Part shown: positions 1-46,471 of the stretch, piece by piece | How positions within the stretch are numbered: position 1 is the first letter of the stretch | Layout: each line of letters begins with the position of its first letter | Virus record (IMG/VR): IMGVR_UViG_2606217103_000006 | Direction: 5' to 3' (one strand) | DNA length: 46,471 bases | From: a virus | Lineage: Duplodnaviria; Heunggongvirae; Uroviricota; Caudoviricetes | Notes under the pieces: model-generated | What the model was told of the DNA's origin: nothing | Seen by the model: only the letters and a program-made list of their open reading frames with translations | The model's database searches: none | Program-made: the position numbers and the translations under genes

Positions 1-171
1 TCAATAAATCCCATCATTGCGATCAACCTCATCCTTAACCATTGATGCGAGCAGTTCTTCCAGTTTCTGCGCTGACAGCTTTACCTGGTGATCTTCAGCA
101 TCTTCCCGGGCTATTGTGGTTCGCGCAGTGGCTGATTTTGCTGACATCACCACAGGGGGCAGACGGACCAT
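1..171 (-). CDS. hypothetical small protein; complete ORF whose stop lies at window positions 1-3, start uncertain (internal ATG at 171 preceded by GGAGG)
   Basis: ORF track 1..282 minus strand; no recognisable motif; located beyond the tfa remnant. Confidence 0.25.
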   Translation of the reverse strand: MVRLPPVVMSAKSATARTTIAREDAEDHQVKLSAQKLEELLASMVKDEVDRNDGIY

Positions 172-235
172 TGAACCATGGCCTCCGGAACAAATAAGGG
201 CAAAAATAACAACCACTATCGAAAGCTCACAAACT

Positions 236-451
236 AACCGCAGCACGTTCCTGCATACGACGTGTCTGCGGCATAATCCCAATGATTACTCCCTGACAGG
301 ATTTGCAGGCCACTCAATATCAGGTACAGTTGATGTATCAACACGATTCAACAATACCCGATATTTATTCCATGCCTCCAGCAACGATCTTTCTTCCTCC
401 GTTGCGATTTCCAGATCTACAGCATCCTGCAGTGGCGCAATATACTCACTG
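236..451. repeat. direct repeat copy 1 (about 215 bp): tfa 3' end plus downstream stem-loop
   Basis: Near-identical to 1286-1500 by eye (roughly 85-90 percent); contains inverted repeat ccgcagcacg...cgtgtctgcgg. Confidence 0.7.
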
Positions 452-555
452 AATTCCTGGATGTAGAACTGTGTGGTGACGGTCTTCCAGCCATTCGGCT
501 CCTGCTGTATCGAAGCATACCAGGCTATTTCAATATCGCTATGCTGCGGCAGCAT
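286..555 (-). pseudogene. tail fibre assembly protein C-terminal remnant (duplicated tfa 3' end fused to unrelated N-terminus)
   Basis: C-terminal ~50 aa ([46 protein letters not shown]) nearly identical to C-terminus of the intact Tfa at 1335-1919. Confidence 0.5.
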
Positions 556-611
556 TTAACCCCTTGTAATTCATCGCCATAATTGATTTAATTCACAAAT
601 AAAACTATAAC

Positions 612-1280
612 ATGGTGAAATCAATGAAAAAAAACACAGATGATGGGGCTAAAATTTACACACCACTTACCCTAAAGCTTTATGACTGGTGGGTTTTGGG
701 AGTATCAAATCGGCTTGCATGGGGATGTCCTACAAAGGAACACCTTCTTCCACACTTTCTGGAACATGTAGGTAACAACCATCTGGATATTGGTGTTGGA
801 ACTGGGTTTTACCTTACTCACGTACCTGAGAGTAGTCTGATATCTTTAATGGATTTGAACGAAGCTAGCCTGAACGCGGCATCTACAAGGGCTGGGGAAT
901 CAAAAATTAAACATAAAATTAGCCATGATGTTTTTGAACCTTATCCCGCGGCGTTACATGGTCAATTTGATTCCATTTCCATGTTTTACCTTCTTCACTG
1001 CCTGCCTGGAAATATATCTACAAAAAGCTGTGTAATACGCAATGCGGCGCAGGCCTTAACTGACGATGGAACTCTATACGGAGCCACAATTCTTGGCGAT
1101 GGAGTTGTGCACAATAGCTTCGGTCAAAAACTGATGCGCATTTACAATCAGAAAGGCATCTTTTCAAACACAAAAGATTCCGAAGAAGGCTTAACACATA
1201 TACTCTCAGAGCATTTCGAGAATGTTAAAACCAAGGTTCAAGGTACTGTAGTAATGTTTTCCGCTTCAGGGAAAAAATAG
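612..1280 (+). CDS. class I SAM-dependent methyltransferase-like cargo protein (substrate unknown)
   Basis: Glycine-rich SAM-binding motif I (HLDIGVGTGFY); AT-rich relative to flanks; opposite strand to tail genes; flanked by direct repeats. Confidence 0.6.
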   Translation: MVKSMKKNTDDGAKIYTPLTLKLYDWWVLGVSNRLAWGCPTKEHLLPHFLEHVGNNHLDIGVGTGFYLTHVPESSLISLMDLNEASLNAASTRAGESKIKHKISHDVFEPYPAALHGQFDSISMFYLLHCLPGNISTKSCVIRNAAQALTDDGTLYGATILGDGVVHNSFGQKLMRIYNQKGIFSNTKDSEEGLTHILSEHFENVKTKVQGTVVMFSASGKK

Positions 1281-1285
1281 CATCC

Positions 1286-1500
1286 AACCGCAGCACGTTC
1301 TTGCTTAAGACGTGCTGCGGCATAATCCCAATGATTACTCCCTGACAGGATTTGCAGGCCACTCAATATCAGGTGCAGTTGATGTATCAACACGGTTCAG
1401 CAACACCCGATACTTTTTCCAGGCTTCCAGCAATGAGGTTTCTTCCTCCGTTGCAATTTCCAGATCTGCAGCATCCTGAAGCGGCGCAATATGCTCACTG
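1286..1500. repeat. direct repeat copy 2 (3' end of intact tfa and downstream 11-bp-stem hairpin ccgcagcacgt/acgtgctgcgg)
   Basis: Matches 236-451. Confidence 0.7.
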
Positions 1501-1919
1501 GCTACCTGCATCAGGTTGTTTTTTGTTTCTTCCGCTTCCCGTATCCGAAACAGTTTTTCTGCTTCTTCATCTTTCACCCAGGATGTGCCGTTCCACTTCT
1601 GAAACTCCCCTTCCGGGGATAACCAGGTGACATTTTCCGGTAATGAGCCGAGTTCAGAAATAAATAACGCGTCGCCGGAAGCCACGTCATAAACCGTTTT
1701 ACCCCGATGATCTTCAACGAGATGCCACGATGACTCATCACTGTTGAAAACAGCCACGAAACCAGCCGGAATATCTGGCGGTGCAATATAGGTACTGTTT
1801 GCAGGCAGACCTGTATGAGGTGGAATATATGCGTCACCGTCACCAATAAATTCATTAGTTCCGGCCAGCAGATTATAAATTTTTATGGTCCGTGGTTGTT
1901 CACTCATTCTGAATGCCAT
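1335..1919 (-). CDS. tfa: tail fibre assembly protein
   Basis: 194 aa; immediately downstream of and overlapping stf (ATGA junction at 1919); lambda Tfa-like C-terminus. Confidence 0.85.
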
Positions 1920-4690
1920 TATGCAAGCCTCACAATGTAGTTAAATGCGATGTTTTTGACGGTGTTTTCCGCGTTACCAGCAGCGTTAACGGTGATGGTG
2001 TGTCCATGTGAGCCAATCGCAACCGAGTGCGTATGAGCACCAATACCGACAGTATGTGCATGTGCGCCTGCGCTTGCAGCAGTACCCGATACAGAGTGCG
2101 TATGAGCGCCTGCAGAAGAAGTGTTAACACTGTATTTAGAATAATCAGGTGATCCACTTCCCGGAGCACCACTGGAACCACCTGAAACAAATGTCATCGA
2201 ATGGGTATGTGCACCGGCTGAAGCAGCCGTACCGCTAACACTATGGGTATGCGCACCAGTGTTATTCGTGGATTTAGTGCCGTAATCAAACGACGATGTG
2301 GTTTTCGTCCCCAAATCCGTACTGGATACGCTGGCGCTGTGGGTGTGTGATTTAATGCCGTCCTGTTCCTGAGACAATACGGCCCGACCACTGGCGGGCT
2401 TGCCCTTAATCGTCCAGCCACGCATATCAGGGATCACGCCTGACGGATAAGCGGCTGCAAGTTTCGGGTATGCAGATTTGTCAAAAGTCTGCCCCTGCAT
2501 CAGGGCATAACCAGACGGAACGGTATCTGATGGCCACGGGATTGGTGCGCCGACTGGGTAGCTTTCTGGTGGAAGATTTTTCGAAGTATAAACTTCTGCC
2601 CAGTCTTCCTCAAAACCATAACCGTCTCTTGAAGAACGGTAGAACAGACCACCATTTCTGTAATGCGCCTTCATCTGCAAGGTCCGGCAACTTCCGACTC
2701 CGGTATAGAAGTTAACCAGAATATAGCTGTCGCCAGAGCGGGTGACATTGTAAGCGCCTGATTCGGCATTCCAGGGAACGGCTCCATCCGAATCCGCATA
2801 AGCCCCCGTCGAACGTCGGGCAAATGCACCAATATTTTCCGGCGTGAGGTTAATATCCGCCGAGCCATCAAACTTAACACCGTTAATTTTTGGGTCTGCC
2901 GCAAGTTTCGTCGCGGTATCGGCGTTCCCCTTCAGTGCCCCGGTGATCCCATCAGTAACAGACAACGGACCTGAAATAGTCCCTCCAGTTGTTGGCAGCG
3001 CTCCAATATCTGATGGTGTAGGTTTCTGATGTGAGCTATACATCGTATAAACAACACCATCGGTAACGCTGGAAGGCTTACTCGCTGAATATGTTAGCGA
3101 GGTATAAATAGAAACTGACGCATTTGTAGTACAATCCCAATGGATATTTACACTCGTCGCATAATTGCCAATCTCAACGTAAATATCATATATATCGCCG
3201 GATGTGTTGATCCAGGCGAAATTCGTTAATCCGACGGCTGTACGCTTCCACAAAGCTCCGGTAATCCCTTTGGGGTTTCCATTGCCTGCTCGTAGAACCA
3301 GTTCAGATATACCTGCCTGTTGAGGTGCCCCCACGTTAAATCCAGCGCCACCAATCAATGCGATGTAAACGATGGAACTCGCTTGTGGCATGGTAACCGT
3401 TGCCAGTTTGAACCACCCTGCCCCGCCAGAGAAAGAGATCGTTACTGAATTTAAAGTGCCAATATCTTTCGGTGTTAATGTTATATCCGCAGTCAGTGCT
3501 TTCCCGTTAACTTTTCGGTTAGATGGTACCCTGCCATTCGCATTGTCATTCGCTGCTTTAACTGCCTTCGGTGTCGCGGCAAGCGTTTCAGATGTGCTGT
3601 TGGTTGCACTGCTGAGCTGTACTATCCCCTTTTTCGTCGTGCTCGCATCCTCAAGCGCCACGGCGGATGCAATATCCTCTGCCCGTTTTGCCGCTGTCTC
3701 GGCGCGCGTTGCCGCGGATTCCGCCGTACTTTTGCTCTGAGCTGCCGCCGTCGCACTGCCAGCTGCCTCTGTCGCCTTCGTGGATGCCGTCGTGGCGCTG
3801 CCCTTTGCTGCTGACGCCTGTCTGGTCGCCTCATCTTTTGAAGCAGACGCAGATGATGCCGATGACGCCGCCGAACTGGCGGACGATGCGGCAGCCGTTT
3901 TTGAGGATTCTGCGCTGGTTTCCGAGGCTTTCGCGTTCGTTTCGGATGTCTTCGCTGCCTCTTTTGAGGCCGCCGCATCCCGTGCTGAAGTGGCTGCTTC
4001 TGACGCTTTCGTGGTCGCGGTGGATGCAGAAGTGGCTGCTGATTGTTGTGACGCAGCCGCATTCGTTTCTGACGTTTTCGCCGCACCGGCACTGGTAGCC
4101 ACCGCGCTTTTTGAGGACTCTGCAGCGGCAGCACTTTTTGATGCTTCAGTAGCCTTTGTTGATGCCGTTCCTGCGCTGGAAGACGCTGACTGAGCCGACG
4201 TCGCGGCCTGCCCGGCTGATGTGCTGGCTGCACGTGCTGAGCCTGCAGCATCAGTCGCATGGGTTGCCGCCTCACTGGCAGATATGCTGGCATCGCTGGC
4301 TGACTTCTTCGCGGCTGCCGTGTTCTGTGCAACCGCGGAGGCGTTACGTGACACCTCTTCCACCATCTGCTCAAAGCGGCGCAGTGCCTCCGGTCGGACA
4401 TCATCCTCCGTCATGGCACCGAGAAAATCATTCAGCGTACCTGGTCTGGAACCTTCATAGACGGTAATGGTCCCGGCATGTGAAGGCGGAAAACCTTCAA
4501 CCAGCAGGGTGACGCTGTACTGGCCATGCTCAACATCCATGCTGTAACGTCCGGCTTCATCCGGATTTTCAGAGGCCACCGTGTTCACCACCACCGTGCT
4601 GCTGGTTCGTCTGGCCTTCAGCACAATGGTGCAGTTCTGTACTGGTTTTCCTGTGCCATCTTTAAGCACGCCAGAAATTTTTACTGTCAT
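1919..4690 (-). CDS. stf: side tail fibre protein
   Basis: 923 aa; long Ala/Ser/Thr-rich low-complexity shaft and C-terminal [20 protein letters not shown] repeats typical of E. coli prophage side tail fibres. Confidence 0.9.
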
Positions 4691-4702
4691 ACTTTTCCAC
4701 CA

Positions 4703-4737
4703 ATAAAAAAAGCCCGCAGCAGTGACGCCACGGGCTT
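4703..4737 (-). terminator. intrinsic terminator-like hairpin downstream of lom
   Basis: On minus strand AAGCCCG-loop-CGGGCTT followed by TTTTTTTATT. Confidence 0.5.
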
Positions 4738-4841
4738 CAGGACAGTGTAACTTTACGTTTCCTCAAACGCAGTTCACCCCATAAGGTGGATGAACCTGCG
4801 TATCATAACAATATTTACAGAAGATAAATCGGCGTCTGTTG

Positions 4842-5441
4842 TCAGAAACGGTATCCGATACCAACAATAAATGCATCCGTTCGCCAGTCGCCACTACCGG
4901 AACCTTCATAAGCAAGGTCAATGGTCACGGATTCGGTCGGGTTAAACTGCACGCCAGCCCCCCACGCCAGAGACGTGTTGCTGTGGCGACCGTCATCACT
5001 TCCGGTCAGCACATCGTGCGTTTTCCCCTTGTTGTCAGTTACGCGGAGATAATCCCCGGAGAAAGTCGACACACGGCTGTAAGCCACACCCGCCATCGAA
5101 TACGCGCTGAACCATTCATTCACGCGTACAGACGGCCCCGCCATCACGCTGAACCAGCGGTTACGCACGGAATCTTCATGCCAGCGGGTATCGCTGTAGC
5201 GCGTTTTTTGCTCATCCTCAGCATTGGCATAACTGAAGGACGTAATCAGCCCCAGCGCGTCCGTAAACTCATAACGGTATTTCACGTTAATCCCGTTCAG
5301 ATCATCACTACCGGGAACGTTCGTCGAGGCATGGAGATACCCCGCGCTCAGCGTGGACTGATGTTCTGCTGCACTCGCTGGCGTAGCAGCGGCGACCTGC
5401 CAGACTACTGCGGACAAAATAACAGCACATAATTTACGCAT
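4842..5441 (-). CDS. lom: outer membrane protein Lom (Ail/Lom family beta-barrel)
   Basis: 199 aa; signal peptide; C-terminal GYRF; position between J and stf as in lambda. Confidence 0.9.
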   Translation of the reverse strand: MRKLCAVILSAVVWQVAAATPASAAEHQSTLSAGYLHASTNVPGSDDLNGINVKYRYEFTDALGLITSFSYANAEDEQKTRYSDTRWHEDSVRNRWFSVMAGPSVRVNEWFSAYSMAGVAYSRVSTFSGDYLRVTDNKGKTHDVLTGSDDGRHSNTSLAWGAGVQFNPTESVTIDLAYEGSGSGDWRTDAFIVGIGYRF

Positions 5442-5464
5442 AATTACCTCTCGCTTTTCTGCAA

Positions 5465-5489
5465 TAAAAAAGGCGCCATTTCTGGCGCC
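5465..5489 (-). terminator. terminator-like hairpin between J and lom
   Basis: Minus strand GGCGCC-agaaat-GGCGCC followed by TTTTTTATT. Confidence 0.45.
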
Positions 5490-5509
5490 CGCATATGGGT
5501 TATGAAAAT

Positions 5510-8500
5510 TCAGCTAATCGTGATACCTGCTGTGGATTTCTTCATCACCACAACCAGCAAATCACTGATACTGGCTGTGGGATACCAGTCATTTACCAGC
5601 CACGCTGATACCGAAAACTCCAGCGTCATGTGACCGCGACCAGCAGGCATATCAATAACACCTGTATAAACCAGCGTATTATCCAGCGCGGTACGGTTAT
5701 AAATTTCAGCACCGTTTTTCTTCACTATCAGGCGGCATGACGAATAAATATCGTTATTCTCCCGCTCATGTTTAGCGCCACGAAACGCCACCGCGGGAAT
5801 AACAATCTGCCGGTCAAACGGCTGATCGTCATAAACCCTGACGGTAATGGTCCCTGATGGCCACCGCTCCGGTGCACGGGAGTCCCGGGGGAAAGCTTTG
5901 CCCACTGTTTTAACGAGATCGCCTTCAATCTGGTTCGCAGACAGTTTTCCCAGAACCCGACAGTTTTCATTTATCGTGACATTGTTGAGCGTCCCGGCGT
6001 TCGCATTCACACTGCCACTGATATCCGCATTTTTCGCCGTCAGTCGCCCGTCCGGTGTCAGGGAAAATGCCGGTGGATTTCCACCGCTGGTAATGGTGGG
6101 GGCCGTCAGGCGTTTCAGGAACACGTCGTTCATGAATATCTGATCGCCCTGACCAACAAACATCGGTTTTGTGTTGCCATTCGCAGGATTAACCATCGCA
6201 ATCCTGTCCGCCGCCAGCAGCACCTGACTCTGCATGCCGTCAGGGGTGTTCTCAATACCGGCACCAATACCCGCGATATAAAGGCGTCCGTCCTGCATCT
6301 GCTGCAGCTTCACAGCCCACATGCTGTTCAGGTTATTATTTGTATCAACCTGAACCTTCTGTATCTGCTGAATTGCCGCACTCTGGTCTTCCAGTTTCTT
6401 ATTGACGGTCTGCGTGATTTCATTGCTGACATCCGTAATGGACGTCCTGATTTCAGCCAGGTCAGGCGCAAGCTGACCGTTATCAATCTGCGTCCACAGC
6501 TCCTGAGCCAGATGGGTTTTCCCTATCTCGCCTTTGAAAAAATCCAGATAGCCGGATGCATCATCGCTCGCCCGACCGACGGCCTCCACAAATGCCGATT
6601 TGCCTACGGTGTTCACACTGCGGGTATAAAAGTAATAATCATGGCCCGGTTTGATATTGATACTGGCGGCTATCCAGTACAGCGCCGTACCAAGATAGCG
6701 GGCTGTGGTTTCAACCTGCCTGATATCCGCAATCCGCTTTTCCGAGAACCAGAACTCAAACTGTACCGTCGGATCATAAACCGCAAGATGCGGCGTGGCG
6801 GTTATCTGAAAATAGCCCGGCGTCAGCTCAATCCGCGACGGCGCTGCCGGTGCGGCGATCCGGAACAATACCGATGCCGGATCGCCCTGCTGTCCCCATG
6901 CATTTACCGCCCGGACTGTCAGCGTGTACCGCCCCAGCGCCAGCTGCGTGAAGCGATATGTGGTTTCCGTCGTCCGGGCCGTGCTGACCAACCGCTCACT
7001 GCCGTCGTCCGCTGCCACGGTCAGGCGCAGACTGAAGCGCACGCCCTTCACCACCCGCGGCGTGTCCCATTTAGCCTGCGCCAGATACTGGCCGTCAGCT
7101 GCGCTCACCTCCACCGTCAGGTGCTGTACTGCCGGTGGGATGACGCTGTTCAGGGAGCCTGACTGCGGCTCAAAGCGGGCACCGTTATCCACGATGGCTT
7201 CTTTTTCCGGTACGTGCTGCACCGCCGTGATGGCAAAGGTGCCGTCCGTGTTTTCCCGGATGGAGACACAGCGGAACAGGCGACGGCGCAGTGACGGCAG
7301 GGAGAGTCCCCACACCCCGTATGTCTCCACACCATCAGGCAGGGTACTGACCTGTATCCGGTCCGGCGCGGGGTGTTCGGTGATGTCCACACTCACCGGC
7401 TTACCGCTGCCGTTAATCAGGTTCACCGTGGCGGCACCGGTCTCCGGCAGGGTAACCTCACGGTCCAGCGTCAGGGTGCGGGTGGCAGCATCAATGGACA
7501 GGACACGTCCGCCGGTCAGGGTCCCGGCATAGTCATTATCACAGATTTCAATAATGTCACCGGGTGTGTGCCGCAGCCCCTGAGACCCGAGCGTGAAATC
7601 CACCGTCTGCGTTTCCAGCAGTTCGGTCTTTATCACCCACAGTCCGGCACGGTGGGCCTGACCGCGGCTGGTACAGCCGAACGCGTCCATCTTCAGCAGA
7701 TTGCGCCCGTAGCGCAGTATGGCTTCCGGGTCTTCCACCAGTTCCGTGGAGGTCTGCCAGCCGTTCTGCGGGTCGGTGTAATTCACCTCCACCGCCGTGT
7801 GCCGGTCCTTCAGGGCACTGAAGCTGTAGCGGAACCCCACGCCGTTATCATCCACCACCACATCGCTGTTGGTGTACGGCCACACCACATCCGACAGGCG
7901 GTCCTGAACAAACGTCAGCATCTGGCCGTTCCATACCGGCATACAGCGCATCGCCGAGCAGAAATCACTGAGAACATCCCACGCCTTACGCTGTTGTGCC
8001 AGGTACGCATTGAAGGTCATCCGCGGCTCGGTGCCCCCGAAGCCATCCGGCACCATCTGGTCGCAGTACTGCCCGATGGCATACAGCGCCCACTTGTCCA
8101 CATCCGCCGCCCCCAGACGTTTTCCCATGCCGTAGCGCGGGTGAGTCAGCATGTCCCACAGACACCAGGCCGGATTGTTGCTGTATGCCGGTTTCAGACT
8201 GCCGTCCCAGATACCACTGTACGTGCGTTTTTCCGGGTCATAGTTTGACGGCACCTGGATGATGCGACCGCGGATATGGTAGTTCACCGTCATCTGCTGA
8301 CCACCAAACTGCTCCGCATCCACCTGCATCCCCACAATGGCCGTGTTCGGGTAGCACTGTTTCACATCGATGATTTCGGTGTATGACGACCACAGCGTTC
8401 TGTTCTGCAGCTGGTCCGTGGTGCTGTCCGCCGTCTCCCTGACCATCCGGATGTTAAAGGGGCGGGGAGGCAGATTATCCAGAATCACCGAGGCCAGGAA

Positions 8501-8986
8501 CTGTGAGGTGGTCTTGCCGTTAATGGTGACATCCTTTTCTGTCACCCAGTTACCGTTACGCTGTAACTGAATCAGCAGACGGACAGAGGACGGATTACGG
8601 TCACCCTTTGACGTGGTCTCCACCAGTGACTGCACCCCGAAGGTCACCCGCAGGCGGTCAATGTTCGCTGACGTAATGGTGCGTGTTACCGGTTTTGCCC
8701 TGGTCACTTCGACACCCAGTACAGTTTCAGAGCCGGAGGACTCAAAGCCTTCCGGTGGTATCTGCTCCTGCTCCCCGGCACGCCAGACCGCGGTCACACC
8801 GTGTATCACGGGATTACCGTCCGTGTCCGTCAGCGGGGTTTTGTTCACCAGAATACTCTGCAGGCCTTTCACCGGGCCTTCTATCGGTCCCTCACCAATC
8901 GCATCAATCACGCTCATCATCTGCGTGGATTTGAGATTGTCTTTCGCCTCACGCGGTGTGTGCGCCTTGCCGCCACCTTTGCCCAT
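5510..8986 (-). CDS. J: tail tip / host specificity protein J
   Basis: 1158 aa; size and position match lambda J (1132 aa); fibronectin-III-like central region. Confidence 0.95.
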
Positions 8987-9187
8987 TACATCACCTCTTA
9001 CCTTGATAATTGTTCACTCACAAAAACAACAGGCACCTCACCGGGTGCCTGCGTCATGACGGAATAAAATTTCTGAATATCTTCACATTTTCACACACTG
9101 ACTGTGGCGCGTATAATTTCGCTGCGTTAGTGTTTTTTTGCCCGAGTAACAAAAACAACTCCTTCACATTGATCTTCATTTGTCTGT

Positions 9188-9222
9188 CCCCGCAGCTCCG
9201 CGATCACTGCGGGATTTTTTTA
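9188..9222 (+). terminator. plus-strand intrinsic terminator in the I-J intergenic insert
   Basis: CCCCGCAG-loop-CTGCGGG followed by ATTTTTTTAT; orientation opposite to tail genes. Confidence 0.5.
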
Positions 9223-9226
9223 TGTT

Positions 9227-9907
9227 TTATCCCTGTCGCCCGATAACCACGACCTTTCCGCCCCCGCCTTCATCACGGGTGCTGATGTCCTGGGATATAC
9301 GGCGGGAGCCAACCAGCATTTCCCCGTAAGGCACCGGCATCGGGTTCCCCTGGGCAATCATGTTATCCAGCGAGGAAAAGTACGTGTTCTGTCTGCCGTT
9401 ATCCGTTGCGCGGTAATCCGGTGTTTTTGCCTTCGGGGCCAGCATCTGGGCCACACCGCCCAGAATCATGCTGGCTCCAAGTGAAAACAGCATCGTGGTG
9501 GCAGAAAAACCACCGGCTGCCAGGGCTGAACCCCATAACGCCATTGATGCCCCGGCAGTGAAGAAAGAGCCCACGATGGCTGCCGCCCCCAACACAATCT
9601 GCAGTCCACCCTTTCCGGCCCCGGCCAGTCGCGGCACAATGTGGATGACCGTTCCCTCACCCAGCTGTTCGTGAAGGCGGGCGTACACCACCTCCGGTGC
9701 CGTGTCTTCACCGGCAATACGTATCTGGTACCAGCCTTCGTTCATCTGACGGCGAAAGCCCGGCATCTGCATCGACAGGGCGCGGATGGCTTCCGCTGCC
9801 GTGTTCACATACAGGCTGAGGCGGCGGCCAAATCGTTGCAAATCCCCGTGAAGGCAGATGTGTGCCAGTGGCGGTGACGCCAGACAGAATGCGTTCGTCG
9901 TTGCCAT
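9227..9907 (-). CDS. I: tail assembly protein I
   Basis: 226 aa; Gly/Ala-rich C-terminal half; overlaps K by 103 nt exactly as lambda I/K. Confidence 0.9.
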   Translation of the reverse strand: MATTNAFCLASPPLAHICLHGDLQRFGRRLSLYVNTAAEAIRALSMQMPGFRRQMNEGWYQIRIAGEDTAPEVVYARLHEQLGEGTVIHIVPRLAGAGKGGLQIVLGAAAIVGSFFTAGASMALWGSALAAGGFSATTMLFSLGASMILGGVAQMLAPKAKTPDYRATDNGRQNTYFSSLDNMIAQGNPMPVPYGEMLVGSRRISQDISTRDEGGGGKVVVIGRQG

Positions 9908-10548
9908 TTTTCGGAATACCTCTCCCGTTTACTCAGTTGTTCAGGAATATGGTGAAGCAGTTCACCGTTGCCGCAGTAAATGGCGGCATGATTAGCCACC
10001 GATGCGCCGAAGCAGCACAGCAGGATATCGCCCGGCTGTGCAGAGGACAGGGGCACCCGGTAAAAGCCGGTGACCGCCATATTGTCCAGGTACAGGTTCT
10101 GGCCGTTGCGCCACCAGTCATCCTCGCGATGAAAATCCGGCATATCAATTCCCGCCAGATGGTATGCATCCCGGAACAGCGTGTAACAGTCCGTCACCCC
10201 GTGCTCAAAGCGCCGTCCTGTCAGATGTGGCACACAGCGGAATTTATGAATTTCCCCCCGGCAGACCAGCCACCAGGGTAGTGCGCTTTTTATCTGCAGC
10301 CGCCGGTCAGCCTCGCTCAGCCAGGGCAGCTCACCGGGATGACTGTGGACCAGTGCCACAATCTCCCCCTGCATCTCTGCCCGCAGCCAGTCTTCCGGTG
10401 CGATACGAAAATACGCCTCCGGCTCTGCGGAAATATTCACACAAGGGATATACCGCTCCCCCTCCGGCGTGCTTATCACGAAGCCGCACGACTCCGCAGG
10501 CGCACACCGCCGGGCATGCGCCAGAATCGCTGATTCAGTCTGTGTCAT
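9805..10548 (-). CDS. K: tail assembly protein K (JAB/MPN plus NlpC/P60-like)
   Basis: HSHP JAB-type motif; start taken at internal ATG 10548 (MTQTESAIL); the longer track ORF would overlap L. Confidence 0.8.
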   Translation of the reverse strand: MTQTESAILAHARRCAPAESCGFVISTPEGERYIPCVNISAEPEAYFRIAPEDWLRAEMQGEIVALVHSHPGELPWLSEADRRLQIKSALPWWLVCRGEIHKFRCVPHLTGRRFEHGVTDCYTLFRDAYHLAGIDMPDFHREDDWWRNGQNLYLDNMAVTGFYRVPLSSAQPGDILLCCFGASVANHAAIYCGNGELLHHIPEQLSKRERYSEKWQRRTHSVWRHRHWHTSAFTGICNDLAAASACM

Positions 10549-10558
10549 AAACCGGGAT

Positions 10559-11257
10559 TTACTGCGAAAGTTTATTAATGGAAAGGAAACCGCCAAAATT
10601 GCCGACATTCCTGCGCAGTTCACACCCGCGCATGCACTTGCTGCATCTGTCCTTACGGATATCCGTGGTGGGTTTATCGAACTCATCCGCCACAGCCCCG
10701 CCCGTGTAACCACACTCATCAGAGCGGTAGGTCCACATACAGGTGTTCGCCAGCATGATACGACCGGGAAACTGAGCTCCGTCCGTCTCGGTCGGTGTGG
10801 CCAGCACAAACGAGGCCGTCATGGCTGTCAGCTGCGACATCTGCTCCACCACTCAGCGGTCGCTCAGCTCCTGCTCCGGGTCCGCTTCCGGATTGCCCGC
10901 CACAAAATTCACCGCATCCAGAAAACGGGCATACACCCGGCGGCGGACCACCGTGGCCCCCACCAGACTCTGCAGGTCTTCCGCCATCCCGGTGACAAGG
11001 CCGAACAGATTGGACACCGTCAGCGACGGTCTGGCACTGCTGCCTTTCCCGTTCATTTCAAAGCCGCTGCCATCAATCGGGTACGCCTCATACTTACGCC
11101 CCTGCCAGGTGACCGGCTCCCCTTTTTCATTCAGCTCATTACAGAAAAAATACCGCTCACCACCCTGTACCGTCAGGTCGATTTCCCAGAGTACCACCCG
11201 CGGTGACTGCTCTGACTTAACCGACTCGTTCAGACTTTCTTCGCGAATATCCTGCAT
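10559..11257 (-). pseudogene. L: minor tail protein L interrupted by an in-frame TGA (10853-10855)
   Basis: Two adjacent same-frame ORFs (134 aa + 97 aa, 231 aa total vs 232 aa for lambda L as I remember it) separated only by TGA at the position where lambda L, from memory, has Trp (TGG). Confidence 0.8.
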
Positions 11258-11586
11258 CAGTTCACCACCTGCTTAAACTCCGCGCTGAACTCAACGCGCA
11301 ACATCCCGACCCGCGCAGACCACCCGGCACAGGTCACCTTTATCTGCCGGTATGCATAGGGTGGCTTCCACAAAAATGCCTTCCAGCCACCGTGCTCTGC
11401 CAGAAACGACTCCAGCGCCGTGGCCTCCTCACGGGAGACAGACAGCGTCACGCTGTACGTTTTCAGGTCAGCGTTCAGCCCGGCAGGCGCACGCTGGGAA
11501 TAGCCATCACCAAAGCGCACCTCCCTGACGGAAGGAGCCGATGTCACATCCATCCCGGGTTTCACTTTCCAGCGGAAGGTTTTCAT
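11257..11586 (-). CDS. M: minor tail protein M
   Basis: 109 aa, same length and position as lambda M. Confidence 0.85.
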   Translation of the reverse strand: MKTFRWKVKPGMDVTSAPSVREVRFGDGYSQRAPAGLNADLKTYSVTLSVSREEATALESFLAEHGGWKAFLWKPPYAYRQIKVTCAGWSARVGMLRVEFSAEFKQVVN

Positions 11587-14156
11587 CGTCCACCTCCGGA
11601 GAACAGACCACCATCGCGCATCTGTGCCTGGATTTCATCACGGGCACCCTTGCGGGCCATGTCATACACCGCCTTCATCATCTGTGGACCTGGCAGACCA
11701 TTCGTACCGTCGTTCTGAATCACCACGTGATTGTTCTGATTAAAATTAATGCCTTCGGCCCGCCGCATTTGCGCCGGACTTCCGGTGCCACCGACATAAC
11801 CGCCGGTGGCATAGCCGCGCATCAACCGGTAGAGATTTCCCACGCCAATCCGGCTGGTTGCCTCCTTCGTGAAGACAAATTCACCACGGTGAACAATCCC
11901 CGCTGGCTCATATTTGCCGCCGGTTCCCGTAAATCCTCCGGTTGCAAAATGGAATTTCGCCGCAGCGGCCTGAATGGCTGTACCGCCTGACGCGGATGCG
12001 CCGCCACCAACAGCCCCGCCAATAGCGCTGCCGATACTCCCGACAATCCCCACCATTGCCTGCTTAAGCAGAATTTCTGTCATCATGGACAGCACGGAAC
12101 GGGTGAAGCTGCGCCAGTTCTGTTCACTGCCGGTCAGCATCGCCGCCATATTCTGTGCAATACCATCAAAGGTCTGCGTGGCCGCGTTTTTAACCTGCGA
12201 AAAACTGTCCGTCGCACTTTCCGCCCACTCGCCCCAGCCGGACTTCATCCCGGCCATCCAGCTTCCACGAAGCTGCTCCTCCGCAGACCAGGTGTTCTTC
12301 AGTGCCGATGTGGCCTTCGCCAGCGCAGCCGGATTATCACCGTACACCTCACGAAGGCGCTGCTCTTCCGACTCCCGCTGCGCCTGACGGTCGGTGAGGC
12401 CGCGGGCTTTTGCTCTGATTGCCGCCTGCTTCGCGCTTTGCTGCTGTTCAAACCGCGCCGCCTGCTGTGCCAGCTCATTCAGCCGCTTCTGGTGTTCAAT
12501 CTTGTCTCCCAGCTCAGCCAGCTGGCGTTTGTACTCCAGCGTCTCTTTCTCATGAGCCAGCAGGGATTTTTCCTGCTCAGATAACTGCCGTTTCGTGGCG
12601 GCCTCTTTCAGGACCACATACTGATTTTCCGCTTTCCATAAATCACGGCGCTGCTGGCTGATTTTTTCATTCGCACCGCTGTGCTTCTCCAGCGTCCTGA
12701 GCTCAGTTTCAAGCGCCAGCAGGGCTGCATGCGCCTGGTCTTCCTGGCGCTCACCGGCAGACACCTTCACACCGGACGGCTTTTTCTGCGTCGACTCATA
12801 ATCCTTTTTTGCCGACGCCATCAGCGTGTTGTAATCCGCCTGCAGGATTTTCCCGTCTTTCAGGGCCTTATTCAGCTCTTCCTGCCGGGCGGTATATTTC
12901 TCCAGTGGCGTCAGCAGGCGCTCATACGCCTTCTGCGCCTCTCCGGTATACTTCAGCTTTGACGACTCACGCTCAGCCCTGTCCCTTGCCGCCAGTTCAC
13001 CGGCTTTTTCCATATCCGACTGCAGCGTTACCGCTGCCAGACCCAGACGGGCATTTTCCCGGTCATCCCATGCGCCCTGAAGGTTGGCACGAAAAGAGGC
13101 GGTTTTTCCCCGGCGCTGGCTCCGGCTCTGGTACCACTGCCATTTTTTATCCGCCTCATCAAATGCCTTCTGTGCACTGGCGAGCATATCCGCTGAGGAC
13201 TCAGGACGACCGATATCCAGAATGGCATCCCACATCGATTTGAATGCCTTCCCTGTTTTATCCGCCCAGGTCTCCAGTGTTCCCATGTTTTCTTTCAGGC
13301 GACGGGTCTGCTCATCAAAGCCTTTCGTGGCGATATCGTTCGCCGCCTGCAATGCCCCGGCCTCGTCTCCGGAACGCTGCAGCTGTGCAACATACGCAAT
13401 CTGCTCTGCCGTCACGTTACGGAACTGGCGCGCCATCGCCATCAGTCCCGACGTCGGGTCAGTGGTCAGCTTCCCGAAGGCTTCAGCGACTTTATCCACC
13501 TCCACACCGGATGCAGACGCAAAACGCGCGACACTCTGGTTGATGGCATCAAACTGTTCACCACCACGCACACCGGCATTCACCAGGGCTGCCAGTGACT
13601 CTCTCGCCTGGTTAAACGTCAGCCCTGCTGCCTGCCCGGCTCTTGAGAGAGTCAGCATACGATCGGCAGTCAGTCCGGACTGATTACCGGAAAGAACCAG
13701 GGTTTTATTAAACGCTGAAAGCGTGGAATCTCCCTGGTACCAGGCGTACACCAGCGCACCTGTCGCCACCGCCAGCGAGGTGACCCCGACCATCGGCAGG
13801 GTGATCGCACCGGCGAGCCCCCTGAACATGGGGATCATCCCGCCGAAGGAGTCCTTCACCTGACCGCCCTGTTGCAGCAGGATCAGCCAGGGATTCTGAC
13901 CACCGGCAAGCTGCGTGGCGATATCCGTAAACTGTGCGGGCAGGGTTCGCATGGCCGCTTTATACTGCCCGACGGAAATCCCGGCTTTTTGTGCAGCCAG
14001 CGCCTGGCGGCTCAGGCCCTGTTCAACAGCACTGGCGGTTTTTCTGGCGTCGGTATCCAGACCTGAAAAATGACGCCTTACCCGGCTCATCTGCTCATCG
14101 AAACGGACAGCATCCAGACTCAGGTCAATAACAAGATCACCAACCGGCTGGGACAT
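11583..14156 (-). CDS. H: tail tape measure protein H
   Basis: 857 aa; coiled-coil-rich; Gly-rich C-terminal region; lambda H-like. Confidence 0.9.
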   Translation of the reverse strand: MSQPVGDLVIDLSLDAVRFDEQMSRVRRHFSGLDTDARKTASAVEQGLSRQALAAQKAGISVGQYKAAMRTLPAQFTDIATQLAGGQNPWLILLQQGGQVKDSFGGMIPMFRGLAGAITLPMVGVTSLAVATGALVYAWYQGDSTLSAFNKTLVLSGNQSGLTADRMLTLSRAGQAAGLTFNQARESLAALVNAGVRGGEQFDAINQSVARFASASGVEVDKVAEAFGKLTTDPTSGLMAMARQFRNVTAEQIAYVAQLQRSGDEAGALQAANDIATKGFDEQTRRLKENMGTLETWADKTGKAFKSMWDAILDIGRPESSADMLASAQKAFDEADKKWQWYQSRSQRRGKTASFRANLQGAWDDRENARLGLAAVTLQSDMEKAGELAARDRAERESSKLKYTGEAQKAYERLLTPLEKYTARQEELNKALKDGKILQADYNTLMASAKKDYESTQKKPSGVKVSAGERQEDQAHAALLALETELRTLEKHSGANEKISQQRRDLWKAENQYVVLKEAATKRQLSEQEKSLLAHEKETLEYKRQLAELGDKIEHQKRLNELAQQAARFEQQQSAKQAAIRAKARGLTDRQAQRESEEQRLREVYGDNPAALAKATSALKNTWSAEEQLRGSWMAGMKSGWGEWAESATDSFSQVKNAATQTFDGIAQNMAAMLTGSEQNWRSFTRSVLSMMTEILLKQAMVGIVGSIGSAIGGAVGGGASASGGTAIQAAAAKFHFATGGFTGTGGKYEPAGIVHRGEFVFTKEATSRIGVGNLYRLMRGYATGGYVGGTGSPAQMRRAEGINFNQNNHVVIQNDGTNGLPGPQMMKAVYDMARKGARDEIQAQMRDGGLFSGGGR

Positions 14157-15008
14157 ATCTCACACCTCCCGGAATCCCCGCTGAAGCCATCATTAATGCG
14201 GCATCATCCACCATGACATCCGCCACATCCGCAGACGATAAAATATCGCGCCCTCCGTCCCCACCGAACCGGACGCCTCCGGCAAGTCCTGCCGCTTTCT
14301 GCATCAGCATTTTGTCCTCATCCGGCCTCTCCACCTGCTCTTCCTCATGCCGGGGGACAAGCAGACTGAAATCAGAGGGATGCATATCCGGATCGCAAAA
14401 AAACAGGCTGAGTACAGCGTACGTCAGCCCGGAAAAATGCATATCCAGCTGGGTATCCTGAAAATAATGCGTGCGGTAAAAACGGTGCCAGTCGGCATAT
14501 TCGGTGGATGTCATCCCGGCAAGCATGGCGCGCCAGTCGGGTCTCCCCATCTCACGCGCCAGTCTGAGGGCAAAGTTCAGCTCGCCGTCGAAGACTTTCC
14601 CGCAGAAAAATCATCATCAGTCAGCGTGTTATTTTTCGCCACTTCAGTAATATCAGTATCCGGACGAACAGCTTCGATCATCCCGGACAGGCACAACACC
14701 ACGTCTTCCGCCCGGGCAATGGCATCGGCAGGCCAGGTGGTGAGCACTTCCTGCTCTATCTTCATCACGGCCTCATTCATTGACGGTGACTGCGTTTTCT
14801 GTGGATGGTTATGCCACAGGGACATCGCCACCAGAAACGCGCCGGTTCTGACGAGATCTTCCACGCTTACCTGCAGGTTGCCGCAGGATTCTGCCTGTTC
14901 TGCACGCCGTTTCAGGAGGGCAAGATGCTCGATACGCTGCAGCGCAGACAATTCGGAAAGCGTGACAGACACACCGTTATATTCAAATTGTTCTGTTTTC
15001 AGAAACAT
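14137..15008 (-). CDS. T: tail assembly chaperone G-T fusion made by -1 programmed frameshift
   Basis: T frame is open from the slip site and reads KVFDGELNFALRLAREMGRPDWRAMLAGM...; verified by hand translation. Confidence 0.75.
14577..15008 (-). CDS. G: tail assembly chaperone G
   Basis: 143 aa ending ...SAGKSSTAS; lambda G-like. Confidence 0.85.
   Translation of the reverse strand: MFLKTEQFEYNGVSVTLSELSALQRIEHLALLKRRAEQAESCGNLQVSVEDLVRTGAFLVAMSLWHNHPQKTQSPSMNEAVMKIEQEVLTTWPADAIARAEDVVLCLSGMIEAVRPDTDITEVAKNNTLTDDDFSAGKSSTAS
14595..14601 (-). other. slippery heptamer G GGA AAG for the G/G-T -1 frameshift
   Basis: Plus strand ctttccc = minus strand GGGAAAG, in G frame as G|GGA|AAG. Confidence 0.8.
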
Positions 15009-15021
15009 GTATTACCTCCGT

Positions 15022-15774
15022 TTACCCTGCAGCGCCCGCTTCAGTAACGGTGACTTCAGCCACTGCGGCGAACTGACCATTTCCGCTCACCACAGGGATC
15101 TGCACCTTACCTGTCGCCACGCCGTTTACCGTAATTGTCATATCTTTCACACTAATGGTGGCTTTCGACGGATCGGCGGAAACCGCTCTGAACGTCTTGT
15201 CGGTTGCACTTTCCGGCTCAAAAGAAACCGTCAGGGTGGTTGTTTTCCCTTTTGCCACCGTACCGGATGTCGGCGTCACCTTAATCGCACTGACCGGCGT
15301 AATTTTGCTGCGTTCTTCCGCTACAGAAGGTTTACCCACGTTAGTGACTTTCACCGTGCGGGTGATCACTTCTTTCGCCGTCACGGCCTTACCGATACTG
15401 CTGACCCAGCCACGAAACACATCCACCGTGCCATTCGGAAAACGGATTTTATAGGCCCGGACATCGCCGCTTTCAAACCAGCCTATAAGCCCTTTCTGGC
15501 CTTCCTCTCCCGGTTTCCAGGCCAGCGTAAAACTGGTATCACCTGCAGATTTCTGCCCCTGCCCGGTCGCGGTCCAGTCCGCGTCTTCATCATCCAGGTA
15601 GTTATCATCGTAGGATTCTGCCGTCATCTCGCCCGGCGTCAGATCCTTCACCTTAGCCAGTCGCTGCCAGTCATCGTCTGACAACGGGTTTGCATAAGCA
15701 TCACCCTTGCCGTTGTAAACCCACAGAGTGGTACCGGCACCTTTTACCGGCTCAAGGGGATTTGGTGTTGCCAT
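15022..15774 (-). CDS. V: major tail protein V (with C-terminal Ig-like domain)
   Basis: 250 aa; lambda V-like. Confidence 0.9.
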
Positions 15775-15781
15775 ATCGTCC

Positions 15782-16177
15782 TCACATCTCGTATGTAATG
15801 GAATAAGTCAGATCTGCAGAACTCCATAACGCCATATCGTCATCACGACGATACTCATAGCCCTGCGTAACCATCGTGGTAATCAGTCCTGCCAGTGCCG
15901 GGATCGCGGTCATCGCCGGGTAAATCCGGCTTTCCATCCACTGATCAAGCTCTGAATCCGGTACCTGTGCCGGTAAAAACACCTCAATATGCAGCGTGGC
16001 CCGCCAGGTATCTGCATCCAGCTCTTCACCGGTATACTCTGCATCCGTCAGATAAACCGCGATCGCAGGAAAATCCTCTTCGTCAAAAACAACGGGGCGA
16101 CCATCAAACAGCGTCGCCCCGTGTTCATGCTGCTCGAGTGCATCCAGCACTGCGGCACGAATGTCAGTGTGTTTCAT
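15782..16177 (-). CDS. U: tail terminator protein U
   Basis: 131 aa as in lambda U. Confidence 0.85.
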
Positions 16178-16707
16178 CGTTTTATTGCAATCCTCAGTTG
16201 TTGTTTCAGCGCGTATGCCAGTTCTTTAGGCAGGCGTTCACGCCGGATACGGTCAACATTCTCATCAAATGCCTGTTTCAGTGGGGCCGCCATCGGGATT
16301 TTCACCACATCAATGGGGTAACGGTTTTTCCCGGCCACACGCTGCATGACATGCCAGCGACCATTTTTTAATCGCTGAATAAATGCCCGCTGATACCGAT
16401 GCTGACCGGCTTTAAGTATGCTGTTCGGGCGACGCCCCAGCATCCTGATCCCCAGCTTAATCACAGGGAGATCACCGCGGTTAACGATAATTTTGGCATT
16501 CGGATTTCTGACCGTCGCCCGTTTCAGTCTGGACCGTTCCTTAACCAGTTTCCGGCGAACCTTTGTCTCCCGGGCAACCTGTGATGAAGACTGATTAATC
16601 GCCGTTGTGGCCACGCGGTTAATGGCCATTGCTGAAGCCGCCGGAATGGCGTTTTTACGAACCCGGCTCAGATTGTCAATCGCCTGATCAAGCCCTTTTA
16701 TCGCCAT
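16174..16707 (-). CDS. Z: tail completion protein Z
   Basis: 177 aa; position between U and FII. Confidence 0.8.
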   Translation of the reverse strand: MAIKGLDQAIDNLSRVRKNAIPAASAMAINRVATTAINQSSSQVARETKVRRKLVKERSRLKRATVRNPNAKIIVNRGDLPVIKLGIRMLGRRPNSILKAGQHRYQRAFIQRLKNGRWHVMQRVAGKNRYPIDVVKIPMAAPLKQAFDENVDRIRRERLPKELAYALKQQLRIAIKR

Positions 16708-16722
16708 AATTTCACCCTGCGT

Positions 16723-17076
16723 TTATCGTCGCCGGTTAACTGCGGGTGGTTGACCACGGTTGAGCCAGAGATAACAGCTGCCCCCGTCATCCGGAGAAAC
16801 ACGATCCACCCAGAATATCTCACCATTAATGGTCAGCGTGTCACCACGCCGCACGGCACGAACCGTATCCGTCCGCACAAATAATGACGGGCTGCTTCCT
16901 TCAATACGGACCCCGCCACCGGCAAACCCCAGCGACTCCGGATCGTCAAAAACCCCCTGAACTTCGCTGCCACACTGTGCCCCCGAGGTGAACTGCGCAC
17001 AGAGCCCCATCACTTCAACGATCGTACTGTCTACCCCGGCGAGGGCAGCATCAAAGGCATTCTGAAAATCACGCAT
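16723..17076 (-). CDS. FII: head-tail joining protein FII
   Basis: 117 aa as lambda FII. Confidence 0.8.
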   Translation of the reverse strand: MRDFQNAFDAALAGVDSTIVEVMGLCAQFTSGAQCGSEVQGVFDDPESLGFAGGGVRIEGSSPSLFVRTDTVRAVRRGDTLTINGEIFWVDRVSPDDGGSCYLWLNRGQPPAVNRRR

Positions 17077-17500
17077 ATTCAGCCGTTCCGTGCTGTATCA
17101 TGGCCGTTGCCAGTGATGATGGCACCAGAACACGCATACCCCGTAACGCCAGCTCAACGGGACGACCTGTCTCCGGGCAATACCCCATTACTTGCAGGCA
17201 CTTCCGTACCCGGACGGCTTTAACATCATCCGGAGCATCCGTGTTGTTCAACTGCTCACCATCGTCTGTGTGATTTTGATCAGCCCCGCTCTCATCAGAG
17301 TGCATAATGCCCTCCGGGGAAACAGCAAGCTCCTCTTCCCACTCAGACACACGTTGAGCAATATCCGCAGCACTCCCCGACATATCCGCCTCGCGCCCCA
17401 GCAGGCCAGCCAGTTGACGAAGACGATTCAGATTTTCTTCTTTTGTTGCCATCTCAGCCTCCTGTGAAAAAAGACACGGGGGCATTTCGCCCCCGCTCAC
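17069..17500 (-). CDS. FI: DNA packaging protein FI
   Basis: 143 aa, acidic; position between E and FII. Confidence 0.75.
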   Translation of the reverse strand: MSGGEMPPCLFSQEAEMATKEENLNRLRQLAGLLGREADMSGSAADIAQRVSEWEEELAVSPEGIMHSDESGADQNHTDDGEQLNNTDAPDDVKAVRVRKCLQVMGYCPETGRPVELALRGMRVLVPSSLATAMIQHGTAEYA

Positions 17501-17503
17501 GGA

Positions 17504-18532
17504 TTATTTCACCTGTACCACCACAAACTCATCCGGATCCGGCAGCACCATCAGCGGAGCGGACTGCGTCATGGTGAATTCACAGGACGGATCGCCCACG
17601 GTCAGCCAGTGTTTCGGGTAACGGGAAGAAGCCACCACTCCTTCAGACAACGCCTGTGCATCCTTAATGGCACCATAGCAACGAATCCCCTCTGCCGCCG
17701 TATTCCCCAGCACCAGCATGCCCTCCGGCAGATAACGTTTTTCGGTACCGTCCTCTGCCACATAAGACGTTTTCGCCACCACAATGGCCAGATCGCCGTA
17801 ATACCCCTTGAAGGACACCACTGCGCCCAGATCTTTCACTGCCGTTTCGAGTTGTGAATTTGAGCCGCGACGGGTATCCAGTTTTTCGCGGAACAGCTTA
17901 AAGCCATTCAGCAGACGCCAGACCGTACCGTCCATAATGGCGATATTCACAAGGCCGCTGGCCTGATCGCAGTAGAGGTCAATATCATGCGTCGGATCAA
18001 ACGTATCACGGTCCTGCTCAGACCATTTTTTACCGTCAGCCTGCTCAATGTTATTTCCTTCAGAGCGCCCGAAATCCACCTCGACAGTATCAAACTGATC
18101 CCCTTCCATGGTGTATTTGCCATACAGCACGGCATTCACCGCCTGCATTTCTTCCACCTGGACAATGGCGTGCTCTTCCTGTTTGAGGTTATCGGTAATG
18201 ATACGCAGACGACGGTAGGCCGGGTCGTTCAGCTGAGCCGGATCTTCACCAGGAAGGCGCTCAACCGCCTGCTGGTAATTAAATTCGTGTTTCGGCTTGA
18301 CGTAGCCCGGACGCAACACGCGGGTTTCACCACCACGATGGCGCAGCACTTTTCCTTCAACGATCGGGGAGACATAGGCCGCCACCGGCGTTTTTCCGGT
18401 AATTTTGTCCAGCATCACCTCTTCGGTGTGGAAATTCACCGTACGGCGGAAAAACAGCTCCAGAAATAGCGCACGGAATTTAACTTTTTGTTCGGTATAA
18501 CCGAGTAACTGGCGGGTCGTAAACAATCCCAT
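17504..18532 (-). CDS. E: major capsid protein E
   Basis: 342 aa; strong resemblance to lambda E (e.g. KLDTRRGSNS.LETAVKDLG). Confidence 0.95.
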   Translation of the reverse strand: MGLFTTRQLLGYTEQKVKFRALFLELFFRRTVNFHTEEVMLDKITGKTPVAAYVSPIVEGKVLRHRGGETRVLRPGYVKPKHEFNYQQAVERLPGEDPAQLNDPAYRRLRIITDNLKQEEHAIVQVEEMQAVNAVLYGKYTMEGDQFDTVEVDFGRSEGNNIEQADGKKWSEQDRDTFDPTHDIDLYCDQASGLVNIAIMDGTVWRLLNGFKLFREKLDTRRGSNSQLETAVKDLGAVVSFKGYYGDLAIVVAKTSYVAEDGTEKRYLPEGMLVLGNTAAEGIRCYGAIKDAQALSEGVVASSRYPKHWLTVGDPSCEFTMTQSAPLMVLPDPDEFVVVQVK

Positions 18533-18589
18533 AAATCAGTTCCTTTCATTCAGAAATCAGTCAGGCCACCATGGTGGCCTGATAACGTG

Positions 18590-18937
18590 TTACGGCAGAG
18601 CCGCGTGACTCAGGGCTGTGCCGGCAAAGGCATTTGCCTTTTTGTGTTCATCCACACTGTCAGGCCAGCGGATTGCCTCCGTCGCAAAGGTCCCCGACTT
18701 GTAATAGGTCAGCACCGTCTCTGTGCCTTCAAGCGGCAGTACCAGTATGCCAACCGCACTACCGGCTTTCTGTCCATCCCAGACCACCAGTTTCCCGGTG
18801 GCTTCATCCAGCATCAGGGGCGTCAGAGCCGGTGTTGCAGAAGAAATCCCGCTGCTGCCTGTGGCGGTATGAGCCGGATCATTACCAGCAAAAATACGTA
18901 CTTCCGCACGCTGTTCAGTGATGGTTTTCGTCACCAT
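18590..18937 (-). CDS. D: capsid decoration protein D
   Basis: 115 aa; NDPAHTAT and TPLMLD motifs as lambda D. Confidence 0.9.
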   Translation of the reverse strand: MVTKTITEQRAEVRIFAGNDPAHTATGSSGISSATPALTPLMLDEATGKLVVWDGQKAGSAVGILVLPLEGTETVLTYYKSGTFATEAIRWPDSVDEHKKANAFAGTALSHAALP

Positions 18938-18973
18938 TTTGTTAAAACCTCATATTGATGGTCAGCACTGACT

Positions 18974-20479
18974 TCATGGCATGGCCATGAGCATTTTCAC
19001 GTCCGCATCACCGTCTGCTGACGTCTGTGACACGCCACCCCGCACCGCTGCCGGTGAATGATTCGCCATGAAATGTTCAAACAGGGCGGTTGTGGATGCA
19101 GAGACCGGTTCGGCCTTACCTGATCCCGCAGCCAGCACAGCCCGGGCGTTCTCCACGGTCATTCCCGGGCAGGCCGCCAGTTTTTCAGCCTGCGCTTCTG
19201 CCCCTTTTGCCTCATCCAGGGCCATGATCTGATCACGAAGTGAGGGCCCGGCATTCGCCTGCGGTGAGGCAGCCAAGATCGGGCGGGCTTTTTCCACCGT
19301 CATCTCCGGCATCGCCGCCAGCGTTGCCGCCAGTTGTTCACGACCTTTCGCTTCTTCACACGCCATAATGCGATCGGCTTCACTCTGCGCGGATGCCACC
19401 GGCTGCTGTGGTGCCGCCGCGGCCAGAATCGCCCGGGCCTGTTCAATGCTCATGCCCTGTTGTCCTGCCAGCATCGTGGCAAGCTGTTCACGTCCTTTCG
19501 CTTCCTGACACGTCAGGATCCCCATCACTCGCTGGTTCTCCTGCGCGGCAGCTTCCGTTGCAGTTAATTGCGGCATAGTGCCTCCTGTATCATGAGTTTT
19601 CAGCGCCGCAGCCATCACGCTGATGGCATCCGACGCATTGATTAATTCATCCGCCAGTCCGGCCTTAATAGCGGACTGACCTTCAAAAACGGCAGCCTCT
19701 GTCCCCGTGACAGCTTCCACAGACAGCCCCGTATACATCGCCACTTTTTCGGCAAACATCCGGTGCGCCGCATCAACCCGCTGCTGCATGTCCTGACGCA
19801 CCTCTGCCGGTAAGGCTTCAAACTGATTGCCATCCACCTTGTGCGCCCCGGCATAAATCAGCGTGATATCCACCCCGGCCTGCGCCAGATGACCGGCATA
19901 GCTGACATGGCTCATCATCACGCCAATGGAGCCGATACGGGATGTCTGGGTAACCAGCCGTCGGGAGCAGGCCGACGCCAGCAGCATGGCTGCAGAACAG
20001 GCCGTGTCATTGCACAGTGCCCAGACCGGCTTCTGCTGACGGAGGCGGTAAATCATGTCAGCGCAGTCAAACGCGCCGGCGGCCTGCCCGCCCGGACTGT
20101 CAATGTCCAGCAGTACGCCCCGCACCTGGCTATCTGCCATTGCCTGCTGAAGACAGGCGACAATGCCGTCATAGCCTGTCATTCCGGAAAATGGCCGCAT
20201 ACCGCCCAGCCGGTGCACCAGCGTGCCGGTCACCGGCAGTACAGCAATACCGTTCACCACCCGGTAAACACGGGCCGGTCGTTTACCTCCGGCCATGTAC
20301 TCGTCCGTTTCAGCCAGCATTCCGGGAGCATCAAGCTGTACCTGTTGTTGTGGTACCGAAAGACTTGCTGCCCCCATCTCGCGCCCGAGCGCGCAAAAGA
20401 AAACCCGCGCATAGGCGGGCTCCAGAAGCAGCGGTTCATTGAATGCTGCGGCAATAATGTGTGAAAGATTACGTCTCAC
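18974..20479 (-). CDS. C: head maturation protease C (S49/ClpP-like) with nested scaffold (Nu3-like) C-terminal region
   Basis: 501 aa; three tandem ~37-aa repeats (EAKG.E...MTVE.AR.ILAA) in the C-terminal third. Confidence 0.85.
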   Translation of the reverse strand: MRRNLSHIIAAAFNEPLLLEPAYARVFFCALGREMGAASLSVPQQQVQLDAPGMLAETDEYMAGGKRPARVYRVVNGIAVLPVTGTLVHRLGGMRPFSGMTGYDGIVACLQQAMADSQVRGVLLDIDSPGGQAAGAFDCADMIYRLRQQKPVWALCNDTACSAAMLLASACSRRLVTQTSRIGSIGVMMSHVSYAGHLAQAGVDITLIYAGAHKVDGNQFEALPAEVRQDMQQRVDAAHRMFAEKVAMYTGLSVEAVTGTEAAVFEGQSAIKAGLADELINASDAISVMAAALKTHDTGGTMPQLTATEAAAQENQRVMGILTCQEAKGREQLATMLAGQQGMSIEQARAILAAAAPQQPVASAQSEADRIMACEEAKGREQLAATLAAMPEMTVEKARPILAASPQANAGPSLRDQIMALDEAKGAEAQAEKLAACPGMTVENARAVLAAGSGKAEPVSASTTALFEHFMANHSPAAVRGGVSQTSADGDADVKMLMAMP

Positions 20480-22061
20480 GTGGTGTTGTCTCCTCTTCCG
20501 GCCTGCGACTCTCCGCTATCTGCTGCTGATACGCCTGCGCTATCCACACCGGGCGTGAGAGTCCGGCTTTTTCCCGCTCTGCAGATTCCCTGACCTGCTG
20601 GCGGAAAATGTCCTGATAATCCTCGCCCATCAGCGCCAGCTCTTTCTCATACGTGCTCAGTCCGGCCTCAATGCGCATCACTGATTCCTGAACCTCCTTG
20701 AGCCCGTCAATGGCCATTCTTCCGGCTCCAATCCACTCAGCCCGTGACCAGGCTGATCGCGCCTGATAAAAATCAAACCGTGCCCGTGGCGGACGAATAA
20801 TCCCCCGAAGAAGTGCCTCTTCCAGCCAGCAGGAAAACATCTGCGTGGCCAGCCGGGACGCAATAAATTTTCGCCGCCCCATAAAATAGCGCCACGACTC
20901 ATTGGCGGATGCGCGGGCACTTGAGTAACTGACCTTCGAGTAATCACGGGACAACTGTTCGTAGGAAACGCCAAGACCGGCGGCGATATACCGCAGCAGC
21001 GCCTGTTCAAGCGCCGAAAATCCATTGTCTGAATCCTGCGCGGTCTGAAGTTTCAGATCATCACCGGGGAAAAGGTGCGGAATTTTGACACCGCCCAGCG
21101 TCACGCTATTCGTGTCATACCAGGTGGAGAACTTATCCAGAATATTAATAAGCGGATTATCCTTCTGCCCCTGCGGCGCACCGGCGATATATTCAAAGGC
21201 CTTTTCGGTATCAAGGTCACTTTCAATCGTCGCTGCATACATCGCCTTCACTATGGCCGACTGAAGCTGTGTTGCCTGCAGGGAATCCAGCATCTTCAGC
21301 CGTTCCATAACGCTGTAAAACTGATTGGCTCCACGGGTCTGCCCGTCCTCCACCGGCTCGAAAATATGCAGCATGGCCGGACGCCCGGTGGGTAGTTCAC
21401 GCGGGATCCGTTCCCATCGTCCACTCCCGGAGCGAGGAAAATCATCCTCACAGATATGGTACGCAACGGCACGGCCATATCGATCAACCTCCACACCGGC
21501 CCGCAGAAAACGGTTCCCGATACCGTGTCCTGGCGTGTCCACCCGTTTCGGACTCACGGCTTTAAAACGCGTACGAAACAGTTGCGTACTCTCCGTATCC
21601 CAGACCGGCTGCACAAAGATTTCGCCGTTAAACGCATGAACGCCCACACCTTCACGGATAAATTCCGTAAACGTGCGTTTCCCTTCCACGTCGATCTCAC
21701 CAAACATCCCTTCTGCGTATTCTGACCAGGCCGCCTCCACCTCATCGACAAAACTTTTTGCCGCGGTCTCCCGCATCCCCAGCCAGCGCCAGTTCGGACG
21801 GTAGCTAATCAGAAACATATGCCCGACAATGTGATCCTTATGCAGGGCCACCGCATTGGCCGCTATTCCGTTATTGCGCACCAGATCATCTGCACGGGCA
21901 TTCCCCAGACGCAACGCGGGCAGCAGGGCCGCATCGGCACTCTGCGAGGGTGGCAACCACTCTGCCATTTGCCCGCCAAATCCTGCACCGCCACCGTTGT
22001 AGCTGAGGCTCTCCCGAAGCGGAACGCCGTTCACATCAATCAGGACAGGCGTTCGTTTCAT
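20469..22061 (-). CDS. B: portal protein B
   Basis: 530 aa; lambda B-like. Confidence 0.9.
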   Translation of the reverse strand: MKRTPVLIDVNGVPLRESLSYNGGGAGFGGQMAEWLPPSQSADAALLPALRLGNARADDLVRNNGIAANAVALHKDHIVGHMFLISYRPNWRWLGMRETAAKSFVDEVEAAWSEYAEGMFGEIDVEGKRTFTEFIREGVGVHAFNGEIFVQPVWDTESTQLFRTRFKAVSPKRVDTPGHGIGNRFLRAGVEVDRYGRAVAYHICEDDFPRSGSGRWERIPRELPTGRPAMLHIFEPVEDGQTRGANQFYSVMERLKMLDSLQATQLQSAIVKAMYAATIESDLDTEKAFEYIAGAPQGQKDNPLINILDKFSTWYDTNSVTLGGVKIPHLFPGDDLKLQTAQDSDNGFSALEQALLRYIAAGLGVSYEQLSRDYSKVSYSSARASANESWRYFMGRRKFIASRLATQMFSCWLEEALLRGIIRPPRARFDFYQARSAWSRAEWIGAGRMAIDGLKEVQESVMRIEAGLSTYEKELALMGEDYQDIFRQQVRESAEREKAGLSRPVWIAQAYQQQIAESRRPEEETTPRET

Positions 22062-22264
22062 AACCTCACTCCCAGCGGACGACGGCGACGGCGGGTTGTC
22101 CCCAGTACCGACTCCGCATCATTGATCGCCCGGTTAAGCTCATCCAGAGAAGCTGCCGTATATTCAATTCTGCGACCATCTTTCTGGACAGACACCACCC
22201 GTTTACCGGTTAATAAATCAAGGCGCGCCTGACGCAGCGCCTGCAGTTCAGCGACTGTAACCAT
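22058..22264 (-). CDS. W: head-tail joining protein W
   Basis: 68 aa as lambda W. Confidence 0.85.
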   Translation of the reverse strand: MVTVAELQALRQARLDLLTGKRVVSVQKDGRRIEYTAASLDELNRAINDAESVLGTTRRRRRPLGVRL

Positions 22265-24176
22265 TCACTCCTCCGGACAGCTTCGCTGCCAGTTCTTTAA
22301 GGGTTGGCCGGGTCGTCTCTTCTTCCCGGGATTTTGCCAGTACAGCCAGATCAAGCTGCCAGCGTTGCACGGACACACGTAATGCCGCGTAGGCATACAC
22401 CAGGCAGTCCAGCGCTTCGTTACGCCGCTTTTTGTTATCCCACAGCAGACGCATCTTTCCTTTTTCCCACTTCTCCACAAGCTCTTCCGCGACCAGTTGC
22501 TGCGCCTCTGTCTGCGAAAAAATCTCCGGATCATCAGGAAAACGGATGGCATACGACGTGGCTTCATCCGCAGGCGTGGGCTCGGCTTTCATACGGGCAT
22601 AGAGAATTTCTTTTGCGGTGTCCGTCCCCACTTCACACAGATAAACGCCCCGCTGATTGCGGGTTTTCGGCATGGTGATCACCGGCTTGCCATAGACAGA
22701 CGCGCCTTTTACCGGCAGCACACGGAAAACACCGTGTTTTTTTGACCTCTGGTAGACGATTTCACCATCGATCCCCCCGGTGTCCCAGCAGACACGGGAA
22801 ATGGTCATTTCGGTGCCATCCGCATGGCGGTATTTTTTGTTGATCGCCGCATCCACACGTAACAGCGTCTCTTCCTCATCGGGACGTCCCATAATGATGA
22901 TTTTATCCACCAGAAAGGCTTCCTCTCCCGGAGCCCATCCCCAGACATACATCTCAAAACGGTTTCGCTGCGAGTCAATGCCCGCCGTCAGATAAACCAC
23001 CCGGGCAGGCACCGCCGCCGTGTAATGAACAACCTTATCCATCAGTACCTGGTGATCGAGTTTTTCGCCCACGGCCTCTTCCCAGGTCTCGCCCAGCGTG
23101 GTGTTCACAAAGGTTTTCAGGCCGTTGGGATCTTTCAGTGCATCCAGCCAGTCATAGACAATCTGTACCCAGGTGGTGAACGGACTGTACGCCGTCCAGA
23201 TATGGAATGTGATGGAGCGCGGCGGCGGAATTTCATTATCCGCGGCGCTGAAAAACGTCAGACCGTCGCGGGTCCACATCCCCGTGTTTTCGCAGATCCA
23301 CCGCCCGTTGCTCTGGTCAAGCTCAGACTGATGGATCACGCAGCCATGATGTTCACAGAGGTAGAAAACGCTTTCGGGGCTGTCCTTCTCCCATTTAAGG
23401 CCAAAAGGCGTGGACTCATCGCCAAATTTCAGATACTGCGCCTCCCCACAGTGCGGGCAGGGCACATAAAAACGCATGAAATGCGCCGACTCGTTGGCCG
23501 CTTTTTCGATCTGGCAGGAGCCTTTTATTTTAGGCGTCGAGCCGCGAATGGATTTTGGCCATACCGAGCCCTCAATACGCTTATCCCCCAGCAGGGTTGG
23601 CGAGCCCTCTTTTTCGACATCCGGCTCGAACGAGGAAAGTTCGTCATAGCAGACCACGTCCACGGATTTTTCACGGTAGTTTTTTGCTGCCGCACCACCC
23701 AGGCACCAGAAGCCCACCCCCGATGAAAAGCGTTTCAGCGTGAGAGTATTGTCACGATGTTTACGACCCAGCCACGGGGAAAGATCTTTCAGGCATGGCA
23801 CGTCCCGAATCGTCGCCTCCACGTGAGACTTCATAAAATCTTCAGCGGCAGAATCCGTGGGCTGAAAAAGCAGACTGTTTCGGGATTTATGCTCAATAAA
23901 ATACCCGGCGACTCCCAGCAACATCTTTGTATAGCCAACACGGGCAGATTTAATCAGATTAACAGTGCGGATCTGATCATTCCCCATACTGTTCATGATG
24001 GCGATCTGGAACGGCAGCGTTTTCCATTCGCCGTCACCGTATGAGGATTCTTTCGGCAGATAATAATACTGGTCAGCCCATTCAACTGCCGTCATCGGTA
24101 CAACCCTGACCAGAGGCTGCAGCGCAACCGAAACGGCGGCCACCATATTATTCAGTTGTTGCTCTGATATATTCAT
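22248..24176 (-). CDS. A: terminase large subunit A
   Basis: Start at internal ATG 24176 (MNISEQQ...); TAVEWAD, ATPase and nuclease regions lambda gpA-like. Confidence 0.9.
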   Translation of the reverse strand: MNISEQQLNNMVAAVSVALQPLVRVVPMTAVEWADQYYYLPKESSYGDGEWKTLPFQIAIMNSMGNDQIRTVNLIKSARVGYTKMLLGVAGYFIEHKSRNSLLFQPTDSAAEDFMKSHVEATIRDVPCLKDLSPWLGRKHRDNTLTLKRFSSGVGFWCLGGAAAKNYREKSVDVVCYDELSSFEPDVEKEGSPTLLGDKRIEGSVWPKSIRGSTPKIKGSCQIEKAANESAHFMRFYVPCPHCGEAQYLKFGDESTPFGLKWEKDSPESVFYLCEHHGCVIHQSELDQSNGRWICENTGMWTRDGLTFFSAADNEIPPPRSITFHIWTAYSPFTTWVQIVYDWLDALKDPNGLKTFVNTTLGETWEEAVGEKLDHQVLMDKVVHYTAAVPARVVYLTAGIDSQRNRFEMYVWGWAPGEEAFLVDKIIIMGRPDEEETLLRVDAAINKKYRHADGTEMTISRVCWDTGGIDGEIVYQRSKKHGVFRVLPVKGASVYGKPVITMPKTRNQRGVYLCEVGTDTAKEILYARMKAEPTPADEATSYAIRFPDDPEIFSQTEAQQLVAEELVEKWEKGKMRLLWDNKKRRNEALDCLVYAYAALRVSVQRWQLDLAVLAKSREEETTRPTLKELAAKLSGGVNGYSR

Positions 24177-24654
24177 CCAGCAAATCCGGTAATTTATCCC
24201 CTGCCCGCGCACACTGATTTGCGCCCTTTGCAATAAGGGTTTTCAGATGGTCAATATGACGTGGCGTTAAATCCGGGAACTGTCGCTGCATGGATAACGG
24301 AATGGAATCAAGCGTACTGGACAATGCCATCGCCAGTTTGCTGAGGGCGAAAACGCAGAAGTCTGAATCGATGAGCTTACCTTCGGTTACCTGATTTTTA
24401 AGTTTTTGAGCTACAGCCTGTTCTTCTGTCAGTTCAGCTCTGGCCCGAAGCAGCCTTTCCTCCAGTTCTCCCCCGTCATCAGGTGTTCTCTGATTGTGTT
24501 GTCGCCGCTCGCGATCTATCTCCAGTACAGTTTTAACGTCATATAAAACTTCCCTCCCCCGACGTTCAACAGGAGGAACGCCCCATTTATCAAATGCCTG
24601 AACAGAGATACCGATGGAGGAGGCCATATCACTTTTATTCAATAAAAAGGCCAT
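24148..24654 (-). CDS. nu1: terminase small subunit Nu1
   Basis: Start chosen at ATG 24654 (MAFLLNKSDMASSIG..., SD GGAGAGGAG); overlaps A as in lambda. Confidence 0.8.
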   Translation of the reverse strand: MAFLLNKSDMASSIGISVQAFDKWGVPPVERRGREVLYDVKTVLEIDRERRQHNQRTPDDGGELEERLLRARAELTEEQAVAQKLKNQVTEGKLIDSDFCVFALSKLAMALSSTLDSIPLSMQRQFPDLTPRHIDHLKTLIAKGANQCARAGDKLPDLLDEYIRATTE

Positions 24655-24870
24655 CTCCTCTCCATAAGTCATCGATAAAAAGCGAAACAACAACCATGTG
24701 TTTTTGCAAAACCATTTGATATCATTGACATTTTTCGCATTGACGACATCAAAACACATCGTAAGGTTGTTGTATTTATTTTATTTTCACCTTACTTATC
24801 AATTAGATATACCAAACAATTAAACAACAACCACCCCCTCAAAAAATCTCATAAATAGTGAAAACGCGCG

Positions 24871-24882
24871 AGGTCGCCGCCC
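24871..24882 (-). other. cos site: cosN 12-nt cohesive end (GGGCGGCGACCT on minus strand), cosB towards Nu1, cosQ-like sequence to the right
   Basis: Plus strand aggtcgccgccc followed by cgtaacgatctggatcaccggaaaggaccc, matching remembered lambda left/right ends. Confidence 0.85.
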
Positions 24883-25105
24883 CGTAACGATCTGGATCAC
24901 CGGAAAGGACCCGCCAACGACTTTCGCGTGCAGGCATTAAAAATTTTGCAGTTCCATGCCTAGTTGAAACCTCGATTTCTATAACATCCAATTTTGTAAA
25001 TTTAGATATAGCTCAACTTTTCCCAATGTTTTCAAGTGTATAAAAACAATTGGCGTTACGCCATAACACTATACTTAGGATAAGTAAAGATTTTAAGGAG
25101 TTTTA

Positions 25106-26173
25106 ATGAGTCAACATCAATATTATCCACAGCTGAAATGGAAGCCTGCTGAATATGAATCTCTGATGCTTTTAGATCAAACTACGCTCTCTGGTTTTAC
25201 TCCGATCATTACCATTCCAGACATAGACTGGGATTATGAAAACGAATGCTACAAGAAGAGTTTGAGTTCTTACTTATCTGACTTCGGTATTAACCTTGCG
25301 GCATCCTGGAAAGCCAATCGTCCTGTTTTGCTGGATGTTAAATATTTAGATAAACATGGTTCGAGCCGCCATCATCCTCTAGATATGTGTATCCAAGATG
25401 CTAGAGTAAATGGTAAGGAAATTATCCCTGTTGTTTCTCCCGCATATTCAACAAACTATATACATGCTGTTCAACGCAACTTAATCAATGGGCTCGCTAT
25501 ATCTATCACCCCCCAGACATGGCACCAATTCACAAGTCTGGTTAACCACTTAAATATTCATCCTAGTTTAATTGATGTAATCATTGATTTTGGAGATATT
25601 CAAAACGCAACTGATAGTTTAAAACAACAAGCATTAAGCATGGTCAACACATTATCAGGCCAAGCTCCGTGGAGAAACTTGATTTTATCTTCAACCGCAT
25701 ACCCGGCATCACAGGCAGGGATACCGCAACATCAAGTTCATCATATTCCGCGCCATGAATACGATCTTTGGATGTACGTAGTACAGAATTTTAGCAATGG
25801 AAGAACGCCAAGTTTTAGTGATTATCCCACCGCTAGCTCTACCATTACGAGCGTAGACCCACGCTTCATGTCTCAGTATGTCTCAGTGAGATATTCGAAC
25901 GATACCTCATGGATCTTTGTAAAAGGTACCGCAGTTAAAGGAAATGGATGGGGCCAAACTAAAAACTTATGTACTACCCTTGTTAGTTCGCCAGAGTATC
26001 AAGTCTTTGGCTCCAAATTTAGTTGGGGGGATGATTACATTTACCAAAGATCATTAGGCGCTAACAAATCTGGCGGCTCTAAAGAATGGCGTAAAGTTGC
26101 ACATACGCACCATATTACGTTAGTCGTGAGACAGCTTTATTGGTTGGCGCAGACTCAGCCTGCCAAGCCTTAA
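25106..26173 (+). CDS. uncharacterised 355-aa protein, cargo cassette gene 1
   Basis: Strong SD AAGGAG 7 nt upstream; AT-rich; no catalytic motif recognised. Confidence 0.7.
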   Translation: MSQHQYYPQLKWKPAEYESLMLLDQTTLSGFTPIITIPDIDWDYENECYKKSLSSYLSDFGINLAASWKANRPVLLDVKYLDKHGSSRHHPLDMCIQDARVNGKEIIPVVSPAYSTNYIHAVQRNLINGLAISITPQTWHQFTSLVNHLNIHPSLIDVIIDFGDIQNATDSLKQQALSMVNTLSGQAPWRNLILSSTAYPASQAGIPQHQVHHIPRHEYDLWMYVVQNFSNGRTPSFSDYPTASSTITSVDPRFMSQYVSVRYSNDTSWIFVKGTAVKGNGWGQTKNLCTTLVSSPEYQVFGSKFSWGDDYIYQRSLGANKSGGSKEWRKVAHTHHITLVVRQLYWLAQTQPAKP

Positions 26174-26735
26174 CTTTCCAGCCTACGCGTTTCTTTAAGG
26201 CTGTTCTGACTTCAGGCCTGAGATTCGCTATTGGAATATTTTCCGCAATAATATTCCATAACTCAAATCGGGGCTTGCTTTTGATTCCTTTGGAATAGCC
26301 CCATCGTTCAAGTACGTCGATACATTCATCTTTCCAAAGCAATTGAGCGAGCATCAATGTGTCATGGTTTCGATTAAGCTTTTCTCCACGCATGTGCTTT
26401 ATAAGAATGGCGCCTTTTGGCCCAACAGAAACCGTTTTAACGCCCCACCAACCTGGGATTAACTTTAATGCTCCCTCAAGGTGTTTCTCAGCTACGACAA
26501 GAGTAACCTTGTCCATTACAGAAGAATAATGCTTGATTTGAAGAGGCAAACGCTCCAAAGAGTCATATTCACTTTTGAGCTCGTACCCGTGTATAACACC
26601 ATTTATTACAGCAATGTCTGCTCTACTGGCGCCAAGGGATATGGAAAATTCATCGACCACAAGGCAGTCTGGATCTAAATGCGATTCTTTCAAAAGCTTA
26701 TGATGCACCGCGAACCTAACATCTTGATCTTTCAT
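26115..26735 (-). CDS. uncharacterised 206-aa protein with PD-(D/E)xK nuclease-like motif, cargo cassette gene 2
   Basis: RADIAV...GYELKSE arrangement (D ... E-x-K); SD TAAGGAG; 3' end overlaps gene 1 by 59 bp (convergent). Confidence 0.7.
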   Translation of the reverse strand: MKDQDVRFAVHHKLLKESHLDPDCLVVDEFSISLGASRADIAVINGVIHGYELKSEYDSLERLPLQIKHYSSVMDKVTLVVAEKHLEGALKLIPGWWGVKTVSVGPKGAILIKHMRGEKLNRNHDTLMLAQLLWKDECIDVLERWGYSKGIKSKPRFELWNIIAENIPIANLRPEVRTALKKRVGWKVKAWQAESAPTNKAVSRLT

Positions 26736-26764
26736 GACTTCTCCTTACTCCCTCCGTTATTGAA

Positions 26765-26792
26765 TTATAGCGCACTGCATTTTACTGCATTT
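26765..26792 (-). promoter_or_regulatory. putative promoter of cassette gene 2: perfect -10 TATAAT plus tandem AAATGCAGT repeats
   Basis: Minus strand aaatgcagtaaaatgcagtgcgcTATAATtcaataacggagggagtaaggagaaATG. Confidence 0.4.
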
Positions 26793-27085
26793 GAGAGATT
26801 TGACCACTTCAATCACAAAATGCTTATCTGCAGCAACAAGATTCATAGCCATACGACTATGGTGATTACCTTTTGTCTGGAAAACTGACCATTCCACGAA
26901 GATCAGATAGGTCTATAGAATCTTGGTTTGTCATAGCGTTCGTCTTACTTTGAGATGAACCTTTGCTGCATAGGAGATCAGCCCGTCAAGGCTCACCAGC
27001 ACTAACTGACTACTCAAAGGCTCATTCCAAAGGGTTTGGTTCGACGTGGTTGAGTGCGCTGCGGTGCGCGGTGAAATACCTGTAC

Positions 27086-27114
27086 AAAAATGCCCCGCAT
27101 CTGCGAGGCATTTT
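27086..27114 (-). terminator. intrinsic terminator downstream of Rz
   Basis: AAAATGCC-loop-GGCATTTT hairpin with T-run on minus strand. Confidence 0.6.
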
Positions 27115-27151
27115 CCTGAAAGTCACGTATTAAATTTCAGTGAAATTAAAA

Positions 27152-27625
27152 TTATTTTAAGCACTGCGTCCTGATGTACTCCTGCAGGTAGTTGACCTGA
27201 GCGGTTATCTTGTCGATTCCACTTCGGAGACGGTAATAATTGAGTTCAGCATCTGCTGTAAGTCTTGGGCTTTCTCCATCGCCCATGCTGCTGGCTCCGG
27301 TCGTTGACTTTGCACAGGTGGCGGCGACTTGCAGGCGCTTACGCCCAGCAGAAACATCAGCACGAAGACTTTCGATAGTCGCGTTAGCATCAGCAAGCTC
27401 CTTTGTGTATCTGGCGTCGAGTTCTGCTACATCACGCTGACGCATCTGCATGTCAGTAATTGCCACGTTCGCCAGCTTCAGTTCTCTGGCATTTTTGTCG
27501 CGCTGGGCTTTGTAGGTAATGGCGTTATCGCGGTAATGATTAACAGCCCATGACAGGCAGACGATGGTGCAGATAACCAGAGTATAAATAATCGCTGCGA
27601 CTCTGCTCACTGATCTATCCCCCAA
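27152..27625 (-). CDS. rz: i-spanin Rz
   Basis: 157 aa; N-terminal TM, coiled coil; overlaps endolysin end. Confidence 0.85.
27205..27396 (-). CDS. rz1: o-spanin Rz1 (lipoprotein embedded in Rz, +1 frame)
   Basis: Lipobox LLGVSAC, proline-rich mature region. Confidence 0.8.
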
Positions 27626-28140
27626 CAGGCTAATGCGCTTTCCTGGTCACGACGAATAACCTGTCCATAGCAGTTATTTGAACGTATGCGGCAATCGCGC
27701 CCACCATCTTTTATCCACCAGCGAATCGCCTCGCATGCGCCCTTACGATCACCGGCATTCAGCCGCTTATAAAACGTCGACGGGAAACACTTACCGGGGC
27801 CAATGTTATAGGGACAGAATGACGCTATACCCGCTTTCTGTGGTTCGGTCAGTGGTACTTTAATATTGCGCTCCACCCATGCCAGCGCCTTATCACGTTC
27901 AATAGCGTTAACCTGGTCGCATTTTTCCTTCGACAGCTTCATTCCCGGTATGACGGGCTTACCATCCACCATTGTGGCACCACGACAGATGGTCCATATA
28001 CCGGAACCATCGCGGTATGCCGTAGTGTGGTTACCCTCTTTTTCATCCAGAAACTGGTCAAGTATTTGAGGAGCAGACGCGCCTGCAGCAATCAGCGCCA
28101 GAACAGCAGCTGACAGGCCGTATTTGATTTTTGCGCTCAT
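27607..28140 (-). CDS. R: SAR endolysin (GH24 lysozyme-like)
   Basis: E-x8-D-x5-T catalytic arrangement ([16 protein letters not shown]); Gly/Ala-rich N-terminal signal-anchor-release segment. Confidence 0.85.
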
Positions 28141-28195
28141 GGATATTTATCAGGATGCTACCAATGAAAGATACTGGAAAGCCAACTGCAAAAAG

Positions 28196-28510
28196 CTAAC
28201 AACCCGTAATCGAGTTATCAGAACTGTTAATTTTTATGGTATACCGCGCCTCTGAACAGGGGCGCGTTTCTGGCAACAGCTCGTCCCCTTCACATAACCC
28301 GGCAGCAACATCCATGAAGACCTGTCTGATGCTCCTTCTGGCTGCTGCCTCATAAAACTCCAGCGCGGCACCTTCAACACGGTCCAGCGAGATGTCCAGG
28401 TCAAAAATTTCACCGTCAAAGCGTTTTTTGTCCCGTAACGCTAAAGTTACCGTAACTTTATTCTCAAAATTGCGGATCCCTTTCACAATCAGTTCATAGT
28501 TTTGAGTCAT
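28196..28510 (-). CDS. small protein between holin and endolysin (possibly DUF1327/YdfR-like)
   Basis: 104 aa; position equals ydfR of Qin prophage; family name from memory only. Confidence 0.5.
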   Translation of the reverse strand: MTQNYELIVKGIRNFENKVTVTLALRDKKRFDGEIFDLDISLDRVEGAALEFYEAAARRSIRQVFMDVAAGLCEGDELLPETRPCSEARYTIKINSSDNSITGC

Positions 28511-28514
28511 TGAA

Positions 28515-28730
28515 TTACTCTCCCCGTGCCGCCTTACGACGGTCCTCTCTGATTTTGAAATACAGGTTAGTCAGATATGTCAGCAGCCCAAACAGCAGAC
28601 TCCCCAGCACGCCTATTGCCGCCCACTGAGACGGGGAAACCCTGTCCAGCAACTGCAGGAACCAGTAGCCCGTTCCCACCGCTGACGTGGTGTATGACAC
28701 ACCTGTTGTGATTTTTTCCATCTGGTACAT
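28515..28730 (-). CDS. S: pinholin (S21-type holin/antiholin with dual start M-YQ-M)
   Basis: 71 aa; C-terminus ...[32 protein letters not shown] matches remembered phage 21 S; track ORF has spurious N-terminal extension. Confidence 0.85.
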
Positions 28731-28880
28731 ACCCCGTCTCCCGTTATCCGGAAGCTGACAACAATAAAAAAAGCCACCAGTTAAGTACTGATGGCTCTGA
28801 TAACTCATGCAGGCATCTCAGACGACCCACTGACACTACCGGTGAGTTTAACGATACCTTCCATTTGACTGGCTCACTTT

Positions 28881-30749
28881 TTATGATGATGCTGGTGCAT
28901 TTATCTCCAGCACCAGACTTTCTATCTCAACGCCATACGCTGCATTTTTTGTAACATCCGTCAGCGTCAGCGCATTCAGCCCCAGTGTCAGACTGTCTTT
29001 TATGACCTGGAATGCCGGGCCAGCCACTCCATTCAGTTTCGGAGTAACCGTGGCACTGCCGGCGGTGAACACCAGCTCCAGCGTCTGCCAGTCGTTACCG
29101 TAATCGCCGAACTCCCCCAGCTTCGTGTTTCCGGCTTTCCTGTGATGCATCAGATTCACTCTGCCGTCAATGGTCTGAGTGAAGTAAGACATCAGGAACG
29201 GATTACCAGTACCCGTCATCGCCACATCATCAGGAACGGGAGCGTCCGTATACAGATAAATCCCCAGCCCGAACTGATTGTTGGTCAGTGCGCCTGAGAG
29301 GCGGAACTTACAGGTCAGTCTGCCGCCCTGTGTCAGCAGGGTAATTGCGTCATCCACCGGATGCATCAGGTACCAGGTTTTATTGCTCTGCTTGGTGATC
29401 TTAAATACACCCTCTGACAACTGAATTCCGCCATTCTTAATGCTCCAGCCCTGCGCAGCAGCATCTCCGGCTGTCGGCAACAGGGAGATTGTGCGTACGG
29501 ATGCATCTTCAGACGGCCCCGATGGCGTGTCGCCGCCGGGCGAGGGTTTGATTTCCGGTGCCTTACCACTAATGAAGGCTAAGGTGCGACCGGCTACGTT
29601 CAGAATAGCAGTTGCCATACGATCGGGAATAATGCCACGACGCGCCCATGAGCTGAAATGCGTCGGGCGATTTGATGATACCCAGTTTTTGTTCGTTCGG
29701 GATGCCGAACCGTAATAACCAGACCCGACAATATCAGGATCTTCTGACGGGTTGTTTGTCGGTGTATTAACTCCGCTACCATCGGTCATAAAGGGAACAA
29801 AATAAATCTGCTGGGATTCTTTACCTTTATATGCACCATATACCACTTCATATTGCGTACCGTGTTCTTGTTTCCACGCGTATGTCGTGTCGCCACAAAT
29901 CCAGGGGACTGATGCCGGACTTCCACCGTGACACTGCGCCGCCAGCCCGGCAAGGTCAGCACGGAACTGCTGTACCATTGCAAGAAATGCTGCTGGCTGC
30001 TGGGCGTAACTGGCATTCGTCATATCGAATTCCCCCTGCATCCAGCATATCGCCAGCAAAACGTTTTTCGGGTTTTTCTGCAATGCTGCCTTCGTGCGGA
30101 AAAGCAGATCCTGATATAACGGCTTACCCACTCCCCAGCGAGCCGAATCCTGACTGGCCCCCGTGGACTCGCTGAATGTCCCCTCCGTGCCCTTGGTGAA
30201 TGCCGAACCACCACGACAGCATGGTACCAGCAGGATCCCCGCATTATTAGGGATATACGGAAGCAGTTTTTTGGCAATATGTAAGCCCTGTCCGACACAA
30301 CCGTACTGCCCTTTGCTCAGGTCAGCCCGGGGATGGTTAATCGTACTCATATCCTGAACATCATGCAGACAATGGTCAGCAGGAATGATGTCGTTAAATA
30401 CGCATACTTCGCCACCGGGAGTCACTGTGTTACGACGGGCCAGTTGCTTAATGCGCGGATGGGGCGCATCGTATGAATCCGGAAGCGGAAGCCCTTCACC
30501 GTAAGCCATGGCATTGGACTGCCCGGCCAGTACGATGACGTAGTACCACTCCGGCTCAGTTGCACCACTGACGACCACATCACCTTCTGCTGCAATCGCC
30601 TGCATCAGGGTATAAGGGGTTATGGCCACCGGACTACCAAACGGCTGCCAGCCCTCTTTCAGTTTATGTGTCAGCTTTTCCGCAAGATCTGACGGCGACG
30701 CCGCCCTGACAACATCATAGTGTTTAAATGCCATGGTTCTTTCCACCAT
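28881..30749 (-). CDS. NanS-p-like sialate O-acetylesterase (DUF1737 N-terminus + GQSN esterase domain)
   Basis: 622 aa; LAGQSNAMAYGEG motif; same position as the esterase gene downstream of stx in Stx phages. Confidence 0.8.
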   Translation of the reverse strand: MVERTMAFKHYDVVRAASPSDLAEKLTHKLKEGWQPFGSPVAITPYTLMQAIAAEGDVVVSGATEPEWYYVIVLAGQSNAMAYGEGLPLPDSYDAPHPRIKQLARRNTVTPGGEVCVFNDIIPADHCLHDVQDMSTINHPRADLSKGQYGCVGQGLHIAKKLLPYIPNNAGILLVPCCRGGSAFTKGTEGTFSESTGASQDSARWGVGKPLYQDLLFRTKAALQKNPKNVLLAICWMQGEFDMTNASYAQQPAAFLAMVQQFRADLAGLAAQCHGGSPASVPWICGDTTYAWKQEHGTQYEVVYGAYKGKESQQIYFVPFMTDGSGVNTPTNNPSEDPDIVGSGYYGSASRTNKNWVSSNRPTHFSSWARRGIIPDRMATAILNVAGRTLAFISGKAPEIKPSPGGDTPSGPSEDASVRTISLLPTAGDAAAQGWSIKNGGIQLSEGVFKITKQSNKTWYLMHPVDDAITLLTQGGRLTCKFRLSGALTNNQFGLGIYLYTDAPVPDDVAMTGTGNPFLMSYFTQTIDGRVNLMHHRKAGNTKLGEFGDYGNDWQTLELVFTAGSATVTPKLNGVAGPAFQVIKDSLTLGLNALTLTDVTKNAAYGVEIESLVLEINAPASS

Positions 30750-30994
30750 CTGAAAAATGATTCTTTAAAATACCTGACATGTAATACAGAAAAAAAACAA
30801 AACCATACCTTAAATAAAAACCTCATCATCAAGCAGATATGCATGGATAAACTACAAGACGAGATATAAACCACCCTGCATTTAAATAAACAATAAACAA
30901 CATCAGAAAAATAATTCTGCTCTATGGTTTACAATCAAAAATATCATTTATACTTTTCAGAACATCACCAGCAAGGCATAAACAAGGAAACTAA

Positions 30995-31330
30995 ATGAAG
31001 TGGATTGTGATTGATACAGTTATCCAGCCATCATGCGGAATATCTTTTTCAGTCATATGGAGTAAAATAAAATTAATAATCTGGTATCAATCGGATGCTT
31101 TCTTACCTCCTGAAAGTATATTTACACTGACTCACACAGGCATCATGCTCAATAACAAAGTGCTACCTGTAACCATTTACAACGTAGTGCCATTCAATAA
31201 AACATTCTGGAATTTAATCAAAAACAGCCAGGAATGCCCTACAAATACAGATAACGTATTGAATGAATGCTTTAATAACCGTTGCACTCTGCAAATATGT
31301 CCTTATGGACTAAAACAACAAAGTCCATAA
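30995..31330 (+). CDS. hypothetical Cys-rich small protein (111 aa), AT-rich cargo
   Basis: RBS AGGAAA 6 nt upstream; 6 Cys; opposite strand to late genes; no recognised family. Confidence 0.4.
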
Positions 31331-31365
31331 GGAGTTTACTCACATCTGACAAAATCAATATAAAC

Positions 31366-31551
31366 AGCCCCTCCGGAGAGGGGCTGGAGAGTGGCGCTAT
31401 GTGCCATTGCATGGTGCCGGGTGCCTCCCGGTGAATTCAGTACCAGCACCTGAATCCGCGATTATCCCATATACCTACTCGCTGATTGCCCCTCCGCACA
31501 GGGGGATTCACCATGCGAAATTTTTTAACAAACTTCCCGCTGGCCAGACAA
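31366..31551 (-). repeat. repeat unit 1: candidate sRNA gene (promoter-like TTGTCT/TTAAAA, ~108-nt structured domain 31409-31516, terminator hairpin 31366-31385)
   Basis: Perfect 8-bp-stem hairpin AGCCCCTC-cgga-GAGGGGCT; domain closed by GCATGGTG/CACCATGC; internal hairpins conserved with unit 2. Confidence 0.55.
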
Positions 31552-31828
31552 TAATCGCCAGCCTGAATTATGAGCAACGTAGCATTTTACGGGAAAACTG
31601 TTTTCTGCAGTAAAAAGGCCCGCCGGAGCGAGCCTGGAAGGATAGCGGTCATGTGATGCCGGTTTCCCGGTAACTCAGCATCGGTATCTGAGTCAACGTT
31701 TTCTCTACTGGGTCATTTCCGATACGTTCCGCCTTCCGGCAGACTTTCATCACGTCAGAAAATATAGCACCCTGAGTAACAGGACAGTACTCAGAATTCA
31801 GGAAACTGTGACACATCCTGCACAGAAA

Positions 31829-32020
31829 AGCCCCTCCGGAGAGGGGCTGAAGTATAGCCTAATTTCTGTCTGTCGCATGGTGCCAGGTGCCTCCCGGTAA
31901 ATTCAGCCTGTCTACTGAATTTGCATGTTCTCTGGATCATACACTTTGCCAGATGCCCCGCCGCTGAGGGGGATTCACCATGCGATGTAATTTTTAACAA
32001 ATTCTCCGGCAGCCAGACAA
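31829..32020 (-). repeat. repeat unit 2: second copy of candidate sRNA gene (domain 31875-31983, terminator hairpin 31829-31848 followed by TTTTCTGT on minus strand)
   Basis: Same stems as unit 1 with different linker/loop sequences. Confidence 0.55.

Positions 32021-46471: not shown

Follow-up and report, generated by a model that had tools for sequence, protein, structure and literature searches.

How does a methyltransferase-like gene come to lie between two copies of the 3' end of a tail-fibre assembly gene, and what would it do for the phage or host that carries it? This question is raised by a cassette within the first two kilobases of a viral sequence of 46,471 nucleotides (IMG/VR record IMGVR_UViG_2606217103_000006), the whole of which is referred to here as the window. 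The original prediction described this cassette as a methyltransferase-like moron bracketed by direct repeats of the tfa 3' end, and took the repeats as the footprint of cargo acquisition by recombination. Each of the three checks proposed with it, an alignment of the repeats, a homology search of the protein and a comparison with prophages lacking the insert, turned out in its favor. The reading that we favor, with a probability of about 0.8, is a moron cassette of the ybcY type that occupies the place of the lambda "b-region" in a lambdoid prophage integrated at ompW.

The prophage and the layout of the cassette

The window is a lambdoid prophage integrated at ompW, and the cassette occupies the position of the lambda b-region. 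E. coli 55989 and S88 harbor near-identical prophages, which reside in ompW and adjoin trpA-yciGFE. Following the late operon, the order is stf, tfa, a hairpin, the methyltransferase gene in antisense orientation, an 89-aa tfa remnant, a second hairpin and older tail-fibre debris. The features are as follows; stf, lom and J are named from the list of open reading frames and the RefSeq annotation of equivalent prophages.

1..189, minus strand: 3' remnant of a DUF4376-type tail-fibre/assembly gene, with a 48-codon open reading frame at 1-147
236..462, no strand assigned: left direct repeat, comprising a hairpin (238-271) and the final 58 codons and stop of a tfa-type frame
286..555, minus strand: 89-aa open reading frame, a Tfa remnant of the tfaX type that matches only positions 75-130 of the 131 positions of Caudo_TAP; phrog_2341
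556..611, no strand assigned: AT-rich divergent spacer of 56 nt with sigma-70-like promoter candidates for the methyltransferase
612..1280, plus strand: predicted class I SAM-dependent methyltransferase of the YbcY family, 222 aa from the annotated start at 612; RefSeq WP_000240999; phrog_2132
1286..1511, no strand assigned: right direct repeat, comprising a hairpin (1288-1320) and the final 58 codons of the functional tfa
1335..1919, minus strand: tfa, intact tail-fibre assembly gene, 194 aa, matching Caudo_TAP over its full length (1.5e-44); phrog_105
1919..4690, minus strand: stf, side tail-fibre gene, 923 aa
4842-5441: lom, upstream of stf
5510-8986: J, upstream of stf and beyond lom

At the DNA level, tfa is 92.6% identical to lambda tfa. 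The DUF4376 remnant, with PHROG matches to phrog_7703 and phrog_1141 (tail fiber protein), adds one more layer of debris from tail-fibre genes in the interval that separates the cassette from the ompW attachment site; in E. coli 55989 and S88, among others, RefSeq annotates the corresponding stretch as a DUF4376 pseudogene that has an internal stop and lacks the N-terminus. The gene between the repeats, described in the original prediction as an AT-rich plus-strand gene with a SAM motif, has a G+C content of about 0.40-0.45 (0.38-0.45 over 501-1300), compared to about 0.46-0.65 in tfa and stf.

The direct repeats are two alleles of the tfa 3' end

The two repeats, which had been predicted as about 215 bp in length (236-451 and 1286-1500), are confirmed at roughly 90% identity and extend about 11 nt further, to 462 and 1511. 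BLAST and gapped alignment match the 227 nt of the left copy with the 226 nt of the right copy at 89.4% over 227 columns (E = 5e-83), and BLAST found no third copy in the whole 46-kb window. A repeat finder returned two pairs, 266-462/1315-1511 (197 nt ungapped, 90%) and 236-264/1286-1314 (29 nt, 90%), which are one repeat divided by a 1-nt indel in the hairpin. Past 462 and 1511, the gapped alignment retains a weaker similarity that fades gradually over about 40 nt more.

Each copy contains the final 58 or so codons of tfa, where about 50 had been claimed, followed by the predicted hairpin. The right hairpin has a perfect stem of 11 bp (z = -5.1/-4.4), and the left hairpin is its counterpart with one bulged base; a terminator scan flagged only part of the left hairpin, on the minus strand, and left the right hairpin unflagged. 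The repeated coding part is the conserved C-terminal helical domain of Tfa proteins, in which the N-terminal fibre-binding domain is variable and the C-terminal trimerisation domain conserved (PMC9608196).

In this coding part the two copies differ at 15 nucleotides but only 4 amino acids, mostly at synonymous sites and with a dN/dS of 0.11. This coding-type divergence bears on the proposal that the repeats are two copies of an sRNA gene, Rfam IS009 (RF02111), and not coding sequence. Indeed, the Rfam model matches the right copy at 1378-1576 with 218.8 bits (gathering threshold 117) and the left copy at 329-532 with 112.5 bits, just under threshold; but both matches are in frame with tfa and on its coding strand, base pairs are few in the model, and a RIBOseq study left out IS009 as lying within genes (PMC5331693). 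We give the sRNA explanation hardly any credence.

The left copy is 99-100% identical to left copies elsewhere and only 81-90% identical to right copies, and right copies at other loci are 92-98% identical to the right copy of the window. An exception is the degenerate tfaX fragment of K-12, with 87% identity to the left and 84% to the right copy. As left copies match left copies and right copies match right copies across loci, the two are distinct alleles of a single origin and not the result of recurrent local duplications.

A known arrangement in intact form

By its gene order and sequence, the arrangement corresponds to one that is already known: it is the tfaD–ybcY–tfaX arrangement of the cryptic lambdoid prophage DLP12 of E. 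coli K-12, here in an intact form. The genes that DLP12 carries at this place are named tfaD, ybcY and tfaX. The arrangement is already annotated in K-12 and, for thousands of genomes, in RefSeq; the three gene names are used in several publications (PMC3946193, PMC6854850, PMC2408971). The original prediction did not recognise it as the annotated DLP12 arrangement.

The K-12 locus reads nohD, a terminase fragment, a tfa fragment, a frameshifted methyltransferase gene, a tfa fragment, appY, ompT and envY. With 98.8% DNA identity over 730 nt to K-12 AB1157, the methyltransferase gene of the window belongs to the YbcY orthologue group (K-12 b0562), and in AB1157 it is flanked by right-type (96.5%) and left-type tfa fragments, after which appY and ompT follow. 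Gene order, orientation, spacer and the left-type and right-type tfa 3' ends are the same in DLP12 and in the window. The two loci differ in their state and position: in K-12, at argU, all three genes are damaged, ybcY by a frameshift, tfaD by loss of its N-terminus and tfaX by an internal stop, whereas in the window the methyltransferase gene and the right tfa are intact and part of a complete prophage at ompW.

The methyltransferase DNA (600-1285) is present at ≥95% identity in 3,832 of the 5,426 complete E. coli genomes (about 71%), K-12 included. This high prevalence is explained by remnants at argU that keep ybcY; in many strains, only int'–tfa'–ybcY–ompT is left there (PMC6854850). The cassette is also found in isolated temperate phages (2G7b, ev243, the PhiR series, Turner and Kati), and in P2-like prophages at smpB/ssrA the tfa–methyltransferase–tfa' block is present in full, with 93% identity along 1.8 kb. 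Other cargo can be found at the same place, as a yciG/F/E–catalase-like cluster in O157:H7 86-24 and a DNA invertase with small open reading frames in phage Turner each lie between the hairpin of the methyltransferase gene and the tfa stop codon. In phage Ayreon the methyltransferase gene is deleted, and its last 41 nt are fused to its upstream spacer.

The moron concept for lambdoid phages, with lom and bor as examples, reportedly goes back to Juhala and Hendrix. The gene in the window resembles a moron as an extra gene of deviant base composition that has candidate promoter-like and terminator-like elements and lies beside tail-fibre genes; its base composition is unlike that of its neighbors, and it is placed between sequences that are contiguous in prophages with an empty site. 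It differs from the classical case in that its two sides are formed by a direct repeat of 227 bp from the 3' end of its neighbor, which provides an evident homologous-recombination route for gain and loss. Overall, the element would appear to behave as a classical moron of lambdoid phages does in the place of the b-region.

The original prediction would have been refuted by a gene that belongs to a conserved tail-fibre operon, and it withstands this check: the gene is oriented opposite to tfa and stf, is preceded by a promoter-like spacer of its own and, as in the DLP12 and argU remnants, often occurs without a nearby tail-fibre gene, from which it follows that it is not part of the tail-fibre operon.

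Empty sites and the route of gain and loss

The comparison with related prophages lacking the insert was carried out with a probe of 427 nt that consists of the left flank, one repeat and tfa-specific sequence, so that the two halves of an occupied locus cannot be joined; a longer probe of 951 nt was unsuitable, as occupied loci were joined as two-piece places. The 427-nt probe gave single-piece matches in 228 records. Among these, two ompW-site prophages (L021 and L022) possess the same DUF4376 remnant and an intact tfa without the methyltransferase gene; their left flank is 100% identical to that of the window, and they contain one chimeric repeat. In these prophages, flank and hairpin together with the 30 nt that follow match the left copy of the window at 99.6-100%, whereas the coding part matches the right copy at 94-98% and the left copy at only 87-88%. 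The single repeat in the empty sites is a chimera of a left-type hairpin and a right-type coding part, as judged from these identities.

Occupied and empty alleles differ by exactly one unit of 1,050 bp, i.e. one repeat and the methyltransferase cassette, and the junction falls within a stretch of 54 nt of the repeat that is identical. A difference of one unit with the junction inside the repeat bears the mark of homologous recombination, either between the repeats or with a donor that carries them. Gain or loss by recombination within the repeat is thereby shown, and either direction, insertion or deletion, is compatible with it; of the predicted cargo acquisition by recombination, the recombination is demonstrated, and acquisition is one of its two candidate directions. 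The N-terminal part of tfa in the empty-site alleles differs by about 7% from that of the window, which indicates that the empty-site prophages are not simple deletion derivatives of the window's lineage. The tfa allele of S88 differs likewise.

The S88 prophage is 98.7-100% identical to the window up to position 1511 and 92.6% identical beyond, and this drop marks position 1511, the inner edge of the repeat, as a breakpoint of module exchange. The tail-fibre genes to the right are exchanged no less often than the cargo. Horizontal transfer of tail-fibre and tfa modules between lambda, P2, Mu and P1 was reportedly described by Haggård-Ljungquist and co-workers in 1992. The locus resembles that system in that the block is common to lambdoid and P2-like prophages and the breakpoints fall at the Tfa domain boundary; it differs in that a non-structural passenger gene travels along.

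Since the repeated 227 nt are conserved at the DNA level in many tfa alleles, the conserved tfa 3' end with its hairpin acts as the recombination arm for gain or loss of the 1,050-bp unit. As alternative to this capture of cargo, the methyltransferase gene and the left tfa fragment could represent an older tail-fibre region, upstream of which the present stf-tfa module was inserted; the repeats would then be two tfa alleles side by side and no footprint of cargo capture. This stacking of modules would fit the observation that the two copies represent separate alleles, each with its own orthologues at other loci, and the presence of a third tail-fibre remnant, the DUF4376 gene, further left. 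It would also fit that stf and the N-terminal part of tfa vary between otherwise identical cassettes with the breakpoint at 1511, that other cargo separates the hairpin from tfa in O157 and phage Turner, and that the similarity past 462 and 1511 fades gradually, with no sharp stop. However, the empty sites join a left-type hairpin and flank to a right-type tfa, a pattern that recombination between the repeats would equally produce, and among 580 homologues from a search of 5.8 billion proteins there was no full-length Tfa with the N-terminal 38 residues of the left copy. We regard stacking as a real possibility, although on balance we do not favor it, and retain the moron cassette as our reading.

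The left copy and its 89-aa open reading frame

The left copy was predicted to be a Tfa remnant that is fused to an unrelated N-terminus, and both parts of this view are supported. Codons 1 to about 38 of the 89-aa frame (463-555) are not Tfa-like, and codons from about 39 to 89 represent the conserved C-terminal helical domain. The N-terminal 38 residues, absent from full-length Tfa proteins as described above, occur only in this cassette, according to tblastn against phages and the same protein search. Tfa of Salmonella phage RE-2010 was considered as a source of residues 9-35, and the BLASTP alignment was weak and not convincing.

It could be asked whether the 89-aa frame is a functional mini-Tfa that consists of the C-terminal trimerisation domain only, which would make the cassette a two-gene unit. 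The frame is unbroken in both the window and the P2-like prophage in spite of 36 differences over 267 nt, with no stop and an amino-acid identity of 82%; phrog_2341 spans the full frame, direct reading of the sequence reveals a Shine-Dalgarno-like AAGGGG motif 4 nt upstream of its ATG, and a SELEX promoter is listed in the tfaX direction (PMC3946193). Against this, the fibre-binding domain is missing (PMC9608196 for the domain roles), so that the product does not combine the N-terminal and C-terminal domains of a functional Tfa chaperone. The frame is also poorly preserved elsewhere: it is frameshifted in phage 2G7b, truncated at the 3' end in phage Turner and O157, interrupted in K-12 by an internal stop, and missing from KKo003 and from argU remnants that keep the methyltransferase gene. 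This decay is seen in plaque-forming phages as well, and RefSeq labels the frame as a partial pseudogene. Compared with the P2-like version, dN/dS is 0.64 in the unique N-terminal part (8 substitutions) and 0.17 in the Tfa-derived part; the latter value can be inherited from the past within a working gene. The mini-Tfa is, in our view, highly improbable. We conclude that the left copy is a decaying and most likely functionless remnant of tfa, and the frame may still be translated where it is intact.

Expression of the methyltransferase gene

The methyltransferase probably starts at ATG 624 (218 aa) and not at the annotated position 612, since residue 5 is where the alignments of the PHROG model and of the homologues begin; a GGTGA at 614-618 precedes ATG 624. 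In the divergent spacer, a consensus scan and direct reading identified two promoter candidates, TTAACC-16-CATAAT at 556-583 and TTGATT-17-TATAAC at 583-611. The second corresponds to a site listed for the K-12 ybcY/tfaX spacer, in which genomic SELEX detected an RpoD holoenzyme site, TTGATT-17-TATAAC, together with an H-NS site (PMC3946193). Its TATAAC -10 hexamer abuts ATG 612 and leaves almost no leader before ATG 624, which makes the identity of the real promoter uncertain. The first candidate would leave a leader of 34 nt that includes the GGTGA. In phage Turner, TTTTT follows the hairpin on the methyltransferase strand, and in the window there is no T-run at this place, so that termination at the window hairpin is putative only.

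We infer from these elements that the methyltransferase gene would be transcribed alone, from a sigma-70 promoter in an AT-rich, H-NS-bound spacer, and that the transcript may end at the hairpin. Expression of the enzyme from the prophage would then not depend on the late operon.

Class and origin of the methyltransferase

The search for homologues, together with an AlphaFold model and its fold neighbors, supports the prediction that the gene product is a class I SAM-dependent methyltransferase. The Pfam family Methyltransf_12 is matched with 37.5 bits (cut-off 30), and Methyltransf_23, _25 and _11 are also above their thresholds. Motif I (HLDIGVGTG, containing the LDIGVGTG of the predicted SAM motif) and the aspartate of "MDLN" at the end of strand 2 show no variation among 34 homologues, and the model computed from these homologues (AF2; pLDDT 90.6) has the Rossmann-like seven-stranded fold. 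In six contexts the gene is intact and has no stop codons, with dN/dS values of 0.12-0.38, which suggests that it is under purifying selection.

Homologues with 56-68% identity are stand-alone, non-phage chromosomal genes in Salmonella and Enterobacter, and further members of the family occur in Yersinia, Erwinia, Aeromonas, Shewanella and Pasteurellaceae. The Salmonella homologue is flanked by a PMT_2 glycosyltransferase gene and cytochrome b561/hrpA, and the Enterobacter homologue is located downstream of a liv transporter and a DUF4156 gene. The presence of non-phage chromosomal homologues in such unrelated neighborhoods suggests that the phage gene was captured from an enterobacterial host chromosome. 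As no conserved operon partner was found in the Salmonella and Enterobacter neighborhoods, the gene context does not permit a functional inference.

The candidate substrate

The original prediction held that the substrate (DNA, RNA or a small molecule) could not be told from sequence. A substrate indeed still cannot be named, and DNA has become unlikely. The structural neighbors are overwhelmingly small-molecule and lipid methyltransferases, with a few tRNA-modifying (CmoA, Trm9, METTL6) or mRNA-modifying enzymes, in a list that is flat and contains no specific match. Best-matching enzymes include the bacterial phosphatidylethanolamine N-methyltransferase PmtA (8ys9), JHAMT (7ec0) and UbiG/Coq5, at 12-21% identity. 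The N-terminal helices are conserved in the 34 homologues and rich in aromatic residues (YDWWVL..SN..AW.C), and these helices together with the best-matching enzymes suggest a lipophilic small substrate. There was no match among the NCBIfam equivalogs, where PmtA, RquA and CpaM reached 15.7, 16.9 and 18.0 bits vs cut-offs of 390, 175 and 180, and single-sequence and profile searches of the PDB returned generic JHAMT and UbiG matches only (E 1e-3 to 6e-6). As no match is specific to a family, a substrate cannot be transferred from the known small-molecule and lipid methyltransferases. PADLOC gave a single mad2 hit (E = 0.009) and hence no assignment to a defence system. No function for ybcY was found in the accessible parts of the literature mentioning the gene, and no literature on WP_000240999 was found.

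A methylase of nucleic acids, either an orphan DNA methylase that protects the phage DNA or a modifier of tRNA or rRNA, is very unlikely in the light of these fold neighbors. The DNA-methylase Pfam domains N6_N4, D12 and C5 do not match the protein, and the (D/N/S)PP(Y/F/W) motif is absent, with no PP dipeptide in the 222-aa sequence; DNA methylases are also not what the fold neighbors represent. The chromosomal homologues, being stand-alone genes, are unlinked to restriction genes, and the prophage already has a separate N6_N4 DNA methylase at 32479-33537. The flat list of neighbors and the few modifiers of tRNA in it speak against our own reading. We thus think that the enzyme of the moron cassette would carry out SAM-dependent methylation of a small and probably lipophilic metabolite or of a lipid, and not of DNA.

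Meaning of the cassette

As a discovery the locus carries little weight. The arrangement is real but ordinary and occurs in some 70% of the complete genomes of E. coli. It illustrates cleanly how the part of tfa that encodes the conserved C-terminal domain serves as an arm that exchanges modules of host range and also brings along a passenger gene, and this recombination arm is directly visible in the occupied and empty alleles of a single chromosomal site. The remaining interest lies in the substrate of a methyltransferase that is kept by about 70% of E. coli. It might be speculated, and we consider this rather unlikely, that the tfa 3' end is a portable homology arm with which ybcY hitch-hikes along, or hops between, the tail-fibre modules of unrelated phage families, and that its intact retention in most E. 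coli, even in the ompT–ybcY remnants, reflects a real benefit. If this were true, the benefit could possibly be a methylated envelope lipid, quinone or lipophilic metabolite that alters the physiology of the host or its susceptibility to phages.

Debris and RNA-family matches around the cassette

Small features lie within and beside the methyltransferase cassette and its two direct repeats of the tfa 3' end:
1-189, minus strand: 3' remnant of a DUF4376-type tail-fibre/assembly gene, labelled a pseudogene in RefSeq relatives
329-532, minus (tfa coding) strand: Rfam IS009 (RF02111) match on the left tfa repeat, 112.5 bits
1225-1362, minus strand: 45-aa ORF, RefSeq "hypothetical protein" WP_001309429
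1378-1576, minus (tfa coding) strand: IS009 (RF02111) match on the right tfa repeat, 218.8 bits

The DUF4376-type remnant, which sits immediately inside the prophage end on the ompW side, adds a third layer to the tail-fibre debris. The 45-aa ORF takes in the stop codons of both the methyltransferase and tfa along with the hairpin between them, its K-12 counterpart (WP_071592174) carries the label "nucleocapsid protein", and it is probably a spurious gene call.

For the two IS009 matches the gathering score is 117, so that the left one falls below it. The left and right repeats show a coding-like divergence (dN/dS 0.11), and because the two copies diverge as coding sequence, the IS009 family may perhaps be no more than a model of conserved tfa sequence. 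A weak sub-threshold match to CssrB, a Shigella sRNA family, was also seen at the right hairpin (1289-1353, minus strand; 33.7 bits, E = 1.4e-4, where the gathering score is 76).

Other features elsewhere in the prophage

Further features of the window lie in an interval resembling a late-regulatory region, in the early region and near the lysis and packaging genes:
25106-26173, plus strand: "Beta protein", 355 aa (PF14350, 8e-56)
28881-30749: NanS-p-like esterase
31356-31544 and 31820-32013: STnc100 sRNA, two copies
32279-32438: tRNA-Met and tRNA-Arg
32479-33537: N6_N4 DNA methylase
34110-34931: Q antiterminator
36961-37135: sok
37376-38870, plus strand: eukaryotic-type Ser/Thr protein kinase (Pkinase, 1.4e-31) next to a PP2C-like phosphatase
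44894-44945: DicF

The "Beta protein" gene, which is near genes for lysis and packaging and is encoded on the other strand from the neighbouring ORFs of at least 120 aa, is likely a further accessory gene. The interval 28881-34931 resembles the Stx-phage late-regulatory region in gene layout but lacks stx, and no ORF of at least 120 aa occurs in 30749-32479. The kinase/phosphatase pair is located in the early region, with sok and DicF near it.

Decay and further cargo in other phages and prophages

In phage Ayreon, a decayed cassette (L010 3001-3360) consists of a tfa 3' fragment with the hairpin, the methyltransferase end, the upstream spacer and the still present beginning of the 89-aa ORF. 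Deletion of the methyltransferase gene has left only its last 41 nt, fused straight to the gene's own upstream spacer.

In phage Turner, the interval between the tfa stop and the hairpin (L012 4956-6774) holds a DNA invertase along with several small ORFs, next to tfa; TTTTT follows the hairpin downstream of the methyltransferase, which makes this hairpin a predicted canonical terminator. A prophage of E. coli O157:H7 86-24 carries a yciG/yciF/yciE-like stress cluster, a second copy, together with a manganese catalase between the ybcY hairpin and tfa (L014 6179-8392), so that cargo has a second slot in the stretch that separates the hairpin from the tfa stop codon.

What the first reader, a model, noticed from the sequence alone, without database searches (positions are those of the whole stretch)
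10853..10855. Minor tail protein L is split by a single in-frame TGA
The two halves of L are adjacent and in the same frame; only TGA separates them, at the codon where lambda L (from memory) has Trp. Either the prophage is tail-defective, or L is made by low-level UGA read-through by tRNA-Trp, which could suffice for a protein needed in few copies. Apart from this codon the morphogenesis block looks intact.
Basis: partly seen in the sequence, partly recalled or inferred. Interest (0 to 1): 0.5.

Follow-up and report, generated by a model that had tools for sequence, protein, structure and literature searches.

The report
Nonsense mutation in prophage tail gene L
One G-to-A change has turned a conserved tryptophan codon of a lambda-like prophage's tail-tip gene L into a stop codon in a single gut E. 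coli clone, and this looks like an ordinary, recent gene-killing mutation, not a special decoding device.

Summary
Gene L lies on the minus strand at 10559-11257. Its codon 135 (10853-10855) is TGA, and it separates two same-frame ORFs of 134 and 97 codons. These ORFs match the two halves of one Pfam model (Phage_tail_L) and align end to end with lambda gpL, whose residue 135 is Trp.

The nearest E. coli copies (99.7% identical) have TGG. An 81-nt probe carrying TGA had no exact match among 4444 copies in complete E. coli genomes. The allele was found only in colonies from one stool sample of one Tanzanian child (strain 3-020-07_S1).

The stop falls inside the N-terminal hub domain. It removes the whole Fe-S domain, including all four ligand cysteines. 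In 45 diverse full-length homologues this column is always-aromatic-type (W/Y/F in 44 of 46 sequences), and none is split here.

I found no suppressor tRNA, no SECIS-like or stimulatory RNA structure, and no conservation of the stop. The other 20 morphogenesis genes and the lysis and early genes are intact, as expected for a recent mutation.

Best reading: a recent TGG-to-TGA knockout that leaves the prophage tail-defective. Weak Trp-tRNA read-through cannot be excluded, but nothing supports it. Ordinary; low interest.

The parts
10559..11257 (-). Minor tail / tail-tip hub gene L (699 nt, 232 codons plus TAA), interrupted at codon 135. It is 77% identical in protein to lambda gpL.
10853..10855 (-). 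In-frame TGA at codon 135. The changed base is window 10853 (+ strand T; C in relatives, i.e. TGG to TGA on the coding strand).
   Evidence: There were 0 exact matches of an 81-nt TGA probe among 4444 places in complete E. coli genomes. In IMG/VR the TGA 24-mer hit 1 contig, from the same strain, against at least 120 for the TGG 24-mer. Metagenome and species-representative genome scans gave 0 hits.
10856..11257 (-). N-terminal ORF of 134 codons. It is an incomplete HDI beta-sandwich hub domain and lacks the Fe-S domain.
   Evidence: PF05100 positions 3-103. Domain limits 1-166 and 154-232 are from PMC10721106.
10559..10852 (-). Remaining 97 sense codons plus TAA, starting with GTG directly after the TGA. 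They encode the end of HDI and the Fe-S domain, with Cys173, 182, 205 and 212 all conserved.
   Evidence: The Cys ligands are named in PMC10721106.
10838..10840 (-). ATG at codon 140, with GGAG 3 nt upstream. It starts the 93-aa ORF that gene callers and GenBank annotate as a separate 'phage minor tail protein L' (KDZ20450.1, KDZ22511.1). It is a possible reinitiation site; this is inference only.
10775..10775 (-). The only other difference from the nearest TGG alleles: synonymous GCG to GCT (Ala161).
11257..11586 (-). Gene M (109 aa). Its TGA overlaps the L start codon (TGATG), so L translation is coupled to M.
9805..10548 (-). Gene K (247 aa, JAB/NlpC-P60). Its ATG lies 10 nt after the L TAA with no Shine-Dalgarno-like sequence, so its translation may depend on ribosomes finishing L. 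This is inference.

Best explanation
This is a real, recent, clone-private nonsense mutation in the tail-tip gene L of an otherwise intact lambda-like prophage. A C-to-T change on the + strand at 10853 converts TGG (Trp135) to TGA. Translation of L, which is coupled to M, stops after 134 residues. [quoted passage not shown] By inference, an induced lysogen would make DNA-filled heads but few or no functional tails, and the prophage has taken the first step towards becoming a defective prophage. Shown here: the sequence change, its polarity relative to relatives, its restriction to one clone, the conservation of the residue and the domains lost. Inferred: loss of tail assembly and infectivity.
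For: The nearest alleles have TGG and differ otherwise at one synonymous site. No exact TGA probe match was found in 4444 copies from 1665 complete-genome records. The TGA 24-mer hit only the source strain in IMG/VR, against at least 120 hits for the TGG form, and had 0 hits in metagenomes and species-representative genomes. Every contig with the allele traces to E. coli 3-020-07_S1_C1/C3, separate colonies from one stool sample (naming scheme in PMC6222053). The other apparent 134-aa and 93-aa products are contig-end truncations, an N-gap scaffold that has TGG, or frameshifted assemblies. Residue 135 is Trp in lambda gpL and in a Pseudomonas F2-pyocin homologue. It is W16/Y15/F13 among 46 sequences (45 diverse full-length representatives plus lambda L), and these run through this point as one chain. 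The gpL HDI domain spans 1-166 and the Fe-S domain 154-232 with Cys173/182/205/212, and gpL is a trimer in the tip (PMC10721106). All four Cys lie downstream of the stop. The two TGA-bearing contigs are identical over 14.5 kb, and all other late, lysis and early genes are intact. This fits a very recent event. Defects of this kind are common in lambdoid prophages of E. coli (PMC2669165).
Against: No phenotype is known. UGA is the leakiest stop codon in E. coli: about 2% at 37 C and 4% at 25 C in K-12, read by Trp-tRNA (PMC10570021). Read-through would recreate exactly wild-type gpL, of which only 3 copies per virion are needed, so 'dead' may really mean 'strongly attenuated'. An otherwise intact prophage is also what would be seen if the allele were tolerated.
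Confidence: 0.85

Rival explanations
1. Tolerated leaky stop. Near-cognate Trp-tRNA reads the UGA at a low rate and restores authentic full-length gpL. Because only three copies per virion are needed, the prophage still yields some infectious particles and remains a viable, attenuated phage. This need not be a selected feature.
For: UGA read-through by Trp-tRNA in competition with RF2 is about 2-4% in K-12 reporters (PMC10570021). gpL is a trimer in the virion (PMC10721106). Read-through would insert the ancestral residue. The rest of the prophage is intact.
Against: The host is a wild isolate. All non-K-12 E. coli carry RF2 Ala246, which terminates better, and read-through of the tested nudL UGA was undetectable with it (PMC5373646). 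The RNA around and downstream of the stop (window 10780-10870) folds no better than shuffled sequence (z=+0.74). The stop is not conserved anywhere else. The truncated fragment would be in large excess over full-length protein and might interfere with assembly (inference).
Confidence: 0.1
2. Rescue in trans. Another lambdoid prophage in the same genome supplies a compatible gpL, or repairs the codon by recombination, so this element stays mobile despite the stop.
For: E. coli genomes that carry L have a median of 2 and up to 13 copies. Morphogenetic defects of lambdoid prophages are complemented by co-resident prophages in O157 Sakai (PMC2669165). The read-derived contigs break within M and K. 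The two colonies' contigs diverge in the 3' end of J, lom and the tail fibre. Both observations suggest a second related tail module in the genome.
Against: No second L copy of this genome was seen here. The read-derived contigs run through the TGA without a branch, so no near-identical TGG copy is present. Compatibility of a diverged gpL is unknown.
Confidence: 0.1
3. Split gene. Ribosomes terminate at UGA and reinitiate at the adjacent GUG (codon 136) or at AUG140 (GGAG 3 nt upstream). The resulting N- and C-terminal polypeptides assemble into a working two-piece gpL.
For: The stop and a start codon are directly adjacent, and an SD-like GGAG precedes AUG140. Gene callers predict the 93-aa ORF as a gene.
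Against: The break is inside the HDI beta-sandwich (residues 1-166), not at the domain boundary (PMC10721106). It hits a conserved strand-like motif (aromatic 135, I/V 137, E 138). None of the 45 diverse full-length homologues is split here, and the short database entries are frameshifted or chimeric artefacts. The allele is one mutation away from an intact gene.
Confidence: 0.02
4. Sequencing or assembly error: the true codon is TGG.
For: It is a single-base difference from relatives.
Against: The same base appears in two separate isolate assemblies and in two contigs assembled independently from raw SRA reads, with no branch at the site.
Confidence: 0.02
5. Dedicated recoding: selenocysteine insertion, or a phage-encoded opal suppressor tRNA.
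For: None, apart from the presence of UGA and of tRNA genes in the prophage.
Against: The only tRNAs in the window are Arg(UCG) and Met/Ile(CAU). There is no SECIS-like hairpin after the UGA. The ancestral residue is Trp, not Cys or Sec.
Confidence: 0.005

Closest known systems
Bacteriophage lambda gpL (tail tip protein L; PDB 8IYK/8IYL/8K35/8XCG/9E7M; Pfam PF05100)
   Same: It has the same length (232 codons), 77% identity, the same M-L-K-I-J gene order, the same Trp135 position and the same four Fe-S cysteines.
   Different: Here codon 135 is a stop, so the gene as written encodes only the first 134 residues.
Defective lambdoid prophages of E. coli (e.g. Sp prophages of O157 Sakai, PMC2669165)
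   Same: It is a lambda-like prophage carrying a point defect in a morphogenesis gene, which co-resident prophages might complement.
   Different: Only one defect is visible in the 46 kb window. The Sakai prophages mostly carry several defects. This one looks like the very first step of decay.
Classical leaky opal (UGA) nonsense mutants and basal UGA read-through by Trp-tRNA in E. coli
   Same: It is a TGG-to-TGA change, and near-cognate decoding would restore the wild-type residue.
   Different: Read-through has not been measured here. The host is not K-12 and should terminate UGA more efficiently.
Programmed UGA read-through such as the Qbeta A1 protein (from my own knowledge, not checked here)
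   Same: It is a UGA inside a phage structural reading frame that Trp-tRNA could decode.
   Different: In programmed cases the stop is conserved and both products are functional. Here the stop is private to one clone, and the short product lacks essential domains.

Membership tests
Lambda gpL / Phage_tail_L (PF05100) | Sequence match to the family over the full length | tested here: met
   The N-terminal ORF matches profile positions 3-103 and the C-terminal ORF positions 109-206. The alignment with lambda gpL covers 1-232, E=3e-125.
Lambda gpL / Phage_tail_L (PF05100) | Four conserved cysteines that bind the [4Fe-4S] cluster (lambda C173, C182, C205, C212) | tested here: met
   Cys is present at 173, 182, 205 and 212 of the conceptual read-through protein (ligands from PMC10721106). 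All four lie downstream of the stop.
Lambda gpL / Phage_tail_L (PF05100) | Position in the tail module between M and K-I-J | tested here: met
   The gene order H-M-L-K-I-J-lom matches annotated relatives.
Lambda gpL / Phage_tail_L (PF05100) | One uninterrupted reading frame encoding both domains | tested here: not met
   TGA at codon 135. The locus is therefore a disrupted member (pseudogene) of the family.
Prophage pseudogene by nonsense mutation | Close relatives carry a sense codon at the site, and the stop is derived | tested here: met
   The 99.7%-identical alleles have TGG. There were 0 of 4444 exact TGA probe matches. The column is aromatic across the family.
Prophage pseudogene by nonsense mutation | Narrow, clonal distribution of the stop | tested here: met
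   The allele occurs only in isolates 3-020-07_S1_C1/C3 and the matching SRA and IMG records.
Prophage pseudogene by nonsense mutation | Loss of function (no tails, no infectivity) | not testable with these tools
   This is inferred from the loss of part of HDI and the whole Fe-S domain. It needs induction, EM and plaque assays.
Programmed stop-codon read-through | Stop codon conserved among homologues | tested here: not met
Programmed stop-codon read-through | Stimulatory downstream RNA structure or context | tested here: not met
   The 91 nt around and after the UGA fold at -27.6 kcal/mol against a shuffle mean of -30.0 (z=+0.74). The context is UGA-G, and I did not verify published context rankings.
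Programmed stop-codon read-through | Measurable read-through giving a functional long product | not testable with these tools
   This needs a reporter assay or a western blot in the native strain.
Selenocysteine UGA | SECIS hairpin immediately 3' of the UGA | tested here: not met
   No significant structure was found. The ancestral residue is Trp.

The most novel reading that the evidence does not exclude
The UGA is tolerated and kept. Low-level Trp-tRNA read-through supplies just enough authentic gpL (3 copies per virion) for the prophage to persist as a deliberately low-yield phage. The stop would act as a throttle on virion production that benefits the lysogen.
Probability: 0.03. Interest if true: 0.45.

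Novelty: already known. Interest (0 to 1): 0.1.

Why it matters
It matters little beyond annotation. The two adjacent 'minor tail protein L' CDSs in the GenBank records of E. coli 3-020-07_S1_C1/C3 should be one pseudogene. The prophage should be scored as probably tail-defective despite looking complete, which is relevant to tools that call prophages 'intact' from gene content. It is a clean example of the first hit in prophage decay, with one nonsense codon and everything else untouched. It could serve as a natural test of how much UGA leakiness or help from other prophages suffices for a low-copy virion protein.

Tried and rejected
1. Recurrence of the allele. Exact look-ups of the 134-aa and 93-aa products at first seemed to give extra loci (L005, L007, L011, L009, L012-L015, L018-L021). 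On inspection, all were one of the following:
- contigs ending or starting at that point;
- a scaffold gap of Ns with TGG retained (L011);
- frameshifted low-quality assemblies.

2. Natural split. A phmmer search with the N-fragment against 1.84 billion representatives returned some proteins of about 130-140 aa. Their tails are out-of-frame or chimeric, and none ends cleanly at residue 134.

3. Suppressor tRNA. Only tRNA-Arg(UCG) and tRNA-Met/Ile(CAU) are present in the window.

4. SECIS or a stimulatory structure. None was found.

5. Domain-boundary split. This was rejected because the published domain limits place residue 135 inside HDI.

6. Structure prediction of the read-through protein.

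7. Literature search for the assembly and run accessions. It found nothing. The strain identity came instead from protein record names.

8. Published ranking of UGA-N contexts in E. coli. I could not retrieve it, so no claim is made about UGA-G.

Full report
**Observation.** The coding strand is the minus strand. Window 10853-10855 reads TCA on the + strand, which is TGA in the gene. Translating 10559-11257(-) gives 134 residues, one stop, 97 residues and then TAA, all in one frame. That makes 232 codons, the length of lambda L. The 134-aa ORF matches Pfam PF05100 (Phage_tail_L) profile positions 3-103 (E=1.7e-48). The 97-aa remainder matches positions 109-206 (E=1.3e-36). With Trp restored, the protein aligns 1-232 with lambda gpL (PDB 8iyk_L, E=3e-125; 178/232 identical), and lambda Trp135 falls on the stop.

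**Is the base real, and where does it come from?** The window is 100% identical over 20.4 kb to JNRQ01000006.1 (GCA_000704765.1). The same TGA is present in JNRP01000032.1 (GCA_000704745.1). It is also present in two contigs assembled independently from SRA runs SRR1186460 and SRR1186795, which run through the site without a branch. Protein records name the strains E. coli 3-020-07_S1_C1 and _C3. Under the naming scheme of PMC6222053, these are separate colonies from one baseline stool sample of one Tanzanian child. The base call is therefore sound, but the evidence comes from a single clone.

**Polarity and distribution.**
- The closest complete-genome alleles (99.7% identical, mostly ETEC and commensal strains) have TGG. 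They differ otherwise only by a synonymous GCG/GCT at Ala161.
- An 81-nt probe centred on the TGA found 4444 places in 1665 complete-genome records, and none was an exact match.
- In IMG/VR the TGA 24-mer hit one contig, of 45189 bp, the same length as the JNRP contig. The TGG 24-mer hit at least 120.
- Scans of metagenome contigs and of species-representative genomes gave no TGA hit.
- Other database entries that looked like the same 134-aa or 93-aa products are contig-end truncations, an N-gap scaffold with TGG, or frameshifted assemblies.

The stop is therefore derived, recent and private.

**What the stop removes.**
- In the lambda virion structure, gpL is a trimer. [quoted passage not shown]
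- Its C-terminal domain (154-232) binds a [4Fe-4S] cluster through Cys173, 182, 205 and 212 (PMC10721106).
- Codon 135 lies inside HDI, not at a domain boundary. All four cysteines are conserved here and lie downstream of the stop.
- In an alignment of 45 diverse full-length representatives (205-260 aa) plus lambda L, the column is W16/Y15/F13, followed by conserved I/V137 and E138. All of these proteins run through the region as one chain.
- The short representatives are frameshifted or chimeric artefacts, not natural N-only genes.

**Surroundings.**
- I compared the window with the PGAP-annotated proteins of a close relative (CP058874). All 20 other morphogenesis genes (Nu1, A, W, B, C, D, E, FI, FII, Z, U, V, G, T, H, M, K, I, J, Lom) are full length in the window, with no stop or frameshift. 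L is the only one with an internal stop.
- The canonical G-T slippery site GGGAAAG is present.
- The lysis cassette, Q, RusA, the replication-region genes, the RacR/YdaS/YdaT immunity region, dicB and ydfD are also intact relative to CP144928.
- The window ends inside the early-left operon, so int and xis were not seen.
- The two TGA-bearing contigs are identical for 14.5 kb. They differ only from the 3' end of J onwards.

A prophage that is intact apart from one nonsense codon is what a very recent mutation would produce. It does not by itself argue that the allele is tolerated.

**Recoding possibilities.**
- The window encodes only tRNA-Arg(UCG) and tRNA-Met/Ile(CAU), so there is no opal suppressor.
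- The RNA around and downstream of the UGA folds no better than shuffled sequence (z=+0.74), so there is no SECIS-like or stimulatory element.
- Basal UGA read-through by Trp-tRNA is real. It is about 2% at 37 C and 4% at 25 C in K-12 reporters (PMC10570021). It would regenerate exactly wild-type gpL.
- Those figures come from K-12, whose RF2 carries the weak Thr246 variant. Other E. coli lineages have Ala246, which terminates better, and read-through of the tested nudL UGA was undetectable with it (PMC5373646). The host here is a wild gut isolate.
- Read-through is therefore possible, but probably well below 1%. It would have to compete with a large excess of truncated fragment.
- Termination-reinitiation at the adjacent GUG, or at AUG140 (GGAG 3 nt upstream), could yield a separate C-terminal piece. 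A two-piece protein broken inside a beta-sandwich is unlikely to work.
- K starts 10 nt after the L stop and has no Shine-Dalgarno sequence. Premature termination in L might therefore also lower K. This is inference.

**Most likely mechanism.** A C-to-T transition on the + strand at 10853 (TGG to TGA) knocked out L in the recent ancestor of this clone. On induction the prophage should excise, replicate, package and lyse, but fail at tail-tip assembly. That would give few or no infectious particles unless a co-resident lambdoid prophage supplies a compatible gpL. Such help is documented for defective prophages of O157 Sakai (PMC2669165). Breaks of the read-derived contigs within M and K, and the divergent J 3' ends in the two colonies, hint at a second related tail module in this genome. 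No second L was seen.

**Comparison with the known.** The locus is a disrupted member of the lambda gpL / PF05100 family, in the standard M-L-K-I-J context. As a phenomenon it is a prophage pseudogene, which is a very common thing. It fails the defining features of programmed read-through (conserved stop, stimulatory context) and of selenocysteine decoding.

**Verdict.** Novelty: already known kind. Interest: about 0.1. The most novel reading still open is a tolerated UGA acting as a throttle on virion yield, with a probability of about 3%.

Noticed in passing
window 37376-38170 (+) and 38154-38870 (+): A eukaryote-like Ser/Thr protein kinase (PF00069, E=1e-31) overlaps a PP2C-type phosphatase (PF13672, E=1e-10). 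The pair is inserted in the early region on the strand opposite to its neighbours. It has no counterpart among the genes of the otherwise closest relative CP144928, which has ImmA/HTH genes in this part of the early region. From memory it resembles the phage 933W Stk exclusion kinase. It may be a superinfection-exclusion or defence module.
   Followed up: partly
window 25106-26173 (+) and 26115-26735 (-): A 'Beta protein' (PF14350, E=8e-56) and an sce7726-family protein converge between the terminase/cos end and the lysis cassette. This is a moron-like insert of unknown function shared with relatives.
   Followed up: partly
window 24148-24759 (-) and the 5' end of 22248-24233 (-): The small terminase is of the Nu1 type (PF07471) but only about 29-30% identical to the TerS of relatives whose head and tail genes are 93-100% identical. 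There is a mosaic joint at Nu1 and the N-terminus of A.
   Followed up: partly
L003 versus L004 (window about 4850-6760): Two colonies from the same stool sample carry prophage contigs that are identical for 14.5 kb, TGA included. They then diverge in the 3' end of J (1158 versus 1098 aa), lom and the tail fibre gene. This is either recombination with a co-resident prophage or an assembly chimera.
   Followed up: partly
window 32279-32438 (-): tRNA-Arg(UCG) and tRNA-Met/Ile(CAU) genes lie between the DNA methyltransferase gene (32479-33537) and the IraM and NanS-type esterase genes, as in Stx-type lambdoid phages. Neither can read UGA.
   Followed up: yes
window 28881-30749 (-) and 30995-31330 (+): A SASA/NanS-p-type carbohydrate esterase (about 618 aa) and an IraM anti-adaptor homologue are carried as prophage cargo downstream of Q.
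   Followed up: no
window about 14577-14600 (-): The canonical lambda G-T -1 frameshift heptamer GGGAAAG is conserved near the end of G.
   Followed up: partly
L005 (GCA_025140375.1) and L007 (GCA_047629955.1): Two unrelated assemblies have contigs ending exactly at ...CGCTG, two bases into codon 135 of L. This is most simply a selection artefact of looking up an exact 134-aa product among the many partial L proteins in its 1691-member cluster, which have many different lengths. A fork in the assembly graph at this base cannot be excluded.
   Followed up: partly

What the first reader, a model, noticed from the sequence alone, without database searches (positions are those of the whole stretch)
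24950..26800. Convergent, 3'-overlapping two-gene cassette inserted between the lysis genes and cos
A 355-aa protein (plus strand) and a 206-aa protein (minus strand) overlap by 59 bp at their 3' ends. Each has its own strong SD and promoter-like sequence; the small gene has a perfect TATAAT and a tandem AAATGCAGT repeat upstream. The small protein shows a PD-(D/E)xK-like arrangement (D in RADIAV, E-x-K in YELKSE), suggesting a nuclease effector. The island is AT-rich and occupies the Rz-cos junction, where lambda carries bor and other accessory genes. The sizes and pairing resemble, from memory only, paired uncharacterised families annotated as beta/sce7725-like and sce7726-like. Convergent overlap implies mutual antisense control.
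Basis: partly seen in the sequence, partly recalled or inferred. Interest (0 to 1): 0.8.

Follow-up and report, generated by a model that had tools for sequence, protein, structure and literature searches.

The report
Prophage beta–cII two-gene defence cassette
A lambda-like E. coli prophage carries, next to its DNA-packaging site, two tail-to-tail overlapping genes (a barrel-shaped enzyme-like protein and a DNA-cutting enzyme) that form the toxin-less core of a known satellite-phage anti-virus system, so it is a recognisable family member whose two-gene form has never been tested.

Summary
A 355-aa ORF (25106-26173, +) and a 206-aa ORF (26115-26735, -) converge and overlap by 59 bp. They lie in a low-GC island between Rz and cosN of a lambda-like prophage.

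The large protein is Pfam Beta_protein (PF14350). The small one is sce7726 / Phage_P4_cII. These are homologues of beta and cII of the satellite phage P4 Gop-beta-cII defence system, and P4 has the same convergent layout.

The toxin gene gop is absent here. PGAP already annotates the pair in 127 of 5426 complete E. coli genomes.

In 75 of 77 cII-anchored loci from more than ten phyla, the two genes overlap at their 3' ends. In 64 of 73 loci, conserved codons of the two genes lie exactly 25 nt apart, in a fixed dual-coding register. The window's own 59-bp overlap is derived: a TAG stop in relatives is TGG here.

Verdict: a new (gop-less) variant of a known kind, and probably an anti-phage module. 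Its mechanism and any antisense control are untested.

The parts
24867..24882 (-). Lambda-type cosN (GGGCGGCGACCTCGCG). It marks the virion chromosome end; the cassette lies just inside the right end.
   Evidence: Exact 16-nt match, 0.01 expected by chance; the Nu1-like ORF 24148-24759 (-) follows it.
25002..25105 (+). Upstream control region of the beta gene. It holds a conserved block TTAGATATAGCTCAA...TTTTCA..TATA and the SD AAGGAG at 25095-25100.
   Evidence: The block is conserved in L009-L012 copies that have unrelated flanks. No consensus sigma-70 site was scored here.
25106..26173 (+). beta-family gene, 355 aa: a TIM-barrel protein (Pfam PF14350 Beta_protein; PADLOC PD-Lambda-2_C and 'beta').
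26115..26173 (.). 59-bp convergent 3' overlap. It encodes beta residues ~337-355 on + and the non-conserved, disordered tail of the cII-like protein on -.
   Evidence: Tail residues 192-206 have pLDDT <50. The tail arises from TGG where relatives have TAG.
26115..26735 (-). cII-like / sce7726-family gene, 206 aa: PD-(D/E)xK nuclease core (E29, D40, E52, K54) plus a C-terminal helical domain.
26736..26825 (-). Upstream control region of the cII-like gene. It holds SD AAGGAG 26746-26741, TATAAT 26769-26764, the tandem repeat AAATGCAGT-A-AAATGCAGT 26792-26774, and an alternative promoter-like TGGTCA-16-TAAAAT 26806-26779.
   Evidence: The whole block (CCAAAT..AAATGCAGTAAAATGCnGTGCGCTATAAT) is conserved in L009-L012.
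26931..27150 (-). Remnant of the 5' part of a P22-type rha gene, directly downstream of Rz. It marks the right-hand edge of the replaced segment.
   Evidence: 87% identity to rha of P22, BTP1 and others. No intact ORF is present there.

Best explanation
What it is: a self-contained, horizontally mobile accessory cassette of about 1.8 kb (window ~25000-26825). It belongs to the beta/cII gene-pair family (PF14350 + PF26915/sce7726). It replaced most of an rha gene between Rz and cos of a lambda-like E. coli prophage. It is the two-gene core of the family that includes P4 Gop-beta-cII, and it lacks the Gop toxin.

Most likely function: a prophage-encoded anti-phage (superinfection-exclusion or abortive-infection) module.

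Proposed mechanism:
- The cII-like protein is a Mg2+-dependent PD-(D/E)xK nuclease and acts as the effector.
- The TIM-barrel beta protein is the infection sensor or activator, possibly a small-molecule or nucleic-acid enzyme. It is needed for effector activity and is not a classical antitoxin.
- The two genes are transcribed convergently from their own conserved control regions with no terminator between them. Each mRNA must therefore run antisense into the other gene, which could couple their expression.

Shown here: homology, folds, invariant catalytic residues, conserved pairing, orientation and overlap, purifying selection, location.

Inferred: the defence function, who senses and who kills, and any antisense regulation.
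For: Family and layout:
- Full-length hit to PF14350 and hits to NF033832 and PADLOC 'beta', 'cll' and PD-Lambda-2_C.
- P4 has beta (355 aa) and cII convergent.
- P4 gop-beta-cII protects against lambda and P1 (Rousset 2022, PMC9122126) and is triggered by a phage accessory gene.
- The beta-like PD-lambda-2C is required for defence but not for toxin neutralisation (PMC9519451).

Nuclease:
- E29, D40, E52 and K54 are invariant in 52 homologues, including P4 cII.

Beta:
- Confident TIM barrel.
- The invariant acidic residues D77 and D239 sit at the C-terminal ends of barrel strands, and nearly invariant R216 directly follows one.

Obligate pairing:
- 77 of 80 genome loci and 79 of 80 viral contigs found through cII also carry beta, nearly always convergent.
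- 4 of 4 P4-type contexts found through beta carry cII.

Autonomy of the pair:
- No gop homologue in the window or in any of the 209 other loci held at the time of the search.
- Third genes are variable or absent.

Selection: dN/dS 0.04-0.08.

Mobile accessory context:
- Low GC.
- Position beside cos, as in P4.
- Different insertion sites in Rac-SA53 (next to hok/mok), P4-like satellites and Vibrio prophages.

Beta is not a simple antitoxin of cII: three E. coli genomes have beta broken by different IS elements while the 206-aa cII ORF is intact.
Against: - No experiment exists for any gop-less pair in the literature searched.
- In P4 the demonstrated toxic component is Gop, not cII, and the role of cII there is undefined.
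- The published PD-lambda-2 clone ends 396 bp past gene C. If a cII gene lies there it was truncated, yet defence worked. Whether a cII gene exists at that locus was not verified.
- The beta fold matches no specific enzyme family, and neither family has a solved relative. 'Sensor' is therefore by analogy only.
- The promoter consensus scan is not above chance.
- No conserved RNA structure is present in the overlap.
- The cassette DNA is absent from 50,697 GenBank phage records. It is known only from prophages and IMG/VR contigs.
Confidence: 0.55

Rival explanations
1. Toxin-antitoxin or addiction module. The cII-like nuclease (or beta) is a toxin restrained by its partner. The pair mainly stabilises the prophage or island and does not block other phages.
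For: P4 gop/beta behaves like a toxin-antitoxin pair. Beta-family genes sit next to HigB/Xre-peptidase modules in 14 of 77 loci and next to hok/mok in Rac-SA53. The pair is found on many mobile elements.
Against: The layout is convergent, not a co-directional autoregulated operon. Beta is disrupted by IS elements in three genomes while the cII ORF stays intact, so cII is not lethal without beta. TA-like and defence functions are not mutually exclusive.
Confidence: 0.15
2. Restriction-modification-like pair. The TIM-barrel beta protein modifies DNA or a nucleotide pool (as TGT/DpdA-type barrels do). The PD-(D/E)xK protein cuts unmodified, or modified, foreign DNA.
Confidence: 0.1
3. A function for the carrier phage itself: a regulator or DNA-processing factor acting in lysogeny, packaging or late gene expression. 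The name 'cII' and some database names ('regulatory protein') suggest this.
Against: The same pair occurs in non-phage chromosomal contexts across more than ten phyla and at unrelated positions in other phages. The P4 genes are non-essential. The catalytic residues are invariant. The GC content is atypical.
Confidence: 0.07
4. Decaying, non-functional remnant of an old insertion.
For: It sits next to an rha pseudogene. The cII stop codon has been lost. There are occasional IS hits.
Against: Both ORFs are full length and at least 99% identical in 127 genomes. dN/dS is 0.04-0.08 against relatives of 77-85% identity. All catalytic and structural motifs are intact.
Confidence: 0.03

Closest known systems
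Satellite phage P4 Gop-beta-cII defence system (DefenseFinder Rst_gop_beta_cll; PADLOC gop_beta_cll)
   Same: Homologous beta (355 aa in both, 22% identity, both full-length PF14350) and homologous cII (27% identity, both NF033832). Same convergent beta-> <-cII layout. Same position immediately beside cos of a mobile element.
   Different: No gop gene. The cII-like protein is short (206 against 264 aa). The ORFs overlap by 59 bp, whereas P4 has a 27-bp gap with an annotated terminator. The window pair belongs to the 'interlocked' sce7726-type clade, not the P4-type clade (gop-like 126-137 aa + beta + long cII of 229-270 aa, no overlap).
PD-lambda-2 (Vassallo et al. 2022): HigB-like A, Xre-peptidase B, beta-like C
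   Same: The window beta protein matches the PD-Lambda-2_C models better than the P4 'beta' model (4e-32 against 3.5e-10). 14 of 77 cII-anchored loci have HigB + HTH-Peptidase_M78 directly upstream of beta.
   Different: The window has no HigB-like or Xre-peptidase gene. The published system has no cII component.
MmcB-like / PD-(D/E)xK nucleases (PDB 3dnx SPO1766; Can2; NucS; type II restriction enzymes)
   Different: No significant sequence match to any solved structure. It has an extra C-terminal helical domain and is obligately paired with a TIM-barrel gene.
Lambdoid accessory ('moron') locus between Rz and cos (lambda bor region; P22 rha)
   Same: Same genomic slot, atypical GC, and own control regions. 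The comparison with lambda bor rests on my own knowledge.
   Different: The cargo is a two-gene convergent module. One gene (beta) is antisense to the late operon.
beta/'CII phage-like' pair of Escherichia phage Rac-SA53; pairs in Gordonia phages Powerball and DumpsterDude and in Mycolicibacterium phage Mycofy1
   Same: Same two families, convergent, overlapping by about 40-56 nt.
   Different: 30% (beta) and 54% (cII) identity to the Rac-SA53 pair. That pair is inserted in the nin region beside hok/mok, not at cos. It has the ancestral 25-nt register, not the window clade's expanded spacing.

Membership tests
P4 Gop-beta-cII system | gop: small membrane toxin gene immediately upstream of, and co-transcribed with, beta | tested here: not met
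   tblastn of P4 Gop against the window gives nothing below E 1.5. There is no ORF between cos and beta on the + strand. No PADLOC gop hit.
P4 Gop-beta-cII system | beta protein (PF14350) | tested here: met
   E 8.2e-56, profile positions 1-342 of 342. P4 beta scores 4e-56 on the same model.
P4 Gop-beta-cII system | cII protein (PF26915 / NF033832 / PADLOC cll), convergent to beta | tested here: met
   NF033832 2.3e-54. PADLOC cll 3.8e-31. Convergent as in P4.
P4 Gop-beta-cII system | Confers resistance to phages (lambda, P1) when expressed from its native promoter | not testable with these tools
   Needs plaque assays. No report for a gop-less pair was found.
PD-lambda-2 | HigB-like toxin (A) and Xre-HTH/M78 peptidase (B) upstream of the beta-like gene | tested here: not met
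   No such ORFs are present. PADLOC hits are to component C only.
PD-lambda-2 | beta-like component C | tested here: met
   PDLC03984, 4.4e-32 over residues 141-344.
PD-(D/E)xK nuclease superfamily (cII-like protein) | alpha-beta-beta-beta-alpha-beta core fold | tested here: met
PD-(D/E)xK nuclease superfamily (cII-like protein) | Catalytic acidic residue on strand 2 and (D/E)xK on strand 3 | tested here: met
   D40, E52 and K54 (plus E29) are invariant in 52 sequences, including P4 cII.
PD-(D/E)xK nuclease superfamily (cII-like protein) | Metal-dependent nuclease activity | not testable with these tools
   Needs a biochemical assay.
TIM-barrel enzymes (beta protein) | (beta/alpha)8 barrel | tested here: met
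TIM-barrel enzymes (beta protein) | Assignment to a specific catalytic family | tested here: inconclusive
NCBIfam sce7725/sce7726 pair | sce7726 family protein | tested here: met
   NF033832, 184 bits against a cut-off of 70.
NCBIfam sce7725/sce7726 pair | Partner is a sce7725 family protein | tested here: not met
   No NCBIfam hit of any kind for the window beta, for four other beta proteins including the Sorangium one, or for neighbours of the Sorangium cII. PGAP names the partner 'beta family protein'.
Type II toxin-antitoxin operon | Two co-directional, co-transcribed genes | tested here: not met
   The genes are convergent.
Lambdoid moron | Accessory DNA with atypical composition in a variable slot, with its own expression signals | tested here: inconclusive
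   Slot and GC are met. Upstream blocks are conserved, but the promoter and terminator consensus scan is not above chance.

The most novel reading that the evidence does not exclude
The beta/cII pair is an ancient, autonomous two-gene immune module. P4's gop and PD-lambda-2's HigB/Xre-peptidase would then be later add-ons.

Its hallmark would be functional: the 3' ends of the two genes are locked in one dual-coding register. The codons for cII W186 and beta H336 lie exactly 25 nt apart in 64 of 73 loci from more than ten phyla. Convergent transcription through this interlock would act as a collision or antisense switch that sets the sensor-to-nuclease ratio. A phage that perturbs host transcription or RNA decay would trip the switch.
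Probability: 0.2. Interest if true: 0.7.

Novelty: new variant of a known kind. Interest (0 to 1): 0.45.

Why it matters
If the gop-less pair defends on its own, the minimal functional unit of the Gop-beta-cII and PD-lambda-2 family is a TIM-barrel protein plus a PD-(D/E)xK nuclease. Neither protein's biochemical role has been determined.

PADLOC lists gop, and the HigB-like and Xre-peptidase components, as separate parts of these systems. Whether current PADLOC or DefenseFinder rules would report a pair lacking those parts was not tested here. If they do not, a module present in about 2% of complete E. coli genomes and in many phyla goes unreported.

The fixed dual-coding interlock of two convergent genes across phyla is an unusual genome-architecture feature. 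It offers a tractable model for asking whether 3'-overlap is regulatory or merely frozen.

For the window itself, the result is a straightforward annotation: a known-family accessory cassette at the Rz-cos hotspot.

Tried and rejected
- gop: tblastn against the window and the 209 other loci held at that point found P4 itself only.
- Conserved RNA structure or bidirectional terminator in the interlocked overlap: RNAalifold on 52 diverse 121-nt segments predicts 0 pairs. The conservation there is explained by coding on both strands.
- Sigma-70 and terminator consensus scan: not enriched over shuffles. I relied on cross-species conservation of the upstream blocks instead.
- 'sce7725': no NCBIfam match for beta proteins or Sorangium neighbours.
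- Solved structures by sequence: none for either family.
- Cassette DNA in GenBank phages: only the rha remnant matches.
- The distant blastn search of E. coli genomes found only the single allele at 99% identity or more, so the E. coli PD-lambda-2 locus could not be reached by DNA.
- Beta-anchored searches reached only the window clade and the P4 clade. A diverse beta alignment was too variable for a locus scan.
- Ghisotti et al. 1990 (PMC249035) is not held. Statements about it are second-hand, through Rousset 2022.
- A simple cII-toxin / beta-antitoxin model: rejected as the leading model, because three genomes carry IS-disrupted beta with intact cII.
Full report
**Observation**

The window is a lambda-like prophage read on its minus strand:
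- large terminase at 22248-24233
- Nu1-like small terminase at 24148-24759
- Rz at 27152-27625
- lysozyme at 27607-28140

A lambda-type cosN (GGGCGGCGACCTCGCG) lies at 24867-24882.

Between cosN and Rz there are two convergent ORFs. One is 25106-26173 (+, 355 aa) and the other is 26115-26735 (-, 206 aa). They share 59 bp at their 3' ends.

Both have AAGGAG ribosome-binding sites. GC falls to 0.37-0.44 across 25001-27000, against 0.51-0.56 in the terminase region and about 0.49-0.51 in the lysis genes.

The TATAAT and the tandem AAATGCAGT repeat upstream of the small gene are present, and the repeat is unique in the window. A consensus promoter scan is not enriched over shuffles, at 3 sites against 6.1 expected.

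Window 26931-27150 is 87% identical to the start of the P22-type rha region. The cassette therefore replaced most of an rha gene.

**Identity**

The 355-aa protein matches Pfam Beta_protein PF14350 end to end (E 8e-56). It also matches PADLOC PD-Lambda-2_C (4e-32) and 'beta' (3.5e-10).

The 206-aa protein matches NCBIfam sce7726 (2e-54) and PADLOC 'cll' (4e-31). Its homologues carry Pfam PF26915 Phage_P4_cII.

These are the beta and cII genes of satellite phage P4. In NC_001609 the layout is gop 247-648 (+), beta 651-1718 (+, 355 aa) and cII 1746-2540 (-). P4 therefore has the same convergent layout, also directly beside cos.

What is published about the related systems:
- Rousset et al. 2022 showed that gop-beta-cII protects against lambda and P1, and they cite Ghisotti 1990 for Gop being toxic without beta.
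- Silas et al. found that a phage accessory gene, orf184, triggers the system's toxicity.
- In PD-lambda-2 the beta-like third component is needed for defence but not for toxin neutralisation.

The window pair is distant from P4, at 22% and 27% identity, and it has no gop.

PGAP already labels the pair 'beta family protein | sce7726 family protein'. It occurs in 127 of 5426 complete E. coli genomes. All copies are at least 99% identical and all are chromosomal. In 126 of them the same cos and rha flanks are present. The DNA is absent from 50,697 GenBank phage records but is common in IMG/VR prophage contigs.

**Structures**

Invariant residues across divergent beta proteins are Y6, E16, D77, D239, W328 and H336. 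D157, D161, R190 and R216 are nearly invariant. Several of these sit at or just after the C-terminal ends of strands, which is where TIM-barrel active sites lie.

The cII-like model (pLDDT 90) has the alpha-beta-beta-beta-alpha-beta core of PD-(D/E)xK nucleases plus a helical C-terminal domain. Residues 192-206 are disordered.

E29, D40, E52 and K54 are invariant in 52 homologues, including P4 cII. Neither family has a solved relative detectable by sequence.

Both genes are under strong purifying selection. dN/dS is 0.04-0.08 against Edwardsiella, Klebsiella, Pantoea and Pectobacterium copies.

**Conservation of the pair**

A cII-anchored scan of one genome per species found 381 relatives. I analysed the best 80, which come from more than ten phyla:
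- Pseudomonadota, Bacillota, Myxococcota, Bacteroidota and Acidobacteriota
- Chloroflexota, Armatimonadota, Elusimicrobiota and Gemmatimonadota
- Melainabacteria-like lineages and several candidate phyla radiation (CPR) groups

Results from these loci:
- 77 have a beta gene, always convergent. Two of the three exceptions sit at contig ends.
- In 75 of the 77 the ORFs overlap at their 3' ends by 11-158 nt. Because 3' ends are fixed by stop codons, this does not depend on the choice of start codon.
- Of 80 viral contigs, 79 have the pair.
- Four beta-anchored look-ups in the P4-type clade all show cII.

Sequenced phages with the pair include Rac-SA53 (beside hok/mok), the Gordonia phages Powerball and DumpsterDude, and Mycofy1.

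No gop homologue occurs outside P4 in any of the 209 other loci held at the time of the search. A small gop-sized gene does precede beta in the P4-type clade.

In 14 of 77 loci, HigB and an HTH-Peptidase_M78 gene precede beta. This is the PD-lambda-2 arrangement with an additional convergent cII. In many other loci nothing is co-oriented upstream of beta. The two-gene pair is therefore the common core.

**The interlock**

I mapped conserved residues onto the DNA. The codon of cII W186 and the codon of beta H336 lie exactly 25 nt apart in 64 of 73 loci. The relative frame is constant in 71 of 73. Among these are 52 sequences that are less than 80% identical to one another at the DNA level.

A 121-nt segment aligns almost without gaps. 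On one strand it reads ...K-x-R-x-x-W-R... (cII). On the other it reads W...N-H-H...Q-L (beta). The conserved C-terminal motifs of both proteins are thus encoded by the same DNA.

RNAalifold finds no conserved structure there. The conservation is dual coding, not an RNA element.

Two lineages have escaped this register:
- The P4-type clade has a long cII and a gap of 3-77 nt.
- The window's own clade has a spacing of 64-66 nt.

In the closest relatives of the window, cII stops at a TAG four codons after W186, giving an 11-nt overlap. The window has TGG at that position, which adds 16 codons and produces the 59-bp overlap. The added tail is the disordered part of the model.

Convergent overlap as such is ancestral to the family.

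**Control regions**

Upstream of cII, the block CCAAAT...AAATGCAGTAAAATGCnGTGCGCTATAAT is conserved in four relatives whose flanks are unrelated. It contains the tandem repeat, the TATAAT and an overlapping TGGcCA-16-TAAAAT.

A second block is conserved upstream of beta: TTAGATaTAGCTCAA...TTTTCA..TATA.

This supports independent, cassette-borne expression signals and sets the cassette limits at about 25000-26825.

cII is co-oriented with the late operon and beta is antisense to it. No terminator-like site lies between the genes. Each transcript must therefore extend antisense into its partner. That is geometry; any regulatory consequence is inference.

**Mechanism**

The best-supported reading is a prophage-borne anti-phage module. 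The PD-(D/E)xK protein is the effector and the TIM-barrel protein is the sensor or activator.

A simple cII-toxin / beta-antitoxin model is disfavoured. Three E. coli genomes carry beta interrupted at different sites by IS1A, IS3 or IS1, while the 206-aa cII ORF remains intact. This fits the PD-lambda-2 result that the beta-like component is needed for defence rather than for neutralisation.

Rival explanations are a pure addiction module, an R-M-like pair, a function for the carrier phage itself, and a decaying remnant. None of these is excluded experimentally.

**Novelty**

Both families, their pairing in P4 and their annotation are known. The gop-less two-gene form fails the membership test for Gop-beta-cII (no gop) and for PD-lambda-2 (no A or B component). 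It has no experimental record in the literature searched.

It is therefore a new variant of a known kind. The phylum-spanning dual-coding interlock is the most unexpected result. It was not found described in the papers available here, and absence from the wider literature cannot be shown with these tools.

Noticed in passing
window 37376-38870 (+): A second low-GC island (GC 0.33-0.36) encodes a 264-aa Ser/Thr protein kinase (Pfam Pkinase 1e-31; PADLOC mad6, PD-T4-6 and Stk2 models) overlapping a 238-aa PP2C-type phosphatase (PF13672, 1e-10). It is probably another prophage exclusion or defence module.
   Followed up: partly
L042, L050, L059, L061, L063, L066, L068, L069, L071, L076-L079, L085 (genome loci): PD-lambda-2-type operons (HigB toxin + HTH-Peptidase_M78 + beta) carry a convergent, interlocked cII/sce7726 gene. 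That gene is not part of the published three-gene system. The published ECOR42 clone ends 396 bp beyond gene C, so it would truncate such a gene. Acinetobacter plasmids likewise show immA/irrE next to sce7726.
   Followed up: partly
L017-L088, e.g. L017:5511-5631: The codons for cII W186 and beta H336 lie exactly 25 nt apart in 64 of 73 loci from many phyla. This is a fixed dual-coding register of two convergent genes, with no conserved RNA structure.
   Followed up: yes
L217 (NZ_CP042892.1), L218 (NZ_CP027312.1), L219 (NZ_CM129638.1): Three E. coli genomes have the beta gene interrupted by IS1A, IS3 or IS1 at different positions, while the 206-aa sce7726 ORF is intact.
   Followed up: partly
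window 26931-27150: Remnant of the 5' end of a P22-type rha gene directly after Rz. No intact ORF remains.
   Followed up: partly
L015 / L128 (Xenorhabdus koppenhoeferi NZ_FPBJ01000049.1): A lone cII/sce7726 gene with no beta homologue in the 2.8 kb downstream. It is the only clear exception to the pairing.
   Followed up: no
L004-L008 (Enterobacteriaceae P4-like elements with an alpha-type primase): P4-like satellites carry a gop-less beta/cII pair (366 aa and 193 aa, 44-nt overlap) between an SLT-domain gene and the primase. This is a different slot from the P4 cos-proximal hotspot.
   Followed up: no
window 25051-25063 (-): A hairpin plus T-run (TGGCGTAACGCCA ATTGTTTTTA) lies on the minus strand just upstream of the beta start. 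It is the first terminator-like site that a cII or late-operon transcript would meet after crossing the whole beta gene in antisense.
   Followed up: no
window 28881-31330: By comparison with the annotated near-identical E. coli locus, 28881-30749 (-) is a SASA-family carbohydrate esterase and 30995-31330 (+) is an IraM-like anti-adaptor. Both are further accessory genes of this prophage.
   Followed up: no

Follow-up and report, generated by a model that had tools for sequence, protein, structure and literature searches.

The analysed window is a stretch of 46,471 nucleotides of prophage DNA (Caudoviricetes; IMG/VR record IMGVR_UViG_2606217103_000006). It contains an open reading frame (ORF) on the + strand which, according to the ORF list, runs from the ATG at 30995 to the TAA at 31328–31330 and encodes 111 amino acids plus the stop. 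The genes and features around it, from the lysis genes to the Q antiterminator, are the following.

27607–28140, − strand: lysozyme
28515–28808, − strand: P21-type holin
Within the late region, − strand: DUF1327 protein
28881–30749, − strand: SASA/DUF1737/DUF6645 esterase of the nanS-p type, full length (622 aa)
30736–31364, no strand assigned: AT-rich iraL cassette (moron) of ~630 bp and 32.5% GC, between the esterase start and the sRNA terminator
30928–30956, + strand: sigma-70-type iraL promoter, with the −35 hexamer TTTACA at 30928–30933 and a −10 hexamer that is either TACTTT at 30951–30956 or TATACT at 30949–30954
30962–30994, + strand: iraL 5′ UTR with a putative start at A30962, by homology to the 5′ end mapped by RACE in strain CFT073
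30984–30989, + strand: Shine-Dalgarno sequence AAGGAA, 5 nt before the ATG
30995–31330, + strand: iraL coding sequence (RssB anti-adaptor, IraM/IraL/RssC family), assigned by identity, HMM, structure and dN/dS
31356–31544, − strand: STnc100-family sRNA gene, convergent with iraL and a separate neighbour (Rfam RF02076, 132.8 bits against a gathering score of 47)
31609–31784, − strand: degenerate STnc100 copy (RF02076, 30 bits)
31820–32013, − strand: second full STnc100 copy (RF02076, 140.5 bits)
32079–32219, − strand: DUF3927 ORF of 46 aa (E = 3.8e-18), between tRNA-Arg and the distal STnc100 copy
32279–32438, − strand: tRNA-Met and tRNA-Arg
32479–33537, − strand: N6/N4 DNA methylase
34110–34931, − strand: Q antiterminator

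In the order of late transcription, the region reads Q, methylase, tRNAs, DUF3927 ORF, STnc100 copies, iraL (antisense), esterase and holin. The preliminary description of this DNA had the ORF running against the late operon, and Q, the methylase, the two tRNAs, the esterase, the holin and the lysozyme do all lie on the − strand. It had also called the ORF AT-rich, which agrees with a GC content of 34.8%, as compared to 51.2% for the window and 50–53% for the neighbouring late genes.

The borders of the AT-rich cassette are defined by comparison with VT1-Sakai: homology covers window positions 30679–30735, stops at 30735, and resumes at 31366. At the place of iraL, VT1-Sakai carries an unrelated spacer of 232 bp with 47% GC. 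A decayed iraL cassette was considered as the origin of this spacer and rejected, since the local alignment (score 18) does no better than shuffled sequence (mean 18.9).

The STnc100 copies form a tandem array between the tRNAs and iraL, each with a strong terminator hairpin at its end. They are the source of the direct repeats of ~467 bp in this region and of its three hairpins that resemble terminators. A 2026 preprint connects STnc100 with the PasD sRNAs and also reports that it is associated with esterase genes. The terminator hairpin of the iraL-proximal copy (31386–31365; −22.9 kcal/mol, z −3.4) lies 35 nt beyond the iraL stop codon. The + strand side of this hairpin is not followed by a T-run; therefore, iraL is without an obvious intrinsic terminator, and at its 3′ end it runs towards the terminator of the sRNA gene. 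Counterparts of the DUF3927 ORF are present in CFT073 and OkiPb01705, and the one in strain AF58 is frameshifted.

In VT1-Sakai, an STnc100-like element follows stx1B and precedes the esterase gene. Judged by this gene order, iraL adjoins the stx position, one unit downstream past the STnc100-type element, and does not lie in it. The earlier placement of the ORF in a toxin-equivalent slot is accurate as far as the Q-to-lysis interval is concerned, but the site borders on the stx insertion point rather than being identical to it. The exact anatomy of the cassette, from the STnc100 terminator to the esterase start and relative to the stx position, goes beyond the literature that we read.

Several further ORFs of the window lie outside the Q-to-lysis interval. 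An ORF for a Ser/Thr protein kinase of eukaryotic type (37376–38170, + strand; Pfam Pkinase, E = 1.4e-31) overlaps a PP2C_2 phosphatase ORF (38154–38870, + strand; E = 1.4e-10); this pair lies in the early region, opposite to the Q-side genes, and looks like another cargo module. A 355-aa ORF at 25106–26173 on the + strand, which runs opposite to the lysis and esterase genes, has a full-length match to Pfam ‘Beta_protein’ PF14350 (E = 8e-56); it could be a further moron, situated past the lysis cassette. Finally, a 222-aa ORF resembling class I SAM-dependent methyltransferases (Methyltransf_12/23/25) is found at 612–1280 on the + strand, beyond the tail-fibre genes near the left end of the window.

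Identity, coding status and spread of the gene

No family had been recognisable in the preliminary description, a statement that profile and sequence searches overturn. The ORF protein matches the NCBIfam model NF007393, ‘anti-adapter protein IraM’, with 162 bits against a curated cutoff of 121 (E = 4.7e-48), and the match is end to end, with ORF residues 1–110 aligned to positions 1–113 of the 114-position profile. The IraM/IraL/RssC family corresponds to NF007393 / PRK09919, and membership was defined as a full-length HMM match above the curated cutoff. A phmmer search against PDB sequences retrieved the IraM chain of the IraM–RssB crystal structure 8TWD (E = 9e-32, residues 1–78).

The family name was obtained from NCBIfam because Pfam gave nothing: neither IraL nor K-12 IraM had an hmmscan match to any Pfam family at E ≤ 10. 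The precomputed Pfam column nonetheless gives PF11183 (PmrD) for every IraM/IraL homologue, a label that the fresh hmmscan did not reproduce; a different model version or threshold may be behind this discrepancy. Membership in the PmrD family was rejected, as the Pfam model does not match the protein and the similarity is structural only (TM 0.71–0.73).

Within the IraM/IraL/RssC family, the ORF protein is 100% identical to IraL of CFT073 (C_RS06710 / WP_000871291.1, c1429), and 335 of the 336 nucleotides are shared, the single difference being synonymous; amino acid identity to K-12 IraM is 62%. The published iraL subtype is defined by a coding region at least 95% identical to that of CFT073 iraL from end to end, together with a conserved iraL promoter (Hryckowian et al. 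2014, PMC4045071). Here, one synonymous change was found in 336 nt, and the upstream region is ~98% identical to that of CFT073. This also exceeds the 96% that was taken as the minimum in a separate test of the upstream region, which additionally asked for the mapped mRNA 5′ end, likewise present. The K-12 iraM orthologue, for which at least 95% identity, the same locus and the same upstream DNA would be expected, was ruled out by the 62% amino acid identity, the unalignable upstream DNA and the different locus. WP_000871291.1 is labelled ‘anti-adapter protein IraM’ by PGAP in both CFT073 and AF58; on iraL proteins, this label is a family name and not an orthologue call. iraL is a horizontally acquired paralogue of iraM. 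A tblastn search found no second IraM/IraL family member in the window.

Overall, we assign a probability of about 95% to the ORF being iraL, an already characterised prophage-borne anti-adaptor gene of E. coli, and hence a real gene and not a new one. In annotation, it should read iraL, RssB anti-adaptor, rather than ‘hypothetical’ or ‘toxin-slot cargo’.

The preliminary description had named conservation of the frame as a check and a decayed fragment of a known gene as a refutation. The frame is intact in homologous loci: in an allele of a bovine strain with 89% nucleotide identity, in 16 Escherichia representatives of the family, and in 47 family representatives down to 20% amino acid identity, a set that includes Salmonella salamae, Citrobacter, Enterobacter, Intestinirhabdus, Dryocola, Kosakonia and Cronobacter. 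Among iraL alleles, dN/dS was 0.17–0.36 (pairs differing at nonsynonymous sites), and 0.14–0.17 was obtained against iraM. Such values, well below 1, indicate from the substitution pattern that iraL is under purifying selection.

A megablast search with the 701-bp cassette gave at least 80% coverage in 1430 out of 5426 complete E. coli genomes, where the gene is annotated as ‘anti-adapter protein IraM’, and also recovered four phage records with the annotation ‘anti-adapter protein’. CFT073, phage vB_EcoS-640R1 and strain AF58 carry the cassette with 98–100% identity, as do roughly one in four complete E. coli genomes. In CFT073, AF58, OkiPb01705 and phage vB_EcoS-640R1, iraL likewise points against the late genes, with the tRNAs on one side and the esterase/holin on the other. 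The prophages are integrated at different sites (at potB in CFT073, at ompW in AF58), and the recurrence of one arrangement despite this shows that the cassette moves from one lambdoid late region to another.

These data also bear on the reading of the gene as a silent or decaying remnant without a present function in the prophage. Many genes of the slot are pseudogenes in relatives, such as the shortened DUF1737 esterase gene and incomplete hypothetical ORFs of CFT073 or the frameshifted DUF3927 ORF of AF58, and the iraL upstream region itself carries three substitutions relative to CFT073. The frame, however, is full length and encodes a protein identical to the functional IraL of CFT073; dN/dS is well below 1; the −35 and −10 hexamers, the Shine-Dalgarno sequence and the ATG are intact; and the cassette is 98–100% conserved in about one-fourth of complete E. 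coli genomes. A remnant is thus very improbable, and an intact iraL is the preferred reading.

Predicted fold, RssB contacts and the cysteine tail

An AF2 model of IraL based on the 47-sequence alignment reached a mean pLDDT of 82.6, with residues 1–80 at 87–96. It contains strands at residues 2–11, 16–22, 26–33, 42–45, 49–52 and 55–66 and a helix at 69–77. The top Foldseek match of this model was 8twd_A (TM 0.90, rmsd 1.2 Å, 78 columns), followed by PmrD structures (TM 0.71–0.73, rmsd 2.1–3.0 Å). An earlier AF2 run on 16 close homologues was poor (pLDDT 54.8), although 8twd_A still ranked first by Foldseek. IraM has been described as a PmrD-like β-barrel with a hairpin and a helix (PMC10844676). 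Sensitive homology searching and structure prediction, both proposed in the preliminary description, thereby converged on the same answer, the IraL family and the fold of 8twd_A.

In IraM, residues I4, I6, W22, K26 and I42 touch the N-terminal (receiver) domain of RssB (PMC10844676). When contacts are mapped onto IraL by homology to IraM in 8TWD, all five positions of this cluster I are identical, as are three of the five in cluster II (plus T13S and L75I) and two of the four in cluster III (plus H63N and I64V), a map to be read alongside published two-hybrid data in which IraL and IraM bind RssB differently. P66 is also identical. The four substitutions T13S, L75I, H63N and I64V fall in contacts to the C-terminal domain and linker of RssB. 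[quoted passage not shown]

The N-terminus, described earlier as hydrophobic, is moderately so: the highest Kyte-Doolittle mean over 19 residues is 1.12, and D7 and Q11 lie inside the stretch. In the model, it forms strand 1 of the barrel (pLDDT ~93) and part of the predicted RssB interface, and it does not look like a signal peptide. Here the idea of a secreted or membrane-targeted Cys-rich virulence peptide, with an N-terminal signal or anchor and disulfide-bonded cysteines, has to be weighed. It could draw on the moderate hydrophobicity of the N-terminal 30 residues, the five cysteines, and the closeness of the gene to the stx position of Stx phages. It conflicts with the low hydropathy maximum and the polar residues just mentioned, with residues 2–33 being three barrel strands (pLDDT 87–96) that superpose on cytoplasmic IraM, with I4, I6, W22 and K26 being RssB-contact residues, and with the identical protein of CFT073 interacting with cytoplasmic RssB and altering sigma-S stability. 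We regard a secreted peptide as having a negligible probability and retain the cytoplasmic anti-adaptor IraL.

IraL has five cysteines (14, 81, 92, 97 and 102) and not six, as had been counted before. C14 is not conserved among the 16 Escherichia representatives. Among the 47 family sequences, which diverge to as little as 20% identity, C81, C97 and C102 alone are invariant, while C92 and P103 are at least 90% conserved, as are M1, P12, W30 and W72. The tail motif reads C-P-x9-C-x4-C-x4-C-P (C81-x10-C92-x4-C97-x4-C102-P) and is comprised in IraL residues 81–107, or window positions 31235–31315. Its use as a family signature is an observation of the present analysis and not a published criterion, and IraL carries the motif. 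Although miscounted, the cysteines singled out by the preliminary description as ‘Cys-rich’ are a real feature, as the alignment of the conserved tail indicates.

IraM was crystallised as residues 1–78, the full-length protein being unstable, and its tail was described as less conserved and flexible (PMC10844676). The corresponding part of the IraL model has a pLDDT of 49–67. A search of the accessible literature for cysteines or zinc in IraM/IraL retrieved nothing relevant. We tentatively propose, from conservation and at rather long odds, that residues 79–107 are a conserved Cys4 module and not a dispensable tail, which could act as a zinc-binding or redox-sensitive knuckle controlling folding, stability or activity. 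If true, metals or redox state would feed directly into sigma-S proteolysis through such a module. The family-wide conservation of the four C-terminal cysteines appears to be undescribed in the literature that we read.

Promoter, regulation and predicted function in the lysogen

The promoter of iraL has been assigned to sigma-70, and the 5′ end of the CFT073 iraL mRNA was mapped by RACE as ACATCACCAGCAAGGCATAAACAAGGAAACCA (PMC4045071). Over its 32 nt, this sequence matches window positions 30962–30993 at 31 positions, with one substitution, and in the present prophage iraL transcription would accordingly be expected from A30962, by homology. The spacer between the −35 hexamer TTTACA and the −10 hexamer TACTTT is 17 bp. 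Relative to CFT073, the region upstream of iraL shows three changes: one nucleotide after the −35 hexamer, at −2 from the start site (30960), and at −4 from the ATG. Within the promoter stretch 30928–30956, the base immediately 3′ of the −35 hexamer is thus the sole difference. Two of the three changes also occur in phage vB_EcoS-640R1, and over 701 bp the window and strain AF58 are 100% identical. A plausible ribosome-binding site and promoter-like upstream sequence had been pointed out from the letters alone, and both are borne out by AAGGAA 5 nt before the ATG and by the hexamers TTTACA and TACTTT/TATACT.

Similarity between iraL and iraM begins only at the ATG, and their upstream DNA cannot be aligned. 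Regulatory DNA common to the two genes was accordingly rejected, no upstream similarity being detectable.

In CFT073 and Shigella sonnei, deletion of iraL lowers sigma-S in log phase, and the log-phase half-life of sigma-S falls from ~5 to ~2.5 min (PMC4045071). When iraL with its native promoter was placed at the att Tn7 site of the mutant, sigma-S stability went up (PMC4045071). This activity is seen in unstressed log phase, and the same paper makes no mention of PhoP or Mg2+ dependence (PMC4045071). iraL was also statistically linked to uropathogenic, prostatitis and Shigella isolates (PMC4045071). Elsewhere, CFT073 iraL mRNA was reported to rise by 1.6 log2 upon a shift from 23 to 37 °C (PMC12890032), and IraL to be raised in a fur mutant (PMC7157518). 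Given the temperature and fur data, iraL is not purely constitutive.

The anti-adaptor might alternatively be regulated like IraM, responding to a specific stress such as low Mg2+ through PhoP/PhoQ and not acting constitutively in exponential phase. Besides the mRNA increase at 37 °C (PMC12890032) and the IraL increase in the fur mutant (PMC7157518), this would be consistent with a PhoP-box-like direct repeat, TGTTTA-TTGTT-TATTTA, with one mismatch, at 30883–30899 on the − strand, 63–79 bp upstream of the putative iraL start and invariant in CFT073 and phage 640R1. However, equally good sites occur in 4.5% of dinucleotide shuffles of this AT-rich upstream stretch, the iraL upstream DNA has no detectable similarity to that of iraM, and the IraL paper reports unstressed log-phase activity and a sigma-70 promoter (PMC4045071). 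We consider IraM-like regulation unlikely; the repeat is a weak lead, a hint from the sequence and nothing firmer, and sigma-70-driven activity in unstressed growth remains our preferred reading.

On this basis, a sigma-70 promoter of its own would drive iraL in the lysogen, uncoupled from the Q-dependent late operon and against its direction. The product is predicted to be a cytoplasmic protein of ~12 kDa, in which a PmrD-like β-barrel with a flanking hairpin and helix (residues 1–78) is followed by the Cys-rich tail. It would bind the ClpXP adaptor RssB, chiefly at the α4-β5-α5 face of the receiver domain, and RssB held in this way would be blocked from handing sigma-S (RpoS) over to ClpXP. 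Sigma-S would then be stabilised already in exponential growth, and the general stress response of the host would be pre-armed. For the present host, RssB binding and sigma-S stabilisation are inferred by analogy with the identical CFT073 protein. After induction, late antiterminated transcription running antisense through the cassette may interfere with iraL expression.

Expression in the lysogen had been proposed earlier as a check, with lack of expression as a refutation; expression has been published for the identical gene of CFT073 (PMC4045071), and for the present lysogen it is expected by homology. The ORF had also been presented as possible virulence or fitness cargo. An independently transcribed AT-rich moron encoding a fitness-related factor agrees with this, but the product is a cytoplasmic regulator of proteolysis and not toxin-like. 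What had been observed about the ORF was therefore largely correct, and its interpretation as fitness cargo, right in outline, is partly supported. The gene is a clear case of a prophage moron rewiring a core host regulator, and iraL lysogens would be expected to keep higher sigma-S in exponential phase.

Comparison with known systems

The closest known counterpart is iraL of CFT073, with an identical protein, coding DNA identical at 335 of 336 nt, and a promoter and 5′ UTR ~99% identical to those of the window gene. Its prophage holds the gene in the same place, between Q/tRNAs and the DUF1737 esterase/holin, and on the opposite strand. The two prophages differ in other respects: that of CFT073 is integrated at potB, has a truncated esterase gene and carries an IS200 after Q, whereas the present one has a full-length esterase (622 aa), a DNA methylase after Q, and two and a half STnc100 copies.

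K-12 IraM (b1160) belongs to the same family and has the same fold, with 62% amino acid identity overall and 65% over residues 1–78. [quoted passage not shown] Reports on IraM describe a response to Mg2+ starvation and binding to both domains of RssB. Its gene lies beside e14/icdC, as opposed to the lambdoid late region in the case of iraL. In detail, K-12 iraM is located just outside the annotated e14 boundary (after icdC), in the locus iraM-ymgK-ymgL-ycgX, and adjoins ycgX (DUF1398); a DUF1398 gene, ydfO, is found downstream of the lysis genes in the iraL prophage of CFT073. K-12 iraM may thus lie in what is left of a lambdoid late region.

PmrD (4HN7, 2JSO, 2RQX) has a small β-barrel fold in common with IraL at 14–20% identity and, like IraM, binds the receiver domain of a response regulator (PMC10844676). 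Its target, however, is PmrA rather than RssB, and it is without a Cys4 tail.

Finally, stxAB, like iraL, are accessory genes of the Q-to-lysis interval and lie near an STnc100-type element and a nanS-p-like esterase gene. They share the strand of the late genes, precede the STnc100-like element and depend on Q read-through, whereas iraL lies downstream of such an element, on the opposite strand and with its own promoter. The two share a neighbourhood, with no sequence or functional relationship between them.

Follow-up and report, generated by a model that had tools for sequence, protein, structure and literature searches.

The locus examined here raises the question of what is encoded by a set of tandem repeats in the late region of a 46,471-nucleotide stretch of DNA from a member of the Caudoviricetes (hereafter the window), and of what the encoded products might do. 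An initial annotation, made from the sequence alone, had described two units on the minus strand, each composed of a promoter-like element, a multi-hairpin domain and a terminator. It had interpreted them as structured non-coding RNA genes in which a variable internal linker recognizes the targets, and had placed them where Stx phages carry stxAB.

The tandem repeats belong to the STnc100 sRNA family

The covariance-model search recommended in the initial annotation identified two units, A and B, as full-length matches to the 206-position model of Rfam family RF02076 (STnc100). The matches span 31356-31544 for unit A and 31820-32013 for unit B and score 132.8 and 140.5 bits (E-values of 4.1e-29 and 4.4e-31, respectively, far outside chance), against a gathering score of 47 bits that we applied as the membership criterion to these two units and to a third one, M (see below). 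With our own model, R1, unit A scores 95.9 bits and unit B 89.0 bits.

The minimum-free-energy folds of both units (z-scores of -2.8 for A and -4.2 for B) give a closing stem, three conserved internal hairpins and a terminator. This is the STnc100 structure, a closing stem around conserved hairpins followed by a terminator hairpin, and the location of the units, the late region of an enterobacterial prophage, is also that of the family. In unit A, GCAUGGUG (31516-31509) pairs with CACCAUGC (31416-31409) to close a domain of 108 nt; the domain of unit B measures 109 nt, in agreement with the three-hairpin domain of ~108 nt first described. The core is laid out as closing stem P1, hairpin H1, short helix P2, hairpins H3 and H4, and a pseudoknot. 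Identity between A and B is 89-92% in the conserved blocks. It falls to 60-68% in the insert, the tail and the H3 hairpin (stem and loop), a value near the floor for short gapped alignments; the stems are thus conserved as originally noted, and the linkers, then called completely different, have diverged to about that floor.

In all, the tandem repeats are three adjacent copies of a known prophage sRNA family (STnc100/EcOnc27/PasD-like). The initial observation is real but ordinary because of this membership: STnc100 is a curated, experimentally detected family, and any Rfam-based annotator would label the copies present here. A and B share with the family its closing stem, hairpins, terminator and prophage context, and the locus differs in having three tandem units, the middle one of which scores below the cut-off.

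Table 1. Position of the predicted units, their promoter-like elements and the related core near dicB (coordinates are those of the window).
Feature	Position	Strand	Elements
Unit A promoter-like element (from sequence)	31523..31551	-	-35 TTGTCT 31551-31546, 17-nt spacer, -10 TTAAAA 31528-31523
Unit A predicted sRNA, ~157 nt	31360..31516	-	core 31516-31409, tail 31408-31387, terminator stem 31386-31365, then UUUAUAUU
Unit M promoter-like element (from sequence)	31761..31787	-	weak -35-like CTGTCC 31787-31782; TGn-extended -10 TGC-TATATT 31769-31761
Unit M, predicted, divergent, ~145 nt	31611..31755	-	core 31753-31653 closed by GUGAUG/CAUCAC, terminator stem 31635-31616, UUUUU
Unit B promoter-like element	31992..32020	-	-35 TTGTCT 32020-32015, 17-nt spacer, -10 TTAAAA 31997-31992
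Unit B predicted sRNA, ~159 nt	31825..31983	-	core 31983-31875 (109 nt), single-stranded tail 31874-31849, terminator stem 31848-31829, UUUUC
Structured core copy, dicF-dicB	44963..45092	+	between DicF (44894-44945) and the dicB start codon (45121)

Unit M, a divergent relative between A and B

The count of two units had to be corrected to three, as a divergent unit, M, was found at about 31611-31755. Unit M scores 30 bits with the Rfam STnc100 model (E-value of 3.4e-4), under the cut-off of 47, and 19.2 bits with R1 (E-value of 8.6e-4); it is therefore a divergent relative and not a member by score. It retains the closing stem, H1, H3, H4, the pseudoknot and the terminator through two-sided compensatory changes. 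The pseudoknot pairing is UAUCGG/CCGAUG (-6.9 kcal/mol) in unit M and AUCAGC/GCUGGU (-8.6 kcal/mol) in unit A. Forcing the closing stem P1 of unit M costs 1.1 kcal/mol over the minimum free energy, and in the constrained nested fold H1 and H4 are kept while the pseudoknot pairing replaces H3. In an orthologue of unit M (L011) the -10 block GGGTGCTATATTTTC is identical, the -35 region has diverged, and the differences preserve the structure.

Covariation defines a pseudoknotted core

Covariation over 100 and 90 diverse units supports P1, H3 and P2. Pair 6/148 of P1 occurs in the covariation alignment as GC (56) and AU (28), and pair 33/93 of P2 as GC (48), AU (25) and UA (8). At the base of H3, 99.7% of the cells are paired and all four pairs vary two-sidedly. 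The observed covariation score was reached in none of 500 shuffles, and slid controls were ~43% paired. H1 and H4 are both nearly invariant and their covariation is consequently uninformative. In the MAFFT alignments the loop columns of H3 are misaligned, and RNAalifold therefore failed to recover this hairpin; H3 and the pseudoknot were specified by hand and are backed by per-sequence tests. The stems are thus kept by compensatory changes across 90-100 relatives, as are the helices of unit M, and together with the Rfam matches this bears out the reading of the repeats as structured non-coding RNA genes.

In the pseudoknot, the first 6-8 nt of the linker after H1 covary with the H3 loop. At least five contiguous pairs can be formed in 78% of 82 distinct classes, versus 23-25% in two controls, and the compensatory changes in the helices, pseudoknot included, span ~20 genera. 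This element is apparently new; the Rfam consensus, as seen in the cmscan alignments, is drawn without it and counts the promoter region as RNA. Because of this covariation the beginning of the linker is pseudoknot-forming and structural, and the seed of the relative PasD lies in the 3' tail (see below), so the targeting role proposed for the internal linker finds no support.

The core is conserved far above the tails. CACCGGGAGGCACCCGGCACCA is 90-100% conserved though it lies outside the search pattern, and the conservation of GGUGAAUCCCCCU..GCGG.GGGGC, which the search pattern fixes, is built in. In units of the E. coli type, H1 and the terminator have identical 3' strands (GAGGGGC), and that of H1 could compete for the terminator 5' strand. 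A riboswitch or attenuator reading was nevertheless rejected: in other genera the terminators vary and H1 is invariant, so that the identity of H1 and terminator is not conserved.

Promoter and terminator signals

The promoter-like element TTGTCT-17 nt-TTAAAA was found on the minus strand of A and B exactly where it had been reported. A strict sigma-70 consensus scan did not call these minus-strand promoters because TTAAAA lacks the final T; read as TGn-TAAAAA, this sequence can be regarded as a putative extended -10. The -35 and -10 hexamers of A and B are weak, with 4/6 and 3-4/6 consensus matches, respectively. What the strict scan does call are two mirror images of these elements on the plus strand (TTAACA-16-GACAAT; 31525-31552 and 31994-32021), and no plus-strand terminator was found after them in the terminator scan. 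Across 138 distinct upstream sequences the family carries a -10 signal, TAnnnT, at -13 to -8 from TGGTG, plus a conserved T at -36. For PasD2, RNA-seq places the estimated 5' end on the homologous G of GCAUGGUG, which is relevant to the starts of A and B. According to a figure legend, the promoter regions of STnc100 in Salmonella LT2 show binding patterns of RpoD and RpoN (PMC10794520).

The terminator scan returned nine terminator-like sites against 1.8 expected, including those of A and B. The terminator hairpin followed by a T-rich tract, part of the initial description, was in this way recovered for both units, with the qualification that the nine-pair stem of unit A precedes a short, poor U-tract (UUUAUAUU). 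In 113 of the 169 family units a terminator lies at most 120 nt away, and the median tail is 27 nt. The units show one structural feature of the Hfq-dependent sRNA class, namely a Rho-independent terminator with a U-tail (its U-run short in A) and, before it, a single-stranded stretch, here of 17-26 nt.

A related core precedes dicB

The window contains a further copy of the core between dicF and dicB, which scores 63.3 bits with R1 (E-value of 3.6e-16 in the window) and a sub-threshold 34.6 bits with the Rfam STnc100 model. In this copy H4 is compensated (CCUGG/CCAGG) and the pseudoknot pairs CAGUUAA with UUAACUG (-7.3 kcal/mol). The same core is present in Qin of K-12 (L191:1953-2082; NC_000913.3 1649452-1649581). 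As in the tandem units, P1, H1, P2, H3, H4 and the pseudoknot can be recognized (63-66 bits with the core model); unlike them, this core is embedded in a polycistronic operon 28 nt before dicB, lacks its own terminator and is directly followed by the dicB ribosome-binding site. Its presence before dicB without a terminator suggests a role of the core that does not depend on an sRNA tail. No annotation of the dicF-dicB core as an RNA element was found in the literature searched.

The units occupy a late-operon slot of lambdoid prophages

The order of the genes around the units is Q, Mtase, tRNA-Met, tRNA-Arg, DUF3927, the units, SASA esterase and holin, with an iraM-like ORF as convergent neighbour. 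The host element is a non-Stx lambdoid prophage of E. coli, and the units sit in its late-operon "moron" slot. This slot is syntenic with that of stx, as had been proposed, but the units do not take the place of stxAB: Stx2 phage 24B, in whose record a cat cassette has taken the place of most of stxA/stxB, carries one unit between the stx locus and the esterase gene. An STnc100-type unit is a conserved neighbour of toxin genes and not a stand-in for stxAB.

Of 5426 complete E. coli genomes, 655 carry the same block; one strain with this prophage is CP048330 (99.6% identical). Members of the family were detected in at least 120 IMG/VR contigs and in 66 stretches that represent ~20 genera. The arrays comprise one to four units across phages and up to four in other enterobacteria; it is a trait of the family to form tandem arrays of 2-4 diverged units, in contrast to the dispersed copies described for PasD. 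What follows a unit differs from case to case: another unit, a convergent iraM-like gene, the esterase gene or the holin gene.

Relation to known sRNAs

Among the relatives of the units is EcOnc27/sRNA103 of the Stx2 phages Sp5 and 933W (Tree 2014, PMC4104026; Gruber and Sperandio 2015, as cited in PMC7873438). EcOnc27 was recovered by Hfq-CRAC (Hfq crosslinking) just 3' of stx2B in Stx2 phages and runs at ~235/247 nt on northern blots, the 247-nt species being destabilised in the absence of Hfq (PMC4104026). It belongs to the same family and occupies the slot between the late promoter and the esterase/lysis genes, and the tail of unit B, GACAGACAGAAAUUAGGCUAUACUUCA, resembles by eye its northern-probe region AGUAUACAGAGAUUAGGCAUAUACCAAG. 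In contrast to the present locus, which has three units and a convergent iraM-like gene and is devoid of stx and of an AsxR/AgvB partner, EcOnc27 occurs as one unit, with the anti-sRNA AsxR as its convergent partner. Because its size exceeds the ~160 nt predicted for the present units, transcription of some members of the family may begin further upstream or yield longer precursors that are then processed. STnc100 has 11 copies in EDL933, of which STnc100_4 was detected by northern blot and most show low ribosome coverage (PMC5331693). Members adjoining stx2 have been linked statistically to the risk of HUS (PMC12711010).

PasD1 and PasD2 of EPEC E2348/69 are RNAs of 172-173 nt whose abundance on northern blots is Hfq-dependent (Pearl Mizrahi 2021, PMC8550237; a further source on PasD, copies of which are reported to be dispersed and not tandem, is the 2026 preprint of Zhu, Shabalina and Storz). 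They share with the units the slot (Q, DUF3927, sRNA, SASA esterase, holin), the promoter layout, a 5' end at GCAUGGUG, the P1/H1/H3 architecture, and a tail with terminator, and differ by scoring 37.7-41.4 bits on STnc100 and by shortened H1 and H4. UGUGAG, the seed of PasD, is part of the 3' tail just ahead of the terminator, and the RIL-seq chimeras likewise come from this end of the RNA (the last ~50 nt); Hfq-dependent chimeras were obtained with many mRNAs that have a common motif complementary to the tail, and PasD RNAs end at the terminator, the 3' end of PasD2 being its U-run (PMC8550237). UGUGAG was not seen when the sequences of A, B and M were inspected by eye, and the alignment with PasD shows the shared scaffold only, without close similarity; judged by these two features, the units fall outside PasD.

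The statement in the initial annotation that regulatory or anti-sRNAs had been reported at the stx-syntenic slot proved correct (Tree 2014, PMC4104026), and the anti-sRNAs AgvB and AsxR were found in this same moron slot (PMC4104026, PMC7873438). Like the units, these RNAs lie in the lambdoid moron region and combine a variable with a conserved part. They differ in forming separate families (RF02702 and RF02703) of 51-60 nt, encoded on the opposite strand and convergent to their STnc100-type partner. Neither family had a match at the gathering score in the whole window or at E<=10 in 30800-32700, and an identity of the units with AgvB or AsxR was rejected. IpeX of DLP12, a prophage late-region sRNA that we took to be a possible relative, was also dropped, because no STnc100 match turned up in the Q-nmpC-lysis region of DLP12 in K-12.

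Proposed function and alternatives

We think it likely that A, M and B are three independently transcribed, Hfq-associated, trans-acting STnc100 sRNA genes in the moron slot. In the lysogen, each unit would have its own sigma-70 promoter of the extended -10 type; transcription would run from the base that opens the closing stem to the intrinsic terminator of that unit and give predicted RNAs of ~145-160 nt. Such an RNA would consist of a conserved 5' core of ~100-110 nt, a stable structural module, and of a variable single-stranded tail of ~20-27 nt before the terminator. EcOnc27 (Hfq-CRAC) and PasD (RIL-seq), the relatives from which we also infer transcription and the position of the seed, suggest by analogy that tail and terminator would form the Hfq-bound, target-pairing part. 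The tails differ among A, M and B, so each would address different host or phage RNAs.

Several observations fit this model less well. Near-invariant loops kept across ~20 genera and a pseudoknotted core of 100 nt are unusual for an Hfq-dependent sRNA, and base-pairing leaves the core unexplained. The promoter hexamers are weak and failed the strict scan, the U-tract of A is poor, the core before dicB is terminator-less and the PasD seed was not seen in A, B or M. A target search within the window with the three tails and the three inserts gave nothing above shuffled queries other than trivial self-antisense matches.

Some of these features would be accounted for if the conserved core were itself the functional unit, a cis-acting or protein-binding module acting on the 3' segment (for example a nuclease-resistant 5' cap, a platform recruiting a chaperone or RNA polymerase, or a processing signal), with the sRNAs as by-products or secondary trans-actors. 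The compact pseudoknotted fold, its conservation far above that of the tails, the terminator-less leader copy before dicB here and in K-12, and the constant location of the units within phage operons, where 87 nt separate the end of PasD2 from the esterase gene downstream, speak for such a role. We nonetheless consider it unlikely, since PasD RNAs stop at the terminator and the motif of their Hfq-dependent mRNA chimeras complements the tail, promoter-like and terminator signals flank most units, the downstream neighbours vary, and a conserved antiterminator pairing with the terminator was not found outside E. coli-type units. An idea put forward tentatively, and likewise held to be unlikely, is that the core is an autonomous pseudoknotted module reused by lambdoid phages in at least two settings, as 5' domain of tandem sRNAs and as dicB leader, with a role other than base-pairing.

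The remaining readings carry much less weight. The moron slot shared with AgvB and AsxR (PMC4104026, PMC7873438) and the pairing of a variable segment with a conserved scaffold would suit anti-sRNAs (sponges) whose variable segments mimic target sites and sequester core-genome sRNAs; this is improbable, as AgvB and AsxR are separate, short, convergent families undetected in the window even at the permissive threshold, the PasD partners among the RIL-seq table entries consulted are mRNAs, UTRs, and intergenic or antisense regions, and no sponge target emerged for the units. Even less credible is that the repeats are neutral DNA, recombination scars or mosaic boundary sequences carrying terminators by chance: they do lie at a mosaic junction and their number varies from one to four between phages, but the compensatory retention of helices and pseudoknot across ~20 genera requires selection at the RNA level, and the relatives are abundant Hfq-bound transcripts. 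We give practically no credence to translation of the repeats, which the initial annotation had named as the competing outcome, with ORFs 31401-31613 (+) and 31791-32060 (-) encoding small proteins of 70 and 89 aa. RefSeq sometimes calls hypothetical or pseudo CDSs antisense to units, but the two ORFs lie on opposite strands of homologous units and have no Pfam match, the insert lengths of 169 units are distributed 51/67/51 modulo 3 with no 3-nt periodicity, and conservation tracks base-pairing with compensatory changes; most EDL933 copies have low ribosome coverage (PMC5331693).

For the three units as trans-acting sRNA genes, a structural model with the seed in the tail, and not in the insert, would guide target searches for STnc100-type RNAs. 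If the core is a reusable module, it might act in cis on the sRNA tail or on the dicB ribosome-binding site, and tandem arrays might serve to diversify tails on a fixed scaffold. The dicF-dicB core, located in a well-studied spacer of K-12, offers a tractable system for probing the role of the core.

STnc100-type units on the minus strand

In a Rfam 15 scan of the window, two minus-strand units, A and B, matched STnc100 (RF02076) over its full length with 132.8 and 140.5 bits (E 4e-29 and 4e-31), the gathering score of this family being 47 bits. The initial annotation, made from the sequence alone, had described here two tandem units, each with promoter-like boxes, a closed domain and a terminator, and all of these elements are present as described, on two near-identical scaffolds (31356-32020). 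In both units the minimum-free-energy fold, whose z-score is -2.8 in A and -4.2 in B, shows the closing stem (P1), the three conserved hairpins (H1, H3 and H4) and the terminator, and a terminator scan returned 9 terminator-like sites against 1.8 expected, among them three evenly spaced on the minus strand. The stems are conserved and the linkers divergent, as had been noticed: units A and B are 89-92% identical in the conserved blocks and 60-68% identical in the insert (the variable linker after H1), the H3 hairpin and the tail (the single-stranded stretch before the terminator), the latter range being close to the floor for short gapped alignments. In E. coli-type units H1 (CCCCCUGUGCGGAGGGGC) has nearly the same sequence as the terminator (GCCCCUCUCCGGAGGGGC), so that an alternative pairing of the two is possible; this likeness is lineage-specific, since terminators differ in other genera. 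Plus-strand promoter-like sites mirror the minus-strand promoter regions of A and B, and antisense or divergent transcription could be driven from them.

The initial count was however one short. Between A and B lies a divergent unit, M, which matches Rfam STnc100 with 30 bits (E 3.4e-4, 31609-31784) and our own model of the STnc100-type core (core model) with 19.2 bits (E 8.6e-4). Compared with A and B, three positions of its closing stem, GUGAUG/CAUCAC, carry changes in both strands, and the unit has H1 (CUGCC/GGCGG), H3 (ACUCAG/CUGAGU), H4 (CCGG/CCGG), a terminator (GGCUCGC/GCGGGCC followed by UUUUU) and a TGn-extended -10 element (TGC-TATATT). In the orthologue of unit M found in an IMG/VR contig (L011) the -35 region has diverged, the -10 block is identical and the helix changes keep pairing (U·G to U-A, C-G to U·G). 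Forcing P1 in a constrained nested fold of unit M gave an energy only 1.1 kcal/mol above the minimum, although this fold retains H1 and H4 with the pseudoknot pairing in place of H3, and the value is therefore not that of the full family fold. Unit M is thus not a wreck, its features being preserved through paired changes, and because of this the locus is a three-unit array, B, M, A, which repeats about every 230-240 nt.

Features of the STnc100-type array, of related loci and of other RNA genes in the window
Feature	Coordinates	Strand	Remarks
Unit B promoter-like boxes	32020-32015; 31997-31992	-	-35 TTGTCT, 17-nt spacer, TTAAAA
Unit B closed domain	31983-31875	-	stem strands GCAUGGUG and CACCAUGC
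Unit B tail		-	GACAGACAGAAAUUAGGCUAUACUUCA; ~26 nt, between closed domain and terminator
Unit B terminator hairpin	31848-31829	-	AGCCCCUCUCCGGAGGGGCU, then UUUUC
Unit B H1 and terminator look-alike	31969-31952; 31847-31830
Unit M tail			AUGACCGCUAUCCUUCCA
Unit M pseudoknot	31724-31719 with 31687-31682	-	UAUCGG with CCGAUG
Unit A promoter-like boxes	31551-31546; 31528-31523	-	plan as in unit B
Unit A closed domain	31516-31409	-	108 nt
Unit A pseudoknot	31483-31477 with 31443-31437	-	AUCAGC with GCUGGU
Unit A tail			AAUGGCACAUAGCGCCACUCUCCA
Unit A terminator stem	31386-31365	-
Unit A H1 and terminator look-alike	31502-31485; 31384-31367
Promoter-like sites	31525-31552; 31994-32021	+	TTAACA-16-GACAAT
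iraM-like ORF	30995-31330	+	111 aa; convergent to unit A, ends 35 nt before its terminator stem
Related core	44963-45092	+	core model, 63.3 bits, E 3.6e-16
DicF RNA	44894-44945	+	77 bits
sok antitoxin RNA of hok/sok module	36961-37135	-	103 bits
IS009 RNA family	1378-1576	-	219 bits
Arrays in other loci	L007:2325-3353; L052:4377-5460; L178:5469-6549; L150:136-1622; L012:370-989; L137:6369-7004		three or four units (core model)

Covariation and tandem arrays across the family

Matches to the exact H1 pattern came from at least 120 contigs of IMG/VR and, among species-representative genomes of about 20 enterobacterial genera, from 66 stretches; together they gave 179 distinct units. The same pattern occurs in a 1625-bp contig of a Mucilaginibacter MAG (Bacteroidota; L147, JAYRLR010000027.1), which seems to reflect binning or contamination and not a true range outside Enterobacterales. 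Among 100 units less than 88% identical to one another, the specified structure was paired in 88% of cells (44-50% in slid controls) and the observed covariation was reached by 0 of 500 shuffles. The core alignment, trimmed and comprising 90 units, has GC in 56 and AU in 28 at P1 pair 6/148; at the base of H3, 99.7% of cells are paired and all four pairs show changes on both sides. RNAalifold adds a short helix, P2 (G-C, C-G, N-N'), which closes the variable insert and whose third pair is GC in 48, AU in 25 and UA in 8. H1 and H4 are uninformative on covariation because they are almost invariant; H1 was fixed by the search pattern, whereas H4 (CCGGGAGGCACCCGG) and the P1 3' strand are 90-100% conserved though outside it. 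The proposal of a structured phage sRNA is thus borne out by full-length family matches and by covariation.

Upstream of the units, 138 distinct flanks show a -10-like signal relative to TGGTG (T/A at -13, A at -12 in 77%, T at -8 in 62%) and a T at -36 in 71%. A strict hairpin-plus-T terminator follows within 120 nt in 113 of 169 units, with a median tail of 27 nt. Translation of the repeats had been raised as the alternative. Insert length modulo 3 is distributed 51/67/51 over 169 units and the ORFs overlapping the units had no Pfam match; the element is non-coding. RefSeq hypothetical or pseudogene CDSs lie antisense to STnc100/PasD units at L002:6575-6700, L189:2198-2439 and L190:2301-2699; they are probably false predictions at genes for non-coding RNA.

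Exact-pattern copies are spaced by about 257-267 nt (adjacent units) or by 462-490 nt, which is the spacing in the window, with a divergent unit in between. The core model revealed three- or four-unit arrays, with units about 250-265 nt apart, in viral contigs and in other enterobacterial genera (Superficieibacter, Leclercia), and the B-M-A layout also in L011, L027, L042 and L061. As arrays recur across contigs, tandem multiplication is a family trait, in contrast to the PasA and PasD copies, which are dispersed according to a 2026 preprint from the Storz laboratory (10.64898/2026.05.13.724894).

A pseudoknot in the linker and a candidate pairing region in the tail

The 6-8 nt after H1 are complementary to the H3 loop and both segments change together, not only in units A and M but also elsewhere in the family (CUGGUGU/ACACCGG, ACUGGAU/AUCCAGU, CUAGAC/GUCUAG); in unit B the pairing is weak (4 bp, UCUG with CAGG, -3.2 kcal/mol). 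In 78% of the 82 distinct linker/loop classes the linker forms at least 5 contiguous pairs with its own loop; the 12 nt of insert that come next do so in 23% and loops taken from other, unrelated classes in 25%, and the mean duplex energy was -7.1 kcal/mol against -1.8 and -3.2, respectively. In the MAFFT alignment pair 38/115 is CG in 20, UA in 20, AU in 16 and GC in 10, and pair 40/113 occurs as six pair types; in the family alignment (A4) the pseudoknot corresponds to columns 34-41 with 112-117. The consensus structure that cmscan prints for Rfam STnc100 lacks this pairing, and the Storz preprint makes no mention of a pseudoknot. Part of the supposedly free linker is therefore structural, and what remains of the insert, 15-60 nt, is hypervariable in length and sequence.

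The initial annotation took the linker for a targeting region, which is probably wrong, as its start pairs with the H3 loop and the PasD seed lies in the tail. The PasD target motif, CUCACA, is complementary to UGUGAG, a stretch of the tail immediately ahead of the terminator, and the PasD RIL-seq chimeric fragments fall in the last ~50 nt (PMC8550237). The northern probe for the sRNA EcOnc27 covers the tail too (PMC4104026). By analogy, the tail and not the insert would be the best candidate for target pairing in the units.

A rival explanation, that the STnc100-type core has a function of its own, is retained mainly because of a fourth core-model match in the window, which lies between DicF and dicB. 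It starts 18 nt past DicF, stops 28 nt ahead of the dicB start codon and has P1 (GAUGCGGUG with CACUGCAUC), H3, a compensated H4 (CCUGG/CCAGG) and a 7-bp pseudoknot (CAGUUAA with UUAACUG). Here as in K-12 this core precedes dicB without a terminator of its own, the dicB Shine-Dalgarno sequence coming next; the K-12 copy, in Qin, is at NC_000913.3 1649452-1649581 (L191:1953-2082; core model, 65.7 bits). Rfam STnc100 gave only 34.6 bits on the DicF-dicB core, below threshold, and the searched passages of a recent study on dicBF regulation do not mention it. GTGACT-16-TAAAGT, overlapping the DicF terminator, may be a promoter, as judged by eye.

Transcript ends

For PasD2 the 5' end has been estimated at the G of GCAUGGUG (NC_011601 741157), which follows its TTAAAA box by 7-8 nt; the 3' end is the terminator U-run. 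Transferred to the array, these ends predict RNAs of about 145 nt for M, 157 nt for A and 159 nt for B. EcOnc27 was reported to be larger, so that in some relatives transcription may begin further upstream, or the RNAs may derive from longer transcripts. A figure legend (PMC10794520) mentions binding patterns of RpoD and RpoN at the promoter regions of STnc100 in Salmonella LT2, in line with promoters of their own for the units.

Locus context and prevalence

Along the minus strand, RusA and Q (Pfam Antiterm) are followed by a small ORF, a DNA methylase, tRNA-Met, tRNA-Arg, a DUF3927 ORF, and B, M and A; then come the convergent, plus-strand iraM-like ORF, a SASA/DUF1737 esterase (NanS-p type) and a P21-type holin. 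From what is established on lambdoid late transcription, Q-modified polymerase would during induction have to pass the terminators of B, M and A before it reaches the esterase and lysis genes. PasD2 occupies the same slot (Q, DUF3927, PasD2, esterase, holin), and Stx2 phage 24B has a single core between the stx locus and the esterase gene, a cat cassette largely replacing stxA and stxB in this record. The suggested synteny with the stx locus thus holds for the slot, but the units do not take the place of the toxin genes, to which they are a conserved neighbour.

The 111-aa iraM-like ORF had no Pfam match and is labelled 'anti-adapter protein IraM' in a 99.6% identical RefSeq locus. Its transcript could run antisense into unit A because the hairpin at 31365-31386 has no plus-strand T-run. 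Of 5426 complete E. coli genomes, 655 have the 801-nt block with a coverage of at least 80%, and 2868 contain some part of it; in CP048330 it is 99.6% identical and carries no RNA annotation.

Relation to known sRNAs

STnc100 is among the sRNA families annotated most often (PMC9029176), and the 11 copies in EDL933 are all transcribed; ribosome coverage is low over most of them, and a northern blot confirmed one (PMC5331693). In Stx2 phages a copy situated 75 nt downstream of stx2B (PMC12370729) overlaps the Hfq-CRAC sRNA EcOnc27, or sRNA103 (PMC12711010; PMC7873438). EcOnc27 and the anti-sRNA AsxR form a convergent pair in the 'moron' site downstream of PR', and EcOnc27 gives northern species of ~235 and 247 nt, the latter destabilised without Hfq (Tree et al., PMC4104026). 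The EPEC sRNAs PasD1 and PasD2 have a common ancestor with STnc100 according to the Storz preprint; they match STnc100 with 37.7 and 41.4 bits and align with units A, B and M from promoter through core, so that at the sequence level this kinship is confirmed.

The family of these units has been curated and experimentally detected for years and this exact locus is common, so that the finding as such is known and its interest modest. Small additions are the pseudoknot, the arrays and the copy in the dicB leader, which could help to find the role of this abundant family.
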